Part shown: in pieces, positions 1-64,000 of the stretch | How positions within the stretch are numbered: position 1 is the stretch's first letter | Layout: each line of letters starts with the position of its first letter | Virus record (IMG/VR): IMGVR_UViG_3300016457_000282 | Span: 32,001 to 96,000 of that record | Length of the DNA stretch: 64,000 bases | Direction: 5' to 3' (one strand) | From: a virus | Position numbers and translations under genes: made by a program | The notes under the pieces: generated by a model | Databases searched by the model: none | What the model was told of the DNA's origin: nothing | What the model saw: the letters and a program-made list of their open reading frames with translations, nothing else

Positions 1-27
1 ACGTCCAACTTAAAGGGATTCCTGAGA

Positions 28-378
28 ATGTCCATCAATGGCATTGAATATGGAGTTCCTGCTACAATTCGAAAGAACTCGATCGACGTTTCTATCCCAC
101 CTTTTGAGAGCTTTGTTAAGGTCTCTTTCGAGAAGGAATTGAAGGTACCAGTTAAGTTGGAGATAGTAAGCCCTGAATTCTGTTTGTGTGTTTGGGAGGA
201 TACATTTGTAGTTAAACCTGTAGTTAAAGCTCGTGTCGCCCCAGTAAATATCCAGGGTTCAGGAAAGGTTGTAGTTAAAGGGTTGAAGAAAACTACTGAT
301 ATTGACAAGCAGTTTGAAAGAGCCGGGATTACAGATCCCCGTGTTAAAGAGTTGATCAAAAAGAAGATGAAGAAGTAA
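28..378 (+). CDS. hypothetical protein (probably the 3' part of a gene starting upstream of the window)
   Basis: ORF is open from the window edge and is followed by the AGGAGG RBS of the next gene. Confidence 0.5.
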   Translation: MSINGIEYGVPATIRKNSIDVSIPPFESFVKVSFEKELKVPVKLEIVSPEFCLCVWEDTFVVKPVVKARVAPVNIQGSGKVVVKGLKKTTDIDKQFERAGITDPRVKELIKKKMKK

Positions 379-390
379 AAGGAGGTTAAC

Positions 391-762
391 ATGATCAAAG
401 TTGAAGTTCTTGCTAAAGATGGTGGTACTAAAGTGGTAAACCTCACTCGTACCAAAGCGGTACATGAAAGGTGCTTGAACTGTTCCGCGTGGAATGCTTA
501 CGCAGTTTCACAGTGTACCTTTACAGACTGCCCTCTGTACCCTTTCCGAACTGGTAAAGGTGTACGAGGTAGATCCGCTGAGAGAAATAAAGCAATAGTT
601 AGATATTGTCAATGGTGTTCAAATAGCAGAACACCTAAAGATTGCACTGCGAGATTGTGCCCTTTATATGTGTACAGAACAGGTCGTATTGATAACAATG
701 TAGTCCTGGAGAGGGTCAAGAGTCCCCGAGAGTTTCGCTTCAGTAAGAACATGAACGACTAG
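391..762 (+). CDS. small Cys-rich putative Zn-binding protein (tandem CxxC...CxxxxCPLY repeat)
   Basis: AGGAGG RBS; two internal copies: CLNC..CTFTDCPLYPFRTG and CQWC..CTARLCPLYVYRTG. Confidence 0.7.
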   Translation: MIKVEVLAKDGGTKVVNLTRTKAVHERCLNCSAWNAYAVSQCTFTDCPLYPFRTGKGVRGRSAERNKAIVRYCQWCSNSRTPKDCTARLCPLYVYRTGRIDNNVVLERVKSPREFRFSKNMND

Positions 763-951
763 TATAAAATTTTCTTTTTCCACTACAACGAACTTACCCC
801 ACACCCTCGGGTATAACTAAGTATAGGTTGAGCGTTACCTGCGATTTAAGTGCCAAAGGTATGCGCACTTCTGGGCTAAAAATCGATTTTTACAAGCAAC
901 TGAAGATCACGTCTCCCCCTTGCTTTTACGACACGTTAACGTAATAATCAC

Positions 952-1005
952 TATTGACATCCCTCTTTGCTTAGAAAGGGAGAAACCTTGCAGACTTGAA
1001 ATTAG
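952..1005 (+). mobile_element. IS200/IS605-type end hairpin remnant (PATE-like), copy 1
   Basis: TATTGACATCCCTCTTTGCTTAGAAAGGGAGAAACCTTGCAGACTTGAAATTAG; related copy at 37004-37055. Confidence 0.45.
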
Positions 1006-1027
1006 GTAAAAACTTAGGAGGAAGCTT

Positions 1028-1213
1028 GTGAAACAAACACGAAAAGTCAAGGTATTTGATCTCTCGAGGTTGATCGACGACGAGTGGATTCACAAGGCTC
1101 CACATGAAGGAGTTCCCTTTACTACGTTGATAGGCGACGCTATTTCGCTGACTCCTATCTCAGAAGCGCGTCTGCTACGTCGTAAACTCAAGAGAAGGGA
1201 GAGGAGGAAATGA
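1028..1213 (+). CDS. hypothetical protein
   Basis: AGGAGG upstream of GTG start; stop overlaps the next start (ATGA). Confidence 0.55.
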   Translation: MKQTRKVKVFDLSRLIDDEWIHKAPHEGVPFTTLIGDAISLTPISEARLLRRKLKRRERRK

Positions 1214-2529
1214 ACTACTTTCGCACTTCTTTTTTCCACAAGATTCGCAACAAACTTTTCAGGATCTACTTGAATGGAAGTGGAGAAGAGGGTGTCTTCA
1301 TTACAAAGGGAGGTCGGAGGATATTCCTAAAGTTAAAGTCCAAGGGAGCTCGCGTCAACGAGCAACGTGTTAAATACTGGATGGATAGAATTGACGAAGT
1401 AGGACTATACAAGCTGGTAAAGGATCGTAACTTTAAAACCTTCTTAGGGAACACAGGAAAATATGTACATCCTCTCTTCTCAGAACTATATCGTACTTGG
1501 CCAAACAAACAGGATAAGTTGTGGTATAGGAAGTTGATCGAGAACTGGCATTGGAACCGTTCTAGAGCTAGGGATACTCTACAGAAGCTAGTTTCTGGGG
1601 AACTTAAGAACCCTTTTTGGGATGAAGTATCCGCACTGAACAGGGCACTTTTGCTAAAAGAGTCTAAGGAACTACCTCGTATTACTTTGTACAGAGGTGT
1701 GTGGGTTTCAACCCCTTATTCGCCAACCTACGCGCACCATATGATCCAGTTTTTTGCAGACTTAAAAGAGATGCAACTCAACCCACAGAAGTACATTCTC
1801 AAGGACTTCCCGTTCGCATCTTTTTCAACCCTTCAAAGTCAGGCTCAGAAGTTTGGAATGGTCGATCACGCCAAAATCCCTGTCTCCCGTATTGTTGGGC
1901 ACTATAGGATTGGTTTTGGTTCAACAAGAGAGAAGGAATTTATCGTCCGTACATCGTACAGGAGAGTTCCTGAGTTAATAACACGGGCAAGTTCGAGTTT
2001 AAAGAGCGCGAAGAAGTGGCCGGACATACAGTATTCCCCACTCCCGGAGACCGCTACTAGAGTTTACAGGTTTAATAGAGAAGTGTTCTCTGAAGTACCT
2101 TTTCGGAGGAACTTCGCTTTTCGCGAAATTCGCCTAGTAACACACGCGGGTGACACTGATTACGTAGCGGGCTCCCACCGCATTCACTACGTAACACTTC
2201 AATTTAACAGCGCGTTCTATGACCGAACAAAAACGTTTTTAGAATCCATGCAAGTCTTAAACAGGGAATGGGTGTTTTACGTTAAGAATCGAGACGACGC
2301 CCTCGAACTCTACTCAACTTTCTGTGATCAACTGACTCGCGGCCGTAGCCGTGATCTTGTTTCCAACATCCCCAAAGTAATTGATCGAGTTACGAAAAAC
2401 TACGACTTAGAGTGGTATTTTGCAATTCCAACTACTCCTAAGAGTCTGCTCACGTCTCCATTTAGTACTACCAAAGACACGACGCACGCTTTTTACTTCG
2501 CCTCAAGGGATATACTCAAACCCTTCTAA
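1210..2529 (+). CDS. putative ADP-ribosyltransferase (R-S-E clade) with N-terminal FITKGGRRI motif
   Basis: TLYRGV, FASFST and EKEFIV motifs in canonical order. Confidence 0.6.
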   Translation: MNYFRTSFFHKIRNKLFRIYLNGSGEEGVFITKGGRRIFLKLKSKGARVNEQRVKYWMDRIDEVGLYKLVKDRNFKTFLGNTGKYVHPLFSELYRTWPNKQDKLWYRKLIENWHWNRSRARDTLQKLVSGELKNPFWDEVSALNRALLLKESKELPRITLYRGVWVSTPYSPTYAHHMIQFFADLKEMQLNPQKYILKDFPFASFSTLQSQAQKFGMVDHAKIPVSRIVGHYRIGFGSTREKEFIVRTSYRRVPELITRASSSLKSAKKWPDIQYSPLPETATRVYRFNREVFSEVPFRRNFAFREIRLVTHAGDTDYVAGSHRIHYVTLQFNSAFYDRTKTFLESMQVLNREWVFYVKNRDDALELYSTFCDQLTRGRSRDLVSNIPKVIDRVTKNYDLEWYFAIPTTPKSLLTSPFSTTKDTTHAFYFASRDILKPF

Positions 2530-2593
2530 AATAGTAATCCCACAAAAGGGAACTGAGTTCAATTTTACTAAGTGTTTAAATTTATTTGAGTTA

Positions 2594-3193
2594 CTATCGA
2601 CCCTGTTTACTTCCATAGGCAACGTAACTGCCTCGGGTCAACAACTGTTTCTTAGAGAGCCACTGAATTCGCTTTTCCCATCTATCGAGCTCGACCTCTT
2701 CCTTGAACCCTCCGAGGCCAAAGTTTGATACCTTTACTCCATTCCAGGAAATACTCCTTTCTATAACTAGAAGTTCCTGTACGGTGAAGTTACCTCCCTC
2801 GAAGCGGCCCAGCTCGATCCAACGTGCATCCCATCCCAGCCAAAGGACAGTAGGGAGGACACGTACGTCAAACAATCTATTCACGTACCAACGTAGTGGT
2901 TTGAAGACGGCTATGTGTAAGGTCTTTCTTAAGGTAAGTCGGTAGATTAGATCGAGAGGTATACGGTAGCTCTTACTCTCGTTATCCGAAGGCCAGACGA
3001 ACAGGACGCGTTGGAACGTATGGGAGCACCTTCTGCGAAGATCTAGCCAATTAGTTACAACAAGTTCGGAAAGGTTTAAGGGAGTGTAGTACAGAGGGAA
3101 GTCCGTCCTCCGTAAGGAGACTACGTATTCTCTCTCCTCAAGGGAGAGCCTGTACTGAGATTTGTTCTTCCAAGTTTTCTTTGGTACTCTCAT
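2594..3193 (-). CDS. hypothetical protein, possible degenerate thioredoxin-like C-terminal half
   Basis: 199 aa ORF with GGGGA upstream; FDVRVLPTVLWL...ELGRFEG resembles the thioredoxin cis-Pro segment but there is no CxxC. Confidence 0.4.
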   Translation of the reverse strand: MRVPKKTWKNKSQYRLSLEEREYVVSLRRTDFPLYYTPLNLSELVVTNWLDLRRRCSHTFQRVLFVWPSDNESKSYRIPLDLIYRLTLRKTLHIAVFKPLRWYVNRLFDVRVLPTVLWLGWDARWIELGRFEGGNFTVQELLVIERSISWNGVKVSNFGLGGFKEEVELDRWEKRIQWLSKKQLLTRGSYVAYGSKQGR

Positions 3194-3246
3194 AAGTGGG
3201 CATCCCCTTGACTTAAGAGTTTAACCTACTAGAATAAGGTTAGCAC

Positions 3247-4266
3247 TTGGTTAAGAAGGAGGAATTAAGAATGCCGCGGAAACTCGCTCTTGCAGCGGCG
3301 CCAGCGAAAGTCAATCCCAGGATTTCAGTGAAGTGGGGTTGGAGGGAGGCTGGCGTTTCTACTATCCCCTTGTTTAGAGAGATCTTCGAGGAATTCCTTC
3401 CCCGATTTGAGGAAGTGTATAAAGAGGAAGGAGCGGTCACTCCGATATCTCAAGCACATAGAGTACTTGGGTCCAAAGCATTTCATCAGTCTAACTTCGG
3501 CGAGTATCTATCTCTCAAAGCACAGGAGAAGGATATTGGTAAACCGAAAACAGAGAAGCTCTTTGAGGAGTTTATTTCTCGAATTAAAAAGGAAAAGCCC
3601 GCCGATTACATACCTAAGACACCAATAAGAGTGTTTAAGACACCACTATCCTCTAGGTTCCGTCCTACTCGAGATAAAGGAAAAGTTCAGTTTGAGCTCA
3701 CTTCAGTGGTTGATAAGAATGGGTATATCGTTCTCGAGATTGTACTCACACCTAGAGAGAACCTCAAGAAAGGAACGGCTCTCCTTCAGAGAGCTGCAAA
3801 GGAAGACCCGGTTTCCAAAGTTTCCAAACTAACTACGTGGAAAGGCGAAAGAGGATACTGGGTGACTCTAAAAAATGGTAGAAAGATCTTCATTCCCGAA
3901 AAATATCAAAAGCAATACCATAATTGGAAGGCTGTAGAGGGGGTAGGAGCTTTTGCTGCGGTGATGGGAACGCTAGGCCTTTTCACGACTGCGGGAATAA
4001 TGAGTGTTCCTATACTCACAGCAGGTCTTACCAAAGTAGCTTCCCTAGCTGTTAAGGATCCTGCGAAAAAGGCAGCTCTCAAGTCAATTCAATCTGCCAT
4101 TAAAAAAATTGCGGAGAAGACTACGCTTAAGGTCGCTGCCATTAGCGCTATTGGGGTTGTGGGAGGATTCCTAACTCACATAATTGCCAGAGCGATACAA
4201 TGGGGGATGAGACTTTGGGCTGCTAATGCACGCGCCGCAGCGCGCATTCTCAAGAAGGAAAGATAA
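3247..4266 (+). CDS. membrane-associated phage protein with internal WVTLKNGRKIFI motif and C-terminal hydrophobic helices (likely start ATG 3271)
   Basis: AGGAGG before ATG 3271; hydrophobic stretches GVGAFAAVMGTLGLFTTAGIMSVPIL and VAAISAIGVVGGFL. Confidence 0.65.
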   Translation: MVKKEELRMPRKLALAAAPAKVNPRISVKWGWREAGVSTIPLFREIFEEFLPRFEEVYKEEGAVTPISQAHRVLGSKAFHQSNFGEYLSLKAQEKDIGKPKTEKLFEEFISRIKKEKPADYIPKTPIRVFKTPLSSRFRPTRDKGKVQFELTSVVDKNGYIVLEIVLTPRENLKKGTALLQRAAKEDPVSKVSKLTTWKGERGYWVTLKNGRKIFIPEKYQKQYHNWKAVEGVGAFAAVMGTLGLFTTAGIMSVPILTAGLTKVASLAVKDPAKKAALKSIQSAIKKIAEKTTLKVAAISAIGVVGGFLTHIIARAIQWGMRLWAANARAAARILKKER

Positions 4267-4291
4267 CTTAGAGAGCACAAACTCGCAATTG

Positions 4292-4318
4292 AAAGGGCAC
4301 CCTCACGTGCCCTTTTTA
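4292..4318 (+). terminator. intrinsic terminator-like hairpin
   Basis: AAAGGGCAC-cctcac-GTGCCCTTT followed by further Ts. Confidence 0.55.
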
Positions 4319-4337
4319 GTTACATTGTAGTGGGAGG

Positions 4338-6479
4338 TTGCAGATGAGAGTGTATATTGCAGGAATGGATGGTTACTTGGGTTGGACTTTAACTGTTTAC
4401 TTACTTGCTAGGGGTTACGTAGTAGGTGGCTGTGATTTGATGTTGAGAAGAGAGTGGGTTGAGGAGATGGGATCTCAATCCGTGACACCCATCGCGAGTA
4501 TGGAAGAGAGGATACGTGCTTGTGAGGAAGTGTTTGGTAGGAAACCTATTTTCTATTTCGGGGACTTAAGGAACCCCAAATTTGTGTTGAACTCCATTAA
4601 AGAGTTCAAACCAGATGCAATTGTCCACCTAGGTGAAATGCCTTCTGCACCTTACTCAATGATCGATGTACATCACACTACTTTCACCCAAGTCAACAAC
4701 CTAGTGGGGACCTTAAACCTTTTGTACGCCATCAAAGCTGTGAGTAAGGATATCCACTTAGTTAAATTAGGATGTTATGACGACAAAACAGAGGTGCTAA
4801 CAAGTAAAGGATGGAAGTTGTTCAAGGACCTAGATTACTCTGACAAAGTATGCTGTCTCAACGGAGAAACAGGAGAAGTATCGTTCAACTGTCCAAACCA
4901 TATAGTTGAGTATCCGTATGCGGGAGAGATGCTGAGAATTGTGAACGACGATGTCGATTTCGTGATTACTCCCAATCATAGAGTGGTCTTTAGAGAATCT
5001 CCTTCGGGAGTTGTGCAGATAAAGAGGGCTGATCACGTGGCAAAGAAATCTAGCTTCATAATTCCACAGATAGATAGCCAAACTAAAGTAACTCCTTCTG
5101 ATATGGAATGGGTTCCTTATGCAGGAAAGGTGTACTGTTGCACCGTTCCTACAGGAATCATATATGTACGCCGGAACGGAAAAGCGGCTTGGTCAGGAAA
5201 CACAATGGGAGAGTATGGCGTCACAAACCTCGACATTCCTGAGGGATTCTTTGAAGTTGAATATAGAGGGCGTAAAGATACTCTTCCTTTTCCTTGTCAA
5301 CCTCCTAGTTTTTATCATTGTACGAAGGTACACGATTCTGTCAACATTAGATTTGCTTGCGACGTTTGGGGGCTTAGATCTACTGATATCATGCAAGGAG
5401 TGGTTTATGGGATTCAGATCCCCGAAATGAAAGGAGATGAGAGATTAATTACTCGCTATGATGTAGATGAATGTTTTCCTCCTAACACCAGAATTACATG
5501 CTTAGAGGGCGTAAAACCTATAAAAGACGTTCAGGTAGGAGACAAAGTCTTAACTCATAAGGGTCGGTTTCGAAAGGTGCTTAAGAAGTTTGAACGAGAA
5601 TACGTTGGGGAAGTGATAGAGATAGAACTTGAGCGCGCTTTTGGAAAAATTGTTTGTACGCCAGGTCATCCCATCTTAGTAACGACGCTCTCTTCAGCGC
5701 ACGGTAAAGAGACGACACGGTGGATGACAGCGCGAGAACTAAAAGAATGGCTCCAAGTTCAAACTAATCCGTTCCTTGAGAAGTATGAGAGGTTTAACAG
5801 GTTAGTCGCAAACGGGACTTCGATCATAAGCGTAATGGATTTGAGCTGTCCTATCTATTTACATTCAGGAGGGTTTGACAACCTGGTGCGAGTAAAATCA
5901 GTTTCAAGTAAGATGTACAAAGGGAAGGTATACAACCTCCATGTTGAAGAAGATCACACGTACGTCGCAAACAACGTCCAGGTGCATAACTGCTTCGGCA
6001 CTCTCGTAAATCGTACTTGCGCTCAGGCTATTGTAGGAATTCCACTAACGGTTTATGGAAAAGGGAAGCAGAAGAGAGGGTTCCTTCCCATTCAAGACTC
6101 CATGCAATGCTTCCGTATTGCTATTGAGAACCCTCCCAAGGAAGGAGAATATAGAGTGTTTAACCAATTCGAGGATGTATACGAAATCATCTGGCTGGCT
6201 CGGTTGGTAAAGAGGGAGGCAGAAAAGCTGGGGTTCACTGTCAAACTCGCTCACTATGAAAATCCACGAGTTGAAGCGGAAGATCACTACTACAACCCTG
6301 ATAGGAACAACTTACCTAGACTTGGCTACAAACCTACAGCAAACCCCGCTGTAGTGATCAAAAACATCTTAACCAACCTAATCAAATACAAACACAGAAT
6401 AATACGTGAAAAGATAATCCCGGAAATTCGTTGGAGTGGTGATAAGAACAAGTGTAGGATTATTACAGTTGAGGAGTAG
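4338..6479 (+). CDS. sqdB: UDP-sulfoquinovose synthase (SqdB/Agl3 family NAD-dependent epimerase) with two inteins
   Basis: GMDGYLGW Rossmann motif, HLGEMPSAPYSM, HLVKLG/TMGEYG, YHCTK, STDIMQGVVYG, NPRVEAEDHYYN; about 397 aa after removing the inteins. Confidence 0.88.
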   Translation: MQMRVYIAGMDGYLGWTLTVYLLARGYVVGGCDLMLRREWVEEMGSQSVTPIASMEERIRACEEVFGRKPIFYFGDLRNPKFVLNSIKEFKPDAIVHLGEMPSAPYSMIDVHHTTFTQVNNLVGTLNLLYAIKAVSKDIHLVKLGCYDDKTEVLTSKGWKLFKDLDYSDKVCCLNGETGEVSFNCPNHIVEYPYAGEMLRIVNDDVDFVITPNHRVVFRESPSGVVQIKRADHVAKKSSFIIPQIDSQTKVTPSDMEWVPYAGKVYCCTVPTGIIYVRRNGKAAWSGNTMGEYGVTNLDIPEGFFEVEYRGRKDTLPFPCQPPSFYHCTKVHDSVNIRFACDVWGLRSTDIMQGVVYGIQIPEMKGDERLITRYDVDECFPPNTRITCLEGVKPIKDVQVGDKVLTHKGRFRKVLKKFEREYVGEVIEIELERAFGKIVCTPGHPILVTTLSSAHGKETTRWMTARELKEWLQVQTNPFLEKYERFNRLVANGTSIISVMDLSCPIYLHSGGFDNLVRVKSVSSKMYKGKVYNLHVEEDHTYVANNVQVHNCFGTLVNRTCAQAIVGIPLTVYGKGKQKRGFLPIQDSMQCFRIAIENPPKEGEYRVFNQFEDVYEIIWLARLVKREAEKLGFTVKLAHYENPRVEAEDHYYNPDRNNLPRLGYKPTANPAVVIKNILTNLIKYKHRIIREKIIPEIRWSGDKNKCRIITVEE
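4773..5201 (+). mobile_element. mini-intein 1 (143 aa) in sqdB
   Basis: Starts CYDDKTEVLT, has block B TPNHRV, ends VRRNGKAAWSGN|T; splits the KLG|TMGEYG motif. Confidence 0.85.
5472..5990 (+). mobile_element. mini-intein 2 (173 aa) in sqdB
   Basis: Starts CFPPNTRI, has block B TPGHPI, ends VYNLHVEEDHTYVANNVQVHN|C. Confidence 0.88.
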
Positions 6480-6771
6480 GAGTTCCCTTGCCTCTCTTAG
6501 CAGATTAATGGATATACATAGTCAACGACTGATTAGAGAGGAGAGTAAAATCGTGGAGATTCCCAAAGTTAACGCAATCAAGGATCTTCCCTTATATCCC
6601 CTAGCAAACGCGCTCTCTCCAACATGTTATCAGTGTAAACACTACCTCAAGAACGACAAATGCAAAGCCTTCCCTAAAGGAATACCTCGAAAGCTCCTGT
6701 TAAGTCCGTACTGGCATATCGCCCTTCTTCCACAACAGCAAGGTGACTACATTTTCGAGCCGAGGGTATAA
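6436..6771 (+). CDS. small Cys-containing phage protein (CxxCxH..CKAFPxGIP family); true start probably GTG ~6553
   Basis: CYQCKHY..CKAFPKGIP..H..P.QQGDYIFEP; GAGGAG upstream of GTG 6553. Confidence 0.55.
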   Translation: MVIRTSVGLLQLRSRSSLASLSRLMDIHSQRLIREESKIVEIPKVNAIKDLPLYPLANALSPTCYQCKHYLKNDKCKAFPKGIPRKLLLSPYWHIALLPQQQGDYIFEPRV

Positions 6772-7623
6772 ATGAGGCTCAGGATCCTCAAGTGGATAAC
6801 GTATAAGGGCAGGAGGATTCCAATCACGGAGAGAATCCTAAGAGGAGCCCGCTTTCTCTCGAAAAAAGAAGCTATACCAATAGCTGAAGAGCTTGATCGA
6901 AGGTATTGGAGAAGGTACGGCGACATCGAACCTCATTTCACGAAGTACGACCTGAAGAGCTTGGGGATTTCAGTTCGAGCCGTAGACGAAAAGTTCCCGG
7001 GAATCCTACACGGCACCAAGATAATCCCAATCAAGACAAGTAGAGGAACGTCAGTACTGAGTTTTGTCGTTAATGATACTCTGGGGCGAAGAGATTTACA
7101 GGTACTTACCATCATCAGTAAGGAATTACGTAGTGCAACCTCACGCACTGAACTTCGAAAGATCGCCGCGAAATACGGTTTGGGTACCTCCAACCCAAAC
7201 TTGACGTACGACACCCTGACTCATCTTAAAAACTACTATCTTACTCAAATAGAGAAGCTGAAACCCTTGGTAATACTTCCTCTCAGGGGAGGAAGACCTC
7301 AAAAGAGCGCTATTACTCCGGACGATATAATCATTTGCTTTCAACCTTCCGTTTTGAATAAACGAGATCCACTAACACAAAGACACGCGTGGATTCACGA
7401 GTTCGGGCACGTCCTAACTGCTAAGCTTCAACCTTCTCAGTGGAAACGTTGGGTTGATGTTTACTATCCCAACCAGCTAAAGTTACGTTCGGAGTACGGA
7501 AGAACTAGCCCCACTGAAGGGTTTGCAGAGGAATTTTGGTTGTTCATTTCAAGAGGAAATAACTCGACAAAAGAACTTAACGAGTATTTTAGAAGCCTTC
7601 ACAAAGAGTGGAACTTACTTTAG
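6772..7623 (+). CDS. zincin metallopeptidase (lethal-factor/MPTase-like) with N-terminal WITYKGRRIPI motif
   Basis: WIHEFGH and YGRTSPTEGFAEEF motifs. Confidence 0.75.
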   Translation: MRLRILKWITYKGRRIPITERILRGARFLSKKEAIPIAEELDRRYWRRYGDIEPHFTKYDLKSLGISVRAVDEKFPGILHGTKIIPIKTSRGTSVLSFVVNDTLGRRDLQVLTIISKELRSATSRTELRKIAAKYGLGTSNPNLTYDTLTHLKNYYLTQIEKLKPLVILPLRGGRPQKSAITPDDIIICFQPSVLNKRDPLTQRHAWIHEFGHVLTAKLQPSQWKRWVDVYYPNQLKLRSEYGRTSPTEGFAEEFWLFISRGNNSTKELNEYFRSLHKEWNLL

Positions 7624-7648
7624 AATGACGCTAGTTAACAAGTAAGTA

Positions 7649-8500
7649 ATGACTTATGAAAGGATCATAACGTGGATTACCTACAAAGGAAAAAGGATCC
7701 CCATCCGAGAGAGCCTTTTTAAGGGAATTAAGTTTGTTCGTAGAGCAGACACGGAATCTCTACTTAAGAGACTTTCACACTCCTCACCTCATACCTTCAA
7801 AGGGTTAGTTCCATATAAGGGGAAAATCGACTGGAAATGGCTCGCCGCCGCGTGCAAGGACACCGACAAAAAATTCCCGGGACTACTCGAGAACGTAGAG
7901 GTCCACTTCTTTTCTGATACAGAGAAAAGGAAACTAAAGGGGTTTGCTCTTAGTACAGATGTCGGAAAGCGCAAGATAGCCTATTACCGTCAGATAATCT
8001 CTGAGCTAGAGAAATCCAAAACTTCCCAAGAGAAGTTCATCGCAACAGCAAAGAAATTCCATTTAATTCCCTATGGTGTGAAGGAATTAGACGAAAACTT
8101 TGTAAACTTCCTTCAAGAATTGGTAGAACACGACTTAAAAAGGTCCCTTAGGTCTTACTACCAAAACAAAAAACTACTAGGTGACCGAAACTACCTCTTT
8201 ATGAACCCTGCCTTACCTACAAGGAACCCTTCTAGTTACGTAAAGACAGAAAAAGACGTGTGGATTCACGAATTCGGGCACCTTCTTATGGGAAAGATTT
8301 CCAATAAAGAATTCGAAGCTTGGAACATAATCTACGAGAGGCAACGAAACAGGATCCAATCAACCTACGGCCGCTCCAATCCCTCTGAAGGGTTTGCAGA
8401 GGAGTTCCTTCTCTACATTAAAACAGGTAAATGCTCAACCAACGCTATTACCCTCTACTTCGAAACACTTGAGAGATCTTGGAACTTCCTAAGTAAATAA
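7649..8500 (+). CDS. zincin metallopeptidase, paralog of 6772-7623
   Basis: WITYKGKRIPI; WIHEFGH; YGRSNPSEGFAEEF; same length (283 aa). Confidence 0.75.
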   Translation: MTYERIITWITYKGKRIPIRESLFKGIKFVRRADTESLLKRLSHSSPHTFKGLVPYKGKIDWKWLAAACKDTDKKFPGLLENVEVHFFSDTEKRKLKGFALSTDVGKRKIAYYRQIISELEKSKTSQEKFIATAKKFHLIPYGVKELDENFVNFLQELVEHDLKRSLRSYYQNKKLLGDRNYLFMNPALPTRNPSSYVKTEKDVWIHEFGHLLMGKISNKEFEAWNIIYERQRNRIQSTYGRSNPSEGFAEEFLLYIKTGKCSTNAITLYFETLERSWNFLSK

Positions 8501-8508
8501 CCTTCTCT

Positions 8509-9777
8509 TTAAGCGCACCTATACACAACATTATCGTTAAGAGTCAAAACCGATCTATCACTAAAGTACTTCCCAGTTTTTTGGTAGAAACTGTTCACTT
8601 CTTTCAGTTTACCTTCTCGAATTATCAGTACACTAGAAGGGAGTTCCTCTCCCAACTTGAACATTACCTTATCCCAGTCAAAATCTTTTTTTGTCTCGCC
8701 GAAGTACTTTTCAAGGAAGGAATGTGAGGTAGGTTCTTTGACCAGTACAATATCGTTCTTCAGTATCTTAGGAAAGACATGTCGTACTTCGACTCTCCTA
8801 TACCTTCCAGTTTTTAAGAGGATCTCTCCAATTTCTCTCAACTCAGACAGATCGACATTTCCTATCTCTTTATGTCGGAGGAAATACAGAATTGCAGCTG
8901 CACGGACGGTTAGGTTCTTATGCTTAAGTAACTCAGGTAGTTCCTCTGGCAACCTCTTTGGGATCCTCTCCCTCTTAATTACTGCCTTCTGAACCTCCTT
9001 CGCCCATGGTCTATCATCATACACAACACACCTACAATACTTCTCGTTTGTTAGGTGATACAACAGAGAGAAATCACCTGAATTGATTACAATCACTCGT
9101 GATCTCACGGGTATCCAAGAACTAACTACATCCTCGAGGTCTCTCCTTCCATTTAGATATCTATTTAGGTTATACAGGTGCCTCGTTCCTCCACTCTTCT
9201 CAAACACCCTCCTTGCCGCTTCCAAAATAGTACTACTCATAGTTCTTTTACTAGGGTCAAACCACATATACAATTCTCTTATACCATATCTATCTCTAGC
9301 CTCTTTCAGCACTTTCACCCAATGCTCAACCCTCTTAGTCTCGAACTCATCGTAATTGAACACTTCTGCTTCCCTTGGGACTATACCATACTTCCAACTA
9401 ACAATACTCGCAGGTAATTTATACTGATCACAAAACTCTAGGTATTTTTGAATCCTCCTACTATCCCAAAGTACCTCAGGAGTTGCTTTCACCACTTTAC
9501 GCTTGCTTTGCGAACATAAAGTTCCCGTTAAAACTTCTCTCTTACCTATCTCAGCTCCACTCTTCCTAACCATCTCAACACCCAACTCTCCTTCTCCCTT
9601 TTTAACACTCTTCACTCTCAACACTATTACCTCTTCTTTCCCCTTGAGCAAGTCAACATCCAACTCTACCTTCTCTCCTAACCTCCAATTTCCTCTAACC
9701 AAAACCCTTTTTACTCCTGGTATTTTGACCAAGCACACTTCCCCAATTTTCTTAGTTACCAAACCTACCGCCTTCAT
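8509..9777 (-). CDS. multi-domain protein: DUF6884-like domain plus degenerate SAM-methyltransferase-like domain
   Basis: CSQSKR..ATPEVLWDS..IVSWKYGIVP..NYD; RSRVIVINSGDFSLL..VVYDD. Confidence 0.45.
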   Translation of the reverse strand: MKAVGLVTKKIGEVCLVKIPGVKRVLVRGNWRLGEKVELDVDLLKGKEEVIVLRVKSVKKGEGELGVEMVRKSGAEIGKREVLTGTLCSQSKRKVVKATPEVLWDSRRIQKYLEFCDQYKLPASIVSWKYGIVPREAEVFNYDEFETKRVEHWVKVLKEARDRYGIRELYMWFDPSKRTMSSTILEAARRVFEKSGGTRHLYNLNRYLNGRRDLEDVVSSWIPVRSRVIVINSGDFSLLYHLTNEKYCRCVVYDDRPWAKEVQKAVIKRERIPKRLPEELPELLKHKNLTVRAAAILYFLRHKEIGNVDLSELREIGEILLKTGRYRRVEVRHVFPKILKNDIVLVKEPTSHSFLEKYFGETKKDFDWDKVMFKLGEELPSSVLIIREGKLKEVNSFYQKTGKYFSDRSVLTLNDNVVYRCA

Positions 9778-10517
9778 TTTTCCTCTCCTACTAAAGTAAT
9801 GTCATTCTTAAATTCATGTGCTCTTCTTACCTTCCAATACTTCCTCATCATCCTCTCAATCTCATCCACTTTAGGTACCGCCTTCTTGTAGCATTCCACA
9901 ATCACCTTCCTAACCCCCACCGCGCTCACTAACTTAAATAACCTCTCATGATGTTCTCTTACATTACTCTCATTCCACAATTCATACTCTACTTCTTTAC
10001 CTATTAACCAACTGTCCAACTTAGGAAAATTCTTAAAAACACTCTCCTTCGCCGACCTAAATACTTTAGGAGTATCTATATATACAACACTACCTCTTCC
10101 CACTCTCTTAACTTTCCTCAAAAACTCATCATAACTCCCTCTACTAACTACTAACCTTCCTCCTCTAACCCTATTCTCTCTTAACCTCCTTGCTATCTCT
10201 TCCATCTTATCCTTCTTCAACTTCCTATCGTACCCTTCACTAGGTACCCTTCTAACACTTTCTAGTACACTTACCACTCTCACTGCGGTGCCAAACCACT
10301 TCCCATCTCCAACCAACGCCCGCCCTATACTATACGACCACCATCCTATATCATTACTAATTACATGCAAACCTTTCCTAACCATTAAATGACTAATAGT
10401 ATAAGTACCTGCAAAAGGTTCTATAACCCTTCTTGTTCCTTTAACTTCCTTATCAATAACTTCTTCTATAGCTTTGATATACTTGTACTTACTTCCAATA
10501 GTATTGACATACCACAT
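9774..10517 (-). CDS. DNA adenine methyltransferase-like protein (D12 class) with atypical motif IV
   Basis: GSKYKY, IEPFAGTYTIS (motif I), ISNDI, and VYIDTPK in place of DPPY; AGGAG RBS. Confidence 0.6.
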   Translation of the reverse strand: MWYVNTIGSKYKYIKAIEEVIDKEVKGTRRVIEPFAGTYTISHLMVRKGLHVISNDIGWWSYSIGRALVGDGKWFGTAVRVVSVLESVRRVPSEGYDRKLKKDKMEEIARRLRENRVRGGRLVVSRGSYDEFLRKVKRVGRGSVVYIDTPKVFRSAKESVFKNFPKLDSWLIGKEVEYELWNESNVREHHERLFKLVSAVGVRKVIVECYKKAVPKVDEIERMMRKYWKVRRAHEFKNDITLVGEEK

Positions 10518-10794
10518 AATTAATTACTCCTTCTGATACAAGTTTTTTAGAGTTTACCTCCGATCTGTTCCCTTTTTCAAGAGTTCGTGATATACGACAC
10601 TTATCTAAGAAGAAGTAGATAAGAACTGAGATTGAGAAAAGAAGGGTATTAACAGTGAATAGGAACTCAAGGTAAAAGGCGCTTAAATTGGTACCTTAGT
10701 GAGGAACCTAAAATAGGAATAGGACCTAGATGGGAACCTAAATAGAACTTAAACAGTACTTAGTAAGAACCTACACGATAGGGACCTATATAAT

Positions 10795-11035
10795 GAAGGT
10801 TCATTTAACTGGGGATTCATATAGTAAGGACTTCATATATTAACGAGGTTCATATTAGTGAGGTTTATATTACAGAGGGTTTGTACAACAGGAGAGGAAG
10901 AGGGTTATATAGTAAGGACTCTATATAACAAGGTCTATGTAATAGGAGTTTACATAACAAAGGTTCATATAGTGAGGTTTATATTACAGAGGGTCTGTAC
11001 AACAGAGGAAGAGGGTTATATAGTAAGGACCCATA
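10795..11035. repeat. degenerate tandem repeat region including a ~72-bp direct duplication (10846-10920, 10961-11030)
   Basis: AGGTTCATAT(T)AGTGAGGTTTATATTACAGAGGGT(T/C)TGTACAACAG..GAGGAAGAGGGTTATATAGTAAGGAC twice; short GGTTCATATAG-like units repeat throughout. Confidence 0.7.
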
Positions 11036-11114
11036 CGAGTTAAATTCGCCTCCCCTATTATAATTTACCTAAAATTAAAACATCACTTAAACTTAAGAAA
11101 GGAGGAGGTAAATT

Positions 11115-11426
11115 ATGAAGAACTTGAAAATTTACAACCCTGACCTTAAACCCCAGGTCACCATCAAAACCCTGATCTCCCAGGTAAAAACCCAGAAACC
11201 ACAACGTACCTTGGGACACGTGTCCCTCTCCCGAACATACATTCGGGAAATAAAGAGAGAGGTTGGGACCGAAGAGTTCGGGACTCTCGGACCCACCACT
11301 GTGTACAAAGTGGTGGTGGAACTGATAAAACAGAGAAAACCTGACCTTCTTCCCCGGATTAAAGAAGAGGTAGGGGAAGAAAGGTTTAAAAGGGAGGTAT
11401 TCAACCTCTACTACAGGGAAAAGTAG
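11115..11426 (+). CDS. hypothetical protein, paralog of 13049-13387
   Basis: Strong RBS AAGGAGGAGG; NPDL..LGHVS..EVG.EE..TLGP shared with the paralog. Confidence 0.8.
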   Translation: MKNLKIYNPDLKPQVTIKTLISQVKTQKPQRTLGHVSLSRTYIREIKREVGTEEFGTLGPTTVYKVVVELIKQRKPDLLPRIKEEVGEERFKREVFNLYYREK

Positions 11427-11628
11427 TAGAGGTTGAAGGTAAGGTAAGGAGAGTCCTGTAAACCCTCTTTACACACAAAGGTCCGTTAAGGCCCGATCCG
11501 TAACGGGTACGGACGGTCGGGAGCTACACTGACGGACCTTCAAAACCAACCCGAACCTACTGTAATGAGGTTACAAGGTCACAAAGGACTGAACATCCTT
11601 TGTGACCGTCCTAAATACCTTAACGACA

Positions 11629-11710
11629 CGGGCCATGATGGCCCGGTCAGGAATTGTAATGATTTCAGTAGATTACCCTGAAAAACTCGTAAATTTCGGG
11701 GGCAAAAAAG
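11629..11710 (+). repeat. composite repeat copy 1: palindrome CGGGCCATGATGGCCCG + TTGTAATGATTTCA..GATTA box
   Basis: Seen directly; other copies at 12388, 14268, 14585 and 15476. Confidence 0.8.
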
Positions 11711-11747
11711 TCGTTGAGGTATTTAGGGCAACCGGCCCAGAAAGGAG

Positions 11748-12251
11748 GTGAGAAAAGTGAATATTAAGGAGCTCCTTCAACAGGCTCGTGCTCAGAGTCG
11801 ACGGAAGAGAGGTCGTGGTCACCGTCCTGTGATAAGTGACCGTAAGGCCTCCAAACCTAAGGCTCTGTTGGGCACGAAACTTAAGAGGAATGAGTGGGAA
11901 TGGCTTCCGTACCACTCTCCATCAGCATGGATGGCGGAGTGGTCAGCTAACCTACAGTATCAAGAAGAGGTACGTAGGTTAGAAGAGAAGACCACTCCTG
12001 CTCCAGAAGGCTCCTTAAGGGATCTCCTAACTAAAGCGAAGGCCTCGGTTAAGAGAGGGAGACCTCGTAAGCAGAGGCCGGAGTTGGTTAGGGACCCGGA
12101 GATTCAGACCGGATACGGATTAAAACTCCTCGAGTTAGAGGAGAAATACCCGGTTAATCCGTATTATTGGAACGATTCTCCAGGTGATCCTAGAGAGATT
12201 CCTTGGGGAGATTTGGATGACCTGGCCCGGTTGGTAGATAAGTTACTGTAG
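11748..12251 (+). CDS. hypothetical basic protein
   Basis: AAAGGAGG then GTG; degraded paralog at 16857-17326. Confidence 0.75.
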   Translation: MRKVNIKELLQQARAQSRRKRGRGHRPVISDRKASKPKALLGTKLKRNEWEWLPYHSPSAWMAEWSANLQYQEEVRRLEEKTTPAPEGSLRDLLTKAKASVKRGRPRKQRPELVRDPEIQTGYGLKLLELEEKYPVNPYYWNDSPGDPREIPWGDLDDLARLVDKLL

Positions 12252-12387
12252 TACCACGGGTTTAGGTCAGGTAACAAGAACCGGGTTCTTAAAAGGGACC
12301 TTGGGATCCCTCCGTCTGCTTTGTTAAAGGAAAGGGAAGGTTAGTTTGGTTCATCTGCCGGGGGTTGTCTCAGAAAGTAGTGACAGA

Positions 12388-12470
12388 CGGGCCACCATGG
12401 CCCGGTCAGGAGTTGTAATGATTTCAATAGGTTAACTTAGAAAAGTAGGAATTTTTTGAGGCAAAAAATG
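12388..12470 (+). repeat. composite repeat copy 2 (palindrome + box)
   Basis: CGGGCCACCATGGCCCGGTCAGGAGTTGTAATGATTTCAATAGGTTAACTTAGAAAAGTAGGAATTTT. Confidence 0.8.
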
Positions 12471-12572
12471 AGGACAGGTTAGGTCATATTTTTTTATTTA
12501 CATATAATTTTATCTAAAATTTTTTTAAAATTTTGCGTGAATCCTGTAAAAAAGAGAAAAGGGGGCAGAAAA

Positions 12573-12947
12573 ATGGAAAAAAAGGAGAAAATTTTGAACC
12601 TAACACAACATCCAGCCACGTCGGATCAGATTGAAGCAGGAGTAATTGAACCGAAGGATAAAGAGAAGGTAAGAGAGTTGCTAACGTTTAATGAACTCCC
12701 GTCTTATGAAGAAGTGATGTCTAAAGCACAGGCTCTAGCCGACATTGCCGTTGAACACGGAGTTACAAAAGCGATGATTGGAGGAGCCTTGTTCTTCATG
12801 ACTCCGTTGGCGGCAATATTGCGGTGTAGAGGAGTAACACCGCTTTTCTCTTTCACAAAGAGAATGGTTGAAGAAAAGGTGCTTGAAGATGGTACAGTTG
12901 AGAAGAAAGCTGTCTTCAAGCATGAAGGGTGGATTGTGGCCTTTTAA
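12573..12947 (+). CDS. conserved hypothetical protein, possibly Csx20-like
   Basis: ILNLTQH..LLTF..LP..AMIGG..GVTPLFSFTKR..E..DGTVEKKAVFKH; ATG 12573 follows a GGGGG RBS. Confidence 0.5.
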   Translation: MEKKEKILNLTQHPATSDQIEAGVIEPKDKEKVRELLTFNELPSYEEVMSKAQALADIAVEHGVTKAMIGGALFFMTPLAAILRCRGVTPLFSFTKRMVEEKVLEDGTVEKKAVFKHEGWIVAF

Positions 12948-13048
12948 GAGAAAAGGAGGTGATGGTCGAGTTACATTTTCTTATTTATAAATAAAATTTT
13001 TATAATTTTAAACGTTAACCGGTAAAAAAGAAGAAAGGAGGAGAAAAA

Positions 13049-13387
13049 ATGGAAAAAGTGACAGTTATCCACAATCCCGATCTTCAGAAAAGAGAGGAAC
13101 AGGTATCCTTGAGGGACTTATTGACCCAAGCCCGTCAGAGGAAGAAAGGACAATCGGCCGGCCTAGGACACATATCCTTTGCCAGGGAAACCTTACGGAC
13201 AATTAAGAAGGAAGTAGGTCAAGAAGAGTATGAGACATTAGGACCAGGAGCGGCCTTCTATGTGGTATGTAAGCTAATGGAACAGAAGAAGCCCGATCTG
13301 TACAAGAAGGTAATGTCCCAAGTTGGAAAGACATTGTATAGGTCGGAAGTCGGTCAATTATACTACAGAGTAAGAGATGAGAAATAG
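13049..13387 (+). CDS. hypothetical protein, paralog of 11115-11426
   Basis: AGGAGGAG RBS; motifs shared with the paralog. Confidence 0.8.
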   Translation: MEKVTVIHNPDLQKREEQVSLRDLLTQARQRKKGQSAGLGHISFARETLRTIKKEVGQEEYETLGPGAAFYVVCKLMEQKKPDLYKKVMSQVGKTLYRSEVGQLYYRVRDEK

Positions 13388-13401
13388 CGAACCTTAAGTT
13401 G

Positions 13402-13431
13402 ATAAGGGACCCTTTTGTTAGGGTCCCTTAT
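13402..13431. terminator. perfect 12-bp stem hairpin (terminator-like)
   Basis: ATAAGGGACCCT-tttgtt-AGGGTCCCTTAT just after the stop of 13049-13387. Confidence 0.6.
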
Positions 13432-13636
13432 GTTAATAACCACTTAGGAAAAGGAGGTAGAGTAATGAGAGAAGTACAGGTATAGTGTAACACGTGTAAG
13501 GAATGGCATACCATACATAACTGGAATACAGTTTCAGAACTCAATAATTGGTCCTGTTCTCTCGACTTCAACACAATCAAAACCGTCTTTGTGACCGAAA
13601 CGAAGAGTGGTTCACTGAGACAAGAAAGGAGGTAGT

Positions 13637-14116
13637 ATGGCCAAGAGAGGCGCGGTTAGGATACTAAACGAGAAAAGAAAGAGACAGTTCAATAAGTACT
13701 GGGATTGGGATTGGACGGACCAGTTCAGATGGTGCCGTCCTAAAGTATATGCCCAATCTTTGAGAGAGAAGTTAGAGGAAATACAACCAAAGACACACAA
13801 GGAAAAGATAAGGTTAGATATTGCTAAAGGGTTCCTTAGAATTGCTGCGGAAGGACTGTCCAACGAAGTACAAGGACAACCATATGATGTGTGGGATACA
13901 ATACTAGAAGCTCTAGGGTTCACTGCAGAACATAAGAAAGTACTAATCACAGAGTTCAGTGACCGTACAGGAGAGTACAATCCTAAGTACGATCTGTTCG
14001 AGCTAGACTGGAACGCGATTAGAGAAGGTAACGGATTGGTACTATGTGGTGCTAAGACAATGAAGGTACGATGGGAAGTGCTTCATAGATGGGTAGCTCA
14101 TTTGTTAAGTGAGTAA
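13637..14116 (+). CDS. hypothetical protein
   Basis: AAAGGAGG RBS; 159 aa. Confidence 0.75.
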   Translation: MAKRGAVRILNEKRKRQFNKYWDWDWTDQFRWCRPKVYAQSLREKLEEIQPKTHKEKIRLDIAKGFLRIAAEGLSNEVQGQPYDVWDTILEALGFTAEHKKVLITEFSDRTGEYNPKYDLFELDWNAIREGNGLVLCGAKTMKVRWEVLHRWVAHLLSE

Positions 14117-14267
14117 CCGAACTGATTTTGAGTAAGTACTTACTCTTACATTAGTTAGGTACCGATTGTACTTGTCATATACTCTGAGAAAGGTACTAAT
14201 CAGACAAGTAAGTATTTAGTCAAAATTGGTTCGGTTTGAATAACAAACATACATTTTTTGAGCCAAA

Positions 14268-14350
14268 CGGGCCATGATGGCCCGTGTCTGAGTTGTAATA
14301 ATTTCAACGAGTTAGCTTAGAAAAGTAGGAATTTTTGAGGACAAAAATGA
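14268..14350 (+). repeat. composite repeat copy 3 (palindrome + box)
   Basis: CGGGCCATGATGGCCCGTGTCTGAGTTGTAATAATTTCAACGAGTTAGCTTAGAAAAGTAGGAATTTT. Confidence 0.8.
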
Positions 14351-14502
14351 AGTACGGTTCGCAACAGTCTACTAAAATTTATAGTTTTACATAGTAGAAC
14401 CTTACAAAAAAGACAAAACAGCAAGTTTTTGTATAAGAAACTGAGGAAATTTTATCTATGTACAACCGAGCTTCTTTAATTTTTTCACAAGTACCGAAAA
14501 AT

Positions 14503-14579
14503 AAAATCTCAATTTTACTATGTAAAACCTAACATTTTTGACTTTTTCACGCGGTTTTGCATAGTAAAATTGAGATTTT
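14503..14579. repeat. 27-bp inverted repeat
   Basis: AAAATCTCAATTTTACTATGTAAAACC ... GGTTTTGCATAGTAAAATTGAGATTTT (1 mismatch). Confidence 0.75.
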
Positions 14580-14580
14580 T

Positions 14581-14605
14581 CAAACGGGCCATCATGGCCC
14601 GTTTG
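14581..14605. repeat. palindrome copy 4 (parS-like)
   Basis: CAAACGGGCCATCATGGCCCGTTTG directly downstream of the ParB-like gene. Confidence 0.8.
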
Positions 14606-14614
14606 GTTGAGTTA

Positions 14615-15307
14615 CTATGACTGTACTACAGTAGATACAACTCTTATTAGTTCAGGATTTGACAGTTGCATCAACATTGTCTTCCATTGAGGTCCAGCAA
14701 CTTGATGAACTGTCCTAACCAAAGTACACACTGTCTCTGCCAGTTCTTTAGGTTTACAACCAAGTTCCTGTGCAAGTCTTTTAATACGACACTTCTGTTC
14801 ACTTGACTTAACCTGTCCTCTCTGTTTCAAGTACACATACTTAGAGATTGTCTCTTTACTTAACTGCAGACCATACTTCTCTTTCAACACCACACAGAAC
14901 TCTTCAAAAGACAGATCAGAGTGTACTTTTCGTAATCTTTTTACCAACTGTCTCTTACTTATCTGTCGACCTCTCTTTTCCTGCAAATTGAGCTTCAATC
15001 CTAATTCTACTAACTCTTCCTCATTCCTCACTTGAACCTCTTCTAATTCCAAATCCAAACCTAACTCCACTGCGATCTGAACTCTATGTACACCATCTAA
15101 CACTACATACCTTTTGACTTTCTTGTCACTGAACAGTACTACTCTCAAAGGTTTTGTTAATCCTTCCATCTTAAGAACTTCTCTGAGGTCCTCAATATCT
15201 GCTTTGGTAAGGTTAGGTAGTAGTCTTTGTAGAGGTTTGTAAGCATAGAACACTTTATCACTAACCTTTGTGATCCGTTTGAGTTGTTTTCGATCAACTT
15301 CTAACAT
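14615..15307 (-). CDS. ParB/Srx N-terminal domain protein
   Basis: EGLTKPLRV..YVVLDGVHRVQIA..LNLQEKRGR ParB-like motifs; AAAGGAGG RBS. Confidence 0.75.
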   Translation of the reverse strand: MLEVDRKQLKRITKVSDKVFYAYKPLQRLLPNLTKADIEDLREVLKMEGLTKPLRVVLFSDKKVKRYVVLDGVHRVQIAVELGLDLELEEVQVRNEEELVELGLKLNLQEKRGRQISKRQLVKRLRKVHSDLSFEEFCVVLKEKYGLQLSKETISKYVYLKQRGQVKSSEQKCRIKRLAQELGCKPKELAETVCTLVRTVHQVAGPQWKTMLMQLSNPELIRVVSTVVQS

Positions 15308-15439
15308 GATAACCTCCTTTTTTGTTAGTTTTGTCAGTAATTATACTTCAAACTTGACAAAAACACTACTAAAACGCGCAAATTGTCGTATCTGACAGAT
15401 ACCTGCATTCATTTTTGTCTACAAAAAATTCTGTATTTT

Positions 15440-15492
15440 CTCAGCTAACTTATTGAAATCATTACAACTCAGGAACGGGCCATCATGGCCCG
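15440..15492 (-). repeat. composite repeat copy 5 (inverted orientation)
   Basis: TAACTTATTGAAATCATTACAACTCAGGAACGGGCCATCATGGCCCG is the reverse complement of the copy 1-3 layout. Confidence 0.8.
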
Positions 15493-15685
15493 TCTAAGGA
15501 AAAAATTTCCAGCAAAACAAAGCGTAGAATAGCAAATAATAATCTAAATGACAGACTCTTACTGCCGGGGGTTGTCTCAAGGAACTAAACTACGTTAAGT
15601 ACCTCACAAAACACCCCCTTAGGAACTGAACCCGGGGCGGTTGAGTTACAATAACAGGAGTAAGTACCCCATATCTAAAAAATTT

Positions 15686-15865
15686 AAAAATCGGAGAATG
15701 ACTTTTAGTACACTCTCATTAAAAGAGGAGAATGACTTTAGTACACTCTCATTAAAAGAGGAGAATGACTTTAGTACACTCTCATTTATAAAAATCGGAG
15801 AATGACTTTTAGTACTCTCTCATTTAAAATCGGAGAATGACTTTTAGTACTCTCTCATTTAAAAA
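15686..15865. repeat. five tandem 33-37 bp iteron-like repeats (candidate origin or operator array)
   Basis: GGAGAATGACTTT(T)AGTAC(A/T)CTCTCATT at 15693, 15727, 15760, 15797 and 15832 in AT-rich context. Confidence 0.85.
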
Positions 15866-15984
15866 TTTGAAGAGTGAATCCGATACTCTTAATTTTGAAA
15901 AAACGAAAACGAACCTAGTACTCTGTATTTAAAAAAGTAAATCATAAGAGAGATTAGTTAGAACAAGAAAAGAGGCGATATATC

Positions 15985-16329
15985 ATGTTAATAGGTCTAC
16001 GCCGATTCGGCGAAGGTTCAGATCGAGATGTAACAGAAGTTGAAGCTAAGGAGATTTTGGTAACAGTAGAAGGACAAGGTTTGTGTGCAATTGAGGAACT
16101 GGGCGTTGTAGATCTGTGCACGTTGAAGCAACTAGAGGAAAGTTCGTTTTGTTGCATTCCTTCTCTGACTGGAGAGATTGAGTTGTTGATTGTACCGTTG
16201 AGAATGCTTGTTAAGTTAGGTTTACGTGAGGAGACTGAATTGGATGATAGTACTTCGTGTGCGCTTCTTGCGAGAATGAAGAGTGAAGACGAGTTTCATG
16301 TGTACGAACTTTCACTTATGTTTGAGTAA
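15985..16329 (+). CDS. hypothetical protein
   Basis: GAGG RBS; co-oriented with the downstream gene cluster. Confidence 0.6.
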   Translation: MLIGLRRFGEGSDRDVTEVEAKEILVTVEGQGLCAIEELGVVDLCTLKQLEESSFCCIPSLTGEIELLIVPLRMLVKLGLREETELDDSTSCALLARMKSEDEFHVYELSLMFE

Positions 16330-16355
16330 CAGTTAAGTTAGAAGGGTTAGTAATT

Positions 16356-16766
16356 ATGATTGTTAAAGTACATGCAGGATCAGGTAAGTGTGGTTGTATT
16401 GTATGTCCGAATTGCGGAGCACATGAGTTGCTTAATTGCCAATTTAAAGATGTACTATCTGCGGAAAAGTGGCGATGGCAGATACGACCTTTTAAAGTTG
16501 ATAATTGGTCACATTGTTTAGTATGTGGTTGTTGGTTCAATTTGGAAGGTAAAGTACAAGGCAATCGAAAAGTTCCTTCAGCTACTGTTATTTTCTCTAA
16601 AGCAAGAGAGTATGTAAAGAGTAACTTTTCTGAGGTTAGTGATCGTACTAAGTTGCGCAAGTTTGTGGAAATCTGTCGAGCGAATCAGTTGACAATGGAG
16701 CACTGGTCGGATCAATTAAGTGACAAACAAGTTAACTTAATGGTTCAGGGTTATGAATTAGTGTGA
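16356..16766 (+). CDS. Zn-ribbon-containing hypothetical protein
   Basis: CPNC...CLVC. Confidence 0.65.
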   Translation: MIVKVHAGSGKCGCIVCPNCGAHELLNCQFKDVLSAEKWRWQIRPFKVDNWSHCLVCGCWFNLEGKVQGNRKVPSATVIFSKAREYVKSNFSEVSDRTKLRKFVEICRANQLTMEHWSDQLSDKQVNLMVQGYELV

Positions 16767-16856
16767 GCTGAACAGATTTTCTCGCAAAATATGACTAACT
16801 GTAAAGTAACATTTTTTTAATTTTTAAAAATTTTTTAATTTTTTTTTCGAAGTACT

Positions 16857-17326
16857 ATGCTGAGCGAGTTAAAGGATTTGTTAGAAAAAGTGAAGCGAGA
16901 GCAACAGAGAAAAAGAAAGGAAAGAGGTATACTTCGTATATTAGTACTAACAAAGCTAGTAAACCTAAAGCTTTACTAAGTACGAAGTTGACTCGGTATG
17001 AATGGGAATGGTTACCTTATCGTTCTCTATCAGCGCGGATGACAGAGTGGTCAGCAGAAAGTAATCAGAAAAAAGAGAGAAGATAAAGAAGAATAGTGCA
17101 CTGACAGATTTGTTGTTGACAGCAAAGAGTGAAGTTAAGAGAGGACGACTGAGGAGAAAGAAATCTGAGTTAGTTAGAGATCCTAAAGTCCAAACCGAGT
17201 ATGAGTTGAAGTTGTTTGAATTAGAAGAGAAGTACTCGTCAATCTGTACTATTGGAACGACTCTCTTGGAAATCCTAGAGAGATTCCTCAAGGAGATTTG
17301 AATGATTTAGCGAGATTGATAGATTA
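16857..17326 (+). pseudogene. frameshifted paralog of 11748-12251
   Basis: VKRGR..ELVRDPKVQT..ELEEKY, then in a shifted frame NLYYWNDSLGNPREIPQGDLNDLARLID*, matching the paralog C-terminus. Confidence 0.75.
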
Positions 17327-17345
17327 ATGTAGAAAGGAGGCTATC

Positions 17346-17531
17346 ATGGAAAAAATAGTAGGTAAGATAGTGTACGATCGAGACTCAAAACGATATCATA
17401 GATACTTAGTGGAAGGAGAAGAGATAGTAGGTACGATTTATCTTACAAAAGGAGCTGCTAAGGTGAAACAATACCAAATTACACTTGTACCTCTAACTGA
17501 GGAAGAAGGAATTGTACAGAAACAATTCTAA
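17346..17531 (+). CDS. small hypothetical protein
   Basis: AAAGGAGG RBS. Confidence 0.7.
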   Translation: MEKIVGKIVYDRDSKRYHRYLVEGEEIVGTIYLTKGAAKVKQYQITLVPLTEEEGIVQKQF

Positions 17532-17615
17532 CAGATCAGACAGGCATTGAAGTTGCTATTAGTGATTCATTATGTTATTAGAAAGCTGTAATATTTGTTT
17601 CTCCGTTAGTGTTAA

Positions 17616-17735
17616 GGAGAGGTTGAAGCGCGAGCTTGGTGTTACGCCAAGACTAATTTACTTACCATTGTGCGTAGTCTTGAGCAGGTTCGCCTCGCTT
17701 CGTCTCGGCAAAGCTGCGCAAGATAGAACCTCTCC
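17616..17735 (+). ncRNA. putative RT-associated structured RNA (retron msr-msd-like), upstream unit
   Basis: Closing inverted repeat GGAGAGGTT/AACCTCTCC; hairpin CTTGGTG-TTA-CGCCAAG; further stems. Confidence 0.55.
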
Positions 17736-17934
17736 AACTTTCACAAAAGAGGTCGCTGTCGTGAATCCTTTAAGTTTGTACTCTCAAATTGTGAAAAGAA
17801 CTTTCAGAAGAGAAAAAGACGAGAGTTCGCCGAGTTCTTCATAGGTACTCTTAGTTTGGTTGTAAACCCTCACGACTGGTTGGACTGTCTCACTCTAACT
17901 ATAAACCATATAACGCCTATTAAAGAGGAATAGT

Positions 17935-18897
17935 ATGTTCAGCTTGGACGAACTGTTGTCGATCTTTAACGATGTTGAAGAAGTTGAGATGTCTCCTTCC
18001 TTTGCTTTTGTTTACTCACAGTTGGTAGAGAAAGGCACTTCTGCTTTTTGGTTAGGAGTGCGTAAGCACGCTTTGAGAGATTGGTATGAACAGTACCATA
18101 ATGTGTTAAGCGAAGACGTTAAAGTTGAGTATACTCCTGTTAGGATCCCTAAAAGGTCTGGTGGTTTTAGAACTCTGTACATTCCTTCAGATCAACTCAA
18201 GGAGAGACAGCGAGCGTGGTTAAAGCTAACCTACATTTTGGTTCCTAAAGTGACGCACGCTTATGCGTTCGAGAAACGCAGATCTTTACGAGATGCTCTT
18301 GAAAAGCATGTAGGTAACTACTTGTTCCTAAGACTGGACATAAAGGATGCTTATCCTTCGATCAGAAAAAAAGTTCTCGACTCAGTACTGGTAAAGCACG
18401 ATGTGCCGCTTTCTGTTAGACAAATGTTGATAAGAGATTGTTACTTTAAAGGTTTACCTCAAGGAGCTCCTACTTCGGGCCGGTTGTTCAATATCGTGCT
18501 TTCTCAGACTGATTTAGTAATTGCAGAAGTAATTGCGAGACTACACGGTGTATACACTCGTTACGCAGATGATATACTAGTGTCCTTTCCTAAAGACGCT
18601 AAAATCTCCATCTCAAAAACGAGTCAGGTCATTAACCGTTACCTAAACAAAATCAGTCTTGAGCTTCATCCTTCTAAGTTAAGAGTCGGAAGAGGCAAGC
18701 TACGAGTTTTGGGTTGTGTAGTTCATTCTGACAAAGTTACGATATCGCGTAAGGTTAGAAGATTGTACCGAGCTATGCTTCACAACAATAAGACAGGTAA
18801 GATCTCATTAAGTAAACATAAAATCAACGGTATCAAAGGTTGGTTAAATATGGTGTACCGAAGTGAAACGGTTCCGGCTATAGGACCTATCTCATAG
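17935..18897 (+). CDS. retron-like reverse transcriptase
   Basis: IPKRSGGFRTL, HAYAF, LDIKDAYPSI, GLPQGAPTS, YTRYADD, LRVLG; 320 aa with no maturase or endonuclease domain. Confidence 0.88.
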   Translation: MFSLDELLSIFNDVEEVEMSPSFAFVYSQLVEKGTSAFWLGVRKHALRDWYEQYHNVLSEDVKVEYTPVRIPKRSGGFRTLYIPSDQLKERQRAWLKLTYILVPKVTHAYAFEKRRSLRDALEKHVGNYLFLRLDIKDAYPSIRKKVLDSVLVKHDVPLSVRQMLIRDCYFKGLPQGAPTSGRLFNIVLSQTDLVIAEVIARLHGVYTRYADDILVSFPKDAKISISKTSQVINRYLNKISLELHPSKLRVGRGKLRVLGCVVHSDKVTISRKVRRLYRAMLHNNKTGKISLSKHKINGIKGWLNMVYRSETVPAIGPIS

Positions 18898-18964
18898 TGA
18901 GTGTTACGCTCACTTGCTACTTAGTCACTTCGCAGTCGTAAAGGTACAAGGTCTCAGCCGGAAC
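18871..18964 (+). ncRNA. putative RT-associated structured RNA, downstream unit (overlaps the RT stop)
   Basis: Closing inverted repeat GTTCCGGCT/AGCCGGAAC; hairpin AGTGAGTG-TTA-CGCTCACT with the same apex as the upstream unit. Confidence 0.5.
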
Positions 18965-18988
18965 TACTAAATTAAGAGGAGGTAAAAT

Positions 18989-19354
18989 ATGGGAACACAA
19001 GCTACTGTTACTGTATACGATGAAGACGACCGTCCTATCTGTTTAATCTACATACTGTTTGATGGATATTTGAGCGGTGTAGGAAAGCAGCTACAAGAGT
19101 TTCTAAAAGTACGTCGCTATGTTAACGGAATTCCTGTAGGAGCGACAAATGTCTACAACGGAATGACAGACCTTGCGGCTCAGCTTGTTTGGTATTTGAA
19201 GAAAGGAGAGTCAGGTAATGTGTACTTAGTGCCATTAGAAGAAGAACTCGGCTGTACAGACTACGAGTACGAAATTCGGTTTGTAGACGGCAACGCTCAC
19301 TTACGGGAATTGACACAGAAAGTAGTACTTTATCCTGAAGTAAAAATTGAGTAA
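18989..19354 (+). CDS. conserved phage hypothetical protein (MGT..Y...DGY..GVG family)
   Basis: GAGGAGG RBS; motif DGYLSGVGKQL. Confidence 0.75.
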   Translation: MGTQATVTVYDEDDRPICLIYILFDGYLSGVGKQLQEFLKVRRYVNGIPVGATNVYNGMTDLAAQLVWYLKKGESGNVYLVPLEEELGCTDYEYEIRFVDGNAHLRELTQKVVLYPEVKIE

Positions 19355-19366
19355 AGGAGACTGGAT

Positions 19367-19996
19367 ATGCAACTAAGACAAGGTTCTGTAATTGCGGCGA
19401 AGGTATGGTTAGACAAGAAAGTAGTTGATCTCTCATTAGCTCTAGTGAAAATAGAACATCAAGACAAGCCTGTTCTGCGTTACGTCTCAGACGACTTGTC
19501 TATTGTTACTTCTTACTTCTCTTCGAGCAGCACAGGAGCCAGTATTAGTGATTACGTTCTCAAGTGTCCTGAGAAAGTAGAAGAAGTAATAACAAAAGAC
19601 ATTCAGGAAATCGATGCTTACCTCAGAGCCGAAGAAGAAAAACGAAAGAAGCTTGAGGAAGAAAAACGTCGTGAAGCTAAAGCAAAATACGAGCGTATCA
19701 AACAGTCGCCTGTTACTAAACCTTCTGTCATTCCTGGACTTATATTCCGTCGCTCAGACCCCGTGCTGGCATTTGGCAGAAAGTATGTTCACTACTATCT
19801 TTCAATTGTGTCTGAAGAGACTGGAAATGAGTTGTACATATCCAATTATGTTACAAGAAATGGAAGGTATCTCGTAAAGAAGTTTAGTTGCGATATGTAC
19901 TTGTACTGGCAAAAGAAAGTTCCGTCTAAAGGACCAAAACAGATTCTACAAATTTTACATCGTGAGTACGAAGAATTACGTAAGGATTGGTGTTAA
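19367..19996 (+). CDS. hypothetical protein
   Basis: AAGGAG RBS; central coiled coil. Confidence 0.7.
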   Translation: MQLRQGSVIAAKVWLDKKVVDLSLALVKIEHQDKPVLRYVSDDLSIVTSYFSSSSTGASISDYVLKCPEKVEEVITKDIQEIDAYLRAEEEKRKKLEEEKRREAKAKYERIKQSPVTKPSVIPGLIFRRSDPVLAFGRKYVHYYLSIVSEETGNELYISNYVTRNGRYLVKKFSCDMYLYWQKKVPSKGPKQILQILHREYEELRKDWC

Positions 19997-20374
19997 GAAA
20001 GGAGTGTATTATGAACTTCCTAAAAGGATTAATATTTGGCGGTAGTATATGTTTGATTAGTAGTGATGGTTCATGGTTTCCTGTAGCGAACTTTATAGGT
20101 TTATTGATTTTATGTGTAACTGTTAAGTACTTAGTAAAGGAGTAAATGATGACTGAGTTTAAGAGAAAAGAAGAAGTCTATGTTGTGATTCGTTACCTAC
20201 CTGGTGACAATCACAGAGTTGATGTGTTTGAGATTACCGCTAAGAGTTTCAACGACGCACAAACTAAAGCCTTTGACTACGTTAATTTGGACTATGCGGG
20301 ATTTTGTTGACCCAAAGTCAATTTCAAGAGTTGTGTAAGAAGATTAGTAACTTGTAGAAAAAGGAGATAGAAGT

Positions 20375-20752
20375 ATGAGAAGTCGTTTGATCGAAGTTTT
20401 CAAAGAGTTGCGTAAAGAAGGATTCCTCGCTCGAGCCAATTTTATGTGTTGTCGAAATTGCGCAGGATCAGAGCTTGCTTGTAGAGCTGAAAAACTTTAT
20501 GAGAAAGGAAAGGAAGTTAAAGGAGCTATCTTTTGGACTCGGCAAGATGAGGAGAGTCTTAGAAATCATAGTCGAATGTACATTGCTTATGGACCTTGTG
20601 TTACTCAAAAATATGGTACAATAGGATTGTCAACTAAAGAAGTAGGAAAGAAATTATGCGAAAAACTCGATGCTTATCACATTCCTTATCGCTGGAACGG
20701 CGATCCTAATGTAAGGATCTTAGTAGGCGAAAATATTGATCAGGAGGTATGA
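20375..20752 (+). CDS. conserved hypothetical protein (DUF6891-like)
   Basis: LRKEGFLARANFMCCRNC...WNGDPNVRI. Confidence 0.6.
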   Translation: MRSRLIEVFKELRKEGFLARANFMCCRNCAGSELACRAEKLYEKGKEVKGAIFWTRQDEESLRNHSRMYIAYGPCVTQKYGTIGLSTKEVGKKLCEKLDAYHIPYRWNGDPNVRILVGENIDQEV

Positions 20753-20753
20753 C

Positions 20754-21242
20754 ATGTTAACAATCGCAAGAAAGTTCTCGTTTAATGCCGCTCATCGATT
20801 GAGCGAGACTGTACCAGAAGGACATCCGTGTTCTCGAGTTCATGGACACACGTACAAAGGTGAATTTTCGATTACAACTACTCAAGAGCCGCACGAATTT
20901 AGAGGAATGCTCGTTGATTTTTCAGTGTTAAAACAACTCCTCAAAAGAGAAGTTGAGGACTTTTTCGATCACAAGTTCTTGACAAGTGATGCTAGTACTG
21001 ATAAAAAAGGAACGGTAATACTACCTATAGATCCTACAGTTGAATACTTAACCTATCTTAGTACCGTTAAGATGTACTTTGCGTTAAAGAATACTCTCTC
21101 ACAGCCTACTTTTGAGGCTATTGCGTCTTTGTGCACGACTCTGTATGAAACTGAGCGTTCTTGGGGCGCTTACAGCTTGATGCTGCCTGTTAACACTGAA
21201 GATGCTTTGACTGAGGAGTTGTCCTCAATCAAAACACTTTAG
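20754..21242 (+). CDS. queD: 6-carboxy-5,6,7,8-tetrahydropterin synthase (QueD/PTPS)
   Basis: FNAAHRL, CSRVHGHTY, GMLVDF, FDHKFL, PTVE, YET; AGGAGG RBS before ATG 20754. Confidence 0.85.
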   Translation: MLTIARKFSFNAAHRLSETVPEGHPCSRVHGHTYKGEFSITTTQEPHEFRGMLVDFSVLKQLLKREVEDFFDHKFLTSDASTDKKGTVILPIDPTVEYLTYLSTVKMYFALKNTLSQPTFEAIASLCTTLYETERSWGAYSLMLPVNTEDALTEELSSIKTL

Positions 21243-21251
21243 GAGTAAGTC

Positions 21252-21434
21252 GTGAAGGACTACATTACAATTTGTTGTAGAAAGTGCGGCAGAGAGCTTG
21301 CTCTGATCGCTTGTAGAGAGTTCGAGGTAGTGTCTTGTGACTACTCTGACTTTAGCTACTCTAAGGCATTGAACGAGTTTTGGATCGGCGAATACTGTGA
21401 AGAGTGTGCAGCGTCGTTGAGTAAATACGACTAG
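21252..21434 (+). CDS. small Zn-finger protein
   Basis: CRKC...CEEC; AGGAG RBS. Confidence 0.6.
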   Translation: MKDYITICCRKCGRELALIACREFEVVSCDYSDFSYSKALNEFWIGEYCEECAASLSKYD

Positions 21435-21570
21435 CGAGTTCTACCAGCACCTTTCCCGCGACCGCCTCCCATTCCGAAACCAGGTCCTCCAAATTTACAA
21501 GGACCTCTATTACGACCTTGTCGTTGTCCTCCCGAAACGCCTCTACCTCGGCCTCTACCATCACGCGGTC

Positions 21571-21963
21571 TTGGTGGTTGTCTTAGTGCCATTATTTACC
21601 TCTTTTTGTTTTTTCCTAAGTATAGATGCTGATCAACGGATTGTCAACATGTACTTGCAATTAACAATGTTGTTAATGCTGCTTCAGGTACTCGATGTAG
21701 TATTAACTATGTACTTAGGATGTGGGGAAGCTAATCCGCTTGTGAGACCGTTGTTAGAGAATTCACCTAGACTGTTGATTGTAGTGAAAGTGCTGTTGGC
21801 TTATACCGTAGGACTGTTGTGTTGTTTAGACAAAAAAGTGAATTTACTGATATTTGTATGTGTAGTATACAGTTTGTTGGTTTTGACAGAATGTGCGTTT
21901 GTTATGTGCTCTTTTTTTTATTTTTTAGAAAAATTTTTTAGAAAAAATGTTACTTGTTCATAG
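21571..21963 (+). CDS. small membrane protein (DUF5658-like; start uncertain)
   Basis: LDVVLT...EANPLV...K motif within hydrophobic helices. Confidence 0.5.
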   Translation: MVVVLVPLFTSFCFFLSIDADQRIVNMYLQLTMLLMLLQVLDVVLTMYLGCGEANPLVRPLLENSPRLLIVVKVLLAYTVGLLCCLDKKVNLLIFVCVVYSLLVLTECAFVMCSFFYFLEKFFRKNVTCS

Positions 21964-22063
21964 TCCTAGTAAATAAGGTAGTAGGAATATGGGAACTCGT
22001 TCGGCGATGGCAATAATTCAGCCTATAGGGATTTAGGAAGTTGAGAGGACTTTCGATGGAGCG

Positions 22064-22381
22064 ATGTTAACCGACGCCGCTCGTCGTGTAGTTGATAATC
22101 TGATCGAGACTGGAGAACTAGTACTACTTGACGTTGACGACATTGGTACCGGTGCTGTAGAGTACAATGAAGAAAGGAAGTACGATCAAGAGTATTTCAT
22201 GGCGATTGACCCTCATCGTAAGTTGTTGTGGTTAGATCCTTCTACTCTCTACTGTATTGGTCGAACTCTAGTTGAATGTTGCAGAAAAGTAATTGAGCTA
22301 TACGACAAACGAGGTTGGGAAGTACGATTAGCGTACGACACTACAGATGTGAAAAACAATACATACGGTCGAAGTTATTAA
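22064..22381 (+). CDS. hypothetical protein
   Basis: GGAG RBS; 105 aa. Confidence 0.55.
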   Translation: MLTDAARRVVDNLIETGELVLLDVDDIGTGAVEYNEERKYDQEYFMAIDPHRKLLWLDPSTLYCIGRTLVECCRKVIELYDKRGWEVRLAYDTTDVKNNTYGRSY

Positions 22382-22412
22382 GAACTACAACTTTTTGTAC
22401 AGGAGGCTCGCG

Positions 22413-22748
22413 ATGCAAGTAGTTCGTTCAGAGGTTATTACATTAGATAAGTTACGAACTGTTTTAGAAGAAAACAAAGGTGTGTTGTTGTGGGTTTGTT
22501 TCTACTCGCCGTCCTACAGAATCCTCAAAGGACCTTACGACGCTGCTGGTAGAGAACGAGCGTACAGTTGGTTTTCGGCCTATCTCGATAGAGGCATGGA
22601 CCGTGAAAGTATGGGTGCTTCTAGTCCAGAAGAGTTGATCAGGTTCATTCAAGAGAGAATGTTAGTTGGAGACCAGTTTTATTGGTTTGCGTCTGAAGCT
22701 GATCTAATTGCTTGGTTACGTGAAACACCGATAGTTAAACAAGATTAA
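22413..22748 (+). CDS. hypothetical protein
   Basis: AGGAGG before ATG 22413. Confidence 0.65.
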   Translation: MQVVRSEVITLDKLRTVLEENKGVLLWVCFYSPSYRILKGPYDAAGRERAYSWFSAYLDRGMDRESMGASSPEELIRFIQERMLVGDQFYWFASEADLIAWLRETPIVKQD

Positions 22749-22764
22749 GGAGGAGTGTGCTATT

Positions 22765-23754
22765 ATGTATAGAATCGAAGGAAGTTACGCGTTAAAAGAA
22801 GTACTAGTAAAGTGTCTGCGAAACAATTTATCTGTTTTGGCCTCAGGGGCGCCAGGTATTGGGAAGAGCGAAATTTTCTTCCAAGCTATAAGTGAAGTCT
22901 CAGAATCGTTTGCTGTACTGACACCGACTGAGGTACGACTCTATTTAATGGAGCCAGGTGAGGCTAAAGGCATTCCTTGGCTAGTTGAGAGAAGGACTGT
23001 TTGGTCTCGGCCTGATTGGCTACCAGAAAAGGAAAACACGGCTCTGTTTTTCGACGACATTCATTTAGTTCGTGAATACAATCAAAGCCCTTTATATGAG
23101 TTACTATTGTGCAGAAGACTGCATGGACATACAGTTCCAGAGTCGACCAGGTTCGTTGCAGCTGGAAATATTGGTCTGGCGTCAGCTAGCGCCTCTGAGA
23201 TAATGGCGCCTATTATGGATAGGTTCGACCTTTTCGTCGGGTACACTCCTACTCTAGAAGACTTCGTAAAGTATGCGATTTCTCAAGGTCTTGATAATAG
23301 AATTATTACATTCTTGTCTTCTTATGGAACAGACTACTTATATACGCCTGATCCAGGAACGAGTCAGAAGTTTCCATCGCCTCGAGCTTGGTTTTCTTTA
23401 GATAAGGCACTTAAGGCAGGATTCTCAATTGAAGTGGCTCCAGGTGTAGTAGGAATCGATGCTGGATCCAAAATAGTAGATGCTTGGCCTTTTCTGAATC
23501 AGTCTCTCAATGATCTTTTGTCGAAAGATTTCACTGACGCTGATTTGAAAGATCAAGTAGCCGCGGCAGCCTTTCTATCGTCATACAAGCCCACAGACCG
23601 CATACTTGTGACAATTAAGAAGTTGACTCCGGACGCTCGAGCTTGTTACTTCAGACTAGTTCTCACTCGATTTCCCGATCAGGTCAAGTTCCTGTATCGT
23701 AATAGACACATGAAAGAAATTGTAGATGAACTAGCAGCTATTTTAGGAGAGTAA
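22765..23754 (+). CDS. MoxR-like AAA+ ATPase
   Basis: Walker A GAPGIGKS, Walker B LFFDD, AAGN, MDRF, FPSPRAW. Confidence 0.85.
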   Translation: MYRIEGSYALKEVLVKCLRNNLSVLASGAPGIGKSEIFFQAISEVSESFAVLTPTEVRLYLMEPGEAKGIPWLVERRTVWSRPDWLPEKENTALFFDDIHLVREYNQSPLYELLLCRRLHGHTVPESTRFVAAGNIGLASASASEIMAPIMDRFDLFVGYTPTLEDFVKYAISQGLDNRIITFLSSYGTDYLYTPDPGTSQKFPSPRAWFSLDKALKAGFSIEVAPGVVGIDAGSKIVDAWPFLNQSLNDLLSKDFTDADLKDQVAAAAFLSSYKPTDRILVTIKKLTPDARACYFRLVLTRFPDQVKFLYRNRHMKEIVDELAAILGE

Positions 23755-23755
23755 A

Positions 23756-24901
23756 ATGAAGAAACAAAAGGATACAAAACTAAGAATTGATGCTTATCGA
23801 AAGGTAGGAACATCTGCTGCATTACAAATTCCGATCTACTTCGATAAGTTGCCTAGTGAAATAGGCGGTTGTCTGGTTCGAGATAGTCACATTGTAATAT
23901 CTGAAGAAGAAGATTATCAAACTCAGTTGTTTGTGTACTGTCACGAACTGCTACACTACATATTCAACCACATTAGAAGAGGTGCTGGAAAAGATCGAGT
24001 CCTTTGGGGACTAGCTATTGACCATGTTGTAAACAACTTATTAACTACTGTCCTCGAGCTTGAGTCTGTGAATTGGGTTGAACAACATAGGTTTATACTG
24101 TTTCGAGATATTCCTGATGGGCCTGCCGAGTTGATTTATCGAGAGTTACAACGCTTAGTAGATAAGACTAAAAAGGAAGGAAAAACCGAGTTTAAGTTTG
24201 GCGGCAAGACAATACGATTAGTACCGCTTACTGTAGATGGTATCAGACCCCCTAAGCACTTTACTGAACCTCTGCCGATAAGTACTGGATCATTATATGA
24301 GTTTGGGAATCATCTCAAGTCCCAAGGTAGTGTTTCTGCCGACGTGCTGCGTGAGATTGACCAAGGTTATAAGTCTCAAGTTCCTTGGGAGCGAGTAATC
24401 GCGGCTAGGATTTTGTCTTTCATAGGAAAGAAAGTTGCTACACCAACCTATACGAAGTTACCGTACTACCAAATCGCTTGCGACGTTCGTTTAGCTGGTA
24501 ACTACAAGAAGGAGTTTAATCTCGTTACGGCTTTTGATACCTCAGGTAGTATTTCGCAACAAGAACTTTCGAAATTCTGTGCTGAATATCAACGAGTTGA
24601 GAAGTTAGTTTCAGAACATTGGGTTTATGTGATAGATGCTGATATTCACGCTGTATTACATAACCCGTCGTATGACGAGCTGGTTGCGAACTTGAGAGGA
24701 GGTGGAGGTACTAGTCTAGCACCGCCTTTTGAAGATGTTGAGAAGAGAAAACTGAAACCTGACTTGTTCGTATACTTTACAGACACTTTTGGTACCTTTC
24801 CTCAAAAGACACCTACTTACTCTGTGATTTGGATTGTAGTTAGAACTTTCCAAACGTTAGACATACGAGTACCTTTTGGTACTGTTTACTATATTGATTA
24901 A
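23756..24901 (+). CDS. DUF2201-type metallopeptidase + VWA domain protein
   Basis: HELLH, DTSGS MIDAS, GGGGT, YFTD. Confidence 0.85.
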   Translation: MKKQKDTKLRIDAYRKVGTSAALQIPIYFDKLPSEIGGCLVRDSHIVISEEEDYQTQLFVYCHELLHYIFNHIRRGAGKDRVLWGLAIDHVVNNLLTTVLELESVNWVEQHRFILFRDIPDGPAELIYRELQRLVDKTKKEGKTEFKFGGKTIRLVPLTVDGIRPPKHFTEPLPISTGSLYEFGNHLKSQGSVSADVLREIDQGYKSQVPWERVIAARILSFIGKKVATPTYTKLPYYQIACDVRLAGNYKKEFNLVTAFDTSGSISQQELSKFCAEYQRVEKLVSEHWVYVIDADIHAVLHNPSYDELVANLRGGGGTSLAPPFEDVEKRKLKPDLFVYFTDTFGTFPQKTPTYSVIWIVVRTFQTLDIRVPFGTVYYID

Positions 24902-24921
24902 GTGAAAGGAGGAATCAAGAA

Positions 24922-25173
24922 GTGAAATTTCTAGGAACTTGCCGTAAGTGCGGCGCTCGAATGTATCGTAATAGTAACGGCAGTATAGTTAGCTCGCCAG
25001 CGTCAGATTGTTTGTGTGAGTTAAGTTTGCGAGATCTTCCTTTAGAAGACGAGTACAAAATTACTCTGACTAAAGAGGATCTCATCTCTTTAGATGAAGG
25101 AGACTATGTTGAAGTAGAACGAGTAATAGAGAACATTTTGGATCAAGTAAGACAACGTATAGACGCTCAGTAA
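24922..25173 (+). CDS. small Zn-ribbon protein
   Basis: CRKC...CLC; AGGAGG RBS. Confidence 0.6.
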   Translation: MKFLGTCRKCGARMYRNSNGSIVSSPASDCLCELSLRDLPLEDEYKITLTKEDLISLDEGDYVEVERVIENILDQVRQRIDAQ

Positions 25174-25198
25174 CCTTTTGTGTAAGGAGGTCAAAACG

Positions 25199-25630
25199 AT
25201 GTTTGATCACGAACGTGATAGTTTAGCTGAAGCAGTAGGGATTGAGAAGACAGTACTCTTTCAAGAGTTTATAGATTTGCAGCGACGAATAATGTCATTT
25301 CTAGAAGGAGACTTGGCTAGGTTTGAACAGACGGTCGAGTATCTCTGTGAAAAACCGAGAGTTTTGGTTGCTACGCTGTTAATGACAGCTCGTAGACAAA
25401 CGGCGCAAGTGTGTTCATTAATGTCTGAACCTGTTAATCGGTTATCTAACGTACTAGGAGCTCTGGCACAAGGAGCTAGCGGTGCTCCTGAACCTTATTC
25501 AATGCGGCCTTCTGAGGAAGTAGAAGTATTGAGTATTCTACCTCGTGAATACTTAGCGACTCAAACTATCTTGTGGAATGTCTGTCTACTTATCTTAACA
25601 ACTATACTGATTAGTGATTATGAACCCTAA
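25199..25630 (+). CDS. hypothetical protein
   Basis: AAGGAGG before ATG 25199. Confidence 0.65.
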   Translation: MFDHERDSLAEAVGIEKTVLFQEFIDLQRRIMSFLEGDLARFEQTVEYLCEKPRVLVATLLMTARRQTAQVCSLMSEPVNRLSNVLGALAQGASGAPEPYSMRPSEEVEVLSILPREYLATQTILWNVCLLILTTILISDYEP

Positions 25631-25832
25631 AATGATAAATAAACCCAAGGCAGTTTGTAAGAAGTGGATAAGTTGTCCGCTTTACGATAAATGTCTAACG
25701 AAAGCGGCCCAGCTCAACGCATTGGGCTGGACGTGTATAAAGTGTCCTTATTTCAAATTTGCTTCTCCGGACCAGATCGTTGAGTATAAGACAGGTCGTC
25801 CGTTAAAGTATTTACTAGCAGAGGCTTCATGA
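25614..25832 (+). CDS. small Cys-rich protein
   Basis: C..CPLYDKCL..W.CIKCPY; overlaps both neighbouring genes. Confidence 0.55.
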   Translation: MIMNPKMINKPKAVCKKWISCPLYDKCLTKAAQLNALGWTCIKCPYFKFASPDQIVEYKTGRPLKYLLAEAS

Positions 25833-26335
25833 ACAGAAGATTAGCTCAACTCTTTGCAGGTAGTACTATCTGTCTTGCTGCTCTTACTTCATTTACAGCA
25901 GGTAAATACATTAGCGACAAATTTTCTCAGTACGACTATATCATTGCTCGACAACAAGAGATCATCTCTGATTTAACCAAGCAAGTAAGTTCCCTCACAG
26001 TAGAGCTCAAATCCCTGAAGTACAAGAACTATGTCATCGCTACTGTTACTGCATATTCGCCCTCCATTCGTGAATGCGACTCTACTCCCTATACCACTGC
26101 TTTTCTCAAAAGAGTTCATCCTAAGTACGTTGCTATTTCTCGAGACTTACTGCGCCAAGGTTGGTCGCCGGGTCGAAAAGTTTATATTGAAGGAATTGGA
26201 GTCAAAATCATTGGAGATCTAATGTCTCCAAAAGTAAAAGGACCACACGTTGATGTATTCATGTGGCGTAAAGAAGACGCTCTTAAGTTCGGTAAGTCCA
26301 AGAGATATGTTTTCTTAATGCAAGACTCGTTGTAA
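25829..26335 (+). CDS. 3D-domain (MltA-like) cell-wall protein with N-terminal anchor and coiled coil
   Basis: VTAYS..ECD..P..TA..VAISRDL..G.KVYIEG.G....D.M...HVDVFM. Confidence 0.8.
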   Translation: MNRRLAQLFAGSTICLAALTSFTAGKYISDKFSQYDYIIARQQEIISDLTKQVSSLTVELKSLKYKNYVIATVTAYSPSIRECDSTPYTTAFLKRVHPKYVAISRDLLRQGWSPGRKVYIEGIGVKIIGDLMSPKVKGPHVDVFMWRKEDALKFGKSKRYVFLMQDSL

Positions 26336-26458
26336 TACTCATTAATATAGGAAAAGTTTACTCTCGTTCGTGCCATCAAACGACAAGGAGTTAGACAGTA
26401 GCGCAACTCGGCGAAAAATCTCTTACTGTTCTCAAACTTTAGAAATGAGGAGGTTGTC

Positions 26459-26647
26459 GTGAAAGTGATTTGTTTATCTATCCCTGACGATCTTCTAGAT
26501 CAGTTCGACGAGATTTGTACACAATACCATCTCTCGCGGGCTACTGTCTTGAGGACTTACGTTAGAGCAGTTGTTGAGAATAAAGGGTTCCTTGACGTAG
26601 TTCTTCAAATCGAGGATCCGATAAAAGGGCCAGGACGAAGAGTATAA
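26459..26647 (+). CDS. ribbon-helix-helix (CopG-like) DNA-binding protein
   Basis: VICLSIPDDLLDQFDEIC..LSRATVLR. Confidence 0.75.
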   Translation: MKVICLSIPDDLLDQFDEICTQYHLSRATVLRTYVRAVVENKGFLDVVLQIEDPIKGPGRRV

Positions 26648-26664
26648 GTACGGAGGTAGAGGTT

Positions 26665-27336
26665 ATGCACTTTATACCGTCTAGTGTAAAAATTCTAACT
26701 GCGCGATTACCTAATTCGCGAGCAAGCTTAGAATTTCAATTCTTCAAGAAAACGATTACTATTCGTTTTGCGCCTATGTATACACAAAGTACAATACTCA
26801 AAAAACTAAAGAAAGATCCTGATATGACTTATTCAGATCTCGTCGACTTCTCTAGTTGGTATTGCGAGCGCCTTTATACAGGCAGAATGCGCTTTTTTAT
26901 TGAGATGGCGTCCGAAAAGGAGCTAGATCAGACGCTTAAGCAGTTACTCGATGAATTGGAGTATGAGAAATTTACCTCGTCTGCGGCATCGCCAAAGGAA
27001 TTTCTCCGTTATGTAGCAGTACGCGGACGGATTAGTATACCACCTATTTCCTTCTTAGTAATGGGTCACGGCTCAGTTGACCGTAAGTTTTCAGAAGCGT
27101 TATACTTCCAAGCTAATAAGGACTTACCTGCCGACGTGGTAAGCGTGATCCTCGAAAAGCTGGGCGTACTAGTGCCTACTAAGACATCGTTTGATCTTAA
27201 AAGCTCGTTCTTCTCAAATGAAAAAATCTCAGTGGTCTTAAGCAGCAACACGTATGCCTCAAGAATAATTAAGGACCGTTTGAGATTGTTAACTCTAGAC
27301 CAACTAATCACAGGTAGTAGTAAGGAGGTATCATGA
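26665..27336 (+). CDS. hypothetical protein
   Basis: GGAGG RBS; 223 aa. Confidence 0.7.
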   Translation: MHFIPSSVKILTARLPNSRASLEFQFFKKTITIRFAPMYTQSTILKKLKKDPDMTYSDLVDFSSWYCERLYTGRMRFFIEMASEKELDQTLKQLLDELEYEKFTSSAASPKEFLRYVAVRGRISIPPISFLVMGHGSVDRKFSEALYFQANKDLPADVVSVILEKLGVLVPTKTSFDLKSSFFSNEKISVVLSSNTYASRIIKDRLRLLTLDQLITGSSKEVS

Positions 27337-27743
27337 AGAAAGTTACGATTACATTTTTAGTGAATGATACCGATCCGTGCGCGAAGCTCATCAACGGAGC
27401 ACAAGAGATTGAGGACTCTTTAGTCTACCTCTTCGGAGAGTCTTTTAAAGGGGGAGTGACTTTCGATGCTATTGACTGTACAGATGTAGCATACGAAGTA
27501 GGAGAGTTTTACATCCCTCAGCGCATGTTTCGTGGTTTACGGTTATACATCGAGAAGAGAGTACCAATAGGAGACTTTCTAAGAGCTGTGTTGAGTAATG
27601 ATCTTACAGGAGCAGTGCTGTGCGCAGATGATGTTAACATTCGAAATTTACCTGCTTATGTTTACTATTTGTATAACGAAGCTCCGGCCGACTGTTGGGG
27701 TTCTGCAGCTAAAGTAGGGAAATGGCTTAACATAAATGACTAA
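27333..27743 (+). CDS. conserved phage hypothetical protein
   Basis: GDFLRAVLSNDL..YLYNEAP..CWGS. Confidence 0.7.
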   Translation: MKKVTITFLVNDTDPCAKLINGAQEIEDSLVYLFGESFKGGVTFDAIDCTDVAYEVGEFYIPQRMFRGLRLYIEKRVPIGDFLRAVLSNDLTGAVLCADDVNIRNLPAYVYYLYNEAPADCWGSAAKVGKWLNIND

Positions 27744-27761
27744 CTTATAAGGAGTTAAGTT

Positions 27762-28067
27762 ATGTCCAGTGAAGGATTAAGGACGAAGTCAAGAGATGCT
27801 TGCACAGTTGTAATAGAAGCCCTTATGTCAGGACTGAGAGTTAAAATTGGTGACTACATTTATGTATATGACTCTGACCAGAATGAAGTTTTTATTGTAG
27901 GTAAGACTAGTTCTGGGGAAGAAGTCTTATTCAGAATTGATACTCTTACCCTTAACGGATTCATTAGAATAGTCCATAAGGAATTTTCTGATGAAGAACT
28001 TCTGGCTTTGGTTAGCCAGCTTACTCTTAGGAGGTTAAGTTGTGAAACTGTTAAATACAGGAGCTAG
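27762..28067 (+). CDS. hypothetical protein
   Basis: AAGGAG RBS. Confidence 0.65.
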   Translation: MSSEGLRTKSRDACTVVIEALMSGLRVKIGDYIYVYDSDQNEVFIVGKTSSGEEVLFRIDTLTLNGFIRIVHKEFSDEELLALVSQLTLRRLSCETVKYRS

Positions 28068-28118
28068 CAATACTAAGACTTTCAATGTACAGTTCTCTTT
28101 AGCATATCAAGAAGATAA

Positions 28119-28901
28119 TTGGGGAGTTTGTCCTACTGTAGCTTACGAAAACTAAAAGGTTATTTGAACGAAAGGTATCATTGGTATATTGAGCCTGATA
28201 CTCCTGTAGTGAGAGTACAAATGCCGGGCAGTATAAATCCTGCAGGAGGTACAACTCCCCGGGAATTTGAATCCGAACCATTACAGGCCGCTGACATTAA
28301 ATTAATTAACTGTTATTACCCGCCTCCTAAAGAAAGTGAGCTGAGAGATTTAATTTCCAAAGGGGTCCAAGAACTTGCTCGTAAAGTTCCAGGGCGTTTT
28401 TGTCCTGAACCTCCTTTATCTCAGAATTGGTTGTCTGCTCCTGATTTAGGAGTAGAAGATATTGTAGAAATTCTAAATGACTCTGAATACATATACAAAT
28501 TACCTCGACTCGGGCAGTGTAACGGTAAAATAAAACTAAAAGGTAGCGTGATACCAGGGCTGCGGCAGAGAGCTTTCTTTGTAGCTTCTTCAATTTCTTT
28601 TAGTCGACTGAAACTGTTTGTTTATCCTTCTTGTGAAAAAAGTGATGGGTTTGACACGTTGGTTCAAGGCGATTCTTTTAACATGGGTCATCACGAAATC
28701 AAAATAGTTGAAGGAGCTCTCTATATTTGGAGAGCCTACTCTGAAGACTACTATGGACACGAGCGAGCCCAGGCTTTATTCCGAACTTACGGAAAAGCCA
28801 CTTTGAGTGTCAAAGACTTAGTTGAAGGTGGCTCTAATACAGTGACTGTAAGAGGATCTTTTATTATGGTTCATTGGCCTATGTTAGGAAGATTAGACTA
28901 A
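28119..28901 (+). CDS. hypothetical protein (start uncertain)
   Basis: 260 aa ORF co-oriented with the cluster. Confidence 0.55.
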   Translation: MGSLSYCSLRKLKGYLNERYHWYIEPDTPVVRVQMPGSINPAGGTTPREFESEPLQAADIKLINCYYPPPKESELRDLISKGVQELARKVPGRFCPEPPLSQNWLSAPDLGVEDIVEILNDSEYIYKLPRLGQCNGKIKLKGSVIPGLRQRAFFVASSISFSRLKLFVYPSCEKSDGFDTLVQGDSFNMGHHEIKIVEGALYIWRAYSEDYYGHERAQALFRTYGKATLSVKDLVEGGSNTVTVRGSFIMVHWPMLGRLD

Positions 28902-29178
28902 AAAAGTAGCAGAGTAAGCTATGAAATGTTACATCTATGGCACGAAAGACAAATACTTAGCTTGCGGCAAAGCCTTGCCTAAGTGTAGTGAAGATTTTTT
29001 GTGACGCTTATGCCGGTCGTCTTATATGTTATAGCGAGGACGAGCGTATTTGTAGCAAGAGTAACAATGTTATTCAAGGCACGAGACTCTCTTTAGAAGG
29101 TTCACTGTAAGCTTGAGAAAGAGAGTTTTGTAGTAGTAGCTCGATTTAACTCAATATCAAATAAGGAGGGTTAAAAAC

Positions 29179-29793
29179 ATGAAGAAGCTCTCGGAGTTGG
29201 AAGAAAGGTTTGACGTAAAAATCCGCTTGTTGGAGAAACTTTTAGGTACTGTGCCAAAAGATCCAGAAGTCTATACTCGTTTTGTAGCAAGTAAGGCACC
29301 AGAACCTGAACTGGAAGAGGAAGAAACGGAAACCGTCGAAGAAGTAGAGGAGAGAGGTTGGACCGGATTTCATAAGAACGAGCAAGGTATTTTCATCTAC
29401 AACTACATGATCAAAGGCTTCCTTAAAAGCGCATGCGAAGTGTGCATGTCCGCAGGAGCCTTGTCTAAGATCGTTGCTTATAAGAAGTGGATCGATCTGG
29501 TAGTTTTTATTGACCCACGGCAGATACCGTTAGGAAAGAAGGAACCAGATGGTTGCTTAGAGCGACCTTTGAGAACGTTAACAGCGAAAGGTCCTCGAGT
29601 GACTGTTTGCAGAAGTGATTATGTAGATGCAGGGACTGAAATTCAGTTTACAGTGAGAATTCTGAAGAATAAAGTTGGGATTAATCGTGACGCTATTGAG
29701 CAAATGCTTGATTATGGTAAATACGTTGGGTTAGGACAGTGGAGAGGCTCCGGTGGTTATGGTCGTTTCGAAATAGTAGAAGTGTCACCTTGA
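29179..29793 (+). CDS. solitary Cas7/RAMP-superfamily protein
   Basis: N-terminal strand VKIRLLEKLLG, IYNYMIKGFLKSA helix, VDAGTEIQFTV, and C-terminal G-rich loop GLGQWRGSGGYGRF; AAGGAGG RBS. Confidence 0.8.
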   Translation: MKKLSELEERFDVKIRLLEKLLGTVPKDPEVYTRFVASKAPEPELEEEETETVEEVEERGWTGFHKNEQGIFIYNYMIKGFLKSACEVCMSAGALSKIVAYKKWIDLVVFIDPRQIPLGKKEPDGCLERPLRTLTAKGPRVTVCRSDYVDAGTEIQFTVRILKNKVGINRDAIEQMLDYGKYVGLGQWRGSGGYGRFEIVEVSP

Positions 29794-29807
29794 AGTATGT
29801 AGTAGTG

Positions 29808-29860
29808 GTCATATGATCCTGTGTTAAAACATCATGACTTTCTCTGTATGGCGTTTGTAA
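29808..29860 (+). mobile_element. IscB-element end scar (fused left/right end), copy A
   Basis: GTCATATGATCCTGTGTTAAAACATCATGACTTTCTCTGTATGGCGTTTGTAA. Confidence 0.6.
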
Positions 29861-30895
29861 TGCACTGTAACGAAGCGTGAAGGTTTGTCTTTATAGAGCT
29901 AAGCATGAGCACAGTGATGCTCAGTTCCGTGAGCGGAAAATCAGTTTGCAAACCAGAAGATTACAGAGCCATCGTAGGTAGAATGGGGAAAGGTAGTATT
30001 AGCACGGAAAAGTGTAGTCGTGTAACCGGTATCGTGGTGTTATGTAATTTGATGTAAAAGTAAACTACTTTGACTAACTGAACATACGATGACTCATAGG
30101 TGGTTAGAAGAAGGGAAGTTCCTTCTCAGATGTCTCTTAAAGAGAGATTGTTCCATTATGTGGCAAAGAATGTTGTACAGTGCAGTCAAAGAGTTTTTAC
30201 GGGGCGTGAAAGCTTGGTTCAGTAGAGCAAACCAATGTTGTGTAAAGTAAAGGTATTGTATTGTTTTGCATGCGACGCACTGTCTTGGTCATAGCAATTA
30301 AGTACTGAATAACTTAGATGTAAGGAGTTTTATCAAAAGTTTTCAGAGAAAACCTAGAAGTTTGTCTCTAAGGTAGTTGACTGCACTGTTTGGTAGCCTT
30401 TTCAACATGCGTTGGTAGTTTTTGTTAAGAAAGTAAGGAAAAGTGGAAGAAAAGACAGCTCTGAGGAGAAGCTATTGCAAAGTCAACTAAAGTGAAGGTG
30501 GTGTATCGTACTATGCTGTGGAGGCTTGAGTAAGTTTAGCGAACTCGAGTGGTGGCTTCGTAATGCTCCGTGTTGTGGGGGAGTATGGTAAAGAGAGGTA
30601 CCGTATCATATTGCGAAGGTGATGTAAGGCCTGGTCCTGCACCGGTAATGTAAAGTCAACTAAAGCAGTCTGAAGTTGTGTGTGGTAACGGTTAAGTGTA
30701 CTGTGGTATTTTGAAGTGCAGTAAAGTGAAAGGTGCTGTCGCGTAACGTAGTGATCTGTATTGGCGTCTTAGATTTTTTTCTTCGCTTAAACATAGTCAC
30801 ATGATTAGGTGCTAAAGCATCACGGTTTTCTTCACGTGATCTGCAAAGTACAGTGTCGTATTCCAATGTGTGGGTTCTGTATCGTAGCGTTTAGA
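29854..30895 (+). ncRNA. non-coding array of 5-nt NNNGY units punctuated by xxxGGT hexamers (candidate guide-RNA array of the Cas7-like protein)
   Basis: e.g. 30595-30765: GAGGT ACCGT ATCAT ATTGC GAAGGT GATGT AAGGC CTGGT CCTGC ACCGGT AATGT AAAGT CAACT AAAGC AGTCT GAAGT TGTGT GTGGT AACGGT TAAGT..; no + strand ORF of 60 aa or more. Confidence 0.7.
30796..30848 (+). mobile_element. IscB-element end scar, copy B
   Basis: GTCACATGATTAGGTGCTAAAGCATCACGGTTTTCTTCACGTGATCTGCAAAG. Confidence 0.65.
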
Positions 30896-30910
30896 GTACA
30901 CTTAAACTCC

Positions 30911-31100
30911 GTCACATGACTAGGAGCTAAAGCATCCTGGCTTGTGATCATGCCAATGGACTATGGTGATGCACCCAGGGGTGTCGTTCCAGCTCCTGGC
31001 TCTGCGAAGGAGCATTCGATTGAATGCGTTCGTACTTTCAAGCCATAGCTCAGGCCAGGGACGTATTACTGCTCCTGCCCTATAGGGGCATACACCAGGA
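30911..31100 (+). ncRNA. omegaRNA (HEARO-type) scaffold of IscB
   Basis: GCTAAAGC hairpin, CACCCAGGGGTG..TTCCAGCTCCTGGCTCTG core, GCATTCGATTGAATGC and TGCCCTATAGGGGCA hairpins, directly upstream of iscB. Confidence 0.82.
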
Positions 31101-31109
31101 GGAAAATCG

Positions 31110-32573
31110 ATGCAACATCAACGATTAATATTTCTTGTAGATGGAAGAAATAACATTTTACATCCAACACGAAAGTTGGATATGGTTAAACGTTGGTTGC
31201 GACAGATGAATGCTAAAGTCATTCGATTTGTCGGTAAAATTATGGTCGTACAAGTGTTCAAGACACTATCGCAGCAAAGAGATAACCCTATATACTGGAT
31301 TGGAGTAGATCCAGGAGATACGATTGGTATTTGTTTAGTCAGAATCACTATGTATAACAAAGTCAAGCAATTGCTAAGTATCGAATTTCACACAAGGTCG
31401 AAAGAAATCAAGCAATTACTTGAGATAAGACGGGGATATCGAAATATGAGACGATACTTCAGACGTAAACGTATTAAGAGAAAAGGACTCGTACCAAAGC
31501 ATAGACCAGCTAGATTCGAAAATAGAAGACGTTTAGATGGACGGTTGACTCCATCAGTTCGACATTTTCTAGAGTCACATAAAGCTGCTATACAGAAAAT
31601 AGTTGAATACGTTCCTGACGCTAACATCTCACTTGAATATGCTAAGTTTGACATCCAACGTATGATGAATTCAGATATTGAAGGTGAGCAGTATCAACAC
31701 GGAAGATTATTCGGTTACCAAAATATTCGTGCTTATGTACTACACCGTGATAAGTATGCATGTCAGCTATGCGGAAAGAAGAACGTTCAATTTCAGCTGC
31801 ATCATGTAGTACCCAGATCTCAAAACGGTAAAGATCATCCGGATAATCTTATTACACTGTGCCCAGATTGTCACGTTAAAGTACATACTGATGCTCAGTT
31901 GCTGAAAAGAGTACAAAGCAAAATCAAAACGAAAATAGCAGACTTCACATCTACATCCAGACTCAATATCATTATGCCGTTTTTAAAAGATTGGTTGTCA
32001 GATGCTTTCGGTAAAGAACATGTTTGGTTCTGTATTGGTGCTGATTCATATGTTATTCGTAGAGAGCTCAATCTTGTCAAATCTCACTGTAATGATGCTT
32101 ACTGTATTGCTATCAACAAACTGATGCGAAACAACGTTGAAATCAAACATGAACCATTCATCGATAAACATGTGGTACGTTTTGAACAGAAACGACAGCA
32201 TAATCGTAGAATGAAGAATAGCGAACGTAATCGATTGTACTATGTCATCAAAAACAAGAAGTGTATTCGTGTAGCTACGAATCGAAATGGAAATCCAGAG
32301 TCATTTCATAACGTATACAGTACGAAAATTCTACCACTGTTAAAACAGGGTTATCAAGTCAAAGTAAATCCTGGTGTCAAAGGCTATCGAAAGAAGTTCT
32401 CTGAAGTTGGATTCAAGGAAGGTGCTACAATTGAAATCGACAATCATATTGATGTGTTGAAGGGTTATAGTTTGACAGGTGGATTTGGATATACATACGA
32501 TGGAACACGATTCAAGCTTAAGGATATGAATGTAGTATATCCATATGGAGGATGGAAATGCGTAGAAACATAA
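31110..32573 (+). CDS. iscB: IscB RNA-guided endonuclease
   Basis: PLMP-like ILHPT, RuvC-I IGVDPG, Arg-rich bridge helix, RFENRR, RuvC-II LEYAKFD, HNH CQLC..HHVVPRSQNG..NLITLCPDCH, RuvC-III SHCNDA. Confidence 0.93.
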   Translation: MQHQRLIFLVDGRNNILHPTRKLDMVKRWLRQMNAKVIRFVGKIMVVQVFKTLSQQRDNPIYWIGVDPGDTIGICLVRITMYNKVKQLLSIEFHTRSKEIKQLLEIRRGYRNMRRYFRRKRIKRKGLVPKHRPARFENRRRLDGRLTPSVRHFLESHKAAIQKIVEYVPDANISLEYAKFDIQRMMNSDIEGEQYQHGRLFGYQNIRAYVLHRDKYACQLCGKKNVQFQLHHVVPRSQNGKDHPDNLITLCPDCHVKVHTDAQLLKRVQSKIKTKIADFTSTSRLNIIMPFLKDWLSDAFGKEHVWFCIGADSYVIRRELNLVKSHCNDAYCIAINKLMRNNVEIKHEPFIDKHVVRFEQKRQHNRRMKNSERNRLYYVIKNKKCIRVATNRNGNPESFHNVYSTKILPLLKQGYQVKVNPGVKGYRKKFSEVGFKEGATIEIDNHIDVLKGYSLTGGFGYTYDGTRFKLKDMNVVYPYGGWKCVET

Positions 32574-32771
32574 CACAGATTCATTCATGCGCTAAAGCAT
32601 CATGGCTTTCTCTGTATGGAGATTGTAAAGAGTATGTAACTAGTTTCTTTGAAGTTCGTTGGTGGAGTACGAAAGAAGGGCGTTATAAGAAAACGAAAGT
32701 GAGTATCAGGCGGAATGGTGGATATAAGAAAGCTCTAAGAAAGACTTTGGAAGTTCAACAGGAGAAGGAAA

Positions 32772-33053
32772 ATGCGGAAGCAAACTAAGATCTGGACTAC
32801 TAAAGATGGCCGTAAAATCAGGATTTGTGATATGACTGATGAACATTTGTTGAACACAATTAAGCTGCTCAGAAGAGCGAAAGAGAAGGTTGTATTAGAA
32901 GGTTACAAGACTCTTTGTTTCCTAAGAGGTGAGCAAGCTACCTTCGATCTAGAGTGTGAGCTTTATCACCTCGAGGTTGGCGACATCGACGTTTTTCATC
33001 CCTTAGGTGAGGCCCTATTACAAGAGGTTCACAGAAGAGGGTTGAGAGTGTAA
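32772..33053 (+). CDS. conserved phage hypothetical protein
   Basis: WTTKDGRKIRICDMTDEHLLNTI. Confidence 0.7.
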   Translation: MRKQTKIWTTKDGRKIRICDMTDEHLLNTIKLLRRAKEKVVLEGYKTLCFLRGEQATFDLECELYHLEVGDIDVFHPLGEALLQEVHRRGLRV

Positions 33054-33235
33054 GAAGTTGTTATGAGTAGAGAACGGTTGAAATTTTAACCGGTACGTAG
33101 AGAAGAAATTAACTGTGAAGTACTTTTGTGGAAGTTTGATGCTAAGAAAATTGAGTTGTACAGTTTCACTAAACATAGTGATATCTACGCTTTAGCGAAA
33201 CGTTAGTATCTCTTAGAATTCTGAAAGGAGCAAAC

Positions 33236-33610
33236 ATGATGATACATGTTACTCTAGATAATTTACTGATGACAGTTGCGAAATACTTTGAAGATTGTAG
33301 GTTCGACGACAGAGTGCACTTAGGACTAGGAGATATACGACTGACGATCGGGATGCAAGAGGAAATATTAAGGATGATAGCTGAAGCAACCGGTAAAGAG
33401 TTTGACAACATTGACTCAGTGTCGACAGAGATGAAGGAGAAAGAAAAGAGGGTCGAGCGTTACTTCTCTAACACAGCCGATGATCAGTTAGCTGTTGCTG
33501 TAGAAAAAGCAAGTTACTCATTCTACAAGAATGTTAATCCCGAGAACGACGGACTCAGGCTAGCACCTAGTCAAAAGAGTCCTACTAATAAAACCAAGGA
33601 GGTAAGGTAA
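33236..33610 (+). CDS. hypothetical protein
   Basis: AAGGAG RBS. Confidence 0.65.
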   Translation: MMIHVTLDNLLMTVAKYFEDCRFDDRVHLGLGDIRLTIGMQEEILRMIAEATGKEFDNIDSVSTEMKEKEKRVERYFSNTADDQLAVAVEKASYSFYKNVNPENDGLRLAPSQKSPTNKTKEVR

Positions 33611-34080
33611 TGGATAGTTTAGTTCTAGTACTTAACGGTGAGAGAAACACTGAAATGGTAGAGGAGAAAGATGAGAAAGGGATCTTAAGTTATGTTTATG
33701 CTGAGAAGAGTTACTACGGAAAGATTGTAGTTGAAATAGAGGACGGTGAAGGAAGCTACTTCACCGAGGATGGGACATCATCTTGGACGATACCTAGTGA
33801 ATTGGTACAAAAGATAATCGGGCGAGAAAAAAGAATATCGGAGCTCGAATTGGAATTAGGCAAATCGCTAGGAGGTTGTGATGCTGAGATCGAGGATTAC
33901 CGACAAAAAGTTCAGGAGTTAGCATCGAAGTTGGAGGAGAAACAAGAAATGAAGGAAATAGAGGTCTTCCAGTGCAGAAGACATAACCGAGTCTTATCAG
34001 CATCGGAGCTAAGAGATCTCCGAGCCGGCGGTTTTGAGGTAGAGGATATTATCAAACTTAGAGAAGCCCAATTAATCTAA
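33610..34080 (+). CDS. hypothetical coiled-coil protein
   Basis: Coupled start (TAATG), AGGAGG RBS. Confidence 0.65.
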   Translation: MDSLVLVLNGERNTEMVEEKDEKGILSYVYAEKSYYGKIVVEIEDGEGSYFTEDGTSSWTIPSELVQKIIGREKRISELELELGKSLGGCDAEIEDYRQKVQELASKLEEKQEMKEIEVFQCRRHNRVLSASELRDLRAGGFEVEDIIKLREAQLI

Positions 34081-34171
34081 CGCATTATTTGGTTAGTTGA
34101 ACGAATACTTGTTACGTACTCTTTTTTTTATTTAAAAAACTTTTAATTTTTCTTGCAGAGGAGGTGCGTTA

Positions 34172-34414
34172 ATGAGCGTAGAAGGAGAGAAAATGCCAGA
34201 GAAGGTAGTGGTCACCTCTGATCAAGAAGTTTGGGTTAAGGAGAGGATAAGAACGGCGATTCAGATGGCAATGTCATTGAAACAAGCTAGAAAAGTTCAA
34301 GCAGACCACTATGCTTATACGTACGGTTTAGATGGCGTGATTGAGGGAACTGCGCTCGAGATAATCCACTTACTTGGTCTGGAGCCATCGTACGTGAATT
34401 TAAGGCGAAGATGA
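34172..34414 (+). CDS. hypothetical protein
   Basis: GAGGAGG RBS. Confidence 0.65.
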   Translation: MSVEGEKMPEKVVVTSDQEVWVKERIRTAIQMAMSLKQARKVQADHYAYTYGLDGVIEGTALEIIHLLGLEPSYVNLRRR

Positions 34415-34478
34415 ATTTTGGGTAGTCTGTAACGTTCGAGAAGCCGCATTCTAATAGCTTACTAAAAGGAGGAAAGTT

Positions 34479-34733
34479 ATGGCATGGCTAACACTTAAAC
34501 CAGTGAAGGAGTTTTTGACAAACAAAACTATCAAAAGGATTGATACCAGTGATTGGCCCGAAGCAGTAATAGTTTTTACTGATGATACAGCTGTGAGATT
34601 GATACCTTGTGTTGATGTCAAAAATTCACTTACCTTTACAGGAGGAGATGTAAGTGTGTCTCCTTATATCCTAGCTACTCCATTGAAGCTGGAGAATGGA
34701 GAGTTTAAAGTTGTTCAATTGGAAATTCACTGA
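34479..34733 (+). CDS. hypothetical protein
   Basis: AGGAGG RBS. Confidence 0.65.
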   Translation: MAWLTLKPVKEFLTNKTIKRIDTSDWPEAVIVFTDDTAVRLIPCVDVKNSLTFTGGDVSVSPYILATPLKLENGEFKVVQLEIH

Positions 34734-34745
34734 GGAGGTTATACG

Positions 34746-34946
34746 GTGAAGGACCACAAAAATGAGTGGTTAGCGAAAGTGTTTCCTCTTTGGTTCAAAG
34801 TAATCAAAGGTAATCCTTATAGGTTGCCTATAGGAAAGGTATTACGAGGGCGATACAAAGATGGCGATGCTTCTCCATTTCCCGTAGAATTACAAGGCAA
34901 TCAAATGTATCAAATGAAGTTGGAAGAAGTTGAAGAAATTAAATGA
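34746..34946 (+). CDS. hypothetical protein
   Basis: GAGGAGG RBS, GTG start. Confidence 0.6.
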   Translation: MKDHKNEWLAKVFPLWFKVIKGNPYRLPIGKVLRGRYKDGDASPFPVELQGNQMYQMKLEEVEEIK

Positions 34947-35950
34947 AGGAGAGAAACATGGATAAAGAGGAATTAGCGCAGATATTAAAGGAACACAAAA
35001 AGTGGTTGACAGGGAAGGGAGGAGGAACTAAAGCTGATTTAAGAGGAGTTGATTTAAAAGGAGTTGATTTTTCAAAGGCTAACTTGAGAAAAGCTAACTT
35101 TAAAGACGCTAATCTTACAGGAGCTAACTTTAGAGAAGCTAATCTTAGCTGGGCTAATCTTCAAAGAGCCGATCTTAGAGAAGCTAATCTCATAGGAGCT
35201 AATCTTAAGAAAGCTATTCTCGCGGAAGTTGATCTCCAAGGAGCCGATCTCACGGAAGTTGATCTCACGGGAGCTAACCTCTGGAGAGCTAATCTTAAGG
35301 AAGCTGATCTCGCGAGGGCTGATCTCAGAGGAGTTGATCTCAGGGAAGTTGATCTCTCGAGAGCTAATCTTACAGGAGCTAATCTCAGGAAAGCTATTCT
35401 CACGGAAGGTGATCTTGAGGAAGCTAATCTCACAGGAGCTGACCTTTGGAGAGCTAATCTTAAGGAAGCTGATCTCGCGAGGGCTGATCTCAGAGGAGTT
35501 GATCTCACAGGAGCTGATCTTAGGGAAGCTAATCTCACAGAGGCTGACTTTAGGGAAGCTAATCTTAAGGAAGCTATTCTCACGGAAGCTGATCTTAGAG
35601 GAGTTAATCTCAAGGATGCCAGAATAAATTATTTGACCACGGGCATCCACCCAGCACCGGAAGGAGATCTAATTGGTTGGGGAAAGAAAGACGGGTACAT
35701 CGTCAAACTCCTCATCCCTAAAGAAGCTCGCCGGTCATGTGCTACAACAAGAAAGTATAGAGCAGAATATGCTATTTGTTTAGAGGTAGAGGGAACAGAT
35801 GAGGTAATAGTAAAGAATAGTCATGCTACCGCCGTTTATCGACCTGGAGAAAAGGTGGTAGCACATGAATGGTGTGAGGATAGATGGCAAGAATGTGCGG
35901 GAGGAATTCATTTCTTTCTGACTAGAGAAGAAGCAGAAGCATGGGGTTAG
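34943..35950 (+). CDS. pentapeptide-repeat protein with C-terminal DUF5758-like domain (likely start 34958)
   Basis: A(N/D)Lxx repeats; GWGKK..IVKLLIP..ARRS.ATTRK.RAE..W.ECAGGIHFF. Confidence 0.88.
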   Translation: MKERNMDKEELAQILKEHKKWLTGKGGGTKADLRGVDLKGVDFSKANLRKANFKDANLTGANFREANLSWANLQRADLREANLIGANLKKAILAEVDLQGADLTEVDLTGANLWRANLKEADLARADLRGVDLREVDLSRANLTGANLRKAILTEGDLEEANLTGADLWRANLKEADLARADLRGVDLTGADLREANLTEADFREANLKEAILTEADLRGVNLKDARINYLTTGIHPAPEGDLIGWGKKDGYIVKLLIPKEARRSCATTRKYRAEYAICLEVEGTDEVIVKNSHATAVYRPGEKVVAHEWCEDRWQECAGGIHFFLTREEAEAWG

Positions 35951-35973
35951 ATAAATAGTAGAAGGAGGAAAAC

Positions 35974-36717
35974 ATGAATAAGGAGGAATTAGCGCAAATA
36001 TTAAAGAACCACGAAAAGTGGCTGACAGGAAAAAAGGGAACAAAAGCTAATCTGGAAGAGGTTGATTTGAGAGGAGTTGATCTCACAAGAGCTGATCTTA
36101 GGGAAGCTAATCTCAGAGGAGCCGACCTCTGGAGAGCTAATCTCTGGAGAGCTGATCTCTGGGGAGCTAACCTCAGAGAAGCTAACCTCAGAGGAGCTGA
36201 TCTCTGGGAAGCTAACCTTTGGGAAGCTAATCTCAGAGGAGCTAATCTCTGGGAAGCTAACCTCTGGAGAGCTAATCTTAAGGAAGCTGATCTCACAGGC
36301 GCTGATCTCAGAGGAGCTGATCTCACAGGCGCTGATCTCACGGGAGCTAATCTCAGGGATATCAGAATAAATTATTTAACCGTGGGTATCCACCCAGCAC
36401 CAGAAGGGGATCTAATTGGTTGGGGAAAGAAAAACGGCCACATCGTCAAACTCCTTATCCCTAAAGAAGCTCGCCGGTCATGTGCTACAACAAGAAAGTA
36501 TAGAGCAGAATATGCTATTTGTTTGGAAATCGAAGGAGCAGATGAGGTAAAAGTAGAAAATTACTATGCTACTGCGATTTACCGGTCCGGAGAAAAAGTG
36601 GTAGCACATGAGTGGTGTGAGGATAGATGGCAAGAATGTGCAGGAGGAATTCATTTCTTCCTGACTAGAGAGGAAGCAGAAAATTGGGTTGACTCAAAGG
36701 AGGTAAACCATGATTAA
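35974..36717 (+). CDS. pentapeptide-repeat protein with DUF5758-like domain (tandem paralog)
   Basis: Same architecture with fewer repeats. Confidence 0.88.
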   Translation: MNKEELAQILKNHEKWLTGKKGTKANLEEVDLRGVDLTRADLREANLRGADLWRANLWRADLWGANLREANLRGADLWEANLWEANLRGANLWEANLWRANLKEADLTGADLRGADLTGADLTGANLRDIRINYLTVGIHPAPEGDLIGWGKKNGHIVKLLIPKEARRSCATTRKYRAEYAICLEIEGADEVKVENYYATAIYRSGEKVVAHEWCEDRWQECAGGIHFFLTREEAENWVDSKEVNHD

Positions 36718-37009
36718 AGAAGTGTTCCTTTTCACAAACCGGAATTTACTCGTCCTTGATGAAAAAGGTGAGCAAATAGCTGATATACAAAGAGTGATAG
36801 GATGGGGAACTGAATGGTTTGAGCATGAACGCGAAGAAGAGGCTTTAGAAAGGATTATTCAAGATAGACCTAAAATTTACTTAGCGAATTATGTTAAAGG
36901 ATGGAAGCATGAAATTACTGTTGATGAATTTTGTTCACTGCTGGGTCACGGGCCTTGGTATTGGGAAAAGTATAAGAAAAGTAAGGCTAATAAAGAGGAA
37001 GAGTATTGA
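36710..37009 (+). CDS. hypothetical protein
   Basis: AAGGAGG RBS. Confidence 0.7.
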   Translation: MIKEVFLFTNRNLLVLDEKGEQIADIQRVIGWGTEWFEHEREEEALERIIQDRPKIYLANYVKGWKHEITVDEFCSLLGHGPWYWEKYKKSKANKEEEY

Positions 37010-37055
37010 CATCCTCTCTTACCCAGAGGGAAGGGGCCTTGCAGGCTCAAATTAG
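37004..37055 (+). mobile_element. IS200/IS605-type end hairpin remnant (PATE-like), copy 2
   Basis: TATTGACATCCTCTCTTACCCAGAGGGAAGGGGCCTTGCAGGCTCAAATTAG; related to 952-1005. Confidence 0.45.
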
Positions 37056-37084
37056 AAAAAGAAGAAAGTGCTCAGGGGGTTGAA

Positions 37085-37903
37085 ATGTTACATTTATGGC
37101 ACCGCTGGAAATATGTGTACAAATATTCAGGTACTGAATGTTTCGAAGAAGTAGAACTTCCTCAATTTAGACGCGCTTATAGAATTTGTACGCAGTGCGG
37201 CAAAGTGCAAGAACGTTTTACGCACTTTGATGGTGGCGTGTCTTGGTATAACTTACACGGAGTCAAGAAAAGAATCTTAATGCGGAGACTTGTTGATAAA
37301 GGAGACCACTATTATCTTCGGCCACGTGCACAAGTCAAAAGTACTGACGCCGCGCATAAGCGCCGATTAAAACAATTATTGATTGATTATGCTCTAATTT
37401 TCGATGATGTTAAACTTTCGTCCGGTAGTCAAAGTACCTACTATATTGATGCTAGAATGGTTACAACTTCGTCAGAAGGAGCGTCAATTATAGCTGAGAT
37501 AATGAGAGATGTAATTGAAGAGGTTGATGCAGTTGGTGGCCCTACAATTGGTGCTGATCCAATACTTGGAGCACTTGCGGGCAAAGGTTACTATCGTACT
37601 TTTATCATCAGAAAAGAGCCTAAAGAATACGGCTTGTGTAAATGGATTGAAGGTCAGCTTACAGAGAAAGACAAGAGAGTGGCTATTGTAGATGATGTGG
37701 CAACAACAGGGCGTTCTCTGGTGAAAGCAATCCAAACTGTCAAGGGCCACTTTCCTCATATCAACATAGCTAAGGTCGTGGTCCTGGTTGATCGTGAGGA
37801 AGGGGCGAAAGAAGCCTTAAGCGAGCACAATTATCAATTAGTTAGTATTTTTAAAGCAAGTGAATTGATTAAAAAGTTGAAGGAAAAACAAAAAGAGGAA
37901 TAG
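37085..37903 (+). CDS. pyrE: orotate phosphoribosyltransferase with N-terminal extension
   Basis: LSSGSQSTYYIDAR, VGGPTIGADP, IRKEPKEYG, IVDDVATTGRS, VLVDREEG. Confidence 0.85.
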   Translation: MLHLWHRWKYVYKYSGTECFEEVELPQFRRAYRICTQCGKVQERFTHFDGGVSWYNLHGVKKRILMRRLVDKGDHYYLRPRAQVKSTDAAHKRRLKQLLIDYALIFDDVKLSSGSQSTYYIDARMVTTSSEGASIIAEIMRDVIEEVDAVGGPTIGADPILGALAGKGYYRTFIIRKEPKEYGLCKWIEGQLTEKDKRVAIVDDVATTGRSLVKAIQTVKGHFPHINIAKVVVLVDREEGAKEALSEHNYQLVSIFKASELIKKLKEKQKEE

Positions 37904-37907
37904 GCAG

Positions 37908-38174
37908 ATGGATACATATAGAAAAAAGCCGGTTATAGTAAAAAGCAGAGCAATGGATGGGGAATTTACACCTGAGCTATTAGAGGCCTTACAATTGAGC
38001 GGGCGTCGTTTTGCTAAAGCCAGCGATGGAGATTTGCTAATTTCAACACTGAAGGGTATCATGCGAGCAACTAAAGAGGATTATATCATTTTGGTGTTAA
38101 TGGCGAGCCATACCCCCGCAAGCCCGATATTTTTGAAAGAACTTATGAAAAAGAAAGTGATAAAGGCGGTGTAA
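37908..38174 (+). pseudogene. frameshifted phage protein (YRKKPV..GDYII.GV.GE.YP.KPDIF..TYE family)
   Basis: After DYII the expected GVNGEPYPRKPDIFERTYE lies in another frame. Confidence 0.6.
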
Positions 38175-38176
38175 CT

Positions 38177-38401
38177 ATGTCAGAACAAGTATTTGCCATA
38201 CAGATGGTTATGGTAATGCGTTCAGACCTTCCTGATATTGTAGAGCGTCCTTGCGACAATTGTTTTTTCAAGGAAGGTTGCCCGTTTTCTGAGTTTTTGA
38301 TTGTGGATTGTCCTATGGTAGATAAAAAGCCAACAGAGGAAGATCAGGCCATGATTTTTGTGCCACAAGAAGGAAGACAGGTAAAGAGGAGGGATTATTG
38401 A
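38177..38401 (+). CDS. small Cys-containing protein
   Basis: CDNC..C..C. Confidence 0.55.
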   Translation: MSEQVFAIQMVMVMRSDLPDIVERPCDNCFFKEGCPFSEFLIVDCPMVDKKPTEEDQAMIFVPQEGRQVKRRDY

Positions 38402-38413
38402 GAAAGATTTTTA

Positions 38414-38798
38414 TTGATGAAAGAGAGGTATATAATAGACCTAAATGAACGTAGAGCAAAGTTTGTTTATGAAGGGGCTAGGTTACACGCTGTTCAATTA
38501 CGGTGTCCTGTCATTCCAAAACCATGGGATGAGCGGGAAAAGGAATTTAAAGAGCAATTCAGGGATTTAACTGCGGACTTGTGTTCTGGTAAAAAGAAAT
38601 TTCAAAACTCCGAAGAGGCTCATAACTCATGGATGAAGAAATACCTTGAAAATGGGATGGAAGTATGGCGAAAAATATGATCCAGAAAACAAAATTCATC
38701 CAGACTTAGTGCCTTACAATAAACTTCCCTTAGAAGAACAAGTCAAAGATGAGGTATTTGTCCGGCTAGTTGAAATCGCACGGGACTGTATTTGGTAA
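38414..38798 (+). pseudogene. RyR-domain phage protein, frameshifted at ~38652
   Basis: HNSWM..ENG, then in a shifted frame WKYGEKYDPENKIHPDLVPYNKLPLEEQVKD. Confidence 0.7.
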
Positions 38799-38918
38799 AT
38801 AAGGACACCAACGATGACAGAGAGGAAAATTGACTTCATTGACCTAATAGCAAATGACATCCTAAGCCTAGCCAAAAACTGACCCGTAAGTGGCGAGGTT
38901 GCTGCTATCCACGGAGTA

Positions 38919-39152
38919 TGGATTGAAGGTCAGCTTACAGAGAAAGATGAAAGAGTAGCTATCATAGATGATGTAGCAACGACTGGGCGTTCTTTGGTGA
39001 AAGCAATCCAAACCGTCAAGGATCACTTTCCCCACATTTAAGTGGTTAAGATAGTAGTATTAGTTGATCGTGAAGAAGGTGTGGAACAAGTTTTGACCAA
39101 ACACGGTTTTTCAGTTGGTTAGTATTTTCAAGGTAAGTCAGTTAATTTCTAA
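38919..39152 (+). pseudogene. truncated, frameshifted duplicate of the pyrE 3' half
   Basis: WIEGQLTEKDERVAIIDDVATTGRSLVKAIQTVK.. nearly identical to pyrE from 37643 onward. Confidence 0.8.
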
Positions 39153-39167
39153 AGGAGGTAATGAAAA

Positions 39168-39557
39168 ATGATAGTTGAAACACATAAGTGTGAGTGGTGT
39201 GGAAAGATCACTCTCGATGTTCATGCGGAAAAAGGATGGGTCTTTTTTGACGACCTTGGAACGCATATTGTTAAAGGAGAAACTGGAGAAGGTTGTTCCA
39301 GTTTCATTACGTCTTTCGAATCTCTTAGGTATACGGGCAGTGGCTCTCTTGATTTCTGTTCGTTAAAGTGTTTCTTAGGTTGGTTACTATTATCTAATAG
39401 AACTAACGGAGACCGTAGTTTGCCTTCGGAAAAACGAAAGCAGCTCGTAGAAGAGTTGTTGAAAAGTAGTGGAATTATACAGACCTGTGATTCGTTTCTA
39501 ACTAAGAGACAGGAGAATGAAAGCGGTATGAACCTAAGTGAGCAGAAAGAAGATTGA
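39168..39557 (+). CDS. Zn-binding hypothetical protein
   Basis: CEWC...DFCSLKC; AAGGAGG RBS. Confidence 0.65.
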   Translation: MIVETHKCEWCGKITLDVHAEKGWVFFDDLGTHIVKGETGEGCSSFITSFESLRYTGSGSLDFCSLKCFLGWLLLSNRTNGDRSLPSEKRKQLVEELLKSSGIIQTCDSFLTKRQENESGMNLSEQKED

Positions 39558-39590
39558 AAACATACTCTGTTTAGTGGGAGGTGTTTATTT

Positions 39591-40085
39591 ATGGATTTAA
39601 AAGAAATGCTCTCGGTAGCGAAGAAGAAAGCAGATTCAAAGTATGAAGAATGCCCAGAATGTGAGGAGATTGCAAAGGATCTTATGCGCAGGTTTCCTAA
39701 CCTCTTAGAACATGCTAAGGAGGCTAACATTAGGTATTTGAAGAAGTGGAGTGAGAAGTCTCGTTACTTAGGCAAATGTTCAAGAGCGACTGGAAAATGG
39801 GCTTATTTAACCGGCTACGATTACGTAATTGAAGTATGGGCTGATTGGTGGGCAGGTGCGGAGCTGCAAGAAAAGGAAGCTTTGTTACTCCACGAGCTTC
39901 GTCATATCGTGAAAAGTATAACTAGTCAAGGAAAGGTCAAGTGGGGGCTGCGTCAACATGATGTGGAAGAGTTCTTTGATGTAGTTCGTATTTATGGCGC
40001 TTGGGATAATTCTCTTATGAAGTTGAAGAAAGTGTTAGAGGAGAGTGAAAATGAAAGTTGTGCAAGGGAAGAACACACTGATTAA
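39591..40085 (+). CDS. putative phage metallopeptidase
   Basis: LLHELRH...LRQHDVEEF. Confidence 0.75.
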   Translation: MDLKEMLSVAKKKADSKYEECPECEEIAKDLMRRFPNLLEHAKEANIRYLKKWSEKSRYLGKCSRATGKWAYLTGYDYVIEVWADWWAGAELQEKEALLLHELRHIVKSITSQGKVKWGLRQHDVEEFFDVVRIYGAWDNSLMKLKKVLEESENESCAREEHTD

Positions 40086-40371
40086 TTGGCGCTTTTCGCC
40101 ATATACGGGCGAACCTGAAGTTGATTCTTGCTTAGTTGTGAGAACTTACCCGAAGAGCTTCTTGGAAGTAGCAGCTCAACTAGCACCTCCTGAAGTGCAG
40201 AAGGAACTAGAAGCTGAGGCTAGTGCTATTCGGGCCTTTTTCCTGCGACGACGTCATCATAGTGAATTACGTTTGTTGAATTTGAAGGATCTGGAACTGA
40301 CACTTGAGGGTGCAGAATTTTTGGTCAAGGAGGTTTTGCCTAAAGAGAGGTTGCTAGAATTGAGCAAATAG
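40051..40371 (+). CDS. hypothetical protein
   Basis: GAGGAG RBS before ATG 40051. Confidence 0.6.
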   Translation: MKVVQGKNTLINWRFSPYTGEPEVDSCLVVRTYPKSFLEVAAQLAPPEVQKELEAEASAIRAFFLRRRHHSELRLLNLKDLELTLEGAEFLVKEVLPKERLLELSK

Positions 40372-40381
40372 GAGGGTTTTC

Positions 40382-40672
40382 ATGAGCGCTGCTCAAATCA
40401 AAGAGTTGAAACAAACATGCTTTGCTTGTCCTTCTCAATGGGAGATTAAACTCGTTGACGGAAGGATGGTTTATGTTAGATATCGATGGGGCTATTTAAG
40501 TATAAAGATTTCTCCTAGTGTTACAGATGACATATTTGACGCGGTGAGAGGTAAGGAAATTCTAGGAGTACAACTAGGTTGTGGTTTAGATGGAGAGATT
40601 ACCGAAGAAGATATGATGGCGTATCTTACTAAGGCTTTGAAGGGTATTACACCCGTTGAAGAGGAGGTGTAG
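40382..40672 (+). CDS. conserved phage hypothetical protein
   Basis: TCFACPSQWE..DGR..YVRYRWG. Confidence 0.7.
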   Translation: MSAAQIKELKQTCFACPSQWEIKLVDGRMVYVRYRWGYLSIKISPSVTDDIFDAVRGKEILGVQLGCGLDGEITEEDMMAYLTKALKGITPVEEEV

Positions 40673-40673
40673 G

Positions 40674-41588
40674 ATGGAGTTTGATGTAGTTAGAGAGTTT
40701 AGTGAAAGATGTTTTGATGTAGTGAGCCCTTTCCGCATGACACCGCAAGGACAGGTGGTTTTAGAAGGACAATTTTATCCCTTAACAGACTGGGCTAGGC
40801 AGCAAGTTTGTAAGTTAGCTGGATGTACACCTAAGTTCTTTGAGGCATTGGTTGAACATGAAGAATGTGAGGTTTTCAACAAAGTAGTTGGGGACAAGAT
40901 CCTCTTATTCAGAGGTGTCCGCGATTCTTCAGAGGATTATATTCGCGCTGTACTAAGTACACAGTACAACACTAGCATAAGTAACGTTTGGGTGATAGAC
41001 GAGATAATCAAAAAGGTCAACTTCGTAAAGGTACTAGCTAGTAAGGACGTCCAAATTAGCCTCGAGAAATTTGATGAAGACTTCTTAGGTGTTGGAGTTA
41101 GTGCTGGTGATATTGGACTTTTAGTCCTCAATGGAGAAACAGGACGTGTTGCTTTGTCTTTCTTAGTTAAAGTAGTACTTAACGGATTTCCTCTAACTAC
41201 CGTAATTCACAGAAAAATTCACACTAATTTAGACCCAACTGTTACTGAGGACATATTACTGGAAAGTGTGACAACAGTAGTTACTAAGGTAAACTCTCTA
41301 ACTGCAGATGTGTTGGAGAGAAAATTCAAAGTAAGGAAAGTTGATCTGAGACTGTTTTCTTACCCTCGAGAAGTAAAATCTGTTCTCTTTGATTTACCTC
41401 GACTTAAAGTAGATGACGTGACCGAAATTACCCTCTCGCAGTTACTTGAAAGAGCGAAGGAGATAGAAGACTTTAGGTGGAGCTTGATCTTGAGTTGTGA
41501 TCTGTATAATGTTTGTACATCATTTACGACTTACGTAAAGGAAGGGTGGATCGTAAGATGGCCGGTGAGAACGAATTGGCTAAAATGA
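40674..41588 (+). CDS. hypothetical protein, DUF932-like
   Basis: LTDWARQQVC..IRAVLSTQY..N..GDIGLLVLNGETG; GAGGAGG RBS before ATG 40674. Confidence 0.55.
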   Translation: MEFDVVREFSERCFDVVSPFRMTPQGQVVLEGQFYPLTDWARQQVCKLAGCTPKFFEALVEHEECEVFNKVVGDKILLFRGVRDSSEDYIRAVLSTQYNTSISNVWVIDEIIKKVNFVKVLASKDVQISLEKFDEDFLGVGVSAGDIGLLVLNGETGRVALSFLVKVVLNGFPLTTVIHRKIHTNLDPTVTEDILLESVTTVVTKVNSLTADVLERKFKVRKVDLRLFSYPREVKSVLFDLPRLKVDDVTEITLSQLLERAKEIEDFRWSLILSCDLYNVCTSFTTYVKEGWIVRWPVRTNWLK

Positions 41589-42067
41589 GATTCGATCAGA
41601 TTTTAAGTGCGGATCTGAGTTTGTACCGAGATATTATTCAATGGTCTGCTGTTTTGTTTAGCTACAATTTACCCGGAGTTCCTGATTCGGTATTGATTGA
41701 ACTGTACTACAAATGGTTAGGTAAACTACCTATCTCTAAACAGGCTCGTGCCGCGAGCGCGTTTTTCTTAGGGTTAAGTCGGGGGCAACAATACTCTTTG
41801 GGCAGCTTTTTCGAGGAACCCGTCTTCATTAAGAAACAAGATGAGCGTAACCTCGAGCTTAATCATAACAGCCCTTTTTTGAGTGAATCAGCGGGCCTTT
41901 CACAACAGGATATTACTGAAGTGTTCGATATCGATGTTAACTCTTTCTGCCTCGTTGACGTTGTTAAGAAGTGGTTTGAAGAGGGAAAGACTTTAGAACA
42001 AATTTGTGTCTTGTCTTTTCTTTGTGGTGAGAGCTACTTCAAAGCCCGGATAAAGGAGATTCAGTAA
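41558..42067 (+). CDS. hypothetical protein
   Basis: ATG 41558 with upstream GGGTGG; overlaps the previous gene. Confidence 0.55.
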   Translation: MAGENELAKMRFDQILSADLSLYRDIIQWSAVLFSYNLPGVPDSVLIELYYKWLGKLPISKQARAASAFFLGLSRGQQYSLGSFFEEPVFIKKQDERNLELNHNSPFLSESAGLSQQDITEVFDIDVNSFCLVDVVKKWFEEGKTLEQICVLSFLCGESYFKARIKEIQ

Positions 42068-42087
42068 AAGTTGAGGGGGTACCTATA

Positions 42088-42657
42088 GTGGGTAAAGGTG
42101 ATGATTTCGAACGTGATCAGTGCCGGTTCTTATCTCTTTGGTGGACTAAAGGGGCGCGAGATGACATTTTCTGGCGTAATAGAAGGCACCGTACTATTAA
42201 GGATCCGACTGGACGTCATCAACTTGGAGATATAACAGCTCTTCAACCGGAAGGAATCCCTTTTGTTGAGATATTCAATGTAGAACTCAAAACAGGTTAC
42301 TCAAAAACTAAGAAAGGAAAAAGGGTCAAGAACATACCTTGGGATGTACTTGACCTAATAGATCATACAGGATCAGAACCTCAAGATCCAGTGTTACTTC
42401 GTTTTTGGGAGCAGACATACAAAGACGCCTCTTTGAGTAAAAGGTTACCTCTCTTGATTTTTAAGAGAGATTATCACGTTCCTGTCGTTTGTATTGAAGA
42501 AGGTACCCTTCGTTCCTTGATTCCTCGCCTAGAAGAACCCTCCTACCCGTGGGTCCAATTCTCAAAGGATGGTGTCGCTTTGGTAATGTTCCGAGAGGAA
42601 CATTTTTTTAGTTGGTTAACTCCTGAGGTAGTGAAAGAAATTCATCGCGGTTACTGA
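42088..42657 (+). CDS. PD-(D/E)XK nuclease, Holliday-junction-resolvase (Hjc)-like
   Basis: KG..FER, GDI, VELK motifs; LPLLIFKR. Confidence 0.7.
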   Translation: MGKGDDFERDQCRFLSLWWTKGARDDIFWRNRRHRTIKDPTGRHQLGDITALQPEGIPFVEIFNVELKTGYSKTKKGKRVKNIPWDVLDLIDHTGSEPQDPVLLRFWEQTYKDASLSKRLPLLIFKRDYHVPVVCIEEGTLRSLIPRLEEPSYPWVQFSKDGVALVMFREEHFFSWLTPEVVKEIHRGY

Positions 42658-42899
42658 TACTGAAATACAGTACTAATTAGTCGCGCGTATTTTCGCACAA
42701 AATCATAGGAATTTGCGCAGTTCTTTGTTCAGAGTATGTCTTAGTATTGCTAGTAGGGGAACCATCACAAATTCGCGCATTTTGTGAGTTTTAGTTACTT
42801 TATGGTTCAACAAAGCCCTCAATTAGTTGCCTTAGTACGAATAGGAGAGGTTGTTACGTCCGTTTGAACCTAGGAGGGGTTCCCTTTGAACTCCCCATT

Positions 42900-42953
42900 G
42901 TCACATGATCAGGTGCTAAAGCATCCAGCTTTCTCTGCATGAAGTTTGTAAAG
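42900..42953 (+). mobile_element. IscB-element end scar, copy C (subtelomeric)
   Basis: GTCACATGATCAGGTGCTAAAGCATCCAGCTTTCTCTGCATGAAGTTTGTAAAG. Confidence 0.65.
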
Positions 42954-42973
42954 TTATTACAAACCTGCGGTCC

Positions 42974-43036
42974 ATAGGAACTAATAAACTTATATAGGAA
43001 CCAATAAACTTATATAGGAACCAATAAACTTATATA
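42974..43036. repeat. 3 x 20-bp tandem repeat (subtelomeric)
   Basis: ATAGGAAC(T/C)AATAAACTTAT x3. Confidence 0.9.
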
Positions 43037-43066
43037 AGATTATACAAATTTATGTTTTCGGAACTG

Positions 43067-43150
43067 AGTTTCGAGGGTTTTTGGAAAAGTTTCGAGGGTT
43101 TTTGGAAAAGTTTCGAGGGTTTTTGGAAAAGTTTCGAGGGTTTTGGGAAA
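43067..43150. repeat. 4 x 21-bp tandem repeat (subtelomeric)
   Basis: AGTTTCGAGGGTTTT(T/G)GGAAA x4. Confidence 0.9.
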
Positions 43151-43190
43151 TTTTGACGGTCTAACTCGGTGAAATCCTTAGCAAATTTTG

Positions 43191-43240
43191 CTTAATAAGA
43201 TTTAATAAGATCTTATAAGATCTTATTAAATCTTATTAAG
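43191..43240. other. axis of symmetry; putative hairpin telomere or concatemer junction
   Basis: CTTAATAAGATTTAATAAGATCTTA|TAAGATCTTATTAAATCTTATTAAG, perfect palindrome centred at 43215/43216. Confidence 0.7.
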
Positions 43241-43773
43241 CAAAATTTGCTAAGGATTTCACCGAGTTAGACCGTCAAAATTTCCCAAAACCCTCGAAAC
43301 TTTTCCAAAAACCCTCGAAACTTTTCCAAAAACCCTCGAAACTTTTCCAAAAACCCTCGAAACTCAGTTCCGAAAACATAAATTTGTATAATCTTATATA
43401 AGTTTATTGGTTCCTATATAAGTTTATTGGTTCCTATATAAGTTTATTAGTTCCTATGGACCGCAGGTTTGTAATAACTTTACAAACTTCATGCAGAGAA
43501 AGCTGGATGCTTTAGCACCTGATCATGTGACAATGGGGAGTTCAAAGGGAACCCCTCCTAGGTTCAAACGGACGTAACAACCTCTCCTATTCGTACTAAG
43601 GCAACTAATTGAGGGCTTTGTTGAACCATAAAGTAACTAAAACTCACAAAATGCGCGAATTTGTGATGGTTCCCCTACTAGCAATACTAAGACATACTCT
43701 GAACAAAGAACTGCGCAAATTCCTATGATTTTGTGCGAAAATACGCGCGACTAATTAGTACTGTATTTCAGTA

Positions 43774-44343
43774 TCAGTAACCGCGATGAATTTCTTTCAC
43801 TACCTCAGGAGTTAACCAACTAAAAAAATGTTCCTCTCGGAACATTACCAAAGCGACACCATCCTTTGAGAATTGGACCCACGGGTAGGAGGGTTCTTCT
43901 AGGCGAGGAATCAAGGAACGAAGGGTACCTTCTTCAATACAAACGACAGGAACGTGATAATCTCTCTTAAAAATCAAGAGAGGTAACCTTTTACTCAAAG
44001 AGGCGTCTTTGTATGTCTGCTCCCAAAAACGAAGTAACACTGGATCTTGAGGTTCTGATCCTGTATGATCTATTAGGTCAAGTACATCCCAAGGTATGTT
44101 CTTGACCCTTTTTCCTTTCTTAGTTTTTGAGTAACCTGTTTTGAGTTCTACATTGAATATCTCAACAAAAGGGATTCCTTCCGGTTGAAGAGCTGTTATA
44201 TCTCCAAGTTGATGACGTCCAGTCGGATCCTTAATAGTACGGTGCCTTCTATTACGCCAGAAAATGTCATCTCGCGCCCCTTTAGTCCACCAAAGAGATA
44301 AGAACCGGCACTGATCACGTTCGAAATCATCACCTTTACCCAC
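43774..44343 (-). CDS. Hjc-like nuclease (mirror copy)
   Basis: Identical to 42088-42657. Confidence 0.7.
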   Translation of the reverse strand: MGKGDDFERDQCRFLSLWWTKGARDDIFWRNRRHRTIKDPTGRHQLGDITALQPEGIPFVEIFNVELKTGYSKTKKGKRVKNIPWDVLDLIDHTGSEPQDPVLLRFWEQTYKDASLSKRLPLLIFKRDYHVPVVCIEEGTLRSLIPRLEEPSYPWVQFSKDGVALVMFREEHFFSWLTPEVVKEIHRGY

Positions 44344-44842
44344 TATAGGTACCCCCTCAACTTTTACTGAATCTCCTTTATCCGGGCTTTGAAGTAGCTC
44401 TCACCACAAAGAAAAGACAAGACACAAATTTGTTCTAAAGTCTTTCCCTCTTCAAACCACTTCTTAACAACGTCAACGAGGCAGAAAGAGTTAACATCGA
44501 TATCGAACACTTCAGTAATATCCTGTTGTGAAAGGCCCGCTGATTCACTCAAAAAAGGGCTGTTATGATTAAGCTCGAGGTTACGCTCATCTTGTTTCTT
44601 AATGAAGACGGGTTCCTCGAAAAAGCTGCCCAAAGAGTATTGTTGCCCCCGACTTAACCCTAAGAAAAACGCGCTCGCGGCACGAGCCTGTTTAGAGATA
44701 GGTAGTTTACCTAACCATTTGTAGTACAGTTCAATCAATACCGAATCAGGAACTCCGGGTAAATTGTAGCTAAACAAAACAGCAGACCATTGAATAATAT
44801 CTCGGTACAAACTCAGATCCGCACTTAAAATCTGATCGAATC

Positions 44843-45757
44843 TCATTTTAGCCAATTCGTTCTCACCGGCCATCTTACGATCCACCCTTCCTTTACGTAA
44901 GTCGTAAATGATGTACAAACATTATACAGATCACAACTCAAGATCAAGCTCCACCTAAAGTCTTCTATCTCCTTCGCTCTTTCAAGTAACTGCGAGAGGG
45001 TAATTTCGGTCACGTCATCTACTTTAAGTCGAGGTAAATCAAAGAGAACAGATTTTACTTCTCGAGGGTAAGAAAACAGTCTCAGATCAACTTTCCTTAC
45101 TTTGAATTTTCTCTCCAACACATCTGCAGTTAGAGAGTTTACCTTAGTAACTACTGTTGTCACACTTTCCAGTAATATGTCCTCAGTAACAGTTGGGTCT
45201 AAATTAGTGTGAATTTTTCTGTGAATTACGGTAGTTAGAGGAAATCCGTTAAGTACTACTTTAACTAAGAAAGACAAAGCAACACGTCCTGTTTCTCCAT
45301 TGAGGACTAAAAGTCCAATATCACCAGCACTAACTCCAACACCTAAGAAGTCTTCATCAAATTTCTCGAGGCTAATTTGGACGTCCTTACTAGCTAGTAC
45401 CTTTACGAAGTTGACCTTTTTGATTATCTCGTCTATCACCCAAACGTTACTTATGCTAGTGTTGTACTGTGTACTTAGTACAGCGCGAATATAATCCTCT
45501 GAAGAATCGCGGACACCTCTGAATAAGAGGATCTTGTCCCCAACTACTTTGTTGAAAACCTCACATTCTTCATGTTCAACCAATGCCTCAAAGAACTTAG
45601 GTGTACATCCAGCTAACTTACAAACTTGCTGCCTAGCCCAGTCTGTTAAGGGATAAAATTGTCCTTCTAAAACCACCTGTCCTTGCGGTGTCATGCGGAA
45701 AGGGCTCACTACATCAAAACATCTTTCACTAAACTCTCTAACTACATCAAACTCCAT
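44843..45757 (-). CDS. DUF932-like protein (mirror copy)
   Basis: Mirror of 40674-41588. Confidence 0.55.
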   Translation of the reverse strand: MEFDVVREFSERCFDVVSPFRMTPQGQVVLEGQFYPLTDWARQQVCKLAGCTPKFFEALVEHEECEVFNKVVGDKILLFRGVRDSSEDYIRAVLSTQYNTSISNVWVIDEIIKKVNFVKVLASKDVQISLEKFDEDFLGVGVSAGDIGLLVLNGETGRVALSFLVKVVLNGFPLTTVIHRKIHTNLDPTVTEDILLESVTTVVTKVNSLTADVLERKFKVRKVDLRLFSYPREVKSVLFDLPRLKVDDVTEITLSQLLERAKEIEDFRWSLILSCDLYNVCTSFTTYVKEGWIVRWPVRTNWLK

Positions 45758-46345
45758 CCTACACCTCCTCTTCAACGGGTGTAATACCCTTCAAAGCCTT
45801 AGTAAGATACGCCATCATATCTTCTTCGGTAATCTCTCCATCTAAACCACAACCTAGTTGTACTCCTAGAATTTCCTTACCTCTCACCGCGTCAAATATG
45901 TCATCTGTAACACTAGGAGAAATCTTTATACTTAAATAGCCCCATCGATATCTAACATAAACCATCCTTCCGTCAACGAGTTTAATCTCCCATTGAGAAG
46001 GACAAGCAAAGCATGTTTGTTTCAACTCTTTGATTTGAGCAGCGCTCATGAAAACCCTCCTATTTGCTCAATTCTAGCAACCTCTCTTTAGGCAAAACCT
46101 CCTTGACCAAAAATTCTGCACCCTCAAGTGTCAGTTCCAGATCCTTCAAATTCAACAAACGTAATTCACTATGATGACGTCGTCGCAGGAAAAAGGCCCG
46201 AATAGCACTAGCCTCAGCTTCTAGTTCCTTCTGCACTTCAGGAGGTGCTAGTTGAGCTGCTACTTCCAAGAAGCTCTTCGGGTAAGTTCTCACAACTAAG
46301 CAAGAATCAACTTCAGGTTCGCCCGTATATGGCGAAAAGCGCCAA

Positions 46346-46840
46346 TTAATCAGTGTGTTCTTCCCTTGCACAACTTTCATTTTCACTCTCCTCTAACACT
46401 TTCTTCAACTTCATAAGAGAATTATCCCAAGCGCCATAAATACGAACTACATCAAAGAACTCTTCCACATCATGTTGACGCAGCCCCCACTTGACCTTTC
46501 CTTGACTAGTTATACTTTTCACGATATGACGAAGCTCGTGGAGTAACAAAGCTTCCTTTTCTTGCAGCTCCGCACCTGCCCACCAATCAGCCCATACTTC
46601 AATTACGTAATCGTAGCCGGTTAAATAAGCCCATTTTCCAGTCGCTCTTGAACATTTGCCTAAGTAACGAGACTTCTCACTCCACTTCTTCAAATACCTA
46701 ATGTTAGCCTCCTTAGCATGTTCTAAGAGGTTAGGAAACCTGCGCATAAGATCCTTTGCAATCTCCTCACATTCTGGGCATTCTTCATACTTTGAATCTG
46801 CTTTCTTCTTCGCTACCGAGAGCATTTCTTTTAAATCCAT
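46346..46840 (-). CDS. putative phage metallopeptidase (mirror copy)
   Basis: Identical to 39591-40085. Confidence 0.75.
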   Translation of the reverse strand: MDLKEMLSVAKKKADSKYEECPECEEIAKDLMRRFPNLLEHAKEANIRYLKKWSEKSRYLGKCSRATGKWAYLTGYDYVIEVWADWWAGAELQEKEALLLHELRHIVKSITSQGKVKWGLRQHDVEEFFDVVRIYGAWDNSLMKLKKVLEESENESCAREEHTD

Positions 46841-48527
46841 AAATAAACACCTCCCACTAAACAGAGTATGTTTTCAATCTTCTTTCTGCTCACTTAGGTT
46901 CATACCGCTTTCATTCTCCTGTCTCTTAGTTAGAAACGAATCACAGGTCTGTATAATTCCACTACTTTTCAACAACTCTTCTACGAGCTGCTTTCGTTTT
47001 TCCGAAGGCAAACTACGGTCTCCGTTAGTTCTATTAGATAATAGTAACCAACCTAAGAAACACTTTAACGAACAGAAATCAAGAGAGCCACTGCCCGTAT
47101 ACCTAAGAGATTCGAAAGACGTAATGAAACTGGAACAACCTTCTCCAGTTTCTCCTTTAACAATATGCGTTCCAAGGTCGTCAAAAAAGACCCATCCTTT
47201 TTCCGCATGAACATCGAGAGTGATCTTTCCACACCACTCACACTTATGTGTTTCAACTATCATTTTTCATTACCTCCTTTAGAAATTAACTGACTTACCT
47301 TGAAAATACTAACCAACTGAAAAACCGTGTTTGGTCAAAACTTGTTCCACACCTTCTTCACGATCAACTAATACTACTATCTTAACCACTTAAATGTGGG
47401 GAAAGTGATCCTTGACGGTTTGGATTGCTTTCACCAAAGAACGCCCAGTCGTTGCTACATCATCTATGATAGCTACTCTTTCATCTTTCTCTGTAAGCTG
47501 ACCTTCAATCCATACTCCGTGGATAGCAGCAACCTCGCCACTTACGGGTCAGTTTTTGGCTAGGCTTAGGATGTCATTTGCTATTAGGTCAATGAAGTCA
47601 ATTTTCCTCTCTGTCATCGTTGGTGTCCTTATTTACCAAATACAGTCCCGTGCGATTTCAACTAGCCGGACAAATACCTCATCTTTGACTTGTTCTTCTA
47701 AGGGAAGTTTATTGTAAGGCACTAAGTCTGGATGAATTTTGTTTTCTGGATCATATTTTTCGCCATACTTCCATCCCATTTTCAAGGTATTTCTTCATCC
47801 ATGAGTTATGAGCCTCTTCGGAGTTTTGAAATTTCTTTTTACCAGAACACAAGTCCGCAGTTAAATCCCTGAATTGCTCTTTAAATTCCTTTTCCCGCTC
47901 ATCCCATGGTTTTGGAATGACAGGACACCGTAATTGAACAGCGTGTAACCTAGCCCCTTCATAAACAAACTTTGCTCTACGTTCATTTAGGTCTATTATA
48001 TACCTCTCTTTCATCAATAAAAATCTTTCTCAATAATCCCTCCTCTTTACCTGTCTTCCTTCTTGTGGCACAAAAATCATGGCCTGATCTTCCTCTGTTG
48101 GCTTTTTATCTACCATAGGACAATCCACAATCAAAAACTCAGAAAACGGGCAACCTTCCTTGAAAAAACAATTGTCGCAAGGACGCTCTACAATATCAGG
48201 AAGGTCTGAACGCATTACCATAACCATCTGTATGGCAAATACTTGTTCTGACATAGTTACACCGCCTTTATCACTTTCTTTTTCATAAGTTCTTTCAAAA
48301 ATATCGGGCTTGCGGGGGTATGGCTCGCCATTAACACCAAAATGATATAATCCTCTTTAGTTGCTCGCATGATACCCTTCAGTGTTGAAATTAGCAAATC
48401 TCCATCGCTGGCTTTAGCAAAACGACGCCCGCTCAATTGTAAGGCCTCTAATAGCTCAGGTGTAAATTCCCCATCCATTGCTCTGCTTTTTACTATAACC
48501 GGCTTTTTTCTATATGTATCCATCTGC

Positions 48528-49346
48528 CTATTCCTCTTTTTGTTTTTCCTTCAACTTTTTAATCAATTCACTTGCTTTAAAAATACTAACTAATTGATAA
48601 TTGTGCTCGCTTAAGGCTTCTTTCGCCCCTTCCTCACGATCAACCAGGACCACGACCTTAGCTATGTTGATATGAGGAAAGTGGCCCTTGACAGTTTGGA
48701 TTGCTTTCACCAGAGAACGCCCTGTTGTTGCCACATCATCTACAATAGCCACTCTCTTGTCTTTCTCTGTAAGCTGACCTTCAATCCATTTACACAAGCC
48801 GTATTCTTTAGGCTCTTTTCTGATGATAAAAGTACGATAGTAACCTTTGCCCGCAAGTGCTCCAAGTATTGGATCAGCACCAATTGTAGGGCCACCAACT
48901 GCATCAACCTCTTCAATTACATCTCTCATTATCTCAGCTATAATTGACGCTCCTTCTGACGAAGTTGTAACCATTCTAGCATCAATATAGTAGGTACTTT
49001 GACTACCGGACGAAAGTTTAACATCATCGAAAATTAGAGCATAATCAATCAATAATTGTTTTAATCGGCGCTTATGCGCGGCGTCAGTACTTTTGACTTG
49101 TGCACGTGGCCGAAGATAATAGTGGTCTCCTTTATCAACAAGTCTCCGCATTAAGATTCTTTTCTTGACTCCGTGTAAGTTATACCAAGACACGCCACCA
49201 TCAAAGTGCGTAAAACGTTCTTGCACTTTGCCGCACTGCGTACAAATTCTATAAGCGCGTCTAAATTGAGGAAGTTCTACTTCTTCGAAACATTCAGTAC
49301 CTGAATATTTGTACACATATTTCCAGCGGTGCCATAAATGTAACAT
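48528..49346 (-). CDS. pyrE: orotate phosphoribosyltransferase (mirror copy)
   Basis: Identical to 37085-37903. Confidence 0.85.
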   Translation of the reverse strand: MLHLWHRWKYVYKYSGTECFEEVELPQFRRAYRICTQCGKVQERFTHFDGGVSWYNLHGVKKRILMRRLVDKGDHYYLRPRAQVKSTDAAHKRRLKQLLIDYALIFDDVKLSSGSQSTYYIDARMVTTSSEGASIIAEIMRDVIEEVDAVGGPTIGADPILGALAGKGYYRTFIIRKEPKEYGLCKWIEGQLTEKDKRVAIVDDVATTGRSLVKAIQTVKGHFPHINIAKVVVLVDREEGAKEALSEHNYQLVSIFKASELIKKLKEKQKEE

Positions 49347-49713
49347 TTCAACCCCCTGAGCACTTTCTTCTTTTTCTAATTTGAGCCTGCAAGGCCCCTT
49401 CCCTCTGGGTAAGAGAGGATGTCAATACTCTTCCTCTTTATTAGCCTTACTTTTCTTATACTTTTCCCAATACCAAGGCCCGTGACCCAGCAGTGAACAA
49501 AATTCATCAACAGTAATTTCATGCTTCCATCCTTTAACATAATTCGCTAAGTAAATTTTAGGTCTATCTTGAATAATCCTTTCTAAAGCCTCTTCTTCGC
49601 GTTCATGCTCAAACCATTCAGTTCCCCATCCTATCACTCTTTGTATATCAGCTATTTGCTCACCTTTTTCATCAAGGACGAGTAAATTCCGGTTTGTGAA
49701 AAGGAACACTTCT

Positions 49714-50457
49714 TTAATCATGGTTTACCTCCTTTGAGTCAACCCAATTTTCTGCTTCCTCTCTAGTCAGGAAGAAATGAATTCCTCCTGCACATTCTTG
49801 CCATCTATCCTCACACCACTCATGTGCTACCACTTTTTCTCCGGACCGGTAAATCGCAGTAGCATAGTAATTTTCTACTTTTACCTCATCTGCTCCTTCG
49901 ATTTCCAAACAAATAGCATATTCTGCTCTATACTTTCTTGTTGTAGCACATGACCGGCGAGCTTCTTTAGGGATAAGGAGTTTGACGATGTGGCCGTTTT
50001 TCTTTCCCCAACCAATTAGATCCCCTTCTGGTGCTGGGTGGATACCCACGGTTAAATAATTTATTCTGATATCCCTGAGATTAGCTCCCGTGAGATCAGC
50101 GCCTGTGAGATCAGCTCCTCTGAGATCAGCGCCTGTGAGATCAGCTTCCTTAAGATTAGCTCTCCAGAGGTTAGCTTCCCAGAGATTAGCTCCTCTGAGA
50201 TTAGCTTCCCAAAGGTTAGCTTCCCAGAGATCAGCTCCTCTGAGGTTAGCTTCTCTGAGGTTAGCTCCCCAGAGATCAGCTCTCCAGAGATTAGCTCTCC
50301 AGAGGTCGGCTCCTCTGAGATTAGCTTCCCTAAGATCAGCTCTTGTGAGATCAACTCCTCTCAAATCAACCTCTTCCAGATTAGCTTTTGTTCCCTTTTT
50401 TCCTGTCAGCCACTTTTCGTGGTTCTTTAATATTTGCGCTAATTCCTCCTTATTCAT
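49714..50457 (-). CDS. pentapeptide-repeat/DUF5758-like protein (mirror copy)
   Basis: Identical to 35974-36717. Confidence 0.85.
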   Translation of the reverse strand: MNKEELAQILKNHEKWLTGKKGTKANLEEVDLRGVDLTRADLREANLRGADLWRANLWRADLWGANLREANLRGADLWEANLWEANLRGANLWEANLWRANLKEADLTGADLRGADLTGADLTGANLRDIRINYLTVGIHPAPEGDLIGWGKKNGHIVKLLIPKEARRSCATTRKYRAEYAICLEIEGADEVKVENYYATAIYRSGEKVVAHEWCEDRWQECAGGIHFFLTREEAENWVDSKEVNHD

Positions 50458-50480
50458 GTTTTCCTCCTTCTACTATTTAT

Positions 50481-51488
50481 CTAACCCCATGCTTCTGCTT
50501 CTTCTCTAGTCAGAAAGAAATGAATTCCTCCCGCACATTCTTGCCATCTATCCTCACACCATTCATGTGCTACCACCTTTTCTCCAGGTCGATAAACGGC
50601 GGTAGCATGACTATTCTTTACTATTACCTCATCTGTTCCCTCTACCTCTAAACAAATAGCATATTCTGCTCTATACTTTCTTGTTGTAGCACATGACCGG
50701 CGAGCTTCTTTAGGGATGAGGAGTTTGACGATGTACCCGTCTTTCTTTCCCCAACCAATTAGATCTCCTTCCGGTGCTGGGTGGATGCCCGTGGTCAAAT
50801 AATTTATTCTGGCATCCTTGAGATTAACTCCTCTAAGATCAGCTTCCGTGAGAATAGCTTCCTTAAGATTAGCTTCCCTAAAGTCAGCCTCTGTGAGATT
50901 AGCTTCCCTAAGATCAGCTCCTGTGAGATCAACTCCTCTGAGATCAGCCCTCGCGAGATCAGCTTCCTTAAGATTAGCTCTCCAAAGGTCAGCTCCTGTG
51001 AGATTAGCTTCCTCAAGATCACCTTCCGTGAGAATAGCTTTCCTGAGATTAGCTCCTGTAAGATTAGCTCTCGAGAGATCAACTTCCCTGAGATCAACTC
51101 CTCTGAGATCAGCCCTCGCGAGATCAGCTTCCTTAAGATTAGCTCTCCAGAGGTTAGCTCCCGTGAGATCAACTTCCGTGAGATCGGCTCCTTGGAGATC
51201 AACTTCCGCGAGAATAGCTTTCTTAAGATTAGCTCCTATGAGATTAGCTTCTCTAAGATCGGCTCTTTGAAGATTAGCCCAGCTAAGATTAGCTTCTCTA
51301 AAGTTAGCTCCTGTAAGATTAGCGTCTTTAAAGTTAGCTTTTCTCAAGTTAGCCTTTGAAAAATCAACTCCTTTTAAATCAACTCCTCTTAAATCAGCTT
51401 TAGTTCCTCCTCCCTTCCCTGTCAACCACTTTTTGTGTTCCTTTAATATCTGCGCTAATTCCTCTTTATCCATGTTTCTCTCCTTCAT
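50481..51488 (-). CDS. pentapeptide-repeat/DUF5758-like protein (mirror copy)
   Basis: Identical to 34943-35950. Confidence 0.85.
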   Translation of the reverse strand: MKERNMDKEELAQILKEHKKWLTGKGGGTKADLRGVDLKGVDFSKANLRKANFKDANLTGANFREANLSWANLQRADLREANLIGANLKKAILAEVDLQGADLTEVDLTGANLWRANLKEADLARADLRGVDLREVDLSRANLTGANLRKAILTEGDLEEANLTGADLWRANLKEADLARADLRGVDLTGADLREANLTEADFREANLKEAILTEADLRGVNLKDARINYLTTGIHPAPEGDLIGWGKKDGYIVKLLIPKEARRSCATTRKYRAEYAICLEVEGTDEVIVKNSHATAVYRPGEKVVAHEWCEDRWQECAGGIHFFLTREEAEAWG

Positions 51489-53857
51489 TTAATTTCTTCA
51501 ACTTCTTCCAACTTCATTTGATACATTTGATTGCCTTGTAATTCTACGGGAAATGGAGAAGCATCGCCATCTTTGTATCGCCCTCGTAATACCTTTCCTA
51601 TAGGCAACCTATAAGGATTACCTTTGATTACTTTGAACCAAAGAGGAAACACTTTCGCTAACCACTCATTTTTGTGGTCCTTCACCGTATAACCTCCTCA
51701 GTGAATTTCCAATTGAACAACTTTAAACTCTCCATTCTCCAGCTTCAATGGAGTAGCTAGGATATAAGGAGACACACTTACATCTCCTCCTGTAAAGGTA
51801 AGTGAATTTTTGACATCAACACAAGGTATCAATCTCACAGCTGTATCATCAGTAAAAACTATTACTGCTTCGGGCCAATCACTGGTATCAATCCTTTTGA
51901 TAGTTTTGTTTGTCAAAAACTCCTTCACTGGTTTAAGTGTTAGCCATGCCATAACTTTCCTCCTTTTAGTAAGCTATTAGAATGCGGCTTCTCGAACGTT
52001 ACAGACTACCCAAAATTCATCTTCGCCTTAAATTCACGTACGATGGCTCCAGACCAAGTAAGTGGATTATCTCGAGCGCAGTTCCCTCAATCACGCCATC
52101 TAAACCGTACGTATAAGCATAGTGGTCTGCTTGAACTTTTCTAGCTTGTTTCAATGACATTGCCATCTGAATCGCCGTTCTTATCCTCTCCTTAACCCAA
52201 ACTTCTTGATCAGAGGTGACCACTACCTTCTCTGGCATTTTCTCTCCTTCTACGCTCATTAACGCACCTCCTCTGCAAGAAAAATTAAAAGTTTTTTAAA
52301 TAAAAAAAAGAGTACGTAACAAGTATTCGTTCAACTAACCAAATAATGCGTTAGATTAATTGGGCTTCTCTAAGTTTGATAATATCCTCTACCTCAAAAC
52401 CGCCGGCTCGGAGATCTCTTAGCTCCGATGCTGATAAGACTCGGTTATGTCTTCTGCACTGGAAGACCTCTATTTCCTTCATTTCTTGTTTCTCCTCCAA
52501 CTTCGATGCTAACTCCTGAACTTTTTGTCGGTAATCCTCGATCTCAGCATCACAACCTCCTAGCGATTTGCCTAATTCCAATTCGAGCTCCGATATTCTT
52601 TTTTCTCGCCCGATTATCTTTTGTACCAATTCACTAGGTATCGTCCAAGATGATGTCCCATCCTCGGTGAAGTAGCTTCCTTCACCGTCCTCTATTTCAA
52701 CTACAATCTTTCCGTAGTAACTCTTCTCAGCATAAACATAACTTAAGATCCCTTTCTCATCTTTCTCCTCTACCATTTCAGTGTTTCTCTCACCGTTAAG
52801 TACTAGAACTAAACTATCCATTACCTTACCTCCTTGGTTTTATTAGTAGGACTCTTTTGACTAGGTGCTAGCCTGAGTCCGTCGTTCTCGGGATTAACAT
52901 TCTTGTAGAATGAGTAACTTGCTTTTTCTACAGCAACAGCTAACTGATCATCGGCTGTGTTAGAGAAGTAACGCTCGACCCTCTTTTCTTTCTCCTTCAT
53001 CTCTGTCGACACTGAGTCAATGTTGTCAAACTCTTTACCGGTTGCTTCAGCTATCATCCTTAATATTTCCTCTTGCATCCCGATCGTCAGTCGTATATCT
53101 CCTAGTCCTAAGTGCACTCTGTCGTCGAACCTACAATCTTCAAAGTATTTCGCAACTGTCATCAGTAAATTATCTAGAGTAACATGTATCATCATGTTTG
53201 CTCCTTTCAGAATTCTAAGAGATACTAACGTTTCGCTAAAGCGTAGATATCACTATGTTTAGTGAAACTGTACAACTCAATTTTCTTAGCATCAAACTTC
53301 CACAAAAGTACTTCACAGTTAATTTCTTCTCTACGTACCGGTTAAAATTTCAACCGTTCTCTACTCATAACAACTTCTTACACTCTCAACCCTCTTCTGT
53401 GAACCTCTTGTAATAGGGCCTCACCTAAGGGATGAAAAACGTCGATGTCGCCAACCTCGAGGTGATAAAGCTCACACTCTAGATCGAAGGTAGCTTGCTC
53501 ACCTCTTAGGAAACAAAGAGTCTTGTAACCTTCTAATACAACCTTCTCTTTCGCTCTTCTGAGCAGCTTAATTGTGTTCAACAAATGTTCATCAGTCATA
53601 TCACAAATCCTGATTTTACGGCCATCTTTAGTAGTCCAGATCTTAGTTTGCTTCCGCATTTTCCTTCTCCTGTTGAACTTCCAAAGTCTTTCTTAGAGCT
53701 TTCTTATATCCACCATTCCGCCTGATACTCACTTTCGTTTTCTTATAACGCCCTTCTTTCGTACTCCACCAACGAACTTCAAAGAAACTAGTTACATACT
53801 CTTTACAATCTCCATACAGAGAAAGCCATGATGCTTTAGCGCATGAATGAATCTGTG

Positions 53858-55321
53858 TTATGTTTCTACGCATTTCCATCCTCCATATGGATATACTACA
53901 TTCATATCCTTAAGCTTGAATCGTGTTCCATCGTATGTATATCCAAATCCACCTGTCAAACTATAACCCTTCAACACATCAATATGATTGTCGATTTCAA
54001 TTGTAGCACCTTCCTTGAATCCAACTTCAGAGAACTTCTTTCGATAGCCTTTGACACCAGGATTTACTTTGACTTGATAACCCTGTTTTAACAGTGGTAG
54101 AATTTTCGTACTGTATACGTTATGAAATGACTCTGGATTTCCATTTCGATTCGTAGCTACACGAATACACTTCTTGTTTTTGATGACATAGTACAATCGA
54201 TTACGTTCGCTATTCTTCATTCTACGATTATGCTGTCGTTTCTGTTCAAAACGTACCACATGTTTATCGATGAATGGTTCATGTTTGATTTCAACGTTGT
54301 TTCGCATCAGTTTGTTGATAGCAATACAGTAAGCATCATTACAGTGAGATTTGACAAGATTGAGCTCTCTACGAATAACATATGAATCAGCACCAATACA
54401 GAACCAAACATGTTCTTTACCGAAAGCATCTGACAACCAATCTTTTAAAAACGGCATAATGATATTGAGTCTGGATGTAGATGTGAAGTCTGCTATTTTC
54501 GTTTTGATTTTGCTTTGTACTCTTTTCAGCAACTGAGCATCAGTATGTACTTTAACGTGACAATCTGGGCACAGTGTAATAAGATTATCCGGATGATCTT
54601 TACCGTTTTGAGATCTGGGTACTACATGATGCAGCTGAAATTGAACGTTCTTCTTTCCGCATAGCTGACATGCATACTTATCACGGTGTAGTACATAAGC
54701 ACGAATATTTTGGTAACCGAATAATCTTCCGTGTTGATACTGCTCACCTTCAATATCTGAATTCATCATACGTTGGATGTCAAACTTAGCATATTCAAGT
54801 GAGATGTTAGCGTCAGGAACGTATTCAACTATTTTCTGTATAGCAGCTTTATGTGACTCTAGAAAATGTCGAACTGATGGAGTCAACCGTCCATCTAAAC
54901 GTCTTCTATTTTCGAATCTAGCTGGTCTATGCTTTGGTACGAGTCCTTTTCTCTTAATACGTTTACGTCTGAAGTATCGTCTCATATTTCGATATCCCCG
55001 TCTTATCTCAAGTAATTGCTTGATTTCTTTCGACCTTGTGTGAAATTCGATACTTAGCAATTGCTTGACTTTGTTATACATAGTGATTCTGACTAAACAA
55101 ATACCAATCGTATCTCCTGGATCTACTCCAATCCAGTATATAGGGTTATCTCTTTGCTGCGATAGTGTCTTGAACACTTGTACGACCATAATTTTACCGA
55201 CAAATCGAATGACTTTAGCATTCATCTGTCGCAACCAACGTTTAACCATATCCAACTTTCGTGTTGGATGTAAAATGTTATTTCTTCCATCTACAAGAAA
55301 TATTAATCGTTGATGTTGCAT
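53858..55321 (-). CDS. iscB: IscB (mirror copy)
   Basis: Identical to 31110-32573. Confidence 0.93.
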   Translation of the reverse strand: MQHQRLIFLVDGRNNILHPTRKLDMVKRWLRQMNAKVIRFVGKIMVVQVFKTLSQQRDNPIYWIGVDPGDTIGICLVRITMYNKVKQLLSIEFHTRSKEIKQLLEIRRGYRNMRRYFRRKRIKRKGLVPKHRPARFENRRRLDGRLTPSVRHFLESHKAAIQKIVEYVPDANISLEYAKFDIQRMMNSDIEGEQYQHGRLFGYQNIRAYVLHRDKYACQLCGKKNVQFQLHHVVPRSQNGKDHPDNLITLCPDCHVKVHTDAQLLKRVQSKIKTKIADFTSTSRLNIIMPFLKDWLSDAFGKEHVWFCIGADSYVIRRELNLVKSHCNDAYCIAINKLMRNNVEIKHEPFIDKHVVRFEQKRQHNRRMKNSERNRLYYVIKNKKCIRVATNRNGNPESFHNVYSTKILPLLKQGYQVKVNPGVKGYRKKFSEVGFKEGATIEIDNHIDVLKGYSLTGGFGYTYDGTRFKLKDMNVVYPYGGWKCVET

Positions 55322-55330
55322 CGATTTTCC

Positions 55331-55520
55331 TCCTGGTGTATGCCCCTATAGGGCAGGAGCAGTAATACGTCCCTGGCCTGAGCTATGGCTTGAAAGTACG
55401 AACGCATTCAATCGAATGCTCCTTCGCAGAGCCAGGAGCTGGAACGACACCCCTGGGTGCATCACCATAGTCCATTGGCATGATCACAAGCCAGGATGCT
55501 TTAGCTCCTAGTCATGTGAC
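55331..55520 (-). ncRNA. omegaRNA (mirror copy)
   Basis: Mirror of 30911-31100. Confidence 0.8.
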
Positions 55521-55535
55521 GGAGTTTAAGTGTAC

Positions 55536-56577
55536 TCTAAACGCTACGATACAGAACCCACACATTGGAATACGACACTGTACTTTGCAGATCACGTGAA
55601 GAAAACCGTGATGCTTTAGCACCTAATCATGTGACTATGTTTAAGCGAAGAAAAAAATCTAAGACGCCAATACAGATCACTACGTTACGCGACAGCACCT
55701 TTCACTTTACTGCACTTCAAAATACCACAGTACACTTAACCGTTACCACACACAACTTCAGACTGCTTTAGTTGACTTTACATTACCGGTGCAGGACCAG
55801 GCCTTACATCACCTTCGCAATATGATACGGTACCTCTCTTTACCATACTCCCCCACAACACGGAGCATTACGAAGCCACCACTCGAGTTCGCTAAACTTA
55901 CTCAAGCCTCCACAGCATAGTACGATACACCACCTTCACTTTAGTTGACTTTGCAATAGCTTCTCCTCAGAGCTGTCTTTTCTTCCACTTTTCCTTACTT
56001 TCTTAACAAAAACTACCAACGCATGTTGAAAAGGCTACCAAACAGTGCAGTCAACTACCTTAGAGACAAACTTCTAGGTTTTCTCTGAAAACTTTTGATA
56101 AAACTCCTTACATCTAAGTTATTCAGTACTTAATTGCTATGACCAAGACAGTGCGTCGCATGCAAAACAATACAATACCTTTACTTTACACAACATTGGT
56201 TTGCTCTACTGAACCAAGCTTTCACGCCCCGTAAAAACTCTTTGACTGCACTGTACAACATTCTTTGCCACATAATGGAACAATCTCTCTTTAAGAGACA
56301 TCTGAGAAGGAACTTCCCTTCTTCTAACCACCTATGAGTCATCGTATGTTCAGTTAGTCAAAGTAGTTTACTTTTACATCAAATTACATAACACCACGAT
56401 ACCGGTTACACGACTACACTTTTCCGTGCTAATACTACCTTTCCCCATTCTACCTACGATGGCTCTGTAATCTTCTGGTTTGCAAACTGATTTTCCGCTC
56501 ACGGAACTGAGCATCACTGTGCTCATGCTTAGCTCTATAAAGACAAACCTTCACGCTTCGTTACAGTGCATTACAAA
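55536..56577 (-). ncRNA. pentameric NNNGY array (mirror copy)
   Basis: Mirror of 29854-30895. Confidence 0.7.
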
Positions 56578-56637
56578 CGCCATACAGAGAAAGTCATGAT
56601 GTTTTAACACAGGATCATATGACCACTACTACATACT

Positions 56638-57252
56638 TCAAGGTGACACTTCTACTATTTCGAAACGACCATAACCACCGGAGCCTCTCCACTGTCCTAA
56701 CCCAACGTATTTACCATAATCAAGCATTTGCTCAATAGCGTCACGATTAATCCCAACTTTATTCTTCAGAATTCTCACTGTAAACTGAATTTCAGTCCCT
56801 GCATCTACATAATCACTTCTGCAAACAGTCACTCGAGGACCTTTCGCTGTTAACGTTCTCAAAGGTCGCTCTAAGCAACCATCTGGTTCCTTCTTTCCTA
56901 ACGGTATCTGCCGTGGGTCAATAAAAACTACCAGATCGATCCACTTCTTATAAGCAACGATCTTAGACAAGGCTCCTGCGGACATGCACACTTCGCATGC
57001 GCTTTTAAGGAAGCCTTTGATCATGTAGTTGTAGATGAAAATACCTTGCTCGTTCTTATGAAATCCGGTCCAACCTCTCTCCTCTACTTCTTCGACGGTT
57101 TCCGTTTCTTCCTCTTCCAGTTCAGGTTCTGGTGCCTTACTTGCTACAAAACGAGTATAGACTTCTGGATCTTTTGGCACAGTACCTAAAAGTTTCTCCA
57201 ACAAGCGGATTTTTACGTCAAACCTTTCTTCCAACTCCGAGAGCTTCTTCAT
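56638..57252 (-). CDS. solitary Cas7/RAMP-like protein (mirror copy)
   Basis: Identical to 29179-29793. Confidence 0.8.
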   Translation of the reverse strand: MKKLSELEERFDVKIRLLEKLLGTVPKDPEVYTRFVASKAPEPELEEEETETVEEVEERGWTGFHKNEQGIFIYNYMIKGFLKSACEVCMSAGALSKIVAYKKWIDLVVFIDPRQIPLGKKEPDGCLERPLRTLTAKGPRVTVCRSDYVDAGTEIQFTVRILKNKVGINRDAIEQMLDYGKYVGLGQWRGSGGYGRFEIVEVSP

Positions 57253-59783
57253 GTTTTTAACCCTCCTTATTTGATATTGAGTTAAATCGAGCTACTACTA
57301 CAAAACTCTCTTTCTCAAGCTTACAGTGAACCTTCTAAAGAGAGTCTCGTGCCTTGAATAACATTGTTACTCTTGCTACAAATACGCTCGTCCTCGCTAT
57401 AACATATAAGACGACCGGCATAAGCGTCACAAAAAATCTTCACTACACTTAGGCAAGGCTTTGCCGCAAGCTAAGTATTTGTCTTTCGTGCCATAGATGT
57501 AACATTTCATAGCTTACTCTGCTACTTTTTTAGTCTAATCTTCCTAACATAGGCCAATGAACCATAATAAAAGATCCTCTTACAGTCACTGTATTAGAGC
57601 CACCTTCAACTAAGTCTTTGACACTCAAAGTGGCTTTTCCGTAAGTTCGGAATAAAGCCTGGGCTCGCTCGTGTCCATAGTAGTCTTCAGAGTAGGCTCT
57701 CCAAATATAGAGAGCTCCTTCAACTATTTTGATTTCGTGATGACCCATGTTAAAAGAATCGCCTTGAACCAACGTGTCAAACCCATCACTTTTTTCACAA
57801 GAAGGATAAACAAACAGTTTCAGTCGACTAAAAGAAATTGAAGAAGCTACAAAGAAAGCTCTCTGCCGCAGCCCTGGTATCACGCTACCTTTTAGTTTTA
57901 TTTTACCGTTACACTGCCCGAGTCGAGGTAATTTGTATATGTATTCAGAGTCATTTAGAATTTCTACAATATCTTCTACTCCTAAATCAGGAGCAGACAA
58001 CCAATTCTGAGATAAAGGAGGTTCAGGACAAAAACGCCCTGGAACTTTACGAGCAAGTTCTTGGACCCCTTTGGAAATTAAATCTCTCAGCTCACTTTCT
58101 TTAGGAGGCGGGTAATAACAGTTAATTAATTTAATGTCAGCGGCCTGTAATGGTTCGGATTCAAATTCCCGGGGAGTTGTACCTCCTGCAGGATTTATAC
58201 TGCCCGGCATTTGTACTCTCACTACAGGAGTATCAGGCTCAATATACCAATGATACCTTTCGTTCAAATAACCTTTTAGTTTTCGTAAGCTACAGTAGGA
58301 CAAACTCCCCAATTATCTTCTTGATATGCTAAAGAGAACTGTACATTGAAAGTCTTAGTATTGCTAGCTCCTGTATTTAACAGTTTCACAACTTAACCTC
58401 CTAAGAGTAAGCTGGCTAACCAAAGCCAGAAGTTCTTCATCAGAAAATTCCTTATGGACTATTCTAATGAATCCGTTAAGGGTAAGAGTATCAATTCTGA
58501 ATAAGACTTCTTCCCCAGAACTAGTCTTACCTACAATAAAAACTTCATTCTGGTCAGAGTCATATACATAAATGTAGTCACCAATTTTAACTCTCAGTCC
58601 TGACATAAGGGCTTCTATTACAACTGTGCAAGCATCTCTTGACTTCGTCCTTAATCCTTCACTGGACATAACTTAACTCCTTATAAGTTAGTCATTTATG
58701 TTAAGCCATTTCCCTACTTTAGCTGCAGAACCCCAACAGTCGGCCGGAGCTTCGTTATACAAATAGTAAACATAAGCAGGTAAATTTCGAATGTTAACAT
58801 CATCTGCGCACAGCACTGCTCCTGTAAGATCATTACTCAACACAGCTCTTAGAAAGTCTCCTATTGGTACTCTCTTCTCGATGTATAACCGTAAACCACG
58901 AAACATGCGCTGAGGGATGTAAAACTCTCCTACTTCGTATGCTACATCTGTACAGTCAATAGCATCGAAAGTCACTCCCCCTTTAAAAGACTCTCCGAAG
59001 AGGTAGACTAAAGAGTCCTCAATCTCTTGTGCTCCGTTGATGAGCTTCGCGCACGGATCGGTATCATTCACTAAAAATGTAATCGTAACTTTCTTCATGA
59101 TACCTCCTTACTACTACCTGTGATTAGTTGGTCTAGAGTTAACAATCTCAAACGGTCCTTAATTATTCTTGAGGCATACGTGTTGCTGCTTAAGACCACT
59201 GAGATTTTTTCATTTGAGAAGAACGAGCTTTTAAGATCAAACGATGTCTTAGTAGGCACTAGTACGCCCAGCTTTTCGAGGATCACGCTTACCACGTCGG
59301 CAGGTAAGTCCTTATTAGCTTGGAAGTATAACGCTTCTGAAAACTTACGGTCAACTGAGCCGTGACCCATTACTAAGAAGGAAATAGGTGGTATACTAAT
59401 CCGTCCGCGTACTGCTACATAACGGAGAAATTCCTTTGGCGATGCCGCAGACGAGGTAAATTTCTCATACTCCAATTCATCGAGTAACTGCTTAAGCGTC
59501 TGATCTAGCTCCTTTTCGGACGCCATCTCAATAAAAAAGCGCATTCTGCCTGTATAAAGGCGCTCGCAATACCAACTAGAGAAGTCGACGAGATCTGAAT
59601 AAGTCATATCAGGATCTTTCTTTAGTTTTTTGAGTATTGTACTTTGTGTATACATAGGCGCAAAACGAATAGTAATCGTTTTCTTGAAGAATTGAAATTC
59701 TAAGCTTGCTCGCGAATTAGGTAATCGCGCAGTTAGAATTTTTACACTAGACGGTATAAAGTGCATAACCTCTACCTCCGTAC

Positions 59784-59972
59784 TTATACTCTTCGTCCTG
59801 GCCCTTTTATCGGATCCTCGATTTGAAGAACTACGTCAAGGAACCCTTTATTCTCAACAACTGCTCTAACGTAAGTCCTCAAGACAGTAGCCCGCGAGAG
59901 ATGGTATTGTGTACAAATCTCGTCGAACTGATCTAGAAGATCGTCAGGGATAGATAAACAAATCACTTTCAC
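59784..59972 (-). CDS. RHH protein (mirror copy)
   Basis: Identical to 26459-26647. Confidence 0.75.
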   Translation of the reverse strand: MKVICLSIPDDLLDQFDEICTQYHLSRATVLRTYVRAVVENKGFLDVVLQIEDPIKGPGRRV

Positions 59973-60095
59973 GACAACCTCCTCATTTCTAAAGTTTGAG
60001 AACAGTAAGAGATTTTTCGCCGAGTTGCGCTACTGTCTAACTCCTTGTCGTTTGATGGCACGAACGAGAGTAAACTTTTCCTATATTAATGAGTA

Positions 60096-60602
60096 TTACA
60101 ACGAGTCTTGCATTAAGAAAACATATCTCTTGGACTTACCGAACTTAAGAGCGTCTTCTTTACGCCACATGAATACATCAACGTGTGGTCCTTTTACTTT
60201 TGGAGACATTAGATCTCCAATGATTTTGACTCCAATTCCTTCAATATAAACTTTTCGACCCGGCGACCAACCTTGGCGCAGTAAGTCTCGAGAAATAGCA
60301 ACGTACTTAGGATGAACTCTTTTGAGAAAAGCAGTGGTATAGGGAGTAGAGTCGCATTCACGAATGGAGGGCGAATATGCAGTAACAGTAGCGATGACAT
60401 AGTTCTTGTACTTCAGGGATTTGAGCTCTACTGTGAGGGAACTTACTTGCTTGGTTAAATCAGAGATGATCTCTTGTTGTCGAGCAATGATATAGTCGTA
60501 CTGAGAAAATTTGTCGCTAATGTATTTACCTGCTGTAAATGAAGTAAGAGCAGCAAGACAGATAGTACTACCTGCAAAGAGTTGAGCTAATCTTCTGTTC
60601 AT
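60096..60602 (-). CDS. 3D-domain protein (mirror copy)
   Basis: Identical to 25829-26335. Confidence 0.8.
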   Translation of the reverse strand: MNRRLAQLFAGSTICLAALTSFTAGKYISDKFSQYDYIIARQQEIISDLTKQVSSLTVELKSLKYKNYVIATVTAYSPSIRECDSTPYTTAFLKRVHPKYVAISRDLLRQGWSPGRKVYIEGIGVKIIGDLMSPKVKGPHVDVFMWRKEDALKFGKSKRYVFLMQDSL

Positions 60603-61529
60603 GAAGCCTCTGCTAGTAAATACTTTAACGGACGACCTGTCTTATACTCAACGATCTGGTCCGGAGAAGCAAATTTGAAATAAGGACACTTTATACACGT
60701 CCAGCCCAATGCGTTGAGCTGGGCCGCTTTCGTTAGACATTTATCGTAAAGCGGACAACTTATCCACTTCTTACAAACTGCCTTGGGTTTATTTATCATT
60801 TTAGGGTTCATAATCACTAATCAGTATAGTTGTTAAGATAAGTAGACAGACATTCCACAAGATAGTTTGAGTCGCTAAGTATTCACGAGGTAGAATACTC
60901 AATACTTCTACTTCCTCAGAAGGCCGCATTGAATAAGGTTCAGGAGCACCGCTAGCTCCTTGTGCCAGAGCTCCTAGTACGTTAGATAACCGATTAACAG
61001 GTTCAGACATTAATGAACACACTTGCGCCGTTTGTCTACGAGCTGTCATTAACAGCGTAGCAACCAAAACTCTCGGTTTTTCACAGAGATACTCGACCGT
61101 CTGTTCAAACCTAGCCAAGTCTCCTTCTAGAAATGACATTATTCGTCGCTGCAAATCTATAAACTCTTGAAAGAGTACTGTCTTCTCAATCCCTACTGCT
61201 TCAGCTAAACTATCACGTTCGTGATCAAACATCGTTTTGACCTCCTTACACAAAAGGTTACTGAGCGTCTATACGTTGTCTTACTTGATCCAAAATGTTC
61301 TCTATTACTCGTTCTACTTCAACATAGTCTCCTTCATCTAAAGAGATGAGATCCTCTTTAGTCAGAGTAATTTTGTACTCGTCTTCTAAAGGAAGATCTC
61401 GCAAACTTAACTCACACAAACAATCTGACGCTGGCGAGCTAACTATACTGCCGTTACTATTACGATACATTCGAGCGCCGCACTTACGGCAAGTTCCTAG
61501 AAATTTCACTTCTTGATTCCTCCTTTCAC

Positions 61530-62675
61530 TTAATCAATATAGTAAACAGTACCAAAAGGTACTCGTATGTCTAACGTTTGGAAAGTTCTAACTACAATCC
61601 AAATCACAGAGTAAGTAGGTGTCTTTTGAGGAAAGGTACCAAAAGTGTCTGTAAAGTATACGAACAAGTCAGGTTTCAGTTTTCTCTTCTCAACATCTTC
61701 AAAAGGCGGTGCTAGACTAGTACCTCCACCTCCTCTCAAGTTCGCAACCAGCTCGTCATACGACGGGTTATGTAATACAGCGTGAATATCAGCATCTATC
61801 ACATAAACCCAATGTTCTGAAACTAACTTCTCAACTCGTTGATATTCAGCACAGAATTTCGAAAGTTCTTGTTGCGAAATACTACCTGAGGTATCAAAAG
61901 CCGTAACGAGATTAAACTCCTTCTTGTAGTTACCAGCTAAACGAACGTCGCAAGCGATTTGGTAGTACGGTAACTTCGTATAGGTTGGTGTAGCAACTTT
62001 CTTTCCTATGAAAGACAAAATCCTAGCCGCGATTACTCGCTCCCAAGGAACTTGAGACTTATAACCTTGGTCAATCTCACGCAGCACGTCGGCAGAAACA
62101 CTACCTTGGGACTTGAGATGATTCCCAAACTCATATAATGATCCAGTACTTATCGGCAGAGGTTCAGTAAAGTGCTTAGGGGGTCTGATACCATCTACAG
62201 TAAGCGGTACTAATCGTATTGTCTTGCCGCCAAACTTAAACTCGGTTTTTCCTTCCTTTTTAGTCTTATCTACTAAGCGTTGTAACTCTCGATAAATCAA
62301 CTCGGCAGGCCCATCAGGAATATCTCGAAACAGTATAAACCTATGTTGTTCAACCCAATTCACAGACTCAAGCTCGAGGACAGTAGTTAATAAGTTGTTT
62401 ACAACATGGTCAATAGCTAGTCCCCAAAGGACTCGATCTTTTCCAGCACCTCTTCTAATGTGGTTGAATATGTAGTGTAGCAGTTCGTGACAGTACACAA
62501 ACAACTGAGTTTGATAATCTTCTTCTTCAGATATTACAATGTGACTATCTCGAACCAGACAACCGCCTATTTCACTAGGCAACTTATCGAAGTAGATCGG
62601 AATTTGTAATGCAGCAGATGTTCCTACCTTTCGATAAGCATCAATTCTTAGTTTTGTATCCTTTTGTTTCTTCAT
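61530..62675 (-). CDS. DUF2201/VWA protein (mirror copy)
   Basis: Identical to 23756-24901. Confidence 0.85.
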   Translation of the reverse strand: MKKQKDTKLRIDAYRKVGTSAALQIPIYFDKLPSEIGGCLVRDSHIVISEEEDYQTQLFVYCHELLHYIFNHIRRGAGKDRVLWGLAIDHVVNNLLTTVLELESVNWVEQHRFILFRDIPDGPAELIYRELQRLVDKTKKEGKTEFKFGGKTIRLVPLTVDGIRPPKHFTEPLPISTGSLYEFGNHLKSQGSVSADVLREIDQGYKSQVPWERVIAARILSFIGKKVATPTYTKLPYYQIACDVRLAGNYKKEFNLVTAFDTSGSISQQELSKFCAEYQRVEKLVSEHWVYVIDADIHAVLHNPSYDELVANLRGGGGTSLAPPFEDVEKRKLKPDLFVYFTDTFGTFPQKTPTYSVIWIVVRTFQTLDIRVPFGTVYYID

Positions 62676-62676
62676 T

Positions 62677-63666
62677 TTACTCTCCTAAAATAGCTGCTAG
62701 TTCATCTACAATTTCTTTCATGTGTCTATTACGATACAGGAACTTGACCTGATCGGGAAATCGAGTGAGAACTAGTCTGAAGTAACAAGCTCGAGCGTCC
62801 GGAGTCAACTTCTTAATTGTCACAAGTATGCGGTCTGTGGGCTTGTATGACGATAGAAAGGCTGCCGCGGCTACTTGATCTTTCAAATCAGCGTCAGTGA
62901 AATCTTTCGACAAAAGATCATTGAGAGACTGATTCAGAAAAGGCCAAGCATCTACTATTTTGGATCCAGCATCGATTCCTACTACACCTGGAGCCACTTC
63001 AATTGAGAATCCTGCCTTAAGTGCCTTATCTAAAGAAAACCAAGCTCGAGGCGATGGAAACTTCTGACTCGTTCCTGGATCAGGCGTATATAAGTAGTCT
63101 GTTCCATAAGAAGACAAGAATGTAATAATTCTATTATCAAGACCTTGAGAAATCGCATACTTTACGAAGTCTTCTAGAGTAGGAGTGTACCCGACGAAAA
63201 GGTCGAACCTATCCATAATAGGCGCCATTATCTCAGAGGCGCTAGCTGACGCCAGACCAATATTTCCAGCTGCAACGAACCTGGTCGACTCTGGAACTGT
63301 ATGTCCATGCAGTCTTCTGCACAATAGTAACTCATATAAAGGGCTTTGATTGTATTCACGAACTAAATGAATGTCGTCGAAAAACAGAGCCGTGTTTTCC
63401 TTTTCTGGTAGCCAATCAGGCCGAGACCAAACAGTCCTTCTCTCAACTAGCCAAGGAATGCCTTTAGCCTCACCTGGCTCCATTAAATAGAGTCGTACCT
63501 CAGTCGGTGTCAGTACAGCAAACGATTCTGAGACTTCACTTATAGCTTGGAAGAAAATTTCGCTCTTCCCAATACCTGGCGCCCCTGAGGCCAAAACAGA
63601 TAAATTGTTTCGCAGACACTTTACTAGTACTTCTTTTAACGCGTAACTTCCTTCGATTCTATACAT
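62677..63666 (-). CDS. MoxR-like AAA+ ATPase (mirror copy)
   Basis: Identical to 22765-23754. Confidence 0.85.
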   Translation of the reverse strand: MYRIEGSYALKEVLVKCLRNNLSVLASGAPGIGKSEIFFQAISEVSESFAVLTPTEVRLYLMEPGEAKGIPWLVERRTVWSRPDWLPEKENTALFFDDIHLVREYNQSPLYELLLCRRLHGHTVPESTRFVAAGNIGLASASASEIMAPIMDRFDLFVGYTPTLEDFVKYAISQGLDNRIITFLSSYGTDYLYTPDPGTSQKFPSPRAWFSLDKALKAGFSIEVAPGVVGIDAGSKIVDAWPFLNQSLNDLLSKDFTDADLKDQVAAAAFLSSYKPTDRILVTIKKLTPDARACYFRLVLTRFPDQVKFLYRNRHMKEIVDELAAILGE

Positions 63667-64000
63667 AATAGCACACTCCTCCTTAATCTTGTTTAACTAT
63701 CGGTGTTTCACGTAACCAAGCAATTAGATCAGCTTCAGACGCAAACCAATAAAACTGGTCTCCAACTAACATTCTCTCTTGAATGAACCTGATCAACTCT
63801 TCTGGACTAGAAGCACCCATACTTTCACGGTCCATGCCTCTATCGAGATAGGCCGAAAACCAACTGTACGCTCGTTCTCTACCAGCAGCGTCGTAAGGTC
63901 CTTTGAGGATTCTGTAGGACGGCGAGTAGAAACAAACCCACAACAACACACCTTTGTTTTCTTCTAAAACAGTTCGTAACTTATCTAATGTAATAACCTC

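Follow-up and report, generated by a model that had tools for sequence, protein, structure and literature searches.

VIPR is a CRISPR-related RNA-guided DNA silencer, which was first described in 2026 preprints. It is very recent among RNA-guided systems, and its experimental characterisation is limited to GGY/NN type II members. Published VIPRs bind dsDNA. The type II VIPR of Escherichia phage SUSP1 (PDB of the structure: 36pp) has a protein of ~200 aa with an RRM core, a thumb and a G-loop, and period-5 guides made of NNGGY units. Roles have been assigned to D177, W178 and R179 of SUSP1 Vipr, and Asp177 reads the first G of GGY (bioRxiv 10.64898/2026.04.26.720927). YNNNG repeats and staggered arrays already appear in the methods section 'VIPR type classification' and in the legend of fig. 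S18 of bioRxiv 10.64898/2026.04.26.720920. In these parts of the preprint, the YNNNG type comes with neither a targeting rule nor an experiment, and staggered arrays lie outside the sRNA-seq-confirmed set.

The DNA analysed here (the window) comprises 64,000 nucleotides, positions 32,001 to 96,000 of the IMG/VR virus record IMGVR_UViG_3300016457_000282 (CheckV: 94% complete). The original prediction, made from the letters of the window, was a non-CRISPR, RAMP-based RNA-guided system in which every pentamer serves as a single subunit register, resembling reported viral VIPR systems; the 2026 preprints do describe such systems. The proposal as a whole was supported by the protein fold, the array periodicity, the gene-array linkage in 61 of 62 loci, the G-loop alignment and two decoded guides. 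The kind of system is already published and the locus is a further example of VIPR: very probably, it is a phage-encoded system of the NNNGY (YNNNG) clade that would silence the DNA of competing phages. The features of the window are as follows.

29179..29793, + strand: vipr gene, encoding a minimal RAMP of 204 aa with a single RRM core (open reading frame, AF2 model and fold matches)
29790..29817, + strand: sigma-70-like hexamer pair TTGAAG-16-TATGAT at the vipr stop codon (consensus match only)
29861..30795, + strand: main body of the putative vrRNA array, NNNGY pentamers and NNNGGY hexamers (periodicity, parses and homologous tracts)
30214..30259, + strand: guide A, nine units with the triplets TTG TCA AGA AAA AAT TGT AAA AAA ATT
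30682..30727, + strand: guide B, nine units with the first two letters GT AA TA GT GT AT GA GC AA
30849..30890, + strand: short residual pentamer tract, TCTGC AAAGT ACAGT GTCGT ... TCTGT ATCGT AGCGT (parse)
55541..57252, - strand: mirror-image copy of the whole locus (palindromic contig)

Like the YNNNG/staggered VIPRs, the locus has a small RAMP gene that stands alone in a phage genome, an adjoining same-strand array of five-base units in which only G and Y are constant, and guides that abut and have no conserved tail. It differs in its stagger, which is one NNNGGY per 5-6 units and lies inside the decoded matches, and in that vap is not conserved. The array departs from the canonical GGY/NN (YNNGG) consensus and agrees with the alternative YNNNG consensus. 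A divergent code variant had been predicted; this was right about the anchor, GY and not GGY, but the repeat type is not new, as YNNNG is already named in the parts of the preprint given above (bioRxiv 10.64898/2026.04.26.720920).

With SUSP1, the locus shares the protein size and layout, the period-5 guides and the G-loop motif GxGxWR...GRF (GQWR here, GDWR in SUSP1). Judging from the two decoded guides, one target triplet per unit may be shared as well. In SUSP1, G at the third position reaches 69%, compared with 13-28% here, and Asp177 is replaced by Gln in the clade. SUSP1 has four discrete vrRNAs of 12-15 units with a conserved leader and a pseudoknot tail, and the same parser recovers its leader and tail repeats. 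The type II combination of discrete 9-16-unit vrRNAs, a structured 3' tail and vap1 was not found here; vap1 is present in SUSP1, whereas the locus has no vap.

The translation of the vipr gene includes MIKGFLKSACEV and GLGQWRGSGGYGRF. Its AF2 model (pLDDT 88.9, pTM 0.83) shows a beta-alpha-beta core, a thumb hairpin at about residues 125-149 and a Gly-rich G-loop at residues 183-196, which is GLGQWRGSGGYGRF. Foldseek found 165 matches with E≤0.001 (best E 3e-8), and the top matches displayed were all Cas7-type RAMPs (Cas7, Csm3, Cmr4 and Cas7-11). In VIA-align, Csm3 scored Z 11.1, and RAMPs (Cas7, Csm/Cmr subunits, Cas5 and Cas6) made up 34 of the first 35 rows. Both fold libraries were without Vipr structures. 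The predicted RAMP/Cas7-like nature of the protein was thus confirmed by the model and both fold searches.

Csm3, Cmr4 and type VII Cas7 are the best structural matches (Z 10-11) and likewise have a G-loop and a thumb. By analogy with class 1 CRISPR backbone subunits, the protein would polymerise along guide RNA in steps of constant length, 5 nt here versus 6 nt there. Unlike those subunits it is phage-borne, and no CRISPR array, Cas5, Cas6 or large subunit accompanies it. An Rfam scan gave no matches, TRF found no repeat-spacer array, and PADLOC found no cas match for the 204-aa protein and its upstream neighbours. The repeat-spacer array and multi-subunit effector genes of class 1 CRISPR-Cas are therefore lacking, and the gene is alone, as had been claimed.

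At the sequence level, a profile search of PDB sequences returned 'SUSP1 Vipr protein' (36pp_D, E 0.087) alongside type VII Cas7. A single-sequence search of PDB sequences returned nothing relevant. An hhalign comparison with SUSP1 Vipr (probability 82%, E 1e-5) covered the C-terminal 46 columns only and paired GLGQWRGSGGYGRF with GVGDWR--PRFGRF. Full-length homology to a proven Vipr rests on fold and context, with sequence similarity detectable at the C-terminus only. None of the sequence-library families recognised the protein, except for a weak match to a PHROG of unknown function. Its own family comprises 2402 representative clusters (50% identity). Gln occupies the position of SUSP1 Asp177 in 49 of the 50 loci with a readable G-loop motif; as it is near-universal, a within-clade correlation of this residue with the G content of the anchor is impossible.

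On the + strand 3' of vipr, as far as 31109, there are open reading frames of 40-53 aa only. We calculated the autocorrelation of GY (G then T or C) for 29800-30900 and compared it with 1000 dinucleotide-preserving shuffles (mean 0, sd 0.03, maximum 0.10). It was +0.20 at lag 5 (z 6.4), +0.18 at lag 10 (z 6.2) and +0.16 at lag 15 (z 5.0), which is the 5-nt peak that had been expected. Unit composition was counted solely at sites having GY at both -5 and +5: position 4 was G in 67% and position 5 was Y in 81%, consistent with the proposed fixed GY among variable positions. G directly preceded GY in 13-21%. As G at position 3 is rare, the fixed part is GY and not GGY.

The best-formed tracts of the array lie at 29848-29930, 29975-30060, 30147-30290 and 30473-30770, and the stretches at about 30060-30146 and 30290-30470 are degenerate. 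By alignment, ~29808-29860 and 30796-30848 are copies of an IscB-end mini-element and not pentamer array; such an element cuts off the residual tract from the main array. With its G of 67% and Y of 81%, the window array is more degenerate than the arrays of relatives. Because of this degeneracy and the invasion by mini-elements, parts of it may be decayed. The parse showed a continuous array, with no recurring 3' tail in the window.

The six-base words that had been taken for punctuation are present where they were placed and are real one-base phase slips (NNNGGY). In the two decoded guides, such words fall inside the matches and so do not mark where a guide ends. A T-run proposed as the end of the transcript is also present (30774-30781), but went unrecognised in the terminator scan, whose sole terminator-like site was 30808-30821. 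The hexamer pair that overlaps the end of vipr may be the promoter of the array, and the number of sigma-70-like sites in the region was no higher than the shuffle expectation. Period-5 signals at 34850-36350 of the window were rejected as arrays, since they stem from a pair of genes for pentapeptide-repeat proteins, whose period is 15 nt.

VIPR systems are carried chiefly by viruses or proviruses. Here, each of the 62 related loci is on a viral contig, and relatives are known from uncultured faecal phages and Hydrogenobaculum phage 1. A period-5 tract downstream of the gene had been proposed as a check on homologues: in 61 of the 62 contigs, such a tract adjoins the vipr homologue on the same strand. 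The linkage spans loci at 30-87% protein identity, and the tract is near-absent elsewhere in 10 kb. Units of the whole family have G in 85%, Y in 85% and a preceding G in 28%; the same script applied to the SUSP1 vrRNAs as a positive control gave 69% for the latter. After one-base slips (n=569), the next unit carried GG in 86%, and run length peaked at 5-6. The unit of the clade is hence NNNGY, with an NNNGGY hexamer each 5-6 units.

When near-identical arrays were compared, G changed in 0.4% and N1/N2/N3 in 2.1-2.9%, meaning that the variable bases change five to seven times as often as the constant G. Between loci with up to 87% identical proteins, the arrays could not be aligned. An accessory vap gene is typical of VIPR loci but not universal. 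There was no conserved vap partner gene here (no neighbour family was common to more than 6 of 63 loci), and the clade had no conserved 3' tail or pseudoknot of the type II kind. A codon reading through depletion of stop codons in the N1N2N3 triplets was discarded: 254 were observed versus 274 with N3 permuted (z -1.8), a weak effect confounded by general TA avoidance.

The letters of guide B correspond to codon positions 1 and 2 of V-N-Y-V-V-I-E-A-N/K, a nuclease motif of the terminase large subunit (TerL). A scan of IMG/VR gave 13 matches, of which 8 were in frame and 4 lay in TerL nuclease domains (three of PF22530 and one of the gpA type), and the decoy with reversed unit order hit TerL in 0 of 22. 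The three T7-type terminase matches are homologous and hence not independent events. In one T7-type phage (G002, complete, 44.8 kb), the match was 18/18, with one hexamer inside. The exact motif occurred in only 2 of 120 close terminase homologues. No terminase-motif guide was found in other arrays among the 62 loci; the phage's own terminase was looked for and not located.

Guide A matched a promoter-like site (an A/T tract plus CTTGACA) of the same phage in 25 of 27 contiguous bases, 1.5 kb downstream of the terminase matched by guide B. Among 3 x 3000 null trials, the highest agreement reached was 22-23 of 27. One hexamer lies inside this match, too. The third base agreed with the target in eight of the nine units, and two of the agreeing letters belong to the complement of the -35 box. 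As an N1N2x pattern, guide A is generic and common at promoter-like sites (at least 119 matches), and N3 agreement was enriched among these matches. Over both guides, the third base agreed in 12 of 18 units versus ~30% by chance. From these matches, a rival T7-type phage seems to be the target of both guides.

Four scans with other modules gave zero or chance-level matches. Exact IMG/VR scans yielded no match for an 11-unit module of locus L054, one match, out of frame, for a 9-unit module of locus L053, and two matches, at chance level, for the window module 30641-30686. Matches of the guide at 30474-30510 to RBS-like sites in G002 (18/21, twice) were near noise level and were set aside. Across the 62 related loci and the phage's own genome, the pairing rules NNN, NNNx, NNNxx, N1N2x, xN2N3 and N1N2xx were searched. 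Only N1N2x exceeded the reversed-sequence decoys, and only slightly (524 vs 441 exact words); this excess is explicable by codon periodicity and was not taken as a targeting signal. Self-targets in the phage's own genome did not rise above decoys. Overall, the target evidence is modest: a gapped target code had been predicted, and targets can be read from two guides when each pentamer is paired with one DNA triplet, but most guides tested yielded no target.

The lack of a target for most guides would also fit a filament of RNA and protein whose object is RNA or the expression of the phage itself (for example autoregulation or an RNA scaffold), with variable bases that hold no target code. Csm3 and type VII Cas7, the closest folds with a solved structure, target RNA, and DNA binding is a prediction here. 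We consider this explanation very unlikely: the own genome had no self-matches above decoys, and guide content turns over fully between close relatives, as in a targeting repertoire. Moreover, both decoded guides find their match in a single foreign phage, one of them in a promoter region that does not look transcribed and in coding-strand sense orientation, and the published VIPRs bind dsDNA.

Far less probable still is an orphan Cas7 from a decayed CRISPR-Cas locus, next to ordinary non-coding DNA with functionless periodicity. The Cas7-like fold, the weak PHROG match as the only one in sequence libraries and the partly degenerate window array would be consistent with it, but the missing cas genes and CRISPR array, the 2402 clusters of the family, the same-strand tract in 61 of 62 viral loci and the preferential conservation of the constant G all argue against it. 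An anti-CRISPR decoy, i.e. a Cas7 mimic or decoy RNA poisoning host class 1 effector complexes, had been offered as an alternative and is equally improbable, as nothing beyond phage origin and Cas7 fold speaks for it, the array is unlike CRISPR repeats, and decoy action would require no hypervariable pentamer array and no constant GY register kept in relatives down to 30% protein identity.

In a VIPR system of the NNNGY clade, Vipr would polymerise on transcripts of the array, with one protomer per five-base unit. Each protomer would clamp the constant G and Y through Trp188 and Arg189 of the G-loop and through thumb arginines, leaving the variable bases exposed. By analogy with SUSP1 VIPR, the filament would bind the dsDNA of competing phages, each unit pairing with one target triplet, and thereby shut down transcription. 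In the clade, any base may stand in place of the first G of GGY, which fits Gln187 at the position of SUSP1 Asp177. The NNNGGY hexamer each 5-6 units would leave the target register unshifted.

More tentatively, each five-base unit of the GY clade may carry three target-derived bases and not two, although we regard this as rather unlikely. Vipr proteins with Gln for Asp177 could then read triplets that follow each other without a gap and tolerate mismatches at the third base, or guides could be made by copying target triplets. If so, NNNGGY would belong to the internal structure of the guide, at about one hexamer for each helical turn, and would not mark a guide boundary.

The clade of this locus, which uses a two-letter anchor, is very large in metagenomes (2402 clusters at 50% identity). 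The locus contributes a clear grammar of NNNGY units with periodic NNNGGY, and a candidate residue, Gln instead of Asp in the G-loop, that may explain why the anchor is relaxed. It also offers two candidate natural targets in a T7-type phage, a terminase nuclease motif and an early-type promoter-like site, which would allow the targeting rule of the YNNNG class to be measured directly.

The full 150,430-bp contig is its own reverse complement, a perfect palindrome. Within the window, each position x of 22431-64000 pairs with 86431-x with zero mismatches. The copy at 55541..57252 is therefore a mirror and not an independent second system, and the minus-strand period-5 signals of the window were likewise rejected as separate arrays. 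An IscB element abuts the array. The IscB gene next to the window vipr is absent from all other loci. This RRXRR-HNH gene was considered as a vap nuclease and rejected; it is IscB (NF040563, 223 bits vs a cut-off of 175), with a HEARO-like RNA upstream.

The locus is a member of the published VIPR kind and belongs to its YNNNG class. VIPR systems were described in two 2026 preprints (bioRxiv 10.64898/2026.04.26.720920 and 10.64898/2026.04.26.720927). Their Vipr protein is a minimal phage-borne RAMP that polymerises along vrRNAs (guide RNAs) built of GGY/NN units, each five-base repeat taking one protomer. The complex binds dsDNA, with two bases read and one skipped, and silences competing phages at the level of transcription. 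According to the methods of the first preprint, loci without YNNGG repeats carry 'NNNGG, YNNNG, and NNNNG repeats'; 'staggered arrays', in which vrRNAs abut, also appear in its text. The original prediction was a VIPR-like, RNA-guided system with a divergent code. The RNA-guided interpretation and the kinship to VIPR were supported by the fold, the periodic array and the linkage of gene and array, while the NNN-GY unit is YNNNG, a repeat type already present in those methods. The locus adds detail on the array grammar, points to one residue as a candidate for specificity and offers two natural sequences as candidate targets. The features of the locus were:

29179–29793, + strand: vipr ORF of 204 aa, with the predicted helix and Gly-rich C-terminal loop
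~29808–29860, 30796–30848 and ~42890–42950: short copies of the 5' end of the IscB element (GTCAYATGAY..GGWGCTAAAGCATC hairpin)
30911–31069, + strand: sub-threshold HEARO/omega-RNA match (28 bits, E 0.0024)
31110–32573, + strand: IscB gene with RRXRR and HNH (NF040563, 223 bits; cut-off 175)

The 204-aa RAMP-like ORF was found as predicted, and the following stretch (29794–31109) contained no + strand ORF longer than 53 aa. Searches of Pfam, NCBIfam and PADLOC with the protein gave no match, and PHROGs yielded just one weak match, to a function-unknown family at E 2.7e-4. Metagenomic homologues numbered 339 in a word-indexed search, and with a full profile search the family extended to 2402 representative clusters (E ≤0.001). 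The AlphaFold model, built from a 46-sequence alignment (pLDDT 88.9, pTM 0.83), had 165 PDB matches at E ≤0.001 in Foldseek. Type VII Cas7, Csm3 and Cas7-11 were at the top (E 3e-8), which confirmed the expected RAMP fold. With a second, independent aligner, Csm3 matched at Z 11.1 and RAMPs took 34 of the first 35 rows. In the family alignment, R129, R132, R140 and R145 of the hairpin 125–149 and G184, G186, Q187, W188, R189, G192 and G195 of the loop were invariant or near-invariant, and these are positions where RAMPs hold RNA.

The family profile found the 'SUSP1 Vipr protein' (36pp_D) among PDB sequences at E 0.087, beside type VII Cas7. The hhalign comparison with SUSP1 Vipr (probability 82%, E 1e-5) covered the C-terminal 46 columns only and paired GLGQWRGSGGYGRF of the family with GVGDWR--PRFGRF. 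In SUSP1 Vipr, recognition of the first G falls to D177, stacking on the second to W178 and the hold on the pyrimidine to R179 (bioRxiv 10.64898/2026.04.26.720927). W188 and R189 were retained here, and, of the 50 loci that could be read at the Asp position, 49 have Gln there. From a comparison of these two clades only, the Gln would fit an anchor without the first G.

The predicted 5-nt periodicity was clearly present. The autocorrelation of G-pyrimidine over 29800–30900 was 0.20, 0.18 and 0.16 at lags 5, 10 and 15, corresponding to z = 6.4, 6.2 and 5.0 against 1000 dinucleotide-preserving shuffles (sd 0.03, maximum 0.10). Counted only at positions with GY five bases to either side, the window array had G in 67%, followed by Y in 81%; the family-wide values were 85% and 85%. 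The preceding position was G in only 13% in the window and 28% in the clade. On the SUSP1 locus, used as a positive control, the same script recovered NNGGY (69% G at the third position) and discrete vrRNAs of 12–15 units with a repeated leader and tail.

A sliding scan located other period-5 signals in the window, none of which was kept as a further array. The signal at 34850–36350 came from two pentapeptide-repeat protein genes, and the − strand signals were mirror images (x and 86431−x are complementary over 22431–64000 with no mismatch). The pentapeptide-repeat genes (34943–35950 and 35974–36717, + strand) are tandem paralogues of A[DN]LxE type with a common conserved C-terminal domain; their 15-nt period imitates period-5 signals in nucleotide scans.

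An IMG/VR scan gave 62 loci with 30–87% identical proteins. As proposed for homologues, a period-5 GY tract (0.2–1.7 kb, same strand) lay directly beside the gene in 61 of the 62, and such tracts were almost absent from the remainder of the 10-kb loci. The 'punctuation words' reported for the window array were all found in place. In the related arrays, 569 one-base phase slips were flanked by well-formed units. As the unit after the slip contained GG in 86%, the slip is an NNNGGY hexamer; run length between slips peaked at 5–6 units. Within three pairs of near-identical arrays, changes affected the constant G at 0.4% of sites and none of the 56 extra hexamer Gs, against 2.1%, 2.5% and 2.9% for N1, N2 and N3. 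Arrays were not alignable between loci even with proteins up to 87% identical, meaning rapid turnover of guide content. The clade has no conserved vap (accessory gene): no family of neighbouring genes was common to over 6 of the 63 loci.

Guides were compared with possible targets. Self-matches in the own genome did not exceed decoys, and related loci searched under six pairing rules showed no target enrichment. For exact scans of IMG/VR, each unit contributed its first two letters, spaced at period 3; three modules gave no matches or chance-level matches.

The module 30687–30727 gave 13 matches, 8 of them on the coding strand, in frame, with the reading [NK]YVVI[DE]A[NK]. Three of these 8 belong to T7-type terminase large subunits, within the RNase H-like nuclease domain (PF22530, 'VNYVVIEANFGDGM'), and one fell in a gpA-type terminase. 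The preceding unit GTGGT also fits the conserved Val of the motif, so that nine units (30682–30727, guide B) match 18 of 18 letters in G002 (IMGVR_UViG_3300028591_000033), a complete 44.8-kb T7-type phage. A reverse-order decoy of the same units had 22 matches, 7 in frame and none in terminase (Fisher p ~0.014 for terminase matches, which are homologous and so not independent). Among 120 close homologues of the terminase, the exact motif occurred in only 2.

The second match arose when all window guides were scanned against G002. Over the 27 contiguous bases of G002 11820–11846 (minus strand), guide A (30214–30259) agreed at 25; the highest scores in three null models, with 3000 trials apiece, were 22–23 of 27. 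The matched sequence is complementary to an A/T tract plus CTTGACA and lies where tandem TTGACA...TATAAA sites (at 11841 and 11912) occur, 1.5 kb downstream of the terminase. The two-letter pattern was common at promoter-like sites (at least 119 matches), and third-letter agreement there was about four-fold above expectation. G002 also carries a run rich in short 'AAAGT/AAGGT/TTAAAGG' repeats downstream of the terminase (10930–11200) and a strong hairpin terminator (10998–11027) ahead of the promoter-like sites.

Both matched spans contain a hexamer, and the triplet register was not shifted. Together, the two guide matches support a putative period-3 reading of the target at the sequence level. 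The third base of the triplet may or may not be read: it agreed in 8 of 9 units for guide A vs 4 of 9 for guide B, whose unit TAA is impossible as a codon.

Directly adjoining the array is IscB, placing two different RNA-guided systems side by side. IscB was absent from every other locus of the family and was rejected as a VIPR component. The 5'-end copies at ~29808–29860 and 30796–30848 bracket the array, which suggests that it was invaded by IS-derived mini-elements.

The 150,430-bp record reads identically on both strands (2 × 75,215 bp, centre at 43215/43216 of the window), and features to the right of the centre are all mirror copies. Its IMG/VR class is 'inverted terminal repeats'. A fold-back assembly artefact is the probable origin, a head-to-head replicative dimer a possible one.

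Two further genes were found in the window:

17935–18897, + strand: reverse-transcriptase-like gene (phrog_2825, phrog_1423)
23756–24901, + strand: second HNH endonuclease gene (phrog_1314, E 1e-41)

A 33-bp tandem repeat (5.2 copies, 15682–15864) lies ~2 kb upstream of the former, and the two could be a putative retroelement such as a DGR or retron. An ATPase gene (22765–23754) adjoins the latter.
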